From assembly GCA_051439425.1 (NCBI GenBank), contig JBFRWD010000158.1:1-49395 (forward strand): 49,395 bases of DNA. Direction: 5' to 3'. The notes beneath the pieces were generated by a model. The model had not been told where the DNA came from. It did no database searches and was given only the letters and a program-made list of their open reading frames with translations. The translations under genes were made by a program, and so were the position numbers. Source of the stretch: Synechococcus sp. Lineage in GTDB: Bacteria > Cyanobacteriota > Cyanobacteriia > Thermostichales > PCC-7336. This document shows positions 1 to 49,395 of the stretch, one piece after another. Position 1 is the first letter of the stretch, and every line of letters begins with the position of its first letter.

Positions 1-1
1 G

Positions 2-115
2 AACTTGACTGTTCCTGCTTCTCAAAAGCCTTTAATGCGGTTGCTTCGTAAGAAATTGCAGTTGCCTAAACTGGGGCAAGAGAACGTCAGTGAGCACCTA
101 AGCGTGTTGCAATGA
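2..115 (+). CDS. possible 3' end of a gene entering from the left edge (product unknown)
   Basis: Frame 2 is open from base 2 to TGA at 113-115 (NLTVPASQKPLMRLLRKKLQLPKLGQENVSEHLSVLQ*); no recognisable motif. Confidence 0.3.
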   Translation, partial: NLTVPASQKPLMRLLRKKLQLPKLGQENVSEHLSVLQ

Positions 116-260
116 TTGGGATAATTGGTCCAGTGGCTATTGAAGGCCGTAGCGCACAAGTAGTTAAATCGTAAAGCATTACCGTTCAGTCGGATACGAA
201 TAACTCCTAACGTGGATTGAGTTTTGGATTCGACCCAGCTGCTGCATGGTATTACCTTTT

Positions 261-518
261 GGGAGCGGAATATATTTGTAGCATCCCTGAAGTCCTTACT
301 GGTTATTGGTTACAACGATTCCAATGAGAAAAACTTTAGATTCATTCTCTGCTCCTAAATACTCTTATTTCATTCAAGCTTTGATGCACAGTTGAGTGTA
401 TTATTCTAATCTCAGAATACTAGAATATCCGTGTCTAATAAGTTCTCTTCTGATGAGGATATTGTAGCAACCTAGCTATTGTTGTATATAAAACATTCAA
501 TCTATATATTCCGCTCCC
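261..518. mobile_element. MITE-like 258 bp element bounded by perfect 15 bp inverted repeats
   Basis: GGGAGCGGAATATAT at 261-275 and its exact reverse complement ATATATTCCGCTCCC at 504-518; AT-rich interior with no ORF of 60 aa or more; no target duplication visible. Confidence 0.5.
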
Positions 519-538
519 TCGGTGATTCTATTAAGTAA

Positions 539-725
539 AATCGCAAGACTCCTGACTCTTATGACAAGCTTGTCTACAAAGCTCGCCATTTGATCGAAAA
601 CTTTTTTGCCAAGCTCAAGCAATATCGAGCCATTGCAACTCGTTACGACAAAACTGATCGTAACTTCCTTGGAGCAATATATTTAGCAGCTTCCGCTATC
701 TGGCTTAACTGATGACACGCCCTAG
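539..725 (+). pseudogene. IS5-family transposase C-terminal remnant with right end
   Basis: 539-712 translates to NRKTPDSYDKLVYKARHLIENFFAKLKQYRAIATRYDKTDRNFLGAIYLAASAIWLN*, with the IS5 Y..R..IE..F.KLK..R.IATRYDK signature; followed by GACACGCCCTAG, a typical IS5 end; N-terminus absent. Confidence 0.85.
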
Positions 726-741
726 ACTTCACCAACTCTAA

Positions 742-2112
742 CTAACTCTTCCTAGCTAGATCGGGAAACGCTGTAAGTAACGAAACCTGCTTAGAAACTG
801 TTAGGTAGATAGAGACATACAATACCCAAATAAATCCAGGCTGAACTAGAGAACTTTCGCTTAGGTTTGCCGTAATCATGAAAACCAGAAATGAAAGTGG
901 ATAAAGACCAGAAGGATCGCGACTTGATAATATTAATAGTACCGATCGCACGGTACAGACAAAAAAACTAATAGCAAAAATAAACAGCCCTAACAATCCT
1001 AAATCAATTGCCAGTTCTATAAACCCATTATGAGCAGAACCAACGCTGAATCCTATTGTTGACCAAACACGCAACATCGGGCCGCTGTCTGGTCTCCAAA
1101 ATGCTTGAAATCCGTGGCCCAAAAAAGGTTTGTTAGAAATCTGTGTGATTGAAGCTAACCACAGATCCATGCGACCACTTAGTGTAGCATCCCGTCCCAA
1201 TGATTCTAGAATCACTTCAAAACCATAAAATAGAACTACCACCATCCCAAAGCTTAATAGTATGGTGCTCATCCACATTGGAAGAGATAATACGAATTTC
1301 CAGCGAAGAGTTGCAATAATAGAAATAATTAGGGATAAAACAAAGAATAAACCCATCGCTGTTTTTGATGCAGATCCTATGGAAGCCAACCCCGCTAAAA
1401 CCCAAAAAAACCAAAAAATCCAATTCCACTTTCCTCTTTCTTTTGCCTTCAAGAAAAAAATTATAGTGCAGAATCCTAATGCTCGGCCTAGATGGTTTTT
1501 ATGGACAAAGATTCCCCTCCAAGCCCCAGTGTGCTGAATATCTTGTGGGTTAAGAACATCAGCTAGCCCCATTACGCCATAACTGGGAACAGCTATCACG
1601 AAAAAAAGACTGCCTAGTAATATGATGCTGGCCATCCAAGCAATACAATATAGTTGTTTTCGAAGATGAAAACGGGCTGCAAAGTAAAGAGCAAACGTCG
1701 TCATCATTAAAAATGTTAGTAGTTGATCGAGAGAGCTTGCTCGATCTTGTGACCAGATTACAGATAGTAGGCATACACCAAATACTGCCCAAACAATCCA
1801 ACCGTGGGGAAGTGTTCTAAGAATGAGTTTGTATCGTAGGGCTACCAGTACGATGGTGATAAGCAGTGTCAGCACATTCATCAAAGTAGTGATGGGGTCA
1901 CCGTAAGAAAGAGGGAGTCCCAAGGTATGCCGGACGGCAAGGGTGAACCCTCCGGCATAAAATAACAGACAGTAAATACTGAATATCTCCTCAAATTTAG
2001 CCAAATAGTGTGCAAATATTGACGGCTTATCTTGATATATAGAAGAAACTTCTAACGGAGGGCTTTCCGTAGAGTTGTACTTGGGTGTGACCATTGGTAT
2101 TGCAAATCCCAA
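742..2112 (-). CDS. O-antigen ligase / Wzy (ExoQ-like) polysaccharide polymerase family membrane protein
   Basis: Many hydrophobic segments; motifs W.GIF.HKN.LG, LGRDATLSGR..LW, P.LGHG..AFW and AHNGF.E...LG; start codon uncertain. Confidence 0.85.
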   Translation of the reverse strand: MGFAIPMVTPKYNSTESPPLEVSSIYQDKPSIFAHYLAKFEEIFSIYCLLFYAGGFTLAVRHTLGLPLSYGDPITTLMNVLTLLITIVLVALRYKLILRTLPHGWIVWAVFGVCLLSVIWSQDRASSLDQLLTFLMMTTFALYFAARFHLRKQLYCIAWMASIILLGSLFFVIAVPSYGVMGLADVLNPQDIQHTGAWRGIFVHKNHLGRALGFCTIIFFLKAKERGKWNWIFWFFWVLAGLASIGSASKTAMGLFFVLSLIISIIATLRWKFVLSLPMWMSTILLSFGMVVVLFYGFEVILESLGRDATLSGRMDLWLASITQISNKPFLGHGFQAFWRPDSGPMLRVWSTIGFSVGSAHNGFIELAIDLGLLGLFIFAISFFVCTVRSVLLILSSRDPSGLYPLSFLVFMITANLSESSLVQPGFIWVLYVSIYLTVSKQVSLLTAFPDLARKS

Positions 2113-2242
2113 CTAGAACAGGAGCTTAGTCTTGACAGAGTATAAGTTAGAAATAAGTAGGTCGTCCAAATGAATGTTGTAAGAGCTTGAGGCCTTGCAA
2201 GTCTGACAGATTTCTATCTTGCGTTTAATTTGCTCAGGTTAC

Positions 2243-3200
2243 TTATCAGGAATCGAAGTCGGCTTGCATGACGAAATTTAACAGGGCTTGCAATCGGTAT
2301 TAGCTGGAGTGGATGCGGCATCGACGTTTTGCTATTTGCTGCAAAGAGTGGAGACGCGAGATGAGGATACTTGGGGTTGGTACCTCCTCGAAAAGATAGA
2401 GCAAGGGTTTGCTCCCGACTACACCATCGGGGATGGTGGGCAAAGCTTGAGAACTAGGCAGAAAGCAGTGATGCCCGTGACTCTCTGCCATGGGGATGTG
2501 TTCCATATGCAGCGGCAGTTTGCGACGGTTGCTAACAGTCTTTCACGACAAGCCAGAGGGGCGACTTCACTCCGACGACAGTTAGAGCAACAGATTGCCA
2601 ACTCTAGACTGACACATCAAGTCACTCGGCAGATGAGAAGTTGTTTGGACCATGCTAGGCAGAAAGAGCGGAAACTCATGTCACTGGCTTGGGATCTCAA
2701 AACGTTGCTACAGTGGCTGTGTTACGACATTTTCGAACTAGCGGGTCCCTCACTGAAGGTACGACAAGAGTTATACGATTTCATCGTCGTCGATCTCCAG
2801 AATCCAGAGCATAAGCGACATCCAGTGATTCGCACACTCCGAAAAGCTCTAGGCAAACAACGGGATGATTTGTTGGCATTCTCTGGAGTCATCGCTCGCA
2901 AACTGGAAACCATTGCTCGCAGTTTTAACTTGCCACTGCAGACGGTGAGAGAGGCTTGTCTGCTGTTCAGGAAACGGCCGACATTGGGAGCGCTGGAATT
3001 AGTTGTATGCTCAGCTTCCGGCCAGTTTCATTCAGTGATTAGGCTGTAGCTGAGGCGTTCAAGCAGACTCCGAGAGCCAGCTCGTTGGTGGAGAATCTGA
3101 ATTGCCGTCTGCGAAAGTACTTTTTCCTGCGCAAGAGTGTGAGTGATTCCTATCTGAGCCTGTTGCAGTTTATCCTGAATCACCGCCGTTTCATCCGCTT
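2243..3200 (+). pseudogene. DDE transposase remnant (family not assigned)
   Basis: GLHDEI*QG..VLAGVDA.STFCYLL (in-frame TAA at 2279-2281), TIGDGG and CHGDVFH, then a frameshift near 3000-3050 to SS.VENLN.RLR.YFFLR...L.LLQF.LNHRRF; both ends truncated. Confidence 0.75.
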
Positions 3201-3239
3201 GGCTCACTCACTCAACGCCGAGCTAAATAGTGCCCATCT

Positions 3240-3860
3240 TCAGCAAGACTTTACCGCGACCCCCTTATAGAAATAACCCAAAAACTTTGGCACACCTTTG
3301 GCATAAAAGCACGCTAGTTGCTTGACTGAAAAACTGGCGTCTTCAATGATCTGGGGGATGTTGCGATTGAGGTTACAGCCATCTGCAAACGTCTTCTGCA
3401 TCCCATTCAGTCGCTGCTGCCAAACCTCCACGTTTCGATCCGGACTGAGACCGTGCTCGATAAACAGCAGTTCTCCACCAGGCTTCAGCACTCGCTGAGT
3501 CTCTAACAGAGCTTCAGCCACATTGGCAATACTGCACAACGTCCAGGTACTGACGACCGTATCAAAACTCTCATCCGCCATCGGTAGCGATTCGCCATCA
3601 AGGGTAATACGTTCGACCGGAAACGGTGCCCGAGCGATGCGGCGGTTGGCGATCGCCGTCATACCAGGGTTGACATCAATTGCCGTTAGTTTTTCTACAG
3701 ACGTTGGATAGTGAGGCAAGTTCAATCCCGTACCAAAGCCAATCTCCAAAACCCGCCCTTTTGCCCGAGCGAGTACATCCTGACGATAGTTCGTCAGGAA
3801 CTCTGATGACATGGACAGATCTAGTAACCGAGGGAAAATGACTCGCGAATACAGTTTCAT
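3240..3860 (-). CDS. class I SAM-dependent methyltransferase
   Basis: Motif I VLEIGFGTG, then FDTVVSTWTLCS and RVLKPGG.LLFIEHG. Confidence 0.9.
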   Translation of the reverse strand: MKLYSRVIFPRLLDLSMSSEFLTNYRQDVLARAKGRVLEIGFGTGLNLPHYPTSVEKLTAIDVNPGMTAIANRRIARAPFPVERITLDGESLPMADESFDTVVSTWTLCSIANVAEALLETQRVLKPGGELLFIEHGLSPDRNVEVWQQRLNGMQKTFADGCNLNRNIPQIIEDASFSVKQLACFYAKGVPKFLGYFYKGVAVKSC

Positions 3861-4167
3861 CTACAGCAACAGTGCAACTAGCTTCAGCCTAGCGAAACGA
3901 CCTCCCTCCTGCGATCGCTTCCAAGTCTCCCCCCCCCAATCGGAAGACGCCCACAAAGTCACCATGTCCGGCGTGGACAGCCAAGTCATCCGTACTTCAA
4001 AAAGTAGCTACCAGCGCACCATTATTAGTCCAGTCAGTCTCTTGTCTCGTGCAATCCCAGCAGGTGGGTCCCACTAGATATCCCGATTGAACAAAGATAA
4101 AGGCAATGAATCTGATGACATGGCTGACAAATGCATGTTGGAACTCTAGCGGTAAGATTCCACTGCG

Positions 4168-6186
4168 CTAGCTTTTCGTGTAAGCTGCTCGATGCTTCTG
4201 GCAAAGATTCCGCGTTGCTGCAGCTGTGTGCTCATCAAAATATTTCAATATGGCTGGAGTTAGTTTCTCCAAAAGCTGCGCTGCGTCCTCTCGCCGACCC
4301 TCTTCCTGAATAAACTTTCCATCCTTGTAACGGGTGTAAGGGCGACCGGCATCAATACCTTGACAGCGGACGATCGAAGCAACAACTGGATCTGTGATGC
4401 GCTTGTTACTTCCCTGCCTTCTATCGCACAACTCTTGCAAGGCAGAATTGGCCTTGTCTAGGACGGGAGAGCCCCCCAGGGCAAAGAAGTTACCTACATC
4501 CTCTCGGAACAACACCAATGCATCTGCCTCCTCCTCTAGAGACATGGGATGCGCAATTCGGATTTGCAGTGGAGCAGATTTAACCACAAGCTCGCTTGTA
4601 AACTCACCTCCTTCAACTATGGGTAACGCTAGGACTGCAATAATGTCGTACGTTCCGGGTTCAATGAACGGAAAGCCTGCACTGCCAAACGTTAGATTGA
4701 CGTTATTGCGAATTGAATTCCCAGGGCTGACAACATCCGCTGTTTGCTTCGTCAGATCAAAACAGCGCTCCATAATGGGATGGAAATGGGAAAATGTGTC
4801 CTCCCCCCGTCGGAGGATTTGAAACTCAATAAACCCAGATTTTGCATCTAACCATGAGGGCTGAAGCTCAAGTGCAACATCAGTCGTATTGGTCAGTACC
4901 ACTTCCAGAAAAACCGGTTGCCCGAACATAAAAACTGGGCCAGAGGATGGAGGTAATAATGTCAGAGACACCTCTGCCGATATATCTTGTTCGGGAACAT
5001 AGGGTGAGTAGTTGCCATTACCATCTGACCAATAGTCGACGGAGTGAAATGCGGCTCCACCAGGGACAACGAGTGGCAATGGAGCATGACGGAGGAACTC
5101 TAATTCATCCGGGTCGAAGGAAAAATCGAATCCAGCCCAATATTCATCCTCCTGATTTCCACCGCGGAATCGCCAATCGTAATTCATGATTGAAAATGAA
5201 TCGCGATGACCCACTTCTCTTTCAAACCGGTGGGCGAGGTTCAAGGCATGCCCCAGCTCGTGCAGAGTCGTTTGAATGAGTTTGCGATCAGAATGAGTTC
5301 CAGAAGTGAATTGCTCGACTTCACCTCTGAAAACAGCACAGCCTTGTCGTGGTAACACCTCAGTCGTGTCAAACATTATGCCTAACAAACCATTGAGGCT
5401 AGATTGATCGAGCAACAATAATTGCAGTTGCCACGATCTCCGAGATAGTGGAGCCTCAGCAAAATCAGTCATTAGTGCATGTAGCTGTCCTGTTCCCCAT
5501 TCCCCTCCAGATGGTTTAGGAATTGTGCTAGCAATTCCGGTATTTACCAACTCCAATCCTGCTTTTTGAAAGGCACTCTTGACCGTGATATCTTCACCAC
5601 CCATTGTGAAACTAGGTAGGGATTCGACGCCTGCTTCGGTTTCGATTTCAATTCCAACTTCCCTTAAAACTTCCGAGGCAAAGCTGCCCGTGAAGATGAT
5701 GTCCCGTTGGACGGGCAGTGTGCCAAACGCAGTTTCAATTATCAGGGTCCCAATAATTGCGGTGCTATCACTTTCCGGAACCTGCAATGTAAGCCGACCA
5801 AGAGCAGAGTTATCCGACTCATCAGTTCCCACAATTCCCCAAGACCGTTCTGTAGCTTGGACGGCATGCCCAGGATTTGTTCGTATTGAACAATCGTAGG
5901 TGCGACCTGTACTCCCAACTCGATAGATGTCAGCGCTGATAACTCCTGACACTGAACTGTCTATGCGCAAAGAAACAAAGATTTCAGAGTTTCCTCCATC
6001 AAACCTTCCATCAACGAGCGGCGTACCCGAAGCATCTGTCGGAGGGGGTGCTTCATCGACTAGCACCTCTATTGCCTGACTCAGCAACTCTCTTTCAACA
6101 GCAACATGAGTATGAGCTTCACTGTTAGAGGAACTGGAATAACGAATGAGTTTTTCTATTAATTTGGATCTGTCGATTTCTGACAT
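4168..6186 (-). CDS. zinc metallopeptidase, metzincin-like (672 aa)
   Basis: TTLHELGHALNLAH (HExxHxxxxxH) followed by Met-turn SIMNY; ATG at 6186 with GAGG RBS upstream; no signal peptide seen. Confidence 0.75.
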   Translation of the reverse strand: MSEIDRSKLIEKLIRYSSSSNSEAHTHVAVERELLSQAIEVLVDEAPPPTDASGTPLVDGRFDGGNSEIFVSLRIDSSVSGVISADIYRVGSTGRTYDCSIRTNPGHAVQATERSWGIVGTDESDNSALGRLTLQVPESDSTAIIGTLIIETAFGTLPVQRDIIFTGSFASEVLREVGIEIETEAGVESLPSFTMGGEDITVKSAFQKAGLELVNTGIASTIPKPSGGEWGTGQLHALMTDFAEAPLSRRSWQLQLLLLDQSSLNGLLGIMFDTTEVLPRQGCAVFRGEVEQFTSGTHSDRKLIQTTLHELGHALNLAHRFEREVGHRDSFSIMNYDWRFRGGNQEDEYWAGFDFSFDPDELEFLRHAPLPLVVPGGAAFHSVDYWSDGNGNYSPYVPEQDISAEVSLTLLPPSSGPVFMFGQPVFLEVVLTNTTDVALELQPSWLDAKSGFIEFQILRRGEDTFSHFHPIMERCFDLTKQTADVVSPGNSIRNNVNLTFGSAGFPFIEPGTYDIIAVLALPIVEGGEFTSELVVKSAPLQIRIAHPMSLEEEADALVLFREDVGNFFALGGSPVLDKANSALQELCDRRQGSNKRITDPVVASIVRCQGIDAGRPYTRYKDGKFIQEEGRREDAAQLLEKLTPAILKYFDEHTAAATRNLCQKHRAAYTKS

Positions 6187-6651
6187 TAGCTTAGCCTCTA
6201 GAAACGAGCATCTCGATGCCTTTAAAATATAAATTCGCTCAAATATCTCAAAAACAACCGCGAGCAGAATTCGAGTCCGTACAGTCAAAGCACACAGACG
6301 AATCGATTGCTCTACAAGTAGATTAGCGTCGGCTTATTTGTTTGATTGTAAGAGAAATAAGCTGTATCCCTTCAAACATGTAGCATTTATTAGTCAATAT
6401 CTCTAGGGCCTGAGCACCCATGCAGAAACAATCGCACCGCAGGATAAAGTCTATTAATGAACGTGAAGTATTAGCCGGTTTAATTATTCTGTGAATCGAG
6501 CGTATAGCCTTATATTCTTCGGCATTTAGCAACACTGTATGAACTTTATTCTGATTTATCTATTGCTATTTCTATGAAGTGCCGTTTGCAAAACTAACCA
6601 GTTCACTTTCTGACTCAGCCATTTGAAGTAAATCTTGCGATGCAACGGATG

Positions 6652-6912
6652 TTATTTTCTATACACACCGCTTCTGTGACCAACCTTAACAATTATCACT
6701 ACCAACTCTTCATCCTCGATCGCGTATACGATTCGATAACCCCCTTGCCGAATTCGATATTTCTCTTGGCCGGATAGCTTTTCAGCTCCAGGTGGGCGAG
6801 GGTCTTCAGCAAGCTTCTTGATACGCTTCAGAATTCTCTCGACATCCTTCTTGGGAATGCGACGAAGATCCTTCGCAACAGACTGTTTAACGATGACCCT
6901 ATAGCTTGCCAT
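6652..6912 (-). CDS. relE: type II toxin, RelE/ParE family
   Basis: 86 aa basic protein with Y.V......KDL..IP, L..DPRP.G..KL.G, YRIR.G.YRIVY.I.D and V.I.KVGHR..VY. Confidence 0.93.
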   Translation of the reverse strand: MASYRVIVKQSVAKDLRRIPKKDVERILKRIKKLAEDPRPPGAEKLSGQEKYRIRQGGYRIVYAIEDEELVVIIVKVGHRSGVYRK

Positions 6913-7132
6913 GCGCCTTCAAATCGTTCAGCAACTCCTCATAGGTCATAGTTGGCTCGGCCTCCCGTTCTTCAAAGGCGGCAAGATCTTCCACATCCTC
7001 TTGTAACGCCTGACGTACAGCCTCATTCACCAACTCGGATACCGAACGGTGAGTAGATGCTGCTTTCAAACGCAAAGCCTTGTGCAGTTCGGGATCGAAA
7101 TACACAGTAGAACGCTTAGACGACTCGCTCAT
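6899..7132 (-). CDS. ribbon-helix-helix (CopG-like) antitoxin
   Basis: MSESSKRSTVYFDPELHKALRLKAA...SVSELVNEAVR RHH pattern with an acidic C-terminus; overlaps the toxin start by 14 bp. Confidence 0.88.
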   Translation of the reverse strand: MSESSKRSTVYFDPELHKALRLKAASTHRSVSELVNEAVRQALQEDVEDLAAFEEREAEPTMTYEELLNDLKAHGKL

Positions 7133-7154
7133 GCCAACTATCCCAGGTGAACTA

Positions 7155-7195
7155 TAGCGCCATAACATCTTAGCGTCATAACAACTTAGCGCTAC
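7155..7195. promoter_or_regulatory. putative antitoxin operator: three repeats at 16 bp spacing
   Basis: TAGCGCCATAACA (7155), TAGCGTCATAACA (7171) and TAGCGCTAC (7187) directly upstream of the antitoxin ATG. Confidence 0.55.
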
Positions 7196-7242
7196 TCTCC
7201 GGATCGCATCGGACAGCCCATTCAGTACCCTTGCCAATCGAT

Positions 7243-8363
7243 CTAATGCTGGTGAACGGATGGACAAACTGGCCTATTTTCCCGTTCCATCAACAATTCA
7301 AAAGCCCGCTGATGGTGGCGATCGCTAATCCAGTGGTGATACAGATCCGTGTGCACTTGCACGCTATGACCCATCTGCTGTGCCGCCAAACTCAAATCCA
7401 ACCCAAACTCCAACGTCCGAACCGCCCAACAATGCCTCAACGAATACGGCACAAACGGTAGCTTGGCATTCCGCCTCAAATACTGAGTCACCTGTTCCCC
7501 GTAGTCGGCATTCGTCTTCCCATTCACCGGTGGCAGTTGCATCTCACCTAATTCAAACTCTGTCCACCACTCCGGATAGCACAGCCAAACCCGCCTTCCC
7601 CTGTCTTCCCATCCCGCAGAGTCAATATCCCCGGCTCCTCCCGTAAACTCTCCGGTTCAACATGAAATGCTTCGTGCGGCCTCAACCCGTAGCAGGCCAT
7701 AACCCCATGAACCCATCGCCACCCAGGATTCCGAATCTTGTAAAAACACTCCGCGATCGTGGCATCATCCGGCAATTCCCTCGGCTTTACCTTCTTGGGC
7801 GAATACTTCCCCCGATAAGGCTTCGGGTCGAAGTCCAACCTCGCAAACTTCCCCAAAGCCCCGGTCACAATACAGGCTTGTTTCCGCGACGCACTATCCA
7901 GCCGAGTCGCAATCACCAACTCCCGCAGCATCTGAGCTGTAAGCTCTTCCCCCATCGGCAACCTTCGAAATACAGCCCGATAATGCTTCTTCTAAGTGGT
8001 TTCTGTCTTGGGGGTTCGCGATCTGCGAGTGAAGTAATCAACCTCAAATTTCTCCACCCAACTCTCAACCGTCCGACCCCCAACCTCTTCTGTTATGTAG
8101 GGCTCCCAACTAAATTCGCGGCAATCCAATAGGGCTGCCAACTTCCGCGCCTCCGCCTCCGCGTACTTCACCCCCGCCACTGTTGTCTTCGCCCCCAACG
8201 CAATCTCTTGCCGATATGGCTTCTTCCGAATCGAGTTCGGCTTGGGCGGCAACGTCGCTCTTAGATAAAGTCGCTGATTGCGCTGCTGTATTCGTACCCG
8301 GACGTGACTGACCTTCAGCCGTCCATTCGCCTGGTTAAGGCGAGCCTCAAAATCCTTCACCAA
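7243..8363 (-). pseudogene. cyanobacterial (XisA/XisC-like) tyrosine integrase, inactivated
   Basis: N-terminal RLYLRATLPPKP; catalytic motifs YGLRPHE, GKTG, YSLRH, MGHS and LYH; in-frame TAG at 7992-7994 (TT*KKHY, probably from TGG) and a frameshift near 7597 after GKTG. Confidence 0.9.
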
Positions 8364-8483
8364 AGTTTCACCAAAATCGGGATCTCATTCAGTCCTTTTC
8401 AGTGACATCTAGTCCCCATCCCCAATGCTCTTGAATGGCTCGAAAGCCTTTCATAGAAAGGAGAAACACCCGATTTTTCTAGA

Positions 8484-8556
8484 AGCTGATGACCGGACTT
8501 GAACCGGTGGCCTGCTCATTACGAGTGAGCTGCTCTACCAACTGAGCTACATCAGC
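8484..8556 (-). tRNA. trnT: tRNA-Thr(CGT)
   Basis: GCTGATG/CATCAGC acceptor stem, D-arm TAGCTCAGTTGGTAGAGC, anticodon arm GCTCA-CTCGTAA-TGAGC, T-loop GGTTCAAGTCC; CCA not encoded. Confidence 0.97.
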
Positions 8557-8708
8557 ACGGCACTACAGAATACACGACTAAAATCGCACTTATCTAGCAG
8601 CAGACTAATGCTAACCCGTTCCTTATTCCCTGCCAAGCCATACCAGATACCCCTTTTTCGGTAACAGATTTGAATTGCGAGAGTATTCACACTTCCGAAG
8701 CCGTTAGG

Positions 8709-8726
8709 ATTGTAACGAAATGTAAA
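8709..8726 (-). promoter_or_regulatory. HLR1 (RpaB-binding) motif
   Basis: Minus strand reads TTTACATT-TC-GTTACAAT, an exact match to (G/T)TTACA(T/A)(T/A)-N2-(G/T)TTACA(T/A)(T/A); ends 15 bp before ATG 8742. Confidence 0.75.
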
Positions 8727-8741
8727 AAATCAGGATCTACG

Positions 8742-9590
8742 ATGAATTCCATTGCTAGCGTTGTCCGATTTAGCCGAACCTGCTGGGTGAGATGGGCGAT
8801 CGCCTGTTGCCTTGCATTGTTCCTATTTACAAACCAGCTAGCCACCCCAGCCTGGAGCGCAGTCCCGGCGGCACAGGATGCCGAAATGGAACAGTTGGCT
8901 ACCACAGCGATGGATGCCACCAATCAGTTTGATTTCGCTACGGCGCTGACGGCTTGGGATCGCATGTTGGAGTTAGAGCCGAACAATCCGGCGGTATTGA
9001 GCAATCGCGGTAATGCACTGGTAGGCCTGGGCCGCTTGAGCGATGCCGTTGATAGCTACGATCGGGCGATCGCGCTAGTACCCGACTATAGCGACACCTA
9101 CATCAATCGCGGAGCTGCTTACGAAGGATTGGGACAGTGGGACAACGCCATTGCCGACTATAACCGAGTGCTGGAACTAGAACCGGATGCCCCCGACGCC
9201 TACAACAATCGTGGCAATGCTGAAATGGGCAAACAAGACTGGAACGCCGCGATCGCTGATTTCCGCCAAGCGATCTCCATATTGCCCGACTATACGTTCG
9301 CACAAGCCAATTTAGGTCAAGCCCTCTATCAAGTAGGCAACACAGAAGAGGCAGTGAAAATTTGGGAATCTGCCAGTTCTTCTTACCCTGGTTTTGCTGA
9401 TGTCGATGCTGCGTTGACAGTTGCATACGCAGAAATGGGCAAAATCGATCGAGCGAAAGCGCAGTGGGGGCAAGCGGTACAGGCCGATGCTCGCTACCAA
9501 GATCTCGATTGGGTCACATCCGTTCGTCGTTGGTCGCCAGCTACTGTAGATGGGCTCGCACGGTTTCTTTCGCTGACCAATCGCTCTTGA
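8742..9590 (+). CDS. exported/membrane-anchored TPR repeat protein
   Basis: Hydrophobic N-terminal segment ending AWS-A; about 6 TPR units (e.g. AVLSNRGNALVGLGRLSDAVDSYDRAIALVP); C-terminal VRRW.P typical of cyanobacterial TPR proteins. Confidence 0.88.
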   Translation: MNSIASVVRFSRTCWVRWAIACCLALFLFTNQLATPAWSAVPAAQDAEMEQLATTAMDATNQFDFATALTAWDRMLELEPNNPAVLSNRGNALVGLGRLSDAVDSYDRAIALVPDYSDTYINRGAAYEGLGQWDNAIADYNRVLELEPDAPDAYNNRGNAEMGKQDWNAAIADFRQAISILPDYTFAQANLGQALYQVGNTEEAVKIWESASSSYPGFADVDAALTVAYAEMGKIDRAKAQWGQAVQADARYQDLDWVTSVRRWSPATVDGLARFLSLTNRS

Positions 9591-9603
9591 TGCCAGTTGT
9601 CAG

Positions 9604-10749
9604 ATGACTGTTTCTCGATCCATGGATGTCCATACCGATGTAATTCACACTCCAGGGCGGTCCCAAACTCCCGATCGGCGCCCTGTTGCTCTTGAAGTCA
9701 GCAATCTGAGTAAGAGCTATCGAACGGGATTTTGGCTCAACAAGGTCATTACTCCATTGCGCGACTGCACATTGTCGGTAGCTCAAGGAGAGACTTACGG
9801 TTTGTTGGGGCCGAACGGAGCCGGAAAAACCACTACGATTAAGTGCCTTTTGGGCATTATTCAGCCCAGCACCGGCAGCGGCACGCTACTCGGCAAACCG
9901 ATTGGCGATCCCAGAGTGAAAAGTCGGATTGGATATCTACCGGAAAACCCATATCTGTACGATTACCTAACGGGTTGGGAGTTTTTACAGTTTGCTGGAC
10001 GCCTATTTCAATTACCGGCGCGTCAATTAAAAGAACGGGCTGAAGAATTACTTGAAGAAGTTGGTCTACCTATGGATGCGGCGCGCAAGAAACAAATGCG
10101 CAAGTATTCCAAAGGTATGATGCAGCGGGTGGGGATGGCACAGGCGTTGATCAACGATCCTGACTTGGTCTTTTTGGACGAACCCATGTCCGGTCTAGAC
10201 CCCACTGGCCGAGCTCAGTTTCGCGAAATTATTCTCAAGCTTAAGCGCCAGGGCAAAACCATCTTTTTCAACAGCCATATCCTGTCTGATGTAGAAGCGA
10301 TTTGCGATCGTGTTGGCATTCTGGCCAGCGGTGAAATTGTGGCTCAAGGAACGTTAGATGAGTTACTCAGTCATAACAGCGGCTATCGCATCCGTGGTAT
10401 TGGAGGGGATGTGCGTCAACTCTCTGCTCGCATCGACCATTGGGAATTGCAGTCTCCAACTTCCGAGTCGCTAGAAACAGTTACGTGGTCTGGAGCATGG
10501 CAGGGTGAGCCCGAAGAATGTTTGGCCTTACTCAGACAGCACAATGCCCAACTGCTCGATATTCACCAGCACAATCAAACACTGGAAGAGTTCTTCCTCA
10601 GTCAAGTGCGGTCGAAATCTAAGACAACATCTGTAGAACGTACGATGACAGGGACGGATGTGTCTGCAGATAACTCCGCAGGAATCAATCCTATTGGGGA
10701 ACAAGCACCTTCTCGTTCAGTTAAGCAGTCAACGAGCAAGAAGAAATAA
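9604..10749 (+). CDS. ABC transporter ATP-binding protein (ABC-2 exporter type)
   Basis: Walker A GPNGAGKTT, signature YSKGMMQR, Walker B VFLDEP, H-loop NSH. Confidence 0.92.
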   Translation: MTVSRSMDVHTDVIHTPGRSQTPDRRPVALEVSNLSKSYRTGFWLNKVITPLRDCTLSVAQGETYGLLGPNGAGKTTTIKCLLGIIQPSTGSGTLLGKPIGDPRVKSRIGYLPENPYLYDYLTGWEFLQFAGRLFQLPARQLKERAEELLEEVGLPMDAARKKQMRKYSKGMMQRVGMAQALINDPDLVFLDEPMSGLDPTGRAQFREIILKLKRQGKTIFFNSHILSDVEAICDRVGILASGEIVAQGTLDELLSHNSGYRIRGIGGDVRQLSARIDHWELQSPTSESLETVTWSGAWQGEPEECLALLRQHNAQLLDIHQHNQTLEEFFLSQVRSKSKTTSVERTMTGTDVSADNSAGINPIGEQAPSRSVKQSTSKKK

Positions 10750-10782
10750 TGGCACTGTCAACTGTTGACGTAATGATGGAAC

Positions 10783-11796
10783 TTATGGAAGTTGGCTCGG
10801 GGAACGATCGTCAGCTTGGGGGATGGCTGCAGGGTACAAGCTGGCAGGAGTTTCGTAAATTCGCGATTCGTAAGGGGAAACCTTTTCAATTAGTTCGATG
10901 AAAAAATCATAGTTTGGTGGTTCGACATTTGGAATGTAGCCGGCTTCAGCCGCTAGATTGGGAGTCACATCTTCCATCGCTCGTTCGATATATTCCTGCA
11001 AATTCCGCTCGACAGAGGGGCCGACCAACACAACACCAACCGGTAAGCTGCGACTGGTATGCACGATGCGAAACTGAATGTCGGCAAACTCGGATTTGAG
11101 GCGATCGAATTCGTCTTTGGCTAACGCCCCTGCGGTTACCTCGCCAGACGCCACCGCCGCCAATGTATTTCTGGGCGTTGCATCCACCTGCACACTAGCG
11201 AGAGTGAGACCAAACAAATCGTACAGCGGTAGGTAATAGCCAGCGGCCGAACCTGGCTGCCCCAAGCTCAATGATTCTCCACTCAGATCGGAAATATCTT
11301 CAACGGAGCTATCATCTCGAACAACGATCGCCGACTTCACGCTATTACCGGTCGCTTGCAACGGGAACAGCGGAATGTATTGAGCCGTCGAGATCGCAGT
11401 TGCCGCTAACCCCGGAGGAGCAAACACCAACGACCATTTTTGAGACTGAATTTGCTCTAATGCTTTCACTTCGTTGAAGGCTGGCTCGATCTCGATGGTG
11501 GATTGCGTTTGTTGGGCTAAGTAATTCGCAAACGGTTCTAGGTTTTCTAGCGATACTGCACCGGTACCATAGGCAACGGTTCCAATCAGAATACGGTTTC
11601 GTTGAGCGGGTTGACTCGGCGAACAAGCAACGAGTGCACTGACGGCAACGATCGCTATGCTAGGACCCCCAATCACCCAACGGAAGAAACGAGATTTCCT
11701 GTATTTGGCAGGCAATCGAATGAGGGATGGCGAAGGTGAAGCAACTCGATCTACATCAGTGCGATCGAGGTAATCTCGCTGAGAGATAGTAGACAT
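10783..11796 (-). CDS. PhnD/phosphonate-type periplasmic binding lipoprotein
   Basis: Lipobox-like LVAC; SAIVVR.DS....DL.G..L.LG..GS.AGYY.P motif of the PhnD/SsuA fold; start uncertain (ATG 11796 chosen). Confidence 0.8.
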   Translation of the reverse strand: MSTISQRDYLDRTDVDRVASPSPSLIRLPAKYRKSRFFRWVIGGPSIAIVAVSALVACSPSQPAQRNRILIGTVAYGTGAVSLENLEPFANYLAQQTQSTIEIEPAFNEVKALEQIQSQKWSLVFAPPGLAATAISTAQYIPLFPLQATGNSVKSAIVVRDDSSVEDISDLSGESLSLGQPGSAAGYYLPLYDLFGLTLASVQVDATPRNTLAAVASGEVTAGALAKDEFDRLKSEFADIQFRIVHTSRSLPVGVVLVGPSVERNLQEYIERAMEDVTPNLAAEAGYIPNVEPPNYDFFIELIEKVSPYESRIYETPASLYPAAIPQADDRSPSQLP

Positions 11797-11873
11797 TCTT
11801 AACGGAGTTAGCGACAGCAGGATCTTAGTGATAAGTTGCATTAAAAGCCATTTCATCCTTCAATGCGAGACCC

Positions 11874-12782
11874 ATGTTCAAAAAGTTGAATATCGGTAAT
11901 AAGTTCAACATCTTACTTGCGATTGTTTTCATCGTGGGCCTGCTATCGGCTGGCTCAGGGTTTGCGGTCATTTTGAGTAGAAATGCAGAAAACCAAGTGG
12001 TTTCAAAAGCTGCAATATTGTTACAAACGATGGCTTCTGTCCGCGACTACACGAGCAAGCAAGTGAGACCCGAACTAGCGGATCGCTTGTTTTCAGAGAG
12101 AGAATTCTTGCCACAAACTGTGCCTGGCTACTCTGCCAGGGAAGTGTTTGAAGGATTGCGCAAGGATGCTCAGTACAATGAGTTTTTCTATAAAGAAGCA
12201 ACTCTCAATCCGACCAATTTGCGAGATAAAGCCGATCGATTTGAATCGGAAATTGTCGAACAATTCCGCCAATCCCCTAACCTGACCGAGCTGAGAGGGT
12301 ACCGGCCCTCACCTACCGGTCGTTTGTATTACATAGCTCGTCCCCTCAAAATCAACGAAGAAAGTTGCTTGCAGTGTCACAGCACTCCCGATGTGGCCCC
12401 GGCTAGTTTGATCGAAACCTATGGTGCTGACAATGGCTTTGGCTGGCAACTAAATGAAATTGTTGGGGCTCAAATGCTTTCGGTGCCTGCCAGTGGAATT
12501 GTCAACAGCGCGATGCGTTCCTTTGGCATTTTGATGGGAATCGTTGGCATTGTGTTTGCCCTGATTTTTATATTGACAAATATCTTTCTGCGCAAAGCAG
12601 TTGTTACGCCGATTGTTCGCATGGCAGATACTGCCGATCGCATCAGCAAAGGAGCGATGGATGTGGAGTTCTCTGCTACTTCTGGCGATGAGGTGGGGAC
12701 TCTTGCAGCAGCATTCAATCGCATGCGAGCAAGCCTGGTGGTTGCCATGAAAATGATCGAGCAACAGCAAAGGAATCAGTAA
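11874..12782 (+). CDS. DUF3365 (Tll0287-like) heme-c sensor with two TM helices and HAMP, no output domain
   Basis: TM1, periplasmic YKEATLNPTN.RD and CLQCH heme-binding motif, TM2, HAMP (P..RMA..A..IS.G...DEVG.LA.AFNRM), then stop. Confidence 0.85.
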   Translation: MFKKLNIGNKFNILLAIVFIVGLLSAGSGFAVILSRNAENQVVSKAAILLQTMASVRDYTSKQVRPELADRLFSEREFLPQTVPGYSAREVFEGLRKDAQYNEFFYKEATLNPTNLRDKADRFESEIVEQFRQSPNLTELRGYRPSPTGRLYYIARPLKINEESCLQCHSTPDVAPASLIETYGADNGFGWQLNEIVGAQMLSVPASGIVNSAMRSFGILMGIVGIVFALIFILTNIFLRKAVVTPIVRMADTADRISKGAMDVEFSATSGDEVGTLAAAFNRMRASLVVAMKMIEQQQRNQ

Positions 12783-13239
12783 GTCGTTCTCAAAGATCTT
12801 GCGGGTTCTGCGATTACCAGCTCATCACCGATCGCTGAATCTGCATTGGCCACCCCCGTCATCTTGCTGAACTTGATACGAAAAAATGATTTCCCCCGGA
12901 TAGATTCTTGGCATTATTTTGAGCTTCAAGCAAGACTAGACTCTAACAACTCTAGCCCGTTAATCGTTGCAGAGGGCTGCTTGCAGACAAATTCACCGAT
13001 CGGTTCTTTCATGCAGTTTGCTGAAGGGGCGTGGTTTCTTTTCCTTGTTGAGAAGGGTGGCAGTGGCCTAACTACCTGAAAGACGAAAAAGCACTGGCTC
13101 CAAATAGCTTCAAGGACACCAATACCATCGTTGAAATATTTTATACAGCAAGGAGCAAAACCCCTTTCTTCTCGAATTGTTGAGAATATGTAAAGATATT
13201 TGGGCAATGTAACCAAGGGGATGCTACGAGATGCTGCGC

Positions 13240-13440
13240 ATGAATATTTCTAACTCTACTAATGCATCTTGCTTGGTGATTACAGCCGACAATGAATATG
13301 ACTTGTCTGTAAAACGGCATCAATTAGAGCGACAGGGGTATGTTGTCAATCGGATTGGCAATTATTTGTACAACGTCCGTCACAGCACCGATCGGAGCCG
13401 GGCTCAATTGACCCTCAACATGCTGCGTCAGGCAGATTAA
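13240..13440 (+). CDS. small hypothetical protein (66-69 aa)
   Basis: ATG-started ORF with purine-rich leader (AAGGGG); plausible composition; no motif recognised. Confidence 0.4.
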   Translation: MNISNSTNASCLVITADNEYDLSVKRHQLERQGYVVNRIGNYLYNVRHSTDRSRAQLTLNMLRQAD

Positions 13441-13581
13441 GTTGCCCTGTTCTCAAACTCGAAAGCACTGTTAATACAGTCAATCTGCATTCGGTTATCC
13501 ACCTGCAGCTTTTGCTCGTTCGATTGTTAATCTAAGAACGAAAGCAGGATTTCTGCAAAAGTGAAAAATCAGGTTCTAGCC

Positions 13582-13815
13582 ATGAAAGTTCCGAACTGGA
13601 AGGCTAGCGGTCGGCAACAGGAAAAGGGCCGCAAGCGACATCGTCGCCGCCAACAAAAAGCCAAAGCGTTTAAGGCTTTGGTCAAAAAACTTCAAACCCC
13701 TCGGCAGTTGCCGGGGGCTTTTTGTACGACATCGCCTTTCATTTGTCTCGGTCAGCGCTCGTCGCTTCAGGTGACCGAATGCGAGACGGGGCTGCTCCAG
13801 TACTGGTTTTGCTAG
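13582..13815 (+). CDS. small basic protein with an internal terminator; candidate alternative ribosome-rescue factor
   Basis: MKVPNWKASGRQQEKGRKRHRRRQQKAKAFKALVKKL has 15 K/R in 37 aa; GC hairpin plus T5 at codons 39-47; hydrophobic/Cys-rich tail before TAG. Confidence 0.6.
   Translation: MKVPNWKASGRQQEKGRKRHRRRQQKAKAFKALVKKLQTPRQLPGAFCTTSPFICLGQRSSLQVTECETGLLQYWFC
13697..13723 (+). terminator. intrinsic terminator inside the 13582-13815 ORF
   Basis: CCCC(T)CGGC-AGTT-GCCGGGGG-C-TTTTT: 8 bp GC-rich stem, 4 nt loop, U-tract. Confidence 0.7.
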
Positions 13816-14032
13816 CAGGTTCATATAGCGATCGGCAATCCACTAAGTATGGAGAATTCCCTAACTACTTTTCTTTGCGGATCGAGTGTTTTCGCAGTCT
13901 CAACCCTCCAGACTATACAGCGGATTGCTATATTCTGCATCACATCGCAGCGAAGGGTAGGATTGTAATCCTGTTTTGCGCGGCTATCGTGCCAAATTGA
14001 CGAACGTTTCACCACTCAACCCACACTCCCCC

Positions 14033-15391
14033 ATGGAATGGACCCAAGGCCTCGCTGTTAATTTGACTATCTCGTCGCTGACCAATCGAGGAGATGGCAT
14101 CGGACATGTGGATGGACGAGCTGTATTCGTACCCGATACCGTGCCAGGGGATGAAATTTTAGCCAAGCTGGTGCGGGTCAAATCAACTCATGCGTTTGCA
14201 ACTCTCAAGCGGGTATTGACCCCTTCTGGCGATCGCATTCGGCCCGCCTGTATCCTGGCTCAAAAATGCGGTGGTTGTCAGTGGCAACCGGTGGGTTACG
14301 CAGCTCAACTGAAAGCTAAAGAGCAGTTGGTGGTCGATGCTCTTACCCGCCTCGGGCATCTGGAGCTACCTCAGGCTGCTCCTATCCTGGCTGCACCGGC
14401 TGCATTGCATTACCGCAATAAAGTGACGTATCCGATCGCCCGAGGAACTACTCAGCCTCTGAAGGTGGGGTATTTTCGCAAGGGCAGTCACAAATTGGTG
14501 AATGTCAATCAATGTCCCGTTCAGGATGAGCGACTTGATTCAGTCTTGCAGACTGTCAAGCAAGATTTGCAGTCCACCGATTGGCCAGCTTATAACGAAC
14601 GCAATCAAAAAGGAGAGTTGCGCCACCTCGGCTTACGAATCGGACGCCGCACGGGTCAATTGCTCATTACTTTGGTGTCCAAAACCGATCGCCTACCCGG
14701 TTTGGACATTCTGGCCAAAACGTGGATGCAAACCATCCCCGATCTGCAGGGGGTGTGTCTCAATCTCAATCCCAAACGCACCAACGCTATTTTTGGACAA
14801 GAAACGCTGTTGGTTGTCGGAACGCACGAGTTGGTAGAAGACTTTGCCGGATTGACGATCGCGATCGACAGCACGTCATTTTTTCAGGTGTATACAGAGC
14901 AGGCGGAGCGTTTGCTGGAATGGATGCGCGCTCAGCTAAAACTGAAAGGGAATGAAACGCTGATCGATGCCTATTGCGGGATTGGGACGCTGACTCTGCC
15001 GCTGGCGAAAGGGGTGAAACAGGCGATTGGGATTGAAGTGGTGCCGAATGCAGTGCAGCAGGCGAATCGGAATGCCAAGCTCAATGACATCGACAATGTG
15101 GCGTTTGTGGAAGGCACGGTAGAGGAAATGCTGTCGTCGTTACCGTCTGCTGATGTCGTGCTGCTCGATCCGCCCCGCAAGGGATGTGATCGCTCGGTGT
15201 TGGATATTTTGTTGCAGCGAACCCCAGCAACCATTGTTTACGTCAGCTGCAATCCAGCCACTTTGGCCCGCGATTTGGATGTGTTGGTTAACAGTGGCCC
15301 CTATTCATTGGACACCTACCAACCGGCCGACTTCTTTCCTCAAACGGCTCATGTTGAGACCGCTGTAATTTTGCGCCTTTCCAAGCAATAG
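14033..15391 (+). CDS. rlmD: 23S rRNA m5U1939 methyltransferase RlmD
   Basis: N-terminal TRAM domain, C.....CGGCQWQ Fe-S motif, SFFQV, DAYCGIG, LDPPRKG, YVSCNPATLARD, DFFPQT.HVE. Confidence 0.95.
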   Translation: MEWTQGLAVNLTISSLTNRGDGIGHVDGRAVFVPDTVPGDEILAKLVRVKSTHAFATLKRVLTPSGDRIRPACILAQKCGGCQWQPVGYAAQLKAKEQLVVDALTRLGHLELPQAAPILAAPAALHYRNKVTYPIARGTTQPLKVGYFRKGSHKLVNVNQCPVQDERLDSVLQTVKQDLQSTDWPAYNERNQKGELRHLGLRIGRRTGQLLITLVSKTDRLPGLDILAKTWMQTIPDLQGVCLNLNPKRTNAIFGQETLLVVGTHELVEDFAGLTIAIDSTSFFQVYTEQAERLLEWMRAQLKLKGNETLIDAYCGIGTLTLPLAKGVKQAIGIEVVPNAVQQANRNAKLNDIDNVAFVEGTVEEMLSSLPSADVVLLDPPRKGCDRSVLDILLQRTPATIVYVSCNPATLARDLDVLVNSGPYSLDTYQPADFFPQTAHVETAVILRLSKQ

Positions 15392-15640
15392 GCTGGATTC
15401 TTCGACATGCTGTGAAATGCGCAGAAAGTGCCCGTTTCCCGATCCACAATTGCTTAGCCCTCTAAGGATTCTGTCACCCCTCATCGGAGGATGAGACCGA
15501 GCAGAGAGCGAGGAAGTCAGCACTCTTGAATACCGCTATGCGCTAATTCTGCTTGTCAGTCGGTTGATGTCGTGACTGCGAGGGATAATTAAAATGGGAA
15601 TAATCGAACTGCAAGCCTCCGAACTATATATACGGCCAGC

Positions 15641-16195
15641 ATGTATTCGTCCAATTCGTCTAAGTCTAATCTCACGGCAACCCGGCCCATCCAATATCGC
15701 AATAAAGCCACTGCCTACGCGCTGTGGCTGTTGGCTCTGTGCGGACTGAATGGAGCCCATCGGTTTTATTTGGGCAAAAATGTCACGGGCGGATTGTGGT
15801 TTGTTACGGCTGGCTGGTTGTATATCGGCCAATTCATCGATCTGTTTCTCATTCCTGGCATGGTGAATGACTATAACCTGCGCCAGGAAGCTCTGCTCGC
15901 CAGAGGAGACTTGCAACCCAGTCACGCTTACGTACCTCCAGAACCAGCGAAGGGACCTTTGAAAGGACAGCCGTTGATGCGCCGTCTGATCAAATTGGCA
16001 GCACGTCGGCGTGGGGTGTTGTCGGTTACGACGGCGATCGCTGAAATTGAAGAAGCGGATTTTGACGATATCGAACAGGCGTTTCTGGAACTGGAGCGCA
16101 GAGGATATGCAATGTCAGAAAATGACTTGATCACGGGGGCGATTATGTACCGCTTCCTACAATTAGAGGCCGAGTCTACGAATGAAGATTATTAG
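15641..16195 (+). CDS. TM2 (NINE) domain membrane protein
   Basis: AY.LWLL...GL.GAHRFYLGK...G.LW..T.G...IGQ.IDLFLIP.MV TM2 signature plus a C-terminal winged-helix-like region. Confidence 0.88.
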   Translation: MYSSNSSKSNLTATRPIQYRNKATAYALWLLALCGLNGAHRFYLGKNVTGGLWFVTAGWLYIGQFIDLFLIPGMVNDYNLRQEALLARGDLQPSHAYVPPEPAKGPLKGQPLMRRLIKLAARRRGVLSVTTAIAEIEEADFDDIEQAFLELERRGYAMSENDLITGAIMYRFLQLEAESTNEDY

Positions 16196-16327
16196 CCTAG
16201 GCTCGAGCGTTGGCGATCGGTTGCCCCATAGCGGCGAATGCTGCATCGATTTCCAACTGTGCAGTAGTCCCGCCATCGAATCTTTATTGGTTGGGCATAC
16301 TGTCTGTGCTAACGTTATGAGTGCTTT

Positions 16328-16400
16328 GCTGGTGTAGCTCAGTTGGTAGAGCAGCTGATTTGTAATCAGCCGGTCGCAGGTTCAAGTCCTGTCACCAGCT
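16328..16400 (+). tRNA. trnT: tRNA-Thr(TGT)
   Basis: GCTGGTG/CACCAGC acceptor stem, anticodon arm GCTGA-TTTGTAA-TCAGC, T-loop GGTTCAAGTCC. Confidence 0.97.
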
Positions 16401-16425
16401 TTCAGCCCTATTGATACTTCTGTAC

Positions 16426-16454
16426 GCTCCAGCCCTCAGAGGCTGGAGCTTTAT
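16426..16454 (+). terminator. hairpin terminator between convergent tRNA-Thr and asd
   Basis: GCTCCAGCC-CTCAGA-GGCTGGAGC perfect 9 bp stem followed by TTTAT. Confidence 0.75.
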
Positions 16455-16465
16455 AGAACTTGACA

Positions 16466-17509
16466 CTAGGCAATCTCTGCGAGCTGGGGAACGCGAACTA
16501 AATCTTGTTCGATCAACAGTTCACCGATTTGAACGGCATTTAACGCTGCTCCTTTGCGTATTTGGTCACCGCACAGCCATAGGTCGAGGCAGTTGGGGTG
16601 AGAAATATCCTGACGAATGCGACCCACCGCCACATCATCCTTGCCGCTGACATCCACCGGCATGGGGAAGCGGTTCGCCTGCCAATCATCAATCAGAGTG
16701 GCACCTGGAGCGTTGGCAACAATGTGCTTGGCTTCTTCCATATCAAAGGGGCGTTCGAATTCGATGTTGACAGCTTCGGCATGAGCACGCAGTACCGGAA
16801 CTCGAACGCAAGTGGCTGTCAATCGCAAGTCGGGGATGTGCATCATCTTGCGAGCTTCGTTGACCATCTTCATTTCTTCTTGGCAATACCCTGCATCATC
16901 TAAGGGGGTGTTGTGAAGGAAGAGGTTGAAGGCGATTTGATAGGGGAAAGATTGGGGATTGGCATCTTTTCCAGCTAATAAATCTGCCGCTTGAGATTCC
17001 AGCTCTTCCATCGCCCGAGCACCAGCACCGCTGGCGGACTGGTAGGTAGAAACAACGATGCGTTTGATGGGATTGACTTTGTGAAGGGGGTAAACGGCCA
17101 CGCACATCAAAATTGTGGTGCAGTTGGGGTTCGCGATTAGTCCCTTGTGGTTGCGGGCGTCTTCGGGATTGACCTCCGGGATAACTAGCGGAGTATCGAG
17201 GTCCATGCGGAAGGCGCTGGAGTTGTCGATGATGACCGCTCCACTATCAATAATGGTTTGGGCCCACTGCTTGGAGGTGCTGCCACCTGCAGAGGCAAAT
17301 ACAATGTCCAGCCCTTTGAATGCGTCGGGATTGACCGCTTCAACGGTGATGGGTTGTTCTTTGAAGTCAATGGTTTTGCCTGCAGAGCGCTCGGAGGCTA
17401 ATAGTTTGAGTTCGGAGATGGGAAAGTTCCGTTCGGTCAGCAGCTTAATTAGTTCTTCACCGACAGCGCCAGTTGCTCCTAAGATGCCGACTCGATACTC
17501 GCGACTCAT
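16466..17509 (-). CDS. asd: aspartate-semialdehyde dehydrogenase
   Basis: GATGAVG, IDNSSAFR, IANPNCTT, STYQSASGAG, TCVRVPV, GDQIRKGAALNAVQI; ATG 17509 with GAGG RBS. Confidence 0.97.
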   Translation of the reverse strand: MSREYRVGILGATGAVGEELIKLLTERNFPISELKLLASERSAGKTIDFKEQPITVEAVNPDAFKGLDIVFASAGGSTSKQWAQTIIDSGAVIIDNSSAFRMDLDTPLVIPEVNPEDARNHKGLIANPNCTTILMCVAVYPLHKVNPIKRIVVSTYQSASGAGARAMEELESQAADLLAGKDANPQSFPYQIAFNLFLHNTPLDDAGYCQEEMKMVNEARKMMHIPDLRLTATCVRVPVLRAHAEAVNIEFERPFDMEEAKHIVANAPGATLIDDWQANRFPMPVDVSGKDDVAVGRIRQDISHPNCLDLWLCGDQIRKGAALNAVQIGELLIEQDLVRVPQLAEIA

Positions 17510-17755
17510 GTGATTGCCCTCGTTTATCCCAATAGATTGCGGCTGTGTCAATACCTAAATTTGTCTCACAACGGTATCACGGATGACCTAAATCCGCTTG
17601 GAACTGATAGAAGTTGCAACGCTTTATTCTGCAGCTACCTGAATAAGGGAGAACGCGTCTTTTTTCTCCTCTAGATCGCTGATTTTTTGCAAGGTGACCA
17701 TAATGAAGAAACGTAATGAAAACACACGGCGCAAAACTTGGGTGGGAGAACGGTG

Positions 17756-19804
17756 GTGTCGCAGTATCAGTTGAAATCCAATTACGAACCGATGGGGGAT
17801 CAGCCCAAGGCGATCGCCGAGATGGTGAACAACGTCAATGACGGGCACCGCTTCCAAACGCTGCTGGGGGCAACAGGCACCGGCAAAACCTTTTCCATTG
17901 CCCACACCATTGCAAAAGTCAACAAGCCTACTCTTGTTCTGGCTCATAACAAGACGCTGGCGGCTCAGTTGTGTAACGAGCTGCGGGAGTTCTTTCCTCA
18001 CAACGCCGTCGAATATTTCGTCAGTTATTACGATTACTACCAGCCAGAAGCCTACGTCCCCGTTACAGATACCTATATTGCCAAAACCTCCTCGATCAAC
18101 GAGGAGATAGACATGCTGCGCCACTCGGCAACGCGATCGCTGTTCGAGCGCGACGATGTGATTGTGGTGGCCTCCGTTAGTTGCATCTACGGTTTGGGGA
18201 TGCCGGAAGAGTACATGAAGGCGTCGATCCCGTTTCAGGGGGGAGAAGAGAAGAACCAACGCCAGCTACTGCGAGATTTGGCCTCGGTGCAGTACGAGCG
18301 CAATGACCTGGAGTTAACACGCGGTAAGTTTCGCCTCAAAGGCGACGTTTTAGAAGTTGTGCCCGCTTACGAAGACCGCATTATTCGAGTGGAATTTTTT
18401 GGGGACGAGATTGATGCTATTCGTCTCGTCGATCCGGTCACGGGTGAGATTTTGCAGAGTAATTCGTCCATGCGGTTATATCCTGCCCGCCACTTTGTGA
18501 CACCTGAAGAGAAACTAGAGTCGGCAATTCAAGGCATTAAAGACGAGCTGGAAGCGCAATTAGAGGCGTTTAAGGAGTCGGGAAAACTGTTAGAGGCACA
18601 GCGGCTGGAGCAGCGCACTAAGTACGACTTGGAGATGTTGGAGGAAGTGGGCTATTGCAATGGGGTGGAAAATTATTCCCGCCACCTCACTGGCCGCAGT
18701 CCAGGGGAGCCTCCGTCTTGTTTAGTGAATTACTTTCAGGATAAAGATTGGCTGTTGGTGGCGGATGAGTCCCACGTAACGGTGCCTCAGTTGCGCGGTA
18801 TGTATAACGGCGATCGCGCCCGCAAGCAGGTGTTGGTCGATCACGGGTTCCGCTTACCCAGTGCGGTGGATAATCGCCCGCTCAAGTCGGAAGAATTTTG
18901 GGGGATGGTTAAGCAGGCTATTTTTGTATCGGCTACTCCGGGGACGTGGGAGCTAGAGCAATCGGAAGCCGAGCTGAATGAGTCGAAGTCGTATGTCAGC
19001 GGTACCGGCCGGGTGGTGGAGCAGGTGATTCGCCCCACTGGCGTTCTCGATCCTGCAGTGTCGGTGCGTCCGACGGCAGGGCAGGTGGACGATCTTCTGG
19101 ACGAGATTATTGCCTGCGTGGATGCGGGCGATCGCGCTTTAATCACCACTCTGACCAAGCGAATGGCAGAAGATCTAACGGAGTATTTCCAGGAGCGTGG
19201 GGTGCGGGTGCGCTATTTGCACTCGGAAATCAACTCGATCGAGCGCATCGAGATTTTGCAGGATTTGCGGGAAGGAGCCTTTGACGTACTGGTGGGGGTG
19301 AACTTGCTGAGGGAAGGGTTGGACTTACCGGAGGTGTCTCTGGTGTCAATTCTGGATGCGGATAAAGAAGGATTCTTACGGGCAGAGCGATCGCTGATTC
19401 AGACCATTGGACGGGCGGCGCGAAATGTTAGTGGTCGGGTGATTATGTATGCCGATAATATGACGGACAGTATGGCCAAGGCGATCGCAGAAACGGAGCG
19501 TCGTCGCAAAATCCAGGCGGCTTACAACAAAAAGCACAACATCACACCCAAGCCGATTGTGAAGAAGTCGAACAATGCGATTTTGTCGTTCCTGTCGATT
19601 TCGAGAAAACTGAGCGATCGGCAATTAGAGGATGCTTTTCAACAATCCAGCGATATTCCCTTGGAAGATATCCCCAATCTGATTCAACAGTTCGAGGTGA
19701 AGATGAAGGAGGCAGCCTCAAATCTGGAATTCGAAGCAGCAGCGGATTATCGAGACAAGATCAAGAAGCTCAGACAACGATTACTTGGACAAAAGTCGGC
19801 TTAG
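17756..19804 (+). CDS. uvrB: excinuclease ABC subunit B
   Basis: [46 protein letters not shown]-terminal UVR domain; GTG start chosen from RBS spacing. Confidence 0.98.
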
Positions 19805-19901
19805 TCCCATACGCTCAAACAGCATATGAGTTAAAGGAATTCTTGAGAGCCTAGTGACAGGAAAATTGCCAAGACATATGCTTGATGTGAACCTCCAATC
19901 C

Positions 19902-20414
19902 CTAGTTTGTCTCCGTCTTATAGAATTTGTGATGTTTATCTAGGAAAACGACGTAGAACGTATTGTTGTCAAAAATATAGTCAGTCTTGCTACTTCCTGA
20001 GCTTTGTATGAGAAAGCTTTCAGGAATAACAAAACCTATCATTCTCACTTTGCTACCTAACCTAAAACGAGCCCAAGTCACATCATGTGGAACGTGAGAT
20101 GGATGAGTAAAGTCTGAATTTGTCGGGAACGAGTCGTAGTATGCCAGAACTTTCAACCCCCCCCTCCCAGCTCTTTCCTCTCGCCAATAGGAGAGAGGAG
20201 ACTTGGTGTAGTGCTGTATTTTTCTCAATAGTTCAACCAATGAACTATTGCCGTCACCTCCACTCCATTCTTCAAAGCTTTGGCCTGCGGCTTGCTCACC
20301 ATCAAAGTATGAGAAATTAAATTTGCAACGCATCTCAATTTGTGAACTTTCTATATCCATTGCAGGTATGGACTTTAAGAAACTTTCTTTCTTTCTATTA
20401 GAGAATTTACTCAT
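19902..20414 (-). CDS. hypothetical protein, probable RelE-fold (MAG6450-like) toxin/nuclease
   Basis: KFNFSYFD near the N-terminus, then WARFRL...VRMIGF and FYVVFLD.HH.FY, resembling MAG6450-type RelE-like proteins; starts 8 bp after the ATPase stop. Confidence 0.6.
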   Translation of the reverse strand: MSKFSNRKKESFLKSIPAMDIESSQIEMRCKFNFSYFDGEQAAGQSFEEWSGGDGNSSLVELLRKIQHYTKSPLSYWREERAGRGGLKVLAYYDSFPTNSDFTHPSHVPHDVTWARFRLGSKVRMIGFVIPESFLIQSSGSSKTDYIFDNNTFYVVFLDKHHKFYKTETN

Positions 20415-20422
20415 CTCTATCA

Positions 20423-21595
20423 TCAAACACTGCAAAATAAAGAGCGAAGTGGGGGAACTCCGCCAATTCTACCGCTGAGGTATGTTGGTGTAATGGGCCT
20501 GCCATGCCTAATTAGTGTTCCAGAAATTTCATCAAGTCGATAACAATAACTTTCTCCGTCTTCTTTATTAACCAATACCGTTCTGTACTTCGTGAGAGAC
20601 TCAATAATTTCTGTATTGTGAGCAGTAAAGATAAGTTGTGCACTGTTAGGATTAGTCTCTGGGTTGAGAAACAGCTCAATAATTTTAGGCAGAATCATAG
20701 CATGAATATGAATATCGAATTCATCAATTGCCAATAGCCTACCCTTCTCAAGGGCAAACCAATACATGAGCATGTGTTCAAAGAGAGTTTGGGTTCCACT
20801 CGATTCCTCAAACAATCGAAGATAGAATTTTTCCCCAGAACTTGAATGGTGAAAAACAGGGAAGAAAATAGTCTCACCGCTTTCATCTATTCTGCTTGAT
20901 ATTTTAACATCGTCTATTCCTTCATCAGAGCAGATCATCATTTTTTTGACGAAAGAAAATAGCTCTGAGTCTTTAGAGTAAAGCTTAGATATCATACTTC
21001 TATCGAAACTTATATTTGAATAGCCTTGTAATCCAACATTTGTGATCACAGATGAAAAGAAGTCAAACAGCTTCTTCAGATCTTCCATTTTGGATTCAAA
21101 CTTATACCTGCTAACAATACTTATTATGGAAGAATTGCTTTTTATTTTTATTTTTTTAAGCTCGGACAAGCTATTCAGGGAGCTCGATATTTCATCGTAG
21201 TCACGAACAAGGACCGGAATCTTTCTATCTTTCTTTCTGTATATCGACTCTCGTATAACTCTCGTAGCGTCTAGAGTGAGCTCATAGAAATATAAAGTCT
21301 CCTCAGATTTGATTTCAATGTAGAACTCGGTTGGCTCTTCGCTTGTAGAGAAATTCCTAAATGGAATCTCACTATCAATTTCATAGTCGGCAGACTGGTG
21401 ACAGAAAGAAGCCAAAAAACTAAGTGCTTTTATAACAGTTGTCTTCCCGGAACCGTTAGCACCTTTGAGTCCAAGGACTTTTGTGGTGTCAGAACCATTG
21501 CTGACATCATTAGGAACACTTCCATCAAACTTGAAGTTAAGAAAGCCACCTTCTTTGAAACAGGAGAAGTTTTTGAATTCAAAAGCTCTTATCAT
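20423..21595 (-). CDS. AAA_21 / AbiEii / RloA-like ABC-type ATPase
   Basis: F.FKNF.CF start, Walker A GANGSGKT, signature ESSGT, Walker B LLAIDE, H-loop QLIFTAH, C-terminal YL.GR.GGVP; AT-rich. Confidence 0.9.
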   Translation of the reverse strand: MIRAFEFKNFSCFKEGGFLNFKFDGSVPNDVSNGSDTTKVLGLKGANGSGKTTVIKALSFLASFCHQSADYEIDSEIPFRNFSTSEEPTEFYIEIKSEETLYFYELTLDATRVIRESIYRKKDRKIPVLVRDYDEISSSLNSLSELKKIKIKSNSSIISIVSRYKFESKMEDLKKLFDFFSSVITNVGLQGYSNISFDRSMISKLYSKDSELFSFVKKMMICSDEGIDDVKISSRIDESGETIFFPVFHHSSSGEKFYLRLFEESSGTQTLFEHMLMYWFALEKGRLLAIDEFDIHIHAMILPKIIELFLNPETNPNSAQLIFTAHNTEIIESLTKYRTVLVNKEDGESYCYRLDEISGTLIRHGRPITPTYLSGRIGGVPPLRSLFCSV

Positions 21596-21917
21596 TGCTG
21601 TTTTTTTCTGAGAAGATAAATTTGAGGATTTTAACTCTTACTGCATAGACTCTATTCAATCTTTATTGGCTAGCGATGCCAGCACTGTCTGAATTTTCCC
21701 ACAAAACAGCAAAAATAGACATCTTATTTAATAGATCGTGTCATTTTAGGCATGTATAAGCTGTAACAATCAGGTCGGAGAAGCAACTCTGCATCAGAGA
21801 TGCACGTATTGGCAAAGGTTGCGGTAGATGTAGTCTGAAACTCAGGCTGCTGCCATATGCATGCAAACAAGCAGAGTTCCCATCTACCCAGCGGGAGTTA
21901 TGGTTGACTCATAGCTA

Positions 21918-22405
21918 TTAGAGTGCAGCTGTCATCTCTCGATTTTGAATGGTTGTCTCCAAGGCTTTGAGGAACTCCGCTAGCCATTTGGGGTGAGCGG
22001 GCCATGCGGGAGCTGGACGAGATTACCATCGGCGATCACATCCGTTACCGGTATGTCCACATACGTTCCACCTGCAGCAGTAACTTCCGACGCGCAAGCA
22101 GGATAAGCCGAACACTTCTTACCTGCGAGAGCTCCTGCCGCAGCCAATAACTGCGCACCGTAGTCTTCCACATTGATGTCTGCAAAAATTGCGTTCAGAG
22201 CAAAATTGTGACCAGGTTTCTCCGAATAAGTTTGGTTCCCTTCAAAATCGTAAACGTCTGTCCGGACAGTATCGCCAGCTTTCTTGTCCGGACAAACAGA
22301 GTTGACAGTATGGCCGACCATCTGCAACGCCTGGAACGGCACCATGACTTCGTAATCCTCAACAAAGTCTCCAATCAGCATCAGGATGTTCAAGCCAACC
22401 ATCAT
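21918..22405 (-). pseudogene. DJ-1/PfpI (YraA-like) pseudogene
   Basis: [20 protein letters not shown] and [11 protein letters not shown] present; EDY joins directly to GAQLLAAA, so the GGRAPE...AICH segment is missing; 1 bp deletion near 22015 shifts out of the APAWPAHP.W frame; strong AAAGGAG RBS. Confidence 0.85.
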
Positions 22406-22538
22406 GGTTCTCCTTTGCCTAGCGAGCGACACGAATGCGGCTATCACAGTAGGCTAGGATCGTTAGATGACTGCAACATGTTTAGCAGCTTTTAACTGCA
22501 TCTGGAACTTTGACAGTAGTCTCGCTAGAACAGGTCAA

Positions 22539-22997
22539 TCAAGCGAGCATTGAGTATAGATTGGCAATTTGTATTGTGCCAGATTCAGATTCTACCGGTA
22601 CTAATATCCGCTGATACTTGTTTCCTTCAAATGCATCCAGGCGTTCCCAATCTGTGGAAAGATCTGCATATTTAAAGACCTTAACCGCTACTGGTTTGCC
22701 GTCTGCTTCCCACTCAAAACCTGGGTACTCGATTCCGCCACCCCAGCTACCAGGCGGAAATAGATTCCCTCGCACGCAACCATCACTCCACTGACCCTGC
22801 AGAGATTTCAGGACCCAGTCGTTCTCTTCCCCTGGGGCAAGGGTTCCATAGACAGCTAAGCGGGTTGAAGGGCTAAAGAGTTGTTCGACGATCGCCTCTG
22901 CCATCTCAGTTTCTCTTGACTGCGCAGCATATCGCCGCCCATCATTGATGGTTTGCAGCAGTTGTACCAGTCCAGCCTCGCTAACGTCCGCGTGCAC
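22539..22997 (-). CDS. gamma-glutamylcyclotransferase (AIG2-like) family protein
   Basis: LAVYGTL.PG..N, YPG and W..LDAFEG..Y.R motifs. Confidence 0.85.
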   Translation of the reverse strand: MHADVSEAGLVQLLQTINDGRRYAAQSRETEMAEAIVEQLFSPSTRLAVYGTLAPGEENDWVLKSLQGQWSDGCVRGNLFPPGSWGGGIEYPGFEWEADGKPVAVKVFKYADLSTDWERLDAFEGNKYQRILVPVESESGTIQIANLYSMLA

Positions 22998-24571
22998 TAA
23001 CGCAACCCTAATTCATTCAATAGCCGCAGATGCTTGTCTACAGGCGCAATGGTGTTGGCCGCGATCGCCCCGCTAGCCGCCACCGCAGGCAATCCGATCC
23101 CCGGAAACGTCGAATCCCCGCAGCAATACAGTCCCTTCAGCGGAGTCTTCGGTCCCAGAAACACGGCCTTTCCCGCCCGCAACGCTGGCCCATAGCTACC
23201 GTGATGACGACGTAAAAATCTGGCATGAGTCAGCGGAGTGCCAACTAATTCGACCTCCACCCGCGAACGCACATCAGGAATTACCCGCTCCAGCCCCTGC
23301 CACATCACCTCGGCCCGCTCATGTTTCAATTGCGCATAATCCTCGCTACGACGATCCAATCCTCGCCATACCGGGTAGGGCTCGTTACCGGGAGTGTAAA
23401 CGTGAATGGCATGTTTACCCTGCGGTGCTAGTGACGGATCGAGTAGCGATGGAATCGAAATCAACACGACATTCTGCGGCGCATCAATTCCCTTCGACCA
23501 GTCATTCACCACAATGTAATGGCAAGCCAAGTTCTCTGGTAACGACCGGGCATCGATGCCCAAATGCAAGTGCATGAAACTGGCACATTCAGGAGTTGCT
23601 TGTCTGCGCTGGCGGAACCCTTGGGGCAGAGATGTCTGCGGGACAAGTTTCAACGTGTCCCAAATCGAAGCATTCGACACTACGGCCAGCTTTACCCGCA
23701 GCGTCTTGCCGTTGCGCAGGGCCAAACCAACAGCCCGCCGATTCTCCACCAATACGCGATCGACATGCGTTCCCAGCAGTAAGCGCCCTCCGTATTTTTC
23801 GAGTCCTCGCACCAAGGCATCTACCACTGCACCGCTTCCCCCCAATGGATAGTCCAGCGTTACCCCCGGTCGATACCATTCAGCAAACATAAAGGCCACT
23901 TCAGCCCCAATGGTTCCATCTGCCGGGAGTCCAGAGAGCAAGAAGCACAATAAGTCCAGCCAGTTGCGCGTGAACTCGTCAGCGATCGCCTCATCCATAA
24001 TTCGGCTGAAAGGCCCAGTCAACTTGAGGATCCGTCCAACATGTTTGGCCATACTCGGCGCAAATTGACCAACAGTACGGAGCGCTCCCCAATCAAACCG
24101 CATTGCTGTTGGCGGTAGGGCATTTGCAGCTTCAGCCAACGGTTTCATAAGCTGTTGCAGCTCTCGCCATTCTGCAACCGTAGCCTCTCCCCGCAATCGC
24201 CGTAACACCTCACAAAACTGCTCGGCTCCCACCGTTGTGTCAAAATCCCCTTCCGGCAAACAACAGCCCCAACGATCGTAGTTGGCCCACTCCACATCTT
24301 CGTTAATCGCATCCAATACTTGACGCAGCGGATTGGGCGATGGGCTGTACGATAAGCCCGAATACAGCGATGGCCCGGAATCAAAGGTGAAGCCATCTCG
24401 ATGAAAGGAATGAGCCGCACCACCGGGAATGGTATGACTCTCGCAGATCGCTACGCTATATCCGTATTTTGCCAACAAAGCGCCGCAACATAGGCCCCCA
24501 ATACCGCTGCCAATAATTGCAATATCGACCGATGCATTACCAGCGAGCCCCTGTGTGCTTATATCCGACAC
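22997..24571 (-). CDS. FAD-dependent phytoene desaturase / CrtH-like oxidoreductase
   Basis: IIGSGIGGL, GGAAH.F.R.GF.FDSGPS, SFMHLHLG, GTPLTH.RFL, CGDSTFPGIG.PAVAASG. Confidence 0.9.
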   Translation of the reverse strand: MSDISTQGLAGNASVDIAIIGSGIGGLCCGALLAKYGYSVAICESHTIPGGAAHSFHRDGFTFDSGPSLYSGLSYSPSPNPLRQVLDAINEDVEWANYDRWGCCLPEGDFDTTVGAEQFCEVLRRLRGEATVAEWRELQQLMKPLAEAANALPPTAMRFDWGALRTVGQFAPSMAKHVGRILKLTGPFSRIMDEAIADEFTRNWLDLLCFLLSGLPADGTIGAEVAFMFAEWYRPGVTLDYPLGGSGAVVDALVRGLEKYGGRLLLGTHVDRVLVENRRAVGLALRNGKTLRVKLAVVSNASIWDTLKLVPQTSLPQGFRQRRQATPECASFMHLHLGIDARSLPENLACHYIVVNDWSKGIDAPQNVVLISIPSLLDPSLAPQGKHAIHVYTPGNEPYPVWRGLDRRSEDYAQLKHERAEVMWQGLERVIPDVRSRVEVELVGTPLTHARFLRRHHGSYGPALRAGKAVFLGPKTPLKGLYCCGDSTFPGIGLPAVAASGAIAANTIAPVDKHLRLLNELGLR

Positions 24572-24605
24572 TACTCAACCCACCCTGCAAGCTTGTATTG
24601 ACTCG

Positions 24606-24635
24606 ATTAAGAAGCGGGGGCACAGTGGCCCCCGC
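24606..24635 (-). terminator. terminator downstream of the Omp85 gene
   Basis: GCGGGGGC/GCCCCCGC 8 bp stem (24614-24635) followed on the minus strand by TTCTTAAT. Confidence 0.7.
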
Positions 24636-24677
24636 CGATGCGATCGCTCTTGACTAATCTGTATCTAGAACTCAAAC

Positions 24678-26564
24678 CTAGAACTTTTCGCCGAAACCAA
24701 AGTGGAGACGACCGTTATCTTCCCCTTGGCCCAAACCGTAGTCCACCCGAATGGCCCCCAGTGGGGATTGGATGCGCAGGCCGGCACCGACACCGAATGC
24801 ACTACCTAATAAATCCTGAGCGCTGGTCGGATTACCAAATACACCATCCGAAGTGCCTAGGTCGGTACCGTAGTCTGCAAACAGTGCGCCGCCGATAAAG
24901 TTAAAGATGGGGAATCGGTACTCGGCTGTAGCTAAGCCAAAGCTTTGGCTAGTACCGACTCGTCCTTCGTCAAATCCGCGAATGGTATTAGCACCTCCCA
25001 ACAAGAACGAGTCAAATGCAGCGGTGTCACCAAAAATTGAGCCCGAGCGGACATCGAATGCCAGTACCTCAGGAGACTGCCCATTGAGCTTGAGGAAATT
25101 GACGGGGATGAAGTGACTGTAGCTAACTTCGGCTTTATTTCGGTTGATACCGTCGGAAAAAAACAAGCCGGCAATGGATTGGTCTGTCGAAATTCGGAAA
25201 ACACTACCTTGACTGGGCAATGCAGCATTGTCTCGCAAGTCTCGTACCAGGCCCAAACGACCACTAGTGAGCGTATTAGTGGAGGAGCCATCGAGAGTTA
25301 AAGGCTCATCAACGTCGCGATCGTTGATGCTAATGAACTGCTGCTGAGCACCCAAACTTGCTCGCCAGTTGTCGTTAAACACCGGTCGAGACAGAGTAAT
25401 ATTCGTACCTAATCGAACGATATCTTGGTCGTCATCGTAGACGCGATCGCTTGAAATTCGATTAAAAGCATTTGCGCTCAGGGATGTTGGAGTTTCCCAA
25501 TGGGCAATTTGGGGGTCCGTGAATCCAACATCAAACAACAGATCTTCCGTACCGACCTGGATATCAAGGCCGACCGTTTGGTTGTTTCCGCCCAGGTTGT
25601 TTTCAGAGATGCTTACCGTACCAAAAATACCCGACCCAGAACTCAAGCCTCCACCAGCCGATAGCGAACCGGTGTTGCGTTCCTCCACATTCACTGTGGC
25701 AATCACGTTGTCGGGGTTGTCTCCAGGCTCAAGTGATAGGTTGACATCTTGAAATAAGTTCAGTGCAAATACATTCTGTAGATCCGCCTGAACGGTATCG
25801 CGGTTGAAGACCTCACCTGGCTCAAGCTCCATCTCGCGCGTAACGATGAAATCTCGGGTTTTATCGTTACCATCAACCCGAATATCTTCAATCACTCCCT
25901 CTGCCACTTCAATGACAACGTCACCGTCAGGGGTAGACCGGACATCTTTGACACTCGCCAGAACGTAGCCGTTGTCGGCATACCAACTTTCGACCTGTTC
26001 TACTCCCGCCTGCAGCTCGCTAAAGTTGAGTACCTGGCCTTGCTGGGAAGCAAAGATCTCGTCGATCAACCCTTCCGGCAACACTGAGGCATTCTCTGCC
26101 GCCACAGATTGCACAATTGGGTTGGGTTGAACGTTGTAGGTTACACGCACTCCAAGAGCTGTATCGGATGGAACTGCCTCGACATCGGCAAAGTATCCGG
26201 TGGAAAAGACTTGGTTGATGTCCAGTTCGAGCTGAGAGCGAGTGGTGGTTTGACCGGCCTGGGTGGAGATTGCTCGATAAATTTCTTGGATGAGCTCGGG
26301 GTCATTTGTTCCCGTCACCAATACCTCAGCAACCAAGACTTCTGGTTCAGTTGGAGGATTGCTCCCGCTTTCGATCTCGGGGGCATTTGGATCGGAAGAT
26401 GGCGGAACAATGACAGGTGGAGTAAGACCACCTGGACTAGGCATTTCCGTAGGTGTTTGAGCAAGCAGCTGGGGAGACACCTGTGCTCGTGCAGGACTCA
26501 AAGCAACTCCGGATAGCAACGTCACTGTTGCTAGCAGGGTTTGAGGTATTGGAAAACGATTCAT
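24678..26564 (-). CDS. Omp85/BamA family outer membrane protein
   Basis: Signal peptide, Pro-rich linker, three POTRA-like repeats, beta-barrel with LGGANTIRGF, C-terminal FGFGEKF. Confidence 0.92.
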   Translation of the reverse strand: MNRFPIPQTLLATVTLLSGVALSPARAQVSPQLLAQTPTEMPSPGGLTPPVIVPPSSDPNAPEIESGSNPPTEPEVLVAEVLVTGTNDPELIQEIYRAISTQAGQTTTRSQLELDINQVFSTGYFADVEAVPSDTALGVRVTYNVQPNPIVQSVAAENASVLPEGLIDEIFASQQGQVLNFSELQAGVEQVESWYADNGYVLASVKDVRSTPDGDVVIEVAEGVIEDIRVDGNDKTRDFIVTREMELEPGEVFNRDTVQADLQNVFALNLFQDVNLSLEPGDNPDNVIATVNVEERNTGSLSAGGGLSSGSGIFGTVSISENNLGGNNQTVGLDIQVGTEDLLFDVGFTDPQIAHWETPTSLSANAFNRISSDRVYDDDQDIVRLGTNITLSRPVFNDNWRASLGAQQQFISINDRDVDEPLTLDGSSTNTLTSGRLGLVRDLRDNAALPSQGSVFRISTDQSIAGLFFSDGINRNKAEVSYSHFIPVNFLKLNGQSPEVLAFDVRSGSIFGDTAAFDSFLLGGANTIRGFDEGRVGTSQSFGLATAEYRFPIFNFIGGALFADYGTDLGTSDGVFGNPTSAQDLLGSAFGVGAGLRIQSPLGAIRVDYGLGQGEDNGRLHFGFGEKF

Positions 26565-26565
26565 A

Positions 26566-26576
26566 ACTTCTCACAC
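26566..26576 (-). promoter_or_regulatory. putative Yfr1 sRNA target site at the translation start
   Basis: mRNA reads GTGTGAGAAGT-T-ATG; 10/11 complementary to the conserved Yfr1 motif ACUCCUCACAC. Confidence 0.6.
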
Positions 26577-27607
26577 GCGAGGAGGATTCGGCACGGCCCG
26601 AATGGTCATTACGACGCGCTTTTACCTGGGTACGCATCTAACTGTATTCGCTAGATATCTACTTCGGTAATCAGCACATGAACTGACTTGGAGCATTGTA
26701 GGAGCTTGCACAGACAGCGATCTATGAAAGAATGCTCCTCTACAGCAGTAACCTCTGCTCCGAAAGACCAATTCTTAATGACTTTTTAAAATATACACGC
26801 GCAAATTATAGCAAGCTTGTTCCTCTGCCAGATGCATCTGTGGGTCGCTGGGAGTTTGTGCCAGCTCTTACCTAGCAGTCGTATTCACAAGAATACTGAT
26901 GCTTTCCGCTCCCTAGTTTGCTCTTACCTGCAATTGAGTGGAGCCGTGGAAAGCCTTCGTCGGGTTGATACTCGTTGCACGAGTGGGCAGTTTGAAATAC
27001 TAAACGTATCCAGAGCGATTCGTACTCTTGCAAGAAGTATCGATTAGTCATCCATTTCTATGCCTAAATACCGAAACCCCGACGAAGCAAGAAAGATGGT
27101 ACGACGCTAGATATTTAAGAGATTTTATTAACAAGCAATTTACTAATTCAACTACGTATAAGGACCGTACTGGGAATAAAAGCTGATTTGGGATAGCGAA
27201 CCACTATTTCATTCCAATGGAGACAAATGAGAGCCAGCCTATAGTTTGAACTCATTGACAATTCCTTCTAGAGAGTCAGAGAGATTGGCGGATGAAACGT
27301 TCTCCTGTGGGATTGAGTTGTTGGGGTAAGCCATGGGGGACATTCGAATCCGCAAAGATGTGCGCTGTATTGGGAGTGTTCTATTAGGGGATGAAAATTC
27401 TGTGTATTCACTGACAGGATTTACGTATGAAAGGCCCACTATAAGTTGCGAGTAGTTACCTCAATCATTGACTAGTGCTGACTGTATCTGCGCTAGCAAC
27501 AGCGAGGAAATGCTCTGTGCTGCCAGATAGTTCTACTCGCAGCGTTACTCTGTCCCCGTTGTCTGCACTTTTCTTCTAAAAAGCAGCAACACTTCTTGGA
27601 GAACATT

Positions 27608-28861
27608 ATGCAACCGGTTGCCTCCGATTCCAGCGTCTCCACAGCAACCTCAGCGCAGCATCAAGAGCAGGCTCTATACCCCCTTATGCAACAGCTATTT
27701 CAGCAAAAATTGCATGGTGAGTTAGAGGTCAGATGTGATGATGTTCGTTGGTTGGTCTGCATGCATGAAGGAAAACTCTTCTACGCATCCCATACCGTCG
27801 ATCCGGCAGGACGATTGGCCTCTTTGCTCAGGCGTCTCAGTTTTGATGCACCCAAATTAACGATGCGTGTTCGCGAGCAAGCGTGTACTTTGTTCGGACA
27901 GCGGATCGATGATGGTCACGATCTCCAGGCATATTATTGTGTTATGGACTGGATGCTGAAGCACGGGTACGTGACCGATCGGCAGGTAGAAACAGTGACT
28001 TCTTGGTGGATTGCCAACGCACTTGAATTATTCCTCTTAGTGCGCAATGGACATTACCAACTTAAAGAAACAGAACAACAGAAACATCTCTGCCTATTAG
28101 ATCCCGAACCGCTGTTGCAGCAAAGCCTCGATCACTTATCGGCTTGGACTGAGCTTGGCATTGCAGGTGCATCTATCTACCAGCGCCCCTATTTCTTCAA
28201 TCACGAACTTGCTTGTGAACGGTTATCCGAGGCGGTTGTTCAAAAACTCAGCTCGTTCCTACGTGGAGATAGCTTTTTCCAACTAGCAGCCAAGCTTCAC
28301 CGCAAGGAAATCGAAGTGGTTAAAGGACTGCATGCTTATATTCTGAGTGGCACCATTGTGCTGCGAGATCCCAAATCTCCTTACGATAAATTGCCTAGAA
28401 TTACTCCACAGGCTATTTCTCGCATTACCAAGCTCAGCCAGAGTTTGAGCGGAGATGTTGTAGTCGAGTCAAACGTTCAAGAACCTACCCGCCAATACAC
28501 GGTTGTTTGTATTGACGATAGCCCCGCAATTCTCAATCAGCTGAGCCGTTTTTTGGACGGCGATCGATTTAACGTTCATACCATCAGCAATCCATTGCGG
28601 GCCATGATGTCAATTGCTCGTATCAAGCCCGATGCCATCCTGTTAGATATCGGTATGCCCAATGTGGATGGCTACGAATTGTGCCGCCTCATCCGCAATC
28701 ACTCTAATTTCAAGGATATTCCGATCGTTATGGTGACAGGCCATACAGGGATTTTCGATCGGGCGCGGGCCAAGCTGAGTGGTGCTTCTGGATATTTGAC
28801 GAAACCATTCACTCAAACGGAACTTATTGAGTTGCTAACGAAACATTTAGAAGCTGAATAG
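27608..28861 (+). CDS. PatA-type response regulator (PixG-like)
   Basis: N-terminal PATAN-like region; C-terminal receiver with VVCIDDS, LLDIGMP.VDGYELC and YLTKPF; GGAG RBS before ATG 27608. Confidence 0.9.
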   Translation: MQPVASDSSVSTATSAQHQEQALYPLMQQLFQQKLHGELEVRCDDVRWLVCMHEGKLFYASHTVDPAGRLASLLRRLSFDAPKLTMRVREQACTLFGQRIDDGHDLQAYYCVMDWMLKHGYVTDRQVETVTSWWIANALELFLLVRNGHYQLKETEQQKHLCLLDPEPLLQQSLDHLSAWTELGIAGASIYQRPYFFNHELACERLSEAVVQKLSSFLRGDSFFQLAAKLHRKEIEVVKGLHAYILSGTIVLRDPKSPYDKLPRITPQAISRITKLSQSLSGDVVVESNVQEPTRQYTVVCIDDSPAILNQLSRFLDGDRFNVHTISNPLRAMMSIARIKPDAILLDIGMPNVDGYELCRLIRNHSNFKDIPIVMVTGHTGIFDRARAKLSGASGYLTKPFTQTELIELLTKHLEAE

Positions 28862-28929
28862 GGAACGTTATAGGCATGCGACCTGACGTTCGCTGTCAGA
28901 CAGACATATCTACAAGCTGGAGTAAGTAA

Positions 28930-29292
28930 ATGAGTACAATTTTGGTCGTTGATGACACTAAATCAGAACTCGAACTGATGGGTGATTATCTTCGTAAAAG
29001 CGGACACACAGTTGTTTGTACCGATGATGCACATGAGGCTCTTGAAACCGTAACCAATTACGAAATTGATGCAATTGTTGCCGATGTAGTAATGCCCGGC
29101 ATGAGCGGATTTGAACTCTGTCGCCAACTAAAATCTAGCCCCATCACGAACAGCGTTCCGATCATATTTTGTTCGAGCAAAGACAAAGAAATCGATCGCC
29201 TGTGGGCCTTGAAGCAGGGTGCAGATGCCTATTTGTCTAAACCCGTAACTCAGAAGGATTTGGCTTCAGCTGTTGCCAAAGTTGTAGCGTAA
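28930..29292 (+). CDS. CheY-like single-domain response regulator (PixH-like)
   Basis: ILVVDD, DVVMPGMSGFELCR, DRLWA.KQGADAY..KP. Confidence 0.93.
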   Translation: MSTILVVDDTKSELELMGDYLRKSGHTVVCTDDAHEALETVTNYEIDAIVADVVMPGMSGFELCRQLKSSPITNSVPIIFCSSKDKEIDRLWALKQGADAYLSKPVTQKDLASAVAKVVA

Positions 29293-29469
29293 AGGTTCTA
29301 AATACGCAGCAACTTATCCCATCGTTGTTCGTTCATCTTGACTGTTGAGTAGAGCTGACAGCCCGAAGCAGGTCGCTGACCTGCGAGGCTGAAAGCTTGT
29401 GCCTCAAATTGTTTGAGTTGAACGGGTGTGTCGTAGATAGATGAACTGTTGTTTGAGATGTAACATCCC

Positions 29470-29973
29470 GTGAACGTAGCCCCACTTACGATCGCCCCAG
29501 AGTTGCTCGATCGTCAGCTATCCACTCAAGCCTTTTTGAGGTTGCGGCTGGATCCTAAAACTCTGCTTCTCTTGCCGATGGATAGCGTTCTAGAAGTATT
29601 GACGCTCCCCATTCAGCGTGTTTCAGTAATGCCCAATATGCCGGGTTGCGTGATGGGTCTGTTGAACCGGCGTAGCAAGGTTATTTGGGCAGTTGATTTG
29701 GCTCATATGTTAGGAGGTAGACCTCTCGAATCGCACTTGCAGCAACTGACTGCGGCAATCGTTCATGCCCAGAAAGATCGACTGGGATTAATGGTGCGGG
29801 CGATCGAGGGGGTTCAGCGATTCAACCCCGATCTGATTCAATCCCCGCTAGGTGGGGTTGTAGAAGAGCAATGGGTGCCCTACGTTCGCGGGTGCATTTT
29901 AGAGGGGAGCGAGATTTTAATGGTTCTCGATCCTCAATCCATTGCACAATCCGCCCAACTCAAAGGGCTTTAG
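29470..29973 (+). CDS. cheW: CheW adaptor (PixI-like)
   Basis: EVL.LP.....MPNMP..VMGLLN.R..V.W.VDL and LGL.V..I.GV.RF. Confidence 0.9.
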   Translation: MNVAPLTIAPELLDRQLSTQAFLRLRLDPKTLLLLPMDSVLEVLTLPIQRVSVMPNMPGCVMGLLNRRSKVIWAVDLAHMLGGRPLESHLQQLTAAIVHAQKDRLGLMVRAIEGVQRFNPDLIQSPLGGVVEEQWVPYVRGCILEGSEILMVLDPQSIAQSAQLKGL

Positions 29974-30137
29974 GATTGATACCTTTTTCGGAGTCAATTC
30001 AACTTCGATTCGATTCTTCTTGACTTCAATTTTGGCAATTTGACTGCTTTGTTTTTTAACGCAGTTTGCATTTTTCTCACTATCCAACTTCGGTCCATAT
30101 TCGGACTTCCTACGACGTAACACTGAGGTAGACTTTC

Positions 30138-32360
30138 ATGGCTTCCAATAGCAACCCCGAACTGAAACCCCGCAAGAATGCCCCGAATGCGCAATCAGCA
30201 TCGCAACTGGAAAACGTCACTGTTGCCGGCCAGGATTTACCTCTGAAGCGAAGAAAATCAGCACCTGCGGAGCCAGCACCGTCTGTATCTGCTGCGCCCA
30301 AAAAAACAGCAGTACCCACCAGCAAAATTTCAGTAGGGTCGCGGTCTCAGAGCCAAGAAGCGTCTTCCATTCTGACTAATAGACCCTTGCTGATTGGTGC
30401 ATCATTGTTAGTTGGTGCTGTGCCGGTATTAGTTCTGGGAGGGTTTGCCTACAATCTGATTAGTGGTCAACTACAGGACAGTTCAATCACTCAGCAACAA
30501 TCATCTGCTCTTGAATTGAGCAATGCTTTCAGCTCGATCACTCTTGAGTCAATTAGTTCTCAATCTCAAGCAGTTTCTAACCTGGGTATTTTGCGGAACC
30601 CACGAGTTATCGAAAATACAACTATTGAATGGAAGACCGACCTATTTCAGCGATTTGTTAATCAAGGTCTTGGCAGTGTAGAAGCAATTAAGTTTGACGA
30701 TACCGACAGCTTTTCTGCAGGGGATAACAGATTGATCGGCCAGAATAGCTCCGATCTTTCAGATATTGCACTTGAAGAGGGCTTTCATATCGACACTATT
30801 TGGAATAGCGAATCACCTGAAGCCTCCTCTTTTGTTGCCTCGTTGCCAATTGAAAATTTTGAAACCAATCAAACTAGTGGCGTTTTGATTACTCGTATCT
30901 CGTTAGACACTATCAATCAACAATTTAACGAGAGTATTGAATTCTTGGAGGCTAGTCTGGGATTACAAGAAGCGCAGGAATACGGTATCGATTCGCAAGG
31001 TCGAATCCTTGCAGGATCTGGCTCCATCGAAATTGGTAGCCAGGTGGGCGAACTGTTCCCTTGTGTGAGTAACTTTGCCGGCAGCGGAAATCTTCAGACG
31101 GAGATCTGTCGCCAGAACGGTACTAACCGGGAATTCCTGCTAACCTATGCCCCCGTTTCTGATAGCAGTATGGAAGCGAGCTTGGGACTTGGAGTTGTCC
31201 TGGCGCAACCACGTTCACTTGCTTTTAGTGCACAAAGCACCTTAGATAGAACATTTGGCTTGGGCACCTTTGGAACTGCTGGTGCAATTGGAATCTTGGG
31301 AGCCGTTCTGGCACAGATTCTCTACAAACAGCGGCAAACTGCGGAAGAGCAAAAGCGTCAGACTGAAACCATTCAAACTCAGGTACTAACTCTACTAACA
31401 GACATTGATGGTGCAGCAAAAGGAGACTTAACTGTACGTGCCGATGTATCGGAAGGGGAAATTGGTACGGTTGCTGACTTCTTTAACTCAATTGTAGAAA
31501 GTTTGCGTCAGATTGTAGACCAAGTAAAAACAGCTGCAGGTGAGGTAAACACCTCCCTGAGTGATGATGAAGTCTCGGTACGCAAACTGGCGGAAGACTC
31601 GCTGCGACAGGCCGAGGAAACGACTCGGACACTTGTCTCTGTTGAGCAAATGTCAGAGTCCATTCAAGAAGTATCGAGCAGTGCGCGAAGAGCAGCAGAA
31701 GTAACCCAAACCGTTGCGACAACGGCTGAGGTGGGGGGTGAGGTCATGGACCGCACGGTACAAAGTATTGTGGACTTGCGAGAAACAGTTGCAGAAACAG
31801 CCAAGAAAGTAAAGCGATTGGGTGAATCATCCCAACAGATTTCGAAGGTGGTTTCGCTGATTAACGAAATTGCGCTACAGACCAACCTACTAGCCATTAA
31901 CGCCAGTATTGAGGCGGCTCGTGCTGGTGAAGAAGGCCGAGGTTTTGCGGTGGTTGCAGAAGAAGTTGGTAAGCTGGCGGCTCAGTCAGCAACTGCGACC
32001 AAAGAGATTGAAACGATCGTTCAAACCATTCAGCTAGAAACGGGTGAGGTGGTTGAAGCGATGGAAGTCGGTACCAGCCAAGTAGTCGAAGGTACGCAGT
32101 TGGTTGAAGAAACCAAGCGTAGTCTGGAGAAACTGTTTGAGGCATCCGGTCAAATTGACCAGTTGGTTCAATCGATTTCAACCGCAACGGTCTCTCAGAC
32201 TCAAACGTCTCAGAAAGTATCGGATCTGATGAAGGAAATTGCGTTAATCTCCGAACAAACGTCGGCTTCGTCACGTCAGGTATCCGGTTCCCTGCAAAAG
32301 ACGGTAGAAATTGCAGATGAACTACAGGCCTCGGTGCAGGCATTTAAGGTTGACAGCTAA
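30138..32360 (+). CDS. methyl-accepting chemotaxis protein (PixJ-like signalling domain, periplasmic Cache-like sensor, no GAF)
   Basis: Two TM segments flanking about 270 aa; GDLTVRA....EIG.VADFFN HAMP; hairpin [33 protein letters not shown]. Confidence 0.93.
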
Positions 32361-32373
32361 ACGCATTTAAACT

Positions 32374-32404
32374 CCGCTGCGGTTACCAGACTGCAGCGGT
32401 TATT
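32374..32404 (+). terminator. intercistronic hairpin between MCP and cheA
   Basis: CCGCTGCGGT-TACCAG-ACTGCAGCGG 10 bp stem (one G-U) followed by TTATT. Confidence 0.5.
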
Positions 32405-32540
32405 CCCGATCTCGATCGCTAGTCCTACAACGGTTCTTTCTCCCTCAATAGCTATGGCTTGCCAGGGTGACAGGTGCTGGCTAGGAACCTCAGCGCGATC
32501 GTTCTTTCCCAACCTTCTGCAGAGAGCCACAGGCCGGGCC

Positions 32541-35500
32541 ATGACACACGATACCGAACAGGAAGTAAAACTGCAGTTTCTAGAAGAGGCTGCAGATTAT
32601 CTAGATGCGATAGAAACAGCAATTCTGGGTCTAACCCAAGGGGATATCAACGAGCATCTGTTTGCCGCTTTGCGCGCCGCCCACTCTGTTAAGGGGGGCT
32701 CGGCAATGATGGGATTTATTACCCTGAGCCAGGCTGCTCACCGTTACGAAGATTCTCTGAAGGCCCTCAAATTCCAACCGGATCTGCTGTCTGCTGAAGT
32801 GGATAAGCTTCTGCTCTCAGGGCTAGATGGTCTGCGACAAATTTCCGACCACAATCGATCGCTAGACGGACACGAACAACCACCTGAATGGTTAGACAGC
32901 CGTATGACCCCCGTGTTCGATCGCTTGCGCGAGCTATTGGGAGACCCCACTCCTGAAAACGATGCTGTTCTGCTGGCTGAGTCGGACGGCCAAGATTTAT
33001 CTACGTTGATGTTTGAAACTGAAGTTGAGGCTTGTCTGCTTGAGCTAGAAACGGCACTCGATACTCCGGATCGACTTAATCTGCGCGAGACATTTCAGGT
33101 TGCCGCCCAGGATTTGGGTGGCGTTGGGGAAATGCTGGAGTTGGAAGCATTTTGCTCGCTGTGTCAGTCTGTTGCCGAATGTATCGAAACCGTCCCTCCC
33201 CATCAGTTTGACACTGTAGCTCGTGAAGCCTTGCAACTTTGGAAGCGATCTCGCGCACTCGTATTAGCGGGGCAGGCTCAACTATTGCCGAGAGAACTGG
33301 TTGTTGATGTAGGAGCCGCTGCCGAGGTTTCCGTCAGTGGAGAAGACGCTTCTGTTGCAAGTAAGATCGAGTTTGACAGTGCTGCTATTGATATAGTTGA
33401 AGCATTTTCATTGGCTGAAGAAGCAGAGCAAGAGCTAGAGGATGGAGAAGAATTCCTAGCATTAATGGCTGCAGCATCTACTGAGCAATTATCTGAGGAG
33501 TCGGCTGACATTGAGAGGGAGTGGGTTGGGGAGGCTCCCGAGTTAGCTGAGTCTCCAGAGCTGTTGCCACCTGATTTGTTGTCGCCAGATACGACAGAGC
33601 TTGATGTGTCTACTATTGGGTTGTCTGAAGACTCATGGTTGAATGACCCAGCGTTGGAGTCGGCCCTATCGAGCGAGACTGATTCTTTATTGGAAGGAGA
33701 TGCAGAGCTCGGGTTGGAGTCTCTGTTAGAGACATTGGAAGAAGCTGCAGATGCAACATCAGACCTGGTTGAGTTACCCGTTTCTGAAGAATTAACTGCA
33801 TCTGAGATCTTATCCATACCTGAAACACAGGCGGCTGAGACTATTGCTGCAGAGATACAGACTAAGCAAGACGGCTTACAGGCCAATGTAGAACTAGCTG
33901 AAGAACCCGCTGCACGGTTGACCCCCCCTTCAGAGCCTGAAACGAGCCGTTCTGACAAGATTGTGTCCCAGTTAGCGGCCAAACCAAAAGCCACAGGTGA
34001 TACGCAAACAGCCGCTCGTACCGTTCGTGTCACCATCGAGAAACTAGAGCGAATTAACAATTTGTTCGGAGAATTTGCAATTGAGCGAAATGCGTTGTCG
34101 CTCCACTTGAGTCGTTTGCAAAACCTATTTGCGAATCTCAGCGATCGCGTCAAATTCCTCGAACAATCGCGACTCAATTTACGTACCGCCTATGACAAAG
34201 CGTCGGCGGCCCCGGCTCTTGCAACAGTGGGTGGCCCCTCGATTCCTGCGACCTTTGGACAAAGCAGCTTTGATAGCTTGGAAATGGATAGCTATAGCGA
34301 GCTGCACCTGGTTTCTCAGGAGTTAATGGAAACGATTGTTCAGGTGGAAGAAATTGCCTCTGACGTCGAACTGAGTTTGCAGGAAGCCCATTTAGCCAAC
34401 AACGATATCAACCGCACCTCTAAACTCCTGCAAACGAACCTAACTCGCTTGCGCATGCGTCCGTTCCAAGAACTGGTGGGCCGGTTCCCTAGGGCAGTGC
34501 GAGACTTGTGCCACAAGTACAACAAGGATGTACGGCTACAGATTCAAGGGGGCGGTACCTTGCTAGAACGTGCAGTTCTGGATCTGCTGGGCGATCCATT
34601 GATGCACCTGATGCGGAATGCCTTCGACCACGGTATCGAACCTGCTGGCACTCGACGTCAAGCGGGTAAATCCGAGCATGGGACGATCGAGATTGTGGCC
34701 CAAGCCCGCACCCACAGTACGGTCATTGAGGTGCGGGATGATGGGGGCGGTATTGATGTGAATAAGCTGCGCCAGCGAATGGCCGCGATGGGCTACTCTC
34801 AAGCGGAAATTGAGGGGGCTAGCCGCAGTCAAATTCTCGATCTCATTTTTGAACCTGGTTTCAGCACTGCCGATGAGGTAACTGAGTTATCCGGTCGCGG
34901 TATCGGCATGGATGTTGTCCGCTCTAATTTGCAACAGATTCGCGGCTCTATTAGCGTGGATACCGAGCTGGGGAAAGGGACAACGTTTACCTTAGAAGTC
35001 CCGATCGCTCTGTCTTCAATGCGAATTTTGATGGCAGAAAGTGCTGGCATGTTAGTGGCCTTTCCCTTGGATGCCATTGAAGAAATTTTGCTGTTAGATG
35101 GTGAATCTGCCGTCGATTCTAAGGACGGTCACATTCTCAATTGGGATGGATATGCCCTGCCGGTGATCTCAATGGGCTCTCTGGTGCAATTCAACCGACC
35201 TCAACCCCCTGTTGAGATGGAGAACGAGCCCATCATGGCGAGTCGAGCGGCTCTAGTGATGGTTCAAGGTCCGGATGCATTTGCGATCGCGATCGACCGC
35301 CATTGGGGAGAGCAAGAAATTGTTGTTCGTCAGGTGGAAGGTTCCCTTCCATTACCAACAGGATTTACAGGCTGCACCATTTTGGGGGATGGCCAGGTCG
35401 TACCGTTGGCCGACATTACGACGATGTTCCAAGTGGTGCGCGGAGATGCTATTCCGAAGGGTGTGTCCGCTCCTAGCGAGACGACATCTGACGATGAAGA

Positions 35501-35921
35501 TGTTCCTGAAGGTGCAGAGCCCGCATCAATGGCTGCAGTGTCTGCACGTAAATCAATCTTGGTGGTGGACGATTCCACAAACGTGCGCCGCTTCTTGGCA
35601 CTAACATTGGCGAAAGCTGGATACCAACCGGAACAGGCCAAAGATGGTCAGGATGCGCTGGAAAAATTACGCTCTGGTTTAGATGTTCAAGCAGTGATTT
35701 GCGACATCGAGATGCCACGTATGGATGGATTTGGTTTCTTGGCCCATGTTAGGGCCGATGCCAAGTTGGCTAAACTGCCGATCGCTATGCTGACTTCTCG
35801 GAGCGGCGGTAAGCACCGCTCGCTAGCGATGGAACTGGGGGCTACGGCCTACTTCACCAAGCCCTATCAAGAGTTCGAGCTGCTACAAAAACTCGAACAA
35901 ATGGTTAACAGTCGTATCTAG
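32541..35921 (+). CDS. cheA: hybrid CheA histidine kinase (Hpt-kinase-CheW-receiver; PixL-like)
   Basis: Hpt RAAHSVKG, acidic linker, HL.RNAFDHGIE, DDGGGI, IFEPGFST, SGRGIGMDVV, CheW domain, C-terminal receiver. Confidence 0.95.
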   Translation: MTHDTEQEVKLQFLEEAADYLDAIETAILGLTQGDINEHLFAALRAAHSVKGGSAMMGFITLSQAAHRYEDSLKALKFQPDLLSAEVDKLLLSGLDGLRQISDHNRSLDGHEQPPEWLDSRMTPVFDRLRELLGDPTPENDAVLLAESDGQDLSTLMFETEVEACLLELETALDTPDRLNLRETFQVAAQDLGGVGEMLELEAFCSLCQSVAECIETVPPHQFDTVAREALQLWKRSRALVLAGQAQLLPRELVVDVGAAAEVSVSGEDASVASKIEFDSAAIDIVEAFSLAEEAEQELEDGEEFLALMAAASTEQLSEESADIEREWVGEAPELAESPELLPPDLLSPDTTELDVSTIGLSEDSWLNDPALESALSSETDSLLEGDAELGLESLLETLEEAADATSDLVELPVSEELTASEILSIPETQAAETIAAEIQTKQDGLQANVELAEEPAARLTPPSEPETSRSDKIVSQLAAKPKATGDTQTAARTVRVTIEKLERINNLFGEFAIERNALSLHLSRLQNLFANLSDRVKFLEQSRLNLRTAYDKASAAPALATVGGPSIPATFGQSSFDSLEMDSYSELHLVSQELMETIVQVEEIASDVELSLQEAHLANNDINRTSKLLQTNLTRLRMRPFQELVGRFPRAVRDLCHKYNKDVRLQIQGGGTLLERAVLDLLGDPLMHLMRNAFDHGIEPAGTRRQAGKSEHGTIEIVAQARTHSTVIEVRDDGGGIDVNKLRQRMAAMGYSQAEIEGASRSQILDLIFEPGFSTADEVTELSGRGIGMDVVRSNLQQIRGSISVDTELGKGTTFTLEVPIALSSMRILMAESAGMLVAFPLDAIEEILLLDGESAVDSKDGHILNWDGYALPVISMGSLVQFNRPQPPVEMENEPIMASRAALVMVQGPDAFAIAIDRHWGEQEIVVRQVEGSLPLPTGFTGCTILGDGQVVPLADITTMFQVVRGDAIPKGVSAPSETTSDDEDVPEGAEPASMAAVSARKSILVVDDSTNVRRFLALTLAKAGYQPEQAKDGQDALEKLRSGLDVQAVICDIEMPRMDGFGFLAHVRADAKLAKLPIAMLTSRSGGKHRSLAMELGATAYFTKPYQEFELLQKLEQMVNSRI

Positions 35922-36014
35922 CAGCAGCGATAGATCGTTCTCTGATTGCTACGCCCTCGCGGCAGTTGCAGGTACTGTACAGCTCGCTCTTTGTTCATCT
36001 CGCGGAATCGTTCC

Positions 36015-36518
36015 ATGCCTCTATTAACAACCCCCCGCCGCAGGCGATTAGCTAGCACTTACAAGCAAGCAACACGCCAATTGATCTCATTTCAGTTACG
36101 CCAGGAATGGTGTGCACTGCCTATCGACTCTGTAGAGAAAGTGGTGCTGATGGGGACTGTTTACGGCGATCCCAATCAAACTGGGGTGAGTGTGACCCCA
36201 TACGAAGGCCGTGAGTTGGTGGTAGTTGATGTGGGGTATCGCATTTTTGGTGATGCACAGGCTGTCCCTTCCAACCGACTCGAATCTCAAACGGTGCGTT
36301 TTTTACTGATTGTCCGAGATAACTCGGGCAATAGGGTGGGCCTACCGATTGACTCTGCTCCTGCAGTACAGCGCGTGCCAGTTGACAGTGTTGCACCGCT
36401 GTCAACTGCCTACCAGTCGGAGGGCAGTCTGCAGTGTGTCAGTTCCTTGGCCGTTCAGTCGGAAGATTCGGCTCCTATTTTTCTGCTAGATACCGAAAAA
36501 ATTTGCAATACACAGTAA
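36015..36518 (+). CDS. cheW: second CheW-like protein
   Basis: LISFQL..EW.ALPI..V.KV, VGLPID..P and IFLLD; last gene of the taxis cluster. Confidence 0.85.
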   Translation: MPLLTTPRRRRLASTYKQATRQLISFQLRQEWCALPIDSVEKVVLMGTVYGDPNQTGVSVTPYEGRELVVVDVGYRIFGDAQAVPSNRLESQTVRFLLIVRDNSGNRVGLPIDSAPAVQRVPVDSVAPLSTAYQSEGSLQCVSSLAVQSEDSAPIFLLDTEKICNTQ

Positions 36519-36568
36519 AGATTAGTCGTTACGGCTAGCGATGCATTAGTAATGCATGTGGCCGTAAA

Positions 36569-37819
36569 TCACTGAAGCGATCGCCCTTTCCACGTCCAGT
36601 TGCGACCGGTGCTTGTACGATAGGCCGAGGTCAGAAAAATCGCGATAGTCACCAAACCACCCACCCCCGACAACCACCAGTAGCGGAGCGGGAGATTGGC
36701 CCATTTGCTTAGCATCAGGCGAATGAGGAGATGGAAGGCAATCGCGGCGATCGCCAGATATAGAAGCAATCCATTACCGGTGACGAGTCCTAGAACTCCT
36801 CCCACCCATGGCACCAGAAACATTCCTCCAAGTGCCAAAATTGCAAACAGCCATAACAGCCAGTTGCGTTCTACGGCCTCAAACGCATTTTTCGTCCAAC
36901 CTTCCCATAGCTGGGCAGAGTTTTGGTACATGCGCAATTTGACCAAACTACCGCTGTAAGTGAAGTGCAGTCCTAGGTTGTGCCGTTTAATCCTGCTAGC
37001 TAGTTCTACGTCTTCGACCACACATTCCCTAGCGGCAGCATGGCCTCCAATCTCCAGATATGCCGACCGTTCGAATAACATGAATGGACCGGCAGCAAAC
37101 GCATCCGCCCGCTCGGAATCGTTTACCAAATTGGGCTCGAACCATCCTGCCATTGACGCCATCATGATGGGTTGAACGAGCCATTCGGCAAAACATCCAC
37201 ACACTATTTCGGGAGCAATTGTCAGCAACCCCACTTCTTTGTGGCGGGCAAGGGCGATCGCTGCTTCCAATGCCCCAGGCTCGAGTGTGGCGTCACAATC
37301 TAGGAACAGCAGGTATTTGGGCATTGTTTCCTGACGAGGAAGCAGTTGTTGGACGGCATAATCACAGGCCCAGTTTTTTCCCACCCAGCGTTCGTTCTCG
37401 GGACGGGGGGGAACGCGCACGATTGAGAGGCGATTGTCAGCTCTCTCCAGTTGCAATTGCTCTGTTAAGGCTGCTGTCTCGTCAGTGGAACTGTCGTCAG
37501 CCAGAATAATCTGTACGGGAGATGTCGTGCTATCCAGAATTGAAGTCAAGCAGGACACGACGTTTCGTTCTTCGTTGTAAGCCGGGACAATAATAGCAAT
37601 GTCGGTTTCAGCTATCTCATAGGCAGAGGCCAGTTTCTCTGTTGTCTTCTTCCCCTGTTGACTTTTCTCAGTGATGCTAGCGTGAACTCCCGCTTGCAGG
37701 TGAGGGGCAGATGTCAAGGCAAAAAAGAGCTTCCAAGCTAGACCGCTCAGTCCTACTAGCGAGCCTGCGACCGCTAGCTGTTCGGCCCGGGCGAGGGATA
37801 GGTTCAAAATGTCCAGCAC
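36569..37819 (-). CDS. family 2 glycosyltransferase (CruG-like, possible carotenoid glycosyltransferase)
   Basis: IIVPAYNEE, DD.STD.T, WVGKNWAC, LFLD.D, GPFMLF.R.AY..IGGH, VEDV.LA, LWEGWTKN, C-terminal TMs and WKGR. Confidence 0.85.
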   Translation of the reverse strand: MLDILNLSLARAEQLAVAGSLVGLSGLAWKLFFALTSAPHLQAGVHASITEKSQQGKKTTEKLASAYEIAETDIAIIVPAYNEERNVVSCLTSILDSTTSPVQIILADDSSTDETAALTEQLQLERADNRLSIVRVPPRPENERWVGKNWACDYAVQQLLPRQETMPKYLLFLDCDATLEPGALEAAIALARHKEVGLLTIAPEIVCGCFAEWLVQPIMMASMAGWFEPNLVNDSERADAFAAGPFMLFERSAYLEIGGHAAARECVVEDVELASRIKRHNLGLHFTYSGSLVKLRMYQNSAQLWEGWTKNAFEAVERNWLLWLFAILALGGMFLVPWVGGVLGLVTGNGLLLYLAIAAIAFHLLIRLMLSKWANLPLRYWWLSGVGGLVTIAIFLTSAYRTSTGRNWTWKGRSLQ

Positions 37820-37912
37820 TGATAGGAAACCTCAATATTCAATTGGCATTATCACTGAGAGAGGCTGTTCCAGCGGACGCTCAGGCAGTTTTCCCTAGAA
37901 AAGGAGGAGTTT

Positions 37913-38608
37913 TTAGGGCAAAGGGAGAGGGGGAATATCGTGAATAGATAGAGTCTCTGGGGGCGAATCATTTGGGATCGCAGCCTGGGGGAAACCTAAC
38001 TGTAACCATCCAGTTAAGGCCTCCAACAGTTTGGCTAAATCGGCTTGAGTATTGTAGTGGGCTTTAGAACTGTAGGAAATTTCTACGCAATGCTGCGGAT
38101 CTTCGGCAAACCAGTAGAGCATGGAAACGTGTTCGGGAGCGTAGCCGCGAGTTTCGGTTAGCAAAAATAGGTAGAGGCGAGTTTGCCAGTCACCAACTAG
38201 CTCCTCGAATGACCGCGATTTCCAATAGGTTTTCCAATCCACAACCTGCGCTCGATCTGGGGCCTCAATTAGCAGATCCACGATACCGTAGAGCTGAACA
38301 TCTCCCCATGGCAACGCCAGTGGATATTCTGCCAACTGGCTGCCATCCAGTAGAGGAGGAGGACAGGTTTGAAAGGCTTGGAAATAACGCTTTAAATCTG
38401 CATCGTTATCGACTAGTGGAGCGATCGGCAATCCTAGAGACTGTTGGTGCAGCAGGTTGTGAAACTGCTTACCCCGCTCAATCGCGGCAGAATTGCGCGC
38501 AACGGTCGGTAATTCCAGCCCGTCGGCATACAGACGAGCAAACCGGTGGGGTTCCGACTCCAACAGTCTCAAATGAGATTGCGTGATGCGTTGGGGGACT
38601 AGGGCCAT
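37913..38608 (-). CDS. PD-(D/E)XK nuclease family protein
   Basis: G..FH, E.PL, G.VDLL, VVDWKT and WQTRLY motifs. Confidence 0.85.
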   Translation of the reverse strand: MALVPQRITQSHLRLLESEPHRFARLYADGLELPTVARNSAAIERGKQFHNLLHQQSLGLPIAPLVDNDADLKRYFQAFQTCPPPLLDGSQLAEYPLALPWGDVQLYGIVDLLIEAPDRAQVVDWKTYWKSRSFEELVGDWQTRLYLFLLTETRGYAPEHVSMLYWFAEDPQHCVEISYSSKAHYNTQADLAKLLEALTGWLQLGFPQAAIPNDSPPETLSIHDIPPLPLP

Positions 38609-38680
38609 CGGACGATTGCCTGGTACGGGCTAAAAATCCGCTATCTAGACGTACATTGTTTTTGTAACTTAGGCGCGCGC

Positions 38681-39373
38681 TTACTTATTCAGCACTTCGA
38701 TACCGGTGTCGGTGGCCACGATCGCCTCGTACACCATGTCGATAAACAAGCCGTGCTCTACAACCCCTGCGGTTCCCTTCAGGGCATTGGCGATGGCAAC
38801 CGGATCGTCCATGGGGCCAAACTGACAGTCGATGATGTAGTGTTGCTCGTCGGTGATGTAGGGCTCGCCGCTTTCGGTGGTGCGCAGAACGGGCTTGCAT
38901 CCCAAGGCCTCTACACGGCTGGTGGTGCTCTTCCAGCCAAAACGGACGATTTCTACGGGAAGAGCAAACTTAGTGCCCAATTTGTCAACTTTTTTGGTGG
39001 AGTCGGCAATGATAATTAGTTTGTCGGCGCTGACTTCTACCAGCTTTTCACGCAGCAATGCACCCCCAGCACCTTTGATCAGGTTTAGAGAGCTAAGTTC
39101 GATTTCGTCCGCACCGTCAATGGCCACGTCCAACTTGGGTTGTTCTTCCAAGGTTGCTAGAGGAATGCCCAGTTCGGTCGCCTGCTCGAACGTGCGCTGA
39201 GAGGTGGGAACTCCGATAATGCTCAGTCCTTCAGTTTTCATCCGTTCGCCAATTGCACTGACGGCAAATGCAGCGGTTGAGCCAGTGCCCAGACCAACAA
39301 TCATGCCAGTTTCCACCCGCTCGACAGCCTTTTCCGCTGCCATTTTCTTGAGTTCGTTTTGCGTCAGCGCCAT
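38681..39373 (-). CDS. rpiA: ribose-5-phosphate isomerase A
   Basis: GLGTGST, DGADE, IKG.GGALLREK, LPVE, GVVEHGLF; ATG 39373 with AGAGG RBS. Confidence 0.97.
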   Translation of the reverse strand: MALTQNELKKMAAEKAVERVETGMIVGLGTGSTAAFAVSAIGERMKTEGLSIIGVPTSQRTFEQATELGIPLATLEEQPKLDVAIDGADEIELSSLNLIKGAGGALLREKLVEVSADKLIIIADSTKKVDKLGTKFALPVEIVRFGWKSTTSRVEALGCKPVLRTTESGEPYITDEQHYIIDCQFGPMDDPVAIANALKGTAGVVEHGLFIDMVYEAIVATDTGIEVLNK

Positions 39374-39567
39374 GGATGTTCCTCTATGTTCTCGGGCCGA
39401 TAGCTTGTGGCTAGTCAGTATTTGATGGGAATTGGCGGCGATCGCCAATCAACTTTCAATCCTACTAGTGGGATGTCCCCAATTTGAACTGACCGCATCG
39501 GAACTAGCCAGCAGAGCGTTCTCAATAGGCTTTCATTTGGCAGAGATACCGCATCGTTTATCTCGCT

Positions 39568-40239
39568 TCAAGAGAATCCGTGTTGACTGAGAAAGCTTAG
39601 ATCTAAAGCTGGTTCCTCGGTTGTAGGCGCTGGTTGTCCTGATGCTTGGCCGAGCAGGAATCGCTCGACATATTTGCCTAGAATATCTCCCTCCAAATTG
39701 ACGCGATCGCTGGGTTTTAGGGCCGAAAGATTGGTGTTTTCGAAGGTATGTGGAATTACCGCGACTTTGAACCACCCCCCGTTGCTTCCTAGTTCCGCGA
39801 CAGTCAAGCTGATGCCATTAATGGCAATGCTGCCTTTCAGCACAATGTATCGAGCCACGGCTGCAGGAGCCCGAAAACTTAATTCCCAAGAGTCACCCGT
39901 TTCTATGGCCTCGCAAAAATGACCTATTCCGTCGATGTGACCGGTGACAAAGTGACCGCCGATTTTTCCACCTACTTTGAGAGAGCGCTCTAGATTGACG
40001 GGGCGATCGGCTGGATAGTTGCCCAAGCTTGTCCGGGCTAGTGTTTCGGGAGAGATGTCTGCAATAAACCCCTTGGAGGTGTTGTTTGCTACTGTCAAGC
40101 ACACCCCATCCACTGCGACACTATCCCCTAACTCCAAATCCTTCAGGACGTCGGGGGAGGCATCTAACCATTGAACATTTAGCTGATAATCATTAACTGC
40201 TTCTAGCAGTCCTTTCGCTTGAACGAGTCCGGTAAACAT
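39568..40239 (-). CDS. ribE: riboflavin synthase (alpha chain)
   Basis: MFTGLV start, GDSVAVDGVCLTV, GGHFVTGHIDG, KGSIAINGISLTV, VNLEGD. Confidence 0.97.
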   Translation of the reverse strand: MFTGLVQAKGLLEAVNDYQLNVQWLDASPDVLKDLELGDSVAVDGVCLTVANNTSKGFIADISPETLARTSLGNYPADRPVNLERSLKVGGKIGGHFVTGHIDGIGHFCEAIETGDSWELSFRAPAAVARYIVLKGSIAINGISLTVAELGSNGGWFKVAVIPHTFENTNLSALKPSDRVNLEGDILGKYVERFLLGQASGQPAPTTEEPALDLSFLSQHGFS

Positions 40240-40546
40240 CAGCGCAACTCAAGAGAAAAATAGAGGTGAAGCAGCAGCATCGACTGTTGGCAGATTGGGA
40301 GAAAATAGAGAAAGGGTTTGGGTTAAAGAGATATGCTCTTAGCATCTGCTCGCTTACCACTTTACTCTGATGCCGATCGGAGCTTTGCTGTATCGATTCC
40401 TGTCGAATAGCTAACGTATGTGTCTACTTCTGGTATTCGACCCCAAAAACTATATCTAGACAGGCTTTCAGGCTGTTTGAAGTCGCTTGTCAAACCCAAA
40501 TGCCCCAGATAGGATCGAGGTACCCATAGGTCTGGAGGCCAGGATT

Positions 40547-41059
40547 ATGGTGGAAATGGAGGTTGCAGCGATTGCAATCGACGCTGCCAATCGGGTACCC
40601 ATCGTAATTCTGCGCGATTTGAGCGAGCGACGGGCCATTCCGATTTGGGTGGGTAAAGCGGAAGCAAATGCCATTATGCAAGCCCTGGATGGCCAGAAAC
40701 CGTCCCGCCCCATGACTCACGATTTAATGTATTCCTCCTGGGCAGAGTTGGGGTACACCGTCGATCGCATAGTTGTGTGCGATCTCAAAGACGATACGTT
40801 TTTTGCCACTATCTCTCTCAGCAAAGGAGAAGAGGAATTTCTACTGGATTCCCGTCCTAGCGATGCGATCGCGTTAGCGTTGCGAGCTAACGCATCTATT
40901 TGGGCGATGGAGGAGGTCATTGCCGAGGCGTCTATTCCAGTCGATCAAGATGCAGACGATGCTGAGCGCGAAGAATTTCGCCAGTTTTTGCAGGGGGTCA
41001 GCCCCAATGATTTCATTGGTACCTTGCCGACGGATGGTGGTGAATCAACAGCAAACTAA
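40547..41059 (+). CDS. bifunctional nuclease family protein (DUF151)
   Basis: PIVIL, PIW.G..EA, RP.THDL, D.RPSDAIALALR; GGAGG upstream. Confidence 0.92.
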   Translation: MVEMEVAAIAIDAANRVPIVILRDLSERRAIPIWVGKAEANAIMQALDGQKPSRPMTHDLMYSSWAELGYTVDRIVVCDLKDDTFFATISLSKGEEEFLLDSRPSDAIALALRANASIWAMEEVIAEASIPVDQDADDAEREEFRQFLQGVSPNDFIGTLPTDGGESTAN

Positions 41060-41202
41060 AATTCTTCTGCTATCAATCAAATAGCAACTCCCGAACATGA
41101 GTAGAATTTGTGTGTCTCGATGCCAACAGAGTTTGGCGCTTATTGATGTGCTGCTGCAATGTTGGCTCGGGACATTTGGTGTTGCTAGAGTCCTGCCTGC
41201 CC

Positions 41203-41946
41203 ATGCACTTCTCTCGGTTTTTAGATGGATTGAATTCGCTGGTTCGCCTGCGATCGTTGTTGGTAAGTGTCTTGCTCTGCTTTGTTCTGGCTGGCTGTGG
41301 AGTCATTCCACCATCTGTTGCGGCAACCCGAGATGATATTGCTGCGCTGTACGGCGATCGCCCCGAGCTCTCTGGTATGGCCACCGTGCAGATGGAAGTG
41401 CAAACTGCTGCCGGGAACGGGACAGTAGAAATGGTGCTGAATGGTGAGGCAGCTCCGCTGACTGCCGGGAACTTTGTGCAGTTAGCGAGCCAAGGGTTTT
41501 ATGACGGGTTAAGCTTCCATCGGGTTGTTAAAGATCCGCTGCCCTTTGTCGTGCAAGGGGGCGATCCGTTGGGCAATGGTACGGGGGGATTTGTGGACCC
41601 GGAAACTCAGCAGCCCCGACAAATTCCGTTAGAGATGGCATTAGAGCCTCGCTCTAACGACGGATACACTCTGCGATACAACGAAACAGTGCCCCCTAAT
41701 GGCCTCGTTCTTCCTCACTTGCGCGGAGCTGTGGCGATGGCCCGTTCGGCAGCTCCGAATACAGCCTCATCTCAGTTCTATATTGCTTTGGCCGATATTC
41801 CCCAGTTGGATGGTCGCTATGCGGTGTTCGGTTACGTGACGGAAGGTATGGATGTGGTCGATCGGATTGCGATTGGCGATCGCATTGTGTCCGTGACGGT
41901 TACTGAAGGCTTAGATAACCTCGGTAGTTCTCAGGCTGTTCGGTAG
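41203..41946 (+). CDS. cyclophilin-type peptidyl-prolyl isomerase, lipoprotein
   Basis: Lipobox LAGC; AP.TAGNF, FYDGL.FHRV, VVQGGDP, GAVAMAR, SSQFYI, LDG.YAVFG.V. Confidence 0.92.
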   Translation: MHFSRFLDGLNSLVRLRSLLVSVLLCFVLAGCGVIPPSVAATRDDIAALYGDRPELSGMATVQMEVQTAAGNGTVEMVLNGEAAPLTAGNFVQLASQGFYDGLSFHRVVKDPLPFVVQGGDPLGNGTGGFVDPETQQPRQIPLEMALEPRSNDGYTLRYNETVPPNGLVLPHLRGAVAMARSAAPNTASSQFYIALADIPQLDGRYAVFGYVTEGMDVVDRIAIGDRIVSVTVTEGLDNLGSSQAVR

Positions 41947-42073
41947 AGAGCTATTCATCAGTGGCATCATCCCAACAAAACACTCCGTAGCGGTTTAAAG
42001 CTTTTTGCAAGGATTGCTCCCTATTTTTCTTGTTCTGATAAGCTGATGCGGTTTGCCGCTTGAGGGATGACGA

Positions 42074-42802
42074 ATGAGTTGGTCGAGGGACGATGGGCGA
42101 GGCTTCGGTGAGATTCGCCCGGTCACGTTTCAGCGACGGTTCACCAAGTTTTCGTCGGGCTCGGTGTTAGTCAAATTTGGCGATACCCACGTTCTTTGCA
42201 CGGCGTCGGTCTCTGAAGATGTACCTCGGTTTTTGAAGGATACAGGCAAGGGGTGGTTGACTGCTGAATATCGATTATTGCCGAGTTCCACTCAAGAGCG
42301 GCAGCGGCGTGAACTGTACAAGCTTTCGGGGCGCACGGCGGAAATTCAGCGGTTGATCGGTCGAAGTTTGCGCGCTGCGATTGACTTTGAAGCATTAGGG
42401 CCGCGCACTATCACGATTGATGCTGATGTGTTGCAGGCGGATGGAGGCACTCGGACTGCGGCCATTACGGGTGGGTTTGTGGCATTGCAAGATGCTTGTG
42501 CGTCACTGCTCGAACAAGGATTGTTAGCGACCTCACCAATTGTCCATCAAGTGGCTGCACTGTCAGTTGGTGTGGTGAACGATACGGCGATCTCCGATCT
42601 CTGTTATGTCGAAGATTTTGCGGCAGAGGTGGATTTGAATGTTGTGATGACTGGGACTGGAGAGTACATCGAAATTCAGGGAACGGCTGAGTCTCAGCCA
42701 TTTGGTTCGTCCAAATTGACCGAAATGTTGGATCTAGCTAAATCCGGTATCGGAACGTTATGTCAGCTACAGCAAGCAGCCTTATCTGAGGGGGGAGACT
42801 AG
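42074..42802 (+). CDS. rph: ribonuclease PH
   Basis: [53 protein letters not shown]. Confidence 0.97.
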
Positions 42803-42873
42803 CGACGGATGTATCCCAATCCGAGACGAACTACAATTTATGAAGAAACGTTTCATTGCCGGATGGGGACTGA

Positions 42874-43809
42874 ATGTTTGAGTCCTACTTGGGCCACTTA
42901 AAAGACTGGGACTGGCGGGACTATTCTGTTCGCTACAGCTACACCCCTACCACTGCCCGTTCTGCTGCAGCTCCAGCCCTGCTTGTCCACGGATTTGGGG
43001 CGTCGTTAGGCCATTGGCGCTCGAATATTCCGCTGTTGAGTCGCGATCGCTCTGTGTACGCGATCGACCTATTGGGGTGTGGTGGTAGTTCTAAGCCTAC
43101 AGATATCCACTACACCGTCGATTTGTGGGTGGAGCAGCTCTACGAGTTTTGGCAGGAGCACATTCGCCAACCGGCGATCCTTAGCGGTCATTCATTGGGT
43201 GGCTTAATCGCGCTGACGGCTGCGGCTCGCCATCCTGAAATGGCTAAGGGACTCAATCTAATTAGCTGTGCCGACGGCCCCCATCCCGAGGAATTTCCAC
43301 CCCCCATTGCATGGGCAATCCAAGGGCTGACTGAAGCCGCTATGTGCTTGGTAGGATTCCCGGGTATTTATCCGCTGTTCTTTCGACGATTGCGTCAGGA
43401 AAAACCGCTTCGAAAAGCCATTCGAAATACATACAAGATTGATGAGCGGGTGGATGACGAACTGGTCAAGATTTTTCAGCAACCTGCGTTTGATGATGGA
43501 GCCCAAGAGGTCTTGCTGGAGCTGCTGCGGGCCATCCTGACGCGACGGTTCGAGAGTCCAAGGTTGTTGTTGCCCCAGATCGACGTTCCCATTCTGATTC
43601 TATGGGGCAAGGATGACCCGGCTGTGCCCAGCTTCTTTGCGGACAAATTCGTACAGTGGAATCCAGCCTGCAAGCTAGTTAAACTTCCCGGTATTGGCCA
43701 TTGTGCTCATGACGAGCTACCCCAATGGGTGACAGCACTGATTGCAGAATGGGCGACGGGGTTGGAAGCAGGGCAGAGTTTTAAGCTGGCATATCAAGCG
43801 GCTTCGTGA
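42874..43809 (+). CDS. alpha/beta fold hydrolase
   Basis: HGFGAS, nucleophile elbow GHSLGG, WG..D, GHCAHDE. Confidence 0.92.
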   Translation: MFESYLGHLKDWDWRDYSVRYSYTPTTARSAAAPALLVHGFGASLGHWRSNIPLLSRDRSVYAIDLLGCGGSSKPTDIHYTVDLWVEQLYEFWQEHIRQPAILSGHSLGGLIALTAAARHPEMAKGLNLISCADGPHPEEFPPPIAWAIQGLTEAAMCLVGFPGIYPLFFRRLRQEKPLRKAIRNTYKIDERVDDELVKIFQQPAFDDGAQEVLLELLRAILTRRFESPRLLLPQIDVPILILWGKDDPAVPSFFADKFVQWNPACKLVKLPGIGHCAHDELPQWVTALIAEWATGLEAGQSFKLAYQAAS

Positions 43810-44020
43810 CATAACCCATTGCGATATAGCAAGCCGCTGTAAGGTCTGGATTGCGAGGACAGCTCACCCCCTCGATCTACCGATAACAATAGCGAGAGCC
43901 CCCTCTATGGCTGATTGCAGAAAGCGATAGCGATTCTTCCTCGCGAACGCTTCCCTCACTCCGCCTCAAACCTTAATGAACCGGTGAGATTGACAGAAAT
44001 TTCCTGGTTCTTGACGTTTA

Positions 44021-44656
44021 ATGAGGGGCGATACAGCATCTGGAGCCGCAATGAAGGAATCTAGTCTTCCCAGCACTCATCCAGAATCCATTCCGGTTCC
44101 GTTAGCAAAAGCCTTTCTACGATTGGGATGGATATCCTTCTGGCTTCAGTTTGCACTAGGAGTGATTCCCGTTCTTTTACTTATTTTTGCCTTGTTGTTT
44201 CGGGGGGTTAGGACAGACGGGCCAGGCACAACCGTTGAAGTGAGCCTGGCGTATACTTCGCTGATCTTCTTACTGTTTTCGATTCTCTGGAGTTTCCGCT
44301 ACACACGAATAGGACGATCGCTACTGAAACCGAATCGTCGCCCCAACCCAAATCGCGTGATGGGGGTACTGAGATTCGGATTGATTGGCAATCTGATTGG
44401 TGCGGTCTGCACCATCATGGTGGCAATGGGAGCAGTTGGGGCTATGTTGTTAAACGTTCTTTCTCAGCCTCAAGGCGCGCTCCCCACCCTGACCGATCCA
44501 AGAGTTGGCATCGGGCCTCCAGGACTAGCATCGAACCACTGGATCGTTCCGCTAGACATGGTTTGGCTGCAAGCGTTGTTGAATAATATGGCCGCTCAGC
44601 TAGTGGGAGTTGTGGTTACCCTGTATCTACTCAACCGTCTTCTCAAACATCGATAG
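44021..44656 (+). CDS. DUF3611 family (Tic21/PIC1-like) membrane protein
   Basis: R.GWISFW.Q..LG and LD....A..N motifs with four TM segments; start could be 44051. Confidence 0.85.
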   Translation: MRGDTASGAAMKESSLPSTHPESIPVPLAKAFLRLGWISFWLQFALGVIPVLLLIFALLFRGVRTDGPGTTVEVSLAYTSLIFLLFSILWSFRYTRIGRSLLKPNRRPNPNRVMGVLRFGLIGNLIGAVCTIMVAMGAVGAMLLNVLSQPQGALPTLTDPRVGIGPPGLASNHWIVPLDMVWLQALLNNMAAQLVGVVVTLYLLNRLLKHR

Positions 44657-44832
44657 ATCGTATTAAGAGAAGCAGTTATGACATCTGCTTCGCTAAACGA
44701 AACAACGAACGAGTGACTGCCAGACAGAACGAAGAAGTCACCGGGTCTCTCATCGGGATGGGCGATCGCTTGGTAGATTGGGTCTGGCTTACTTTGCGTA
44801 ACTCATCAATCAATCGGCAGGACAGGCAGGCA

Positions 44833-46086
44833 ATGGCGAAATCCACTTTCCACCGACCGGCGACGGGAGCGCGAGATCTCCTGCCGTTGGATGTGGTGCA
44901 GAAGCAATGGGTGGAGCGCCATCTGCGTGGAGTTTTCGAGCGCTGGGGATATCGGCGCATCATTACTCCGACCCTGGAACGTCTGGATACGTTGACTGCT
45001 GGGGGGGCTGTGCAGCCAGGGTCTGTGCTGCAGGTGCGAGATAGCGAAGGGACGATGTTGGGGTTGCGCCCCGAGATGACCGCATCGATCGCACGCGCCG
45101 CGGCCACCCGCATGGCCGGGACAGCGCTTCCTTTGCGGCTCTATTACAACGCCAACGTATTTCGCAATGCCCGTCACGATAACGAGTTTTTCCAAGCTGG
45201 TGTGGAACTCATCGGGGCCCCCGGTTGGTTAGCCGACACAGAAGTGATGCTGCTGCTGGCGGAATGTTTGAATGCCCTCGATCTGCCGGATTGGTCGTTG
45301 ATTGTTGGAGAAGTGGGCTTGACGGAGAGTTTGCTAAGTACGATTTCTCCTTCGGCGAAGGCAGATGTGCATCGTGCGATTGCCAACCTAGATCGCGTTT
45401 TTTTAGAAACAGCGGACATGCCGGAACGCGATCGGCAGGCAGCGCTGCAAGTTCTCGATTTGCGAGGGGAGCCGAAAGAGGTTTTCCGCAAATTACAAGG
45501 ATTAACGCTGCCAAGTACCGAGCGGCAGCGGGTGACGGCTTTGGAGCAACTGTGCAACGGGTTAACGGAGCAAGGAGTACCTCTGGTTCTCGACCTCAGC
45601 CTGCTTGATGGTTTTGGATACTACACCAGCACTGTTTTCCAAGCGGTGTGCGGTTCCGAACGGTTGGGATTGGGGGGGCGCTACGACTCGCTATTTTCGC
45701 TATACAGCCCCAATGGTGGCAATCAAGCTGGAATTGGATTTTCTCTGACATTAGAATCTCTGCAGCGGGTGCTGCAATCGAGCGCTCGGCTGCCGCAATC
45801 GTCTCGCAAAACCCATACCTTGGTGGTTCCCACTGAAGCTGAAGCTGTGCCACACGTGCTCAAATTGGCAGCTGACTTGCGGGCCCAGCATCCCAACCGT
45901 GGCATCGAAATCGAATTGCTGGGTGAGTTTGCGGCGCCTGACGAAGGACGTACTCCGGAAGCAATTACCGAATACGCTCGCTCTTGCGAAATTGAAGAAG
46001 TTGCCTGGGTACAAGCGGATGGCAGCTTCCATACCACCACCACCGATCTAGTGCCGCTCGAACAAACCGTAGGGGAACCTGTGTAA
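44833..46086 (+). CDS. hisZ: ATP phosphoribosyltransferase regulatory subunit
   Basis: HisRS-like: [52 protein letters not shown]; stop overlaps hisG start. Confidence 0.93.
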
Positions 46087-46763
46087 TGGCCACGATTACA
46101 GTTGCGCTTGCAAAAGGAGAATTGCTGAAGGAGGGGGTGGCCTTGTTTCAGAGCGTGGGCATCGATTTCAGTCAGCTTCAGGACAAAAGCAATCGCCTGC
46201 TGCGAATTACTTCCCCCACTAGTCCCGACGGGAATATTTACGAAGCATTGCTGGTTCGCACTCATGATGTGCCGGTCTATGTAGAGTACGGTCAAGCTCA
46301 GCTAGGTGTAGTTGGGTACGATGTCATGCGTGAGAAGCGGGCCAAGATTGCCCAGCTAGCCGATCTCAAATTTGGTGGCTGTCGCATGTCGGTGGCAGTG
46401 AAGCAGGATAGCCCATACAAATCCGCATTAGATCTGCCAGCTAACGCCCGCATTGCCTCTAAGTTCGTCAACTGCGCCGCAGAGTTTTTTGAGACTCTCG
46501 ATTTGCCTGTCGAGATTATTCCCCTGTACGGTTCCGTCGAGCTGGCTCCTATAACTGGAATGGCAGAAGCGATTGTGGATTTGGTTGCCACCGGTCGGAC
46601 ACTAAGAGAAAACGGACTAGTAGAACTGGACTGCATATACGAAAGTACGGCTCGCTTGGTTGCTCATCCCATCAGTTACCGCCTCGATCGCGGCAATCTC
46701 TCAGAGTTAGTGGCTCGCATTCGCGACAGCGTCACACATTCCAGCTATACGGCTCTACGTTAG
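46086..46763 (+). CDS. hisG: ATP phosphoribosyltransferase (short form)
   Basis: [41 protein letters not shown]; 225 aa. Confidence 0.96.
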
Positions 46764-46821
46764 ATGAACTTGCAAAACGCGATAGGATAGCGGGGCTTTT
46801 TCTGTCATCCTGCGCAGTATC

Positions 46822-48144
46822 GTGTCAGCTAGCAACCCCACCCTCAAAGTCTCCGCCTGCCCCACCCTCAGCGGCAGCATCACTGTTCCCGGCGATAAGT
46901 CTATCTCTCATCGATCGCTGATGTTGGGGGCACTGGCTGAGGGGGAAACCACCGTGCGTGGTTTGCTATTGGGCGAAGACCCGCGCAGCACGGCGGCTTG
47001 TTTTCGGGCGATGGGAGCCGAGATCTCAGAACTCAATTCCGAGCTGGTCACCATTCGCGGTGTCGGGCTTGGGGGACTGAAAGAGCCGGTTGATGTATTG
47101 GATGCGGGGAACTCGGGAACTACTCTGCGGCTGATGCTGGGGATTTTGGCAGCACAGTCCGATCGCTTTTTTTCCGTCACTGGAGATGGTTCGCTGCGAT
47201 CTCGCCCCATGGGTAGAGTGGTTAAACCTTTGCAGCAGATGGGAGCCCACATTTGGGGGCGTTCCAGTAGTGAGCGGGCTCCGCTAGCGATTAATGGCCA
47301 GCAATTACAAGGCATTCACTATCAATCTCCGGTCGCCTCAGCCCAAGTGAAATCCTGTGTATTGCTGGCTGGCCTGTGGGCGGATGGAGAAACGACGGTG
47401 ACGGAACCGGCTCTATCTCGCGACCATTCTGAGCGTATGCTGACTGCATTTGGTGCCAATCTGACGGCGAACCAAGCGGAGAAGACGGTGATCATTCGTA
47501 GCGGCTCGCAACTCTACGGGCAGCCGGTCGTGGTCCCTGGAGACATCAGCTCTGCGGCGTTTTGGCTGGTGGCAGCAGCGATCGCCCCCGAGGCCGAATT
47601 ACTGATCCAAAACGTCGGCATTAACCCCACTCGCACCGGAGTGTTGGAGGCTCTTGAGATGATGGGGGCAGAGATTTCACTAGAAAACGAGCGGGAAGAA
47701 ACGGGTGAGCCCGTAGCGGATTTGCGGGTGCGCTCCTCTCAATTAAAGGGTTGCGAGATTGGAGGAGATTTGATTCCCAAGCTGATCGATGAGATTCCGA
47801 TTTTGGCGGTGGCAGCAGCGTTTGCCGAGGGCAAGACGGTGATTCGGGATGCGGAAGAGTTGCGGGTGAAAGAGAGCGATCGGATTGCAGCCATGACTAG
47901 CGAACTGACCAAGATGGGGGCCGCGATAAGCGAGCGTCCCGATGGTTTGGAGATCGTGGGTGGACAACCACTAAAAGGGGCGACAGTGGAAGGATTTGGC
48001 GACCATCGGATTGCCATGAGCTTGACGATCGCAGCATTGCAAGCAGAAGGGACTACTACGATCGTCGGGGCCGATTGCGCATCAATTTCCTATCCCACTT
48101 TCGTTCCTACTCTTAAACAAGTGGCACCCAACAGTGTTGGTTAA
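46822..48144 (+). CDS. aroA: EPSP synthase
   Basis: [55 protein letters not shown]. Confidence 0.98.
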
Positions 48145-48209
48145 GTACCAGGCGAGATTCATGCCTTAGTAAGCTGTTGTTTCATTATCATCGATAGCCT
48201 TCCAAAACC

Positions 48210-49136
48210 TCAATCGACATGCTCAATGCTAGTAATTTTAGACATTTCCAATCGCAACACCTCGAGAAAGCACTTCAATCGCTGAGGGAGATGCCGTCCG
48301 GGCAAATAGGCTACGTGGATAGTGAGTTCTGCCGCACGCCATGTGGGAAGGATGTCTACCAGCCGCTGACTTTCCAGATCGCTTTCAACAAGCCAGCGCG
48401 GGAGTACAGCAGCCCCAAGCCCTCCCAGTGCAGCTTTGTGCAGAGCAGAAATATTATTGGTCGTAAGCCTGACCGCAGGTGAAATGAGCTTAGTCCGTCC
48501 TCTATAATCCGTCAGAGGAATGCGCCCCCCTTCAAAAGGTTCAAGGGCTAAAAACGGTAATTTTTCTAGATCGGTGATTGATTTCGGTTGACCGTAAGTT
48601 TGCAGCAACTGAGGTTCGGCAACGACTATCCGCTCGACTCGCCCCAACGGTTGTACAAGCAAAGATTTATCTTGAATATCGCCTATCTTAATCCAGCAAT
48701 CGCAACCTACTTCTGCAAAGCGAATGTTGCCATCTTCAAGTTGCCAGGATAGCGAGATCAGTGGGTATCGATGTTGAAATTGAAGGGCAATGTCTAAGAG
48801 AAAAAGCTGACCCAGTGCGATCGGTGCCACCACTTTGAGCGTTCCTCTCGGCATCCGTTCTGCATCGAGGTGCTTTTCTTCTAGAGACTCCCAATCATCC
48901 AGCAAACGCCGCGCATCAGCCAGTAGTTCTGCCCCTGCTGCGGTCAGCGAAAGGTTGTGAGTGGTTCGCCGCATGAGCTGCGTTTTGAAGCGCGATTCTA
49001 ACTCCGCGAGTTGGCGGCTTGCTGATGGTTGAGATAAGCCCAGATCGCGCGCTGCGGCGCTGATGCTACCCGAGTCAGCAATACGCACGAATGTTTGTAG
49101 CAAAGTGAGTCTGTCGAGTGACTTGCTCATACTCAA
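48210..49136 (-). CDS. LysR-family transcriptional regulator (CrgA-like)
   Basis: HTH FV.I.DSGSISAAA..L.LSQP.ASR.L.ELE, RTT..L.LT.AG, substrate-binding domain; start 49136 or 49130. Confidence 0.95.
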   Translation of the reverse strand: MSMSKSLDRLTLLQTFVRIADSGSISAAARDLGLSQPSASRQLAELESRFKTQLMRRTTHNLSLTAAGAELLADARRLLDDWESLEEKHLDAERMPRGTLKVVAPIALGQLFLLDIALQFQHRYPLISLSWQLEDGNIRFAEVGCDCWIKIGDIQDKSLLVQPLGRVERIVVAEPQLLQTYGQPKSITDLEKLPFLALEPFEGGRIPLTDYRGRTKLISPAVRLTTNNISALHKAALGGLGAAVLPRWLVESDLESQRLVDILPTWRAAELTIHVAYLPGRHLPQRLKCFLEVLRLEMSKITSIEHVD

Positions 49137-49225
49137 TATGAATATTAGTCATTTTTATTACTCCTCTACCAAATATTAGCCAAACTTGCGATAGTGAGTT
49201 CAAGCCAGCAACAGAGGAGCTAAAC

Positions 49226-49395
49226 ATGACCTCTAAAACAGACATCTCAACGGGCGAACGAATTCCAAAAATGATTCAAAAACTGGATGCAATCGGGGCA
49301 ACAAAGCTAGTTGCTTTACTCGCAGGTTCAATCTTAGGAATCGCCGCGATCGCCACTGAACTCCATGCAGAAATCAGTCCTCTGTCTTCCATGCG
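49226..49395 (+). CDS. 5' part of a probable exported protein divergent from LysR (runs off the window)
   Basis: AGAGGAG RBS, ATG 49226, open to the window end; signal-like segment KLVALLAGSILGIAAIATELHA. Confidence 0.65.
   Translation, partial: MTSKTDISTGERIPKMIQKLDAIGATKLVALLAGSILGIAAIATELHAEISPLSSM

Follow-up and report, generated by a model that had tools for sequence, protein, structure and literature searches.

The ArfA family of ribosome-rescue factors is defined by the KGKGS motif, and in Escherichia coli the arfA RNA is cut by RNase III. Release factor-dependent factors are placed in narrow bacterial groups by the account given in the BrfA study, where ArfA is assigned to a part of the beta- and gamma-proteobacteria, ArfT to a part of the gamma-proteobacteria and BrfA to a part of the Bacillaceae, and the authors of that study expect more, as yet undiscovered, systems (PMC6881298). 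The brfA gene is described there as having 71 codons with a terminator in the coding region, and trans-translation holds down the level of its product, which is about 62 aa long (PMC6881298). According to the same source, ArfA, BrfA, ArfB and SmpB reach into the mRNA channel with a basic tail at the C terminus (PMC6881298), and Francisella ArfT and the C-terminal tails of ArfB and SmpB have been described as charged alpha-helices that detect an mRNA channel left empty (PMC6514570). We found no report of ArfT, ArfB or SmpB being made from stop-less mRNAs. In the cyanobacteria, one survey recorded ArfB in only 25 of 55 genomes (PMC4235212). A literature search, with subscription journals outside its coverage, found no paper on a cyanobacterial ArfA/BrfA-like factor or on the family described below.

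In this study, we analyzed a small gene in a stretch of 49,395 nucleotides of Synechococcus sp. DNA (contig JBFRWD010000158.1), referred to here as the window. The initial annotation of this stretch had read the gene as having the design of a ribosome-rescue factor that is transcribed without its stop codon, and had proposed looking in homologues for the point at which conservation ends and for a terminator ahead of the stop. The sequence-level tests that it named support this reading of the design. Its suggestion that the gene could belong to an independently evolved family also stands as a possibility, but the scope was underestimated, since the gene is part of a phylum-wide family rather than a local oddity. 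What appears to be new here is the arfA/brfA logic in an unrelated and phylum-wide family, the function of which we infer.

Results

A basic reading frame with a terminator inside it

The frame runs on the plus strand from ATG 13582 to TAG 13813–13815 and comprises 77 codons with no internal stop, in agreement with the stand-alone open reading frame that had been annotated. Lysine and arginine make up 15 of the first 37 residues, a count confirmed on the translation, and a GGQ motif is missing from the product of the 77-codon frame. There is no obvious Shine-Dalgarno sequence 5' of ATG 13582. The open reading frame listing begins the same frame further upstream, at GTG 13561, which corresponds to 84 aa; this start is unsupported, as conservation both among the relatives and in the DNA alignment begins at ATG 13582.

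Three portions of the plus-strand frame can be told apart. Residues 1–41 (13582..13704) form the conserved basic domain that defines the family in hmmsearch and in the alignments. About 47 codons (13582..13722) would be expected to be translated from a terminated, stop-less transcript, there being no stop before the U-tract and the RNA 3' end probably lying there. The rest of the frame, from 13723 to the TAG at 13813–13815 (13723..13815), is unconserved and is probably off the main transcript, as the tails vary and the DNA alignment collapses past the U-tract.

The initial annotation had placed a hairpin and U-tract within the frame before the stop, and the terminator scan and folding place them there as well. 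The stem-loop (13698..13717, plus strand) has eight pairs, seven of them G-C, and the loop AGTT; it is followed by the U-tract CTTTTTG (13718..13724, plus strand), which is seen in the sequence and by the scan, and the bases 3' of the stem form the tail CTTTTTGTAC. The folding energy of 13680–13735 is -17.9 kcal/mol, the end of the stem lies 96 nt from the stop codon, and the Phe, Cys and Leu that come right after the hairpin are encoded by the T-tract. By itself, the hairpin of the window is not beyond chance (z = -1.87, with 9 of 200 shuffles folding equally well, and two terminator-like sites in 12800–14300 versus 1.6 +/- 1.2 in shuffles); it is the relatives that make the case. The transcript most likely ends at the terminator at 13698–13724, in frame and before the stop. 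As for its beginning, the extended -10 motif noted initially, TGTTAATCT, can indeed be seen at 13525..13533 on the plus strand as a candidate promoter element, but a promoter scan of 12800–14300 returned 0 sites and the three congeneric loci do not share the motif, so that this element is unsupported.

The variation among relatives has the pattern of a translated frame. Across 113 family members, the entropy at codon positions one, two and three is 0.74, 0.53 and 1.47 bits, and where aligned codons specify the same residue, 55.6% of the pairs differ in codon; between pairs of loci from the genus, 5–11 of the differing codons per pair are synonymous. Over the domain, all 115 of the 115 members have an open gene frame, compared with 13–36 of 115 for each of the other five frames. 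Because third codon positions vary most, the region, and with it the gene at 13582, is coding as judged by its substitution pattern. An 82-aa minus-strand open reading frame at 13576–13824 was considered and rejected, as its codon position 1 falls on the variable position 3 of the plus frame and the minus frames are open over the domain in merely 16–36 of the 115 members. The window stretch gave no match in Pfam (E up to 1), NCBIfam (E up to 10), Rfam (E up to 1) or the PDB. For the peptide, AlphaFold2 with a 101-row alignment predicts a single long basic helix at residues 14–38 with a mean pLDDT of 78, reaching 94 at residues 21–30.

Conservation ends at the hairpin

A search of 60 related genomes gave clear homologues (E 8e-16 to 3e-21) solely in the other three genomes of the genus, and these match residues 1–48 or 1–38 alone. 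In all four congeneric loci the hairpin occupies the same in-frame place with no stop 5' of it, and about 30, 28, 5 and 12 codons separate the U-tract from the stop. A terminator lies ahead of the first stop in three of the four; the fourth has a hairpin with a weak U-tract, and the U-tracts are weaker in two of the four loci (TCTTTCAG). The DNA alignment of the genus is conserved from the start codon to the U-tract and on neither flank, and the changes within the congeneric stems preserve pairing (U-G to U-A, G-C to G-U and C-G to A-U).

Three further close relatives were found in the protein database, bringing the total to seven. These proteins are invariant to about residue 37, and all 7 have F47, for which the U-tract supplies the TTT codon, with divergence afterwards; total lengths range from 52 to 85 aa, and the tails are unrelated among them. 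The proposed test of whether conservation ends near residue 40 had a positive outcome, and the description of the tail past the hairpin as unrelated sequence was borne out, the tails differing among all relatives. By alignment, conservation stops at about residue 40–47, that is, at the hairpin and U-tract.

A family spread over the cyanobacteria

A profile search of 1.84 billion representative proteins returned distant relatives of 40–83 aa, and iterated whole-genome searching revealed a large family with the consensus MxQRLKRWESPRxEGRNDKGxGGSARQRQxxKQxQxLRxKLK. The genus of the window represents a divergent subtype that is 23–37% identical to the main subtype and aligns with it over the whole domain. 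In a sample of 401 cyanobacterial genomes drawn evenly from the class, a 19-row profile matched 226 genomes and 116 of 169 genera, or 210 of the 361 genomes of good quality. Occurrence by taxonomic family reached 56 of 71 genomes in one and 67 of 90 in another. In family f3 (40 of 40 genomes) and genus g4 (12 of 12) the family was not found, which is not to be equated with absent because just a fraction of the candidates is scored by the first-look filter. The copy number is nearly always one. Three genomes have two copies, and one of these pairs a stop-bearing copy of the window subtype with a main-subtype copy whose frame is open to 115 aa.

The family is without name or annotation, its members being labeled hypothetical proteins or missed in gene calling, and neither Pfam nor NCBIfam has a model for it. 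It matches 1275 protein clusters at E up to 0.001; among the 120 clusters listed, the named organisms are all cyanobacteria, every entry is a hypothetical protein and none has a Pfam domain. Names on matching proteins include Synechococcus sp. PCC 7336, Calothrix sp. PCC 6303 and Thalassoporum (Pseudanabaena) PCC 7367. The ESM Atlas neighbors are unnamed clusters throughout, cyanobacterial for the main-subtype query, and the JGI metagenomes yielded 0 relatives in 383 candidate stretches when queried with the window subtype. Gene callers append false C-terminal tails to members of the family.

The position of the stop codon was examined in 117 distinct loci, consisting of the best-scoring 30 per search together with 40 regions hand-picked by family from the 401-genome survey. 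A terminator was called by a custom script as a hairpin of -10 kcal/mol or lower whose end meets a run in which 5 or more of 8 bases are T. In 100 of the 117 loci, the first in-frame stop falls at least 9 nt past the stem (median 54 nt, maximum 274 nt), counts of this kind overstating independence because the loci are kin. In the others, the first in-frame stop falls within the 8 nt after the stem, that is, in the U-tract (5 of 117), within the hairpin (1 of 117) or ahead of it (2 of 117); 7 of 117 have no terminator by the rule, one being the congeneric locus with the weak U-tract, and in 2 of 117 the frame leaves the end of the locus. Each of the 19 families sampled has at least one locus with the stop after the terminator. 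A terminator regularly ahead of the stop, which the initial annotation had raised as something to look for, is thus found from the genus to the family (3 of 4 and 100 of 117 loci) and in 19 of 19 families, and the terminator-before-stop layout, as read from these loci, is conserved over the phylum.

The hairpins themselves have a median energy of -17.75 kcal/mol and begin a median of 24.5 nt past the domain. A terminator was found within 200 nt downstream of the domain in 109 of 117 loci, versus 0.18 expected per such stretch from the background of the same loci. The hairpin sequences are wholly different between lineages, and within 32 Pseudanabaenaceae (f5) loci compensatory double changes were seen in 9 of 15 stem pairs, with few pairs broken. 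The residues past the hairpin are unrelated, even between close species. From the end of the domain to the terminator, 106 of 109 loci are free of stops in the gene frame, but 91 of the 109 are so in frame +1 as well and 37 in frame +2, which makes this a weak frame control.

A stop ahead of the hairpin, which had been named initially as speaking against the non-stop reading, occurs in none of the loci of the genus, but in a minority of the wider family a stop precedes any terminator. A normal stop soon after the domain with no terminator nearby was seen in six loci (L042, L045, L047, L052, L055 and L164), and the same is true of the copies named for Synechococcus PCC 7502 and Pseudanabaena PCC 6802 and of two copies on contigs classed as viral. 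The stop-less state is therefore not obligatory in the family, because some relatives bear ordinary stops.

It had also been suggested that similar microproteins occur in cyanobacteria and cyanophages. Within the cyanobacteria the family is phylum-wide; the cyanophage side of the suggestion is weakly supported and comes down to two IMG/VR records with ordinary stops. These records, of 119 kb and 208 kb, were found with an alignment headed by the main subtype; in both the stop comes directly after the domain, and one of the copies adjoins a dCMP deaminase gene. Viral scans headed by the window protein gave 0 relatives in 123 and 0 in 71 candidate stretches, and a tblastn search of 50,697 phage records with a Nostocaceae member as the query was likewise negative. 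Neither of the 2 IMG/VR records gave a match to Terminase_6N or Gp23, the Gp23 search being one that also matched no control genome.

Comparison with described rescue factors and cS24

The family profile was compared with all PDB chains (E up to 10), which we take to include the BrfA and ArfA chains of solved structures, and matched FliA alone at E 1.9; the single sequence matched none. PF03889 gave no match for the window protein (E up to 1) or for 19 family members (E up to 10), and hhalign of the family profile against E. coli ArfA (K-12 record) gave a probability of 1.8% over 8 columns, covering GNWEASGK/PNWKASGR only. These three results are in line with the initial view that the protein is not an obvious homolog of ArfA or BrfA. 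The sole PF03889 match in the genome (E 0.05, away from the window) is an unrelated frame and was dismissed as noise. The motifs KGKGS and GNWEASGK of E. coli ArfA look similar to PNWKASGR and KGRK of the window protein and to KG[KR]GGS of the main subtype, but the order of the motifs is reversed in ArfA, and we regard the resemblance as a curiosity. The 3'-end element also differs from that of arfA, being here a canonical terminator and not an RNase III cut. What the locus does have in common with ArfA (YhdL, PF03889), described from E. coli and other beta- and gamma-proteobacteria as a short basic peptide with a stop-less mRNA and a role as tmRNA back-up (PMC11633108, PMC6881298), is a layout that is known here from sequence, together with a tail that is hydrophobic and unconserved past the hairpin.

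A likeness in layout is also shared with BrfA (YqkK) of Bacillus subtilis, which is RF2-dependent and is described as small and basic, without GGQ and with an in-frame rho-independent terminator, past which the encoded residues are missing from the product (PMC6881298). No sequence relation between BrfA and the family was detected, however, and BrfA is limited in that account to a subset of Bacillaceae (PMC6881298), whereas the present family is cyanobacterial and far wider. Another difference from both ArfA and BrfA is that the conserved basic helix is N-terminal here and is followed by a variable hydrophilic linker. The model of one long basic helix would resemble ArfT and the tails of ArfB and SmpB. 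Unlike the window protein, ArfB has its own GGQ, and an ArfB-like gene is present separately in the genome.

We also considered cS24/Ssr3189 (COG5794), which a 2026 preprint describes as a small, very basic, ribosome-associated and partly helical protein that is cyanobacteria-wide and encoded outside ribosomal operons (PMC13640635). Smallness, strong basic charge, partial helicity and a cyanobacteria-wide distribution are features that the present family has in common with it. As described there, the conserved first 23 residues of cS24 include the invariant K9, R14 and N15, homologs occur in Prochlorococcus and picocyanobacterial Synechococcus, and C-terminally FLAG-tagged Ssr3189 is readily detected (PMC13640635). 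Identity with cS24 was rejected, as the window protein has S9, E14 and K15 at the invariant positions and the genome has its own cS24-like open reading frame (G000:C76, with K9, R14 and N15, downstream of an RRM gene), for which hhalign to the family gave a probability of 0.8%. By these comparisons, the family is unrelated to the known families ArfA, BrfA and cS24.

The rescue machinery on which the proposed design would draw is encoded in the genome of the window. It has SmpB, two tmRNA genes with the tags ANNIVAFSRKPAAVAVA and ANKIVAFSRKPAAVAVA, genes for RF1 and RF2, the latter cut by a contig end, and an ArfB-like protein that carries a GGQ motif and a basic tail. A complex prediction with the peptide alignment and the partial RF2 of the genome scored 0.00, which is no answer and evidence neither way.

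Discussion

It seems quite probable that the gene at 13582 has a non-stop design gated by tmRNA. It would give rise to a short transcript that ends in the U-tract and to a basic, mostly helical peptide of about 47 residues. Ribosomes would reach the 3' end of this transcript after about 47 codons and stall there, and tmRNA-SmpB would tag the peptide for proteolysis, so that little of it would normally be present. When trans-translation is saturated or failing, untagged peptide would be released and build up. Its basic helix may then enter the vacant mRNA channel of non-stop ribosomes and let a release factor act, as ArfA and BrfA do. The RNA 3' end, the tagging and, above all, the rescue activity are assumed after the precedent of arfA and brfA. 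For the rescue function of the peptide in particular, we would go just short of calling the matter even. That the best explanation as a whole is an independently evolved, non-stop-encoded factor under trans-translation control, probably acting in rescue, is a proposal that we hold to be evenly poised between right and wrong.

The same regulation might serve another job, such as that of a stress or hibernation peptide that binds ribosomes or RNA, a signal for growth arrest, or a sensor or decoy of tmRNA capacity. The architecture evidence fits such a role equally well, and none of our results ties the peptide to a release factor. The conserved basic part lies at the N terminus, in contrast to the C-terminal tails described for ArfA and BrfA (PMC6881298), and cS24/Ssr3189, as presented in the preprint, is another small basic ribosome-associated regulator in cyanobacteria (PMC13640635). 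Nevertheless, the sole characterized genes of such a design in the account given with BrfA are arfA and brfA, both of which encode rescue factors (PMC6881298), the predicted basic helix without GGQ would suit a binder of the mRNA channel, and a phylum-wide single-copy gene suggests a core role in translation. We consider another job for the peptide to be unlikely, though deserving to be kept in view.

Distinctly less probable is that the gene encodes an ordinary small basic protein, with the hairpin acting as a leaky terminator, a processing site or a stabilizing stem, and that its stop-less look reflects neutral drift of a short gene against its terminator. In that case, enough of the RNA would run on to the downstream stop, or this stop would not matter, the added residues doing no harm. 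Several relatives with a normal stop right past the domain, the openness of frame +1 through the terminator and the weak U-tracts of two congeneric loci would all sit well with such drift. On the other side stand the strong terminators (median -17.75 kcal/mol) that precede the stop in 100 of 117 loci and in all 19 families, the variation of the tails in length and sequence even within the genus, and the compensatory changes in the stems; furthermore, a constitutively needed product would lose its function if tagged, so that the state would be selected against. To our knowledge, cyanobacteria are without Rho, and intrinsic terminators would for that reason be their main terminators. As to whether the frame from ATG 13582 encodes a protein at all, the shortness of the unit, about 200 nt from promoter to terminator, and the missing Shine-Dalgarno sequence are what a non-coding reading can call upon. 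Against it, third codon positions are about twice as variable as first and second positions, all 115 members keep the gene frame open while each other frame is open in a minority, members that are 23–37% identical align along the full length of the window protein, and Rfam holds no match at E up to 1; we find this reading scarcely credible.

Returning to the non-stop rescue factor, its broadest form would be that cyanobacteria own an independently evolved, single-copy rescue factor, present in more than half of the sampled genomes and consisting of a basic helix of about 40 residues, whose in-frame terminator wires it to trans-translation capacity, and which a stop codon has converted to constitutive expression in some lineages and on two contigs classed as viral. 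We put this forward tentatively and lean somewhat against it in its entirety. If true, it would represent the fourth release factor-dependent rescue family after ArfA, ArfT and BrfA, the one with the widest spread and, among phototrophic phyla, the first. With the gene design of arfA and brfA, a family spread over the whole phylum would fill the cyanobacterial gap, and it would give a natural read-out of trans-translation load in phototrophs. Repeated evolution of the design in which a terminator precedes the stop would also be shown, and new rescue factors could therefore be sought by this design. Cultured strains with the gene would allow a direct test of the hypothesis.

The window protein, encoded by the 77-codon ORF that begins at ATG 13582, carries the motif PNWKASGR (13594-13614), which looks like the GNWEASGK that lies towards the end of E. 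coli ArfA (locus L188, 4435-4650, minus strand). In the same way, KG[KR]GGS of the family's main subtype is similar to KGKGS of the E. coli ribosome-rescue factor. However, the order of the NW.AS-type and KG-type motifs in the window's family is the reverse of that in E. coli ArfA, and alignment of the family with E. coli ArfA by hhalign gave a probability of 1.8%.

Directly upstream of the gene, on the plus strand, lies a 69-aa ORF (13231-13440). Its best Pfam hit falls short of significance (E 0.035), and NCBIfam gave no match for it. Downstream, on the same strand and 250 nt past the terminator, is a gene (13976-15391) whose RlmD/TrmA-type product is a TRAM and (uracil-5)-methyltransferase protein. 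The scan also returned a minus-strand terminator-like site of 7 pairs, 4 of them G-C, at 13661-13681. It falls within the conserved coding part of the window gene and is probably a side effect of the AAAGC...GCTTT coding sequence.

Elsewhere in the same genome, a very basic 45-aa ORF is found downstream of an RRM-domain gene (contig C76; L185, 1047-1181, minus strand). It has K9, R14 and N15 and is likely the orthologue of cS24/Ssr3189, a ribosome-associated protein of cyanobacteria; it has no kinship with the window protein's family. A 60-aa basic ORF follows each of two further RRM-domain genes (L182 on C32 and L183 on C34), and both, read by eye, look like ribosomal protein S21. In the assembly, two genes for tmRNA also score above the cut-off of Rfam (L175/L176 pair; C145, 10794-11188, and C135, 1423-1814); their tag peptides, ANNIVAFSRKPAAVAVA versus ANKIVAFSRKPAAVAVA, are one residue apart. 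These could represent a true duplication or two strains sharing one bin.

Main-subtype relatives are also present on two IMG/VR contigs classed as viral (L189, 801-929, and L190, 801-920; the records are 119 kb and 208 kb long). Both copies are closed by an ordinary stop codon, and on one of the two contigs the copy adjoins a dCMP deaminase gene.

Three genomes, G277, G389 and G236, have two family copies each. In G277 one copy (L042) belongs to the window's subtype, is 39 aa long and bears a stop, and the other belongs to the main subtype and has an open frame extending to 115 aa. The occurrence of stop-bearing and open-frame copies together hints that these are two paralogous subtypes which differ in their control.
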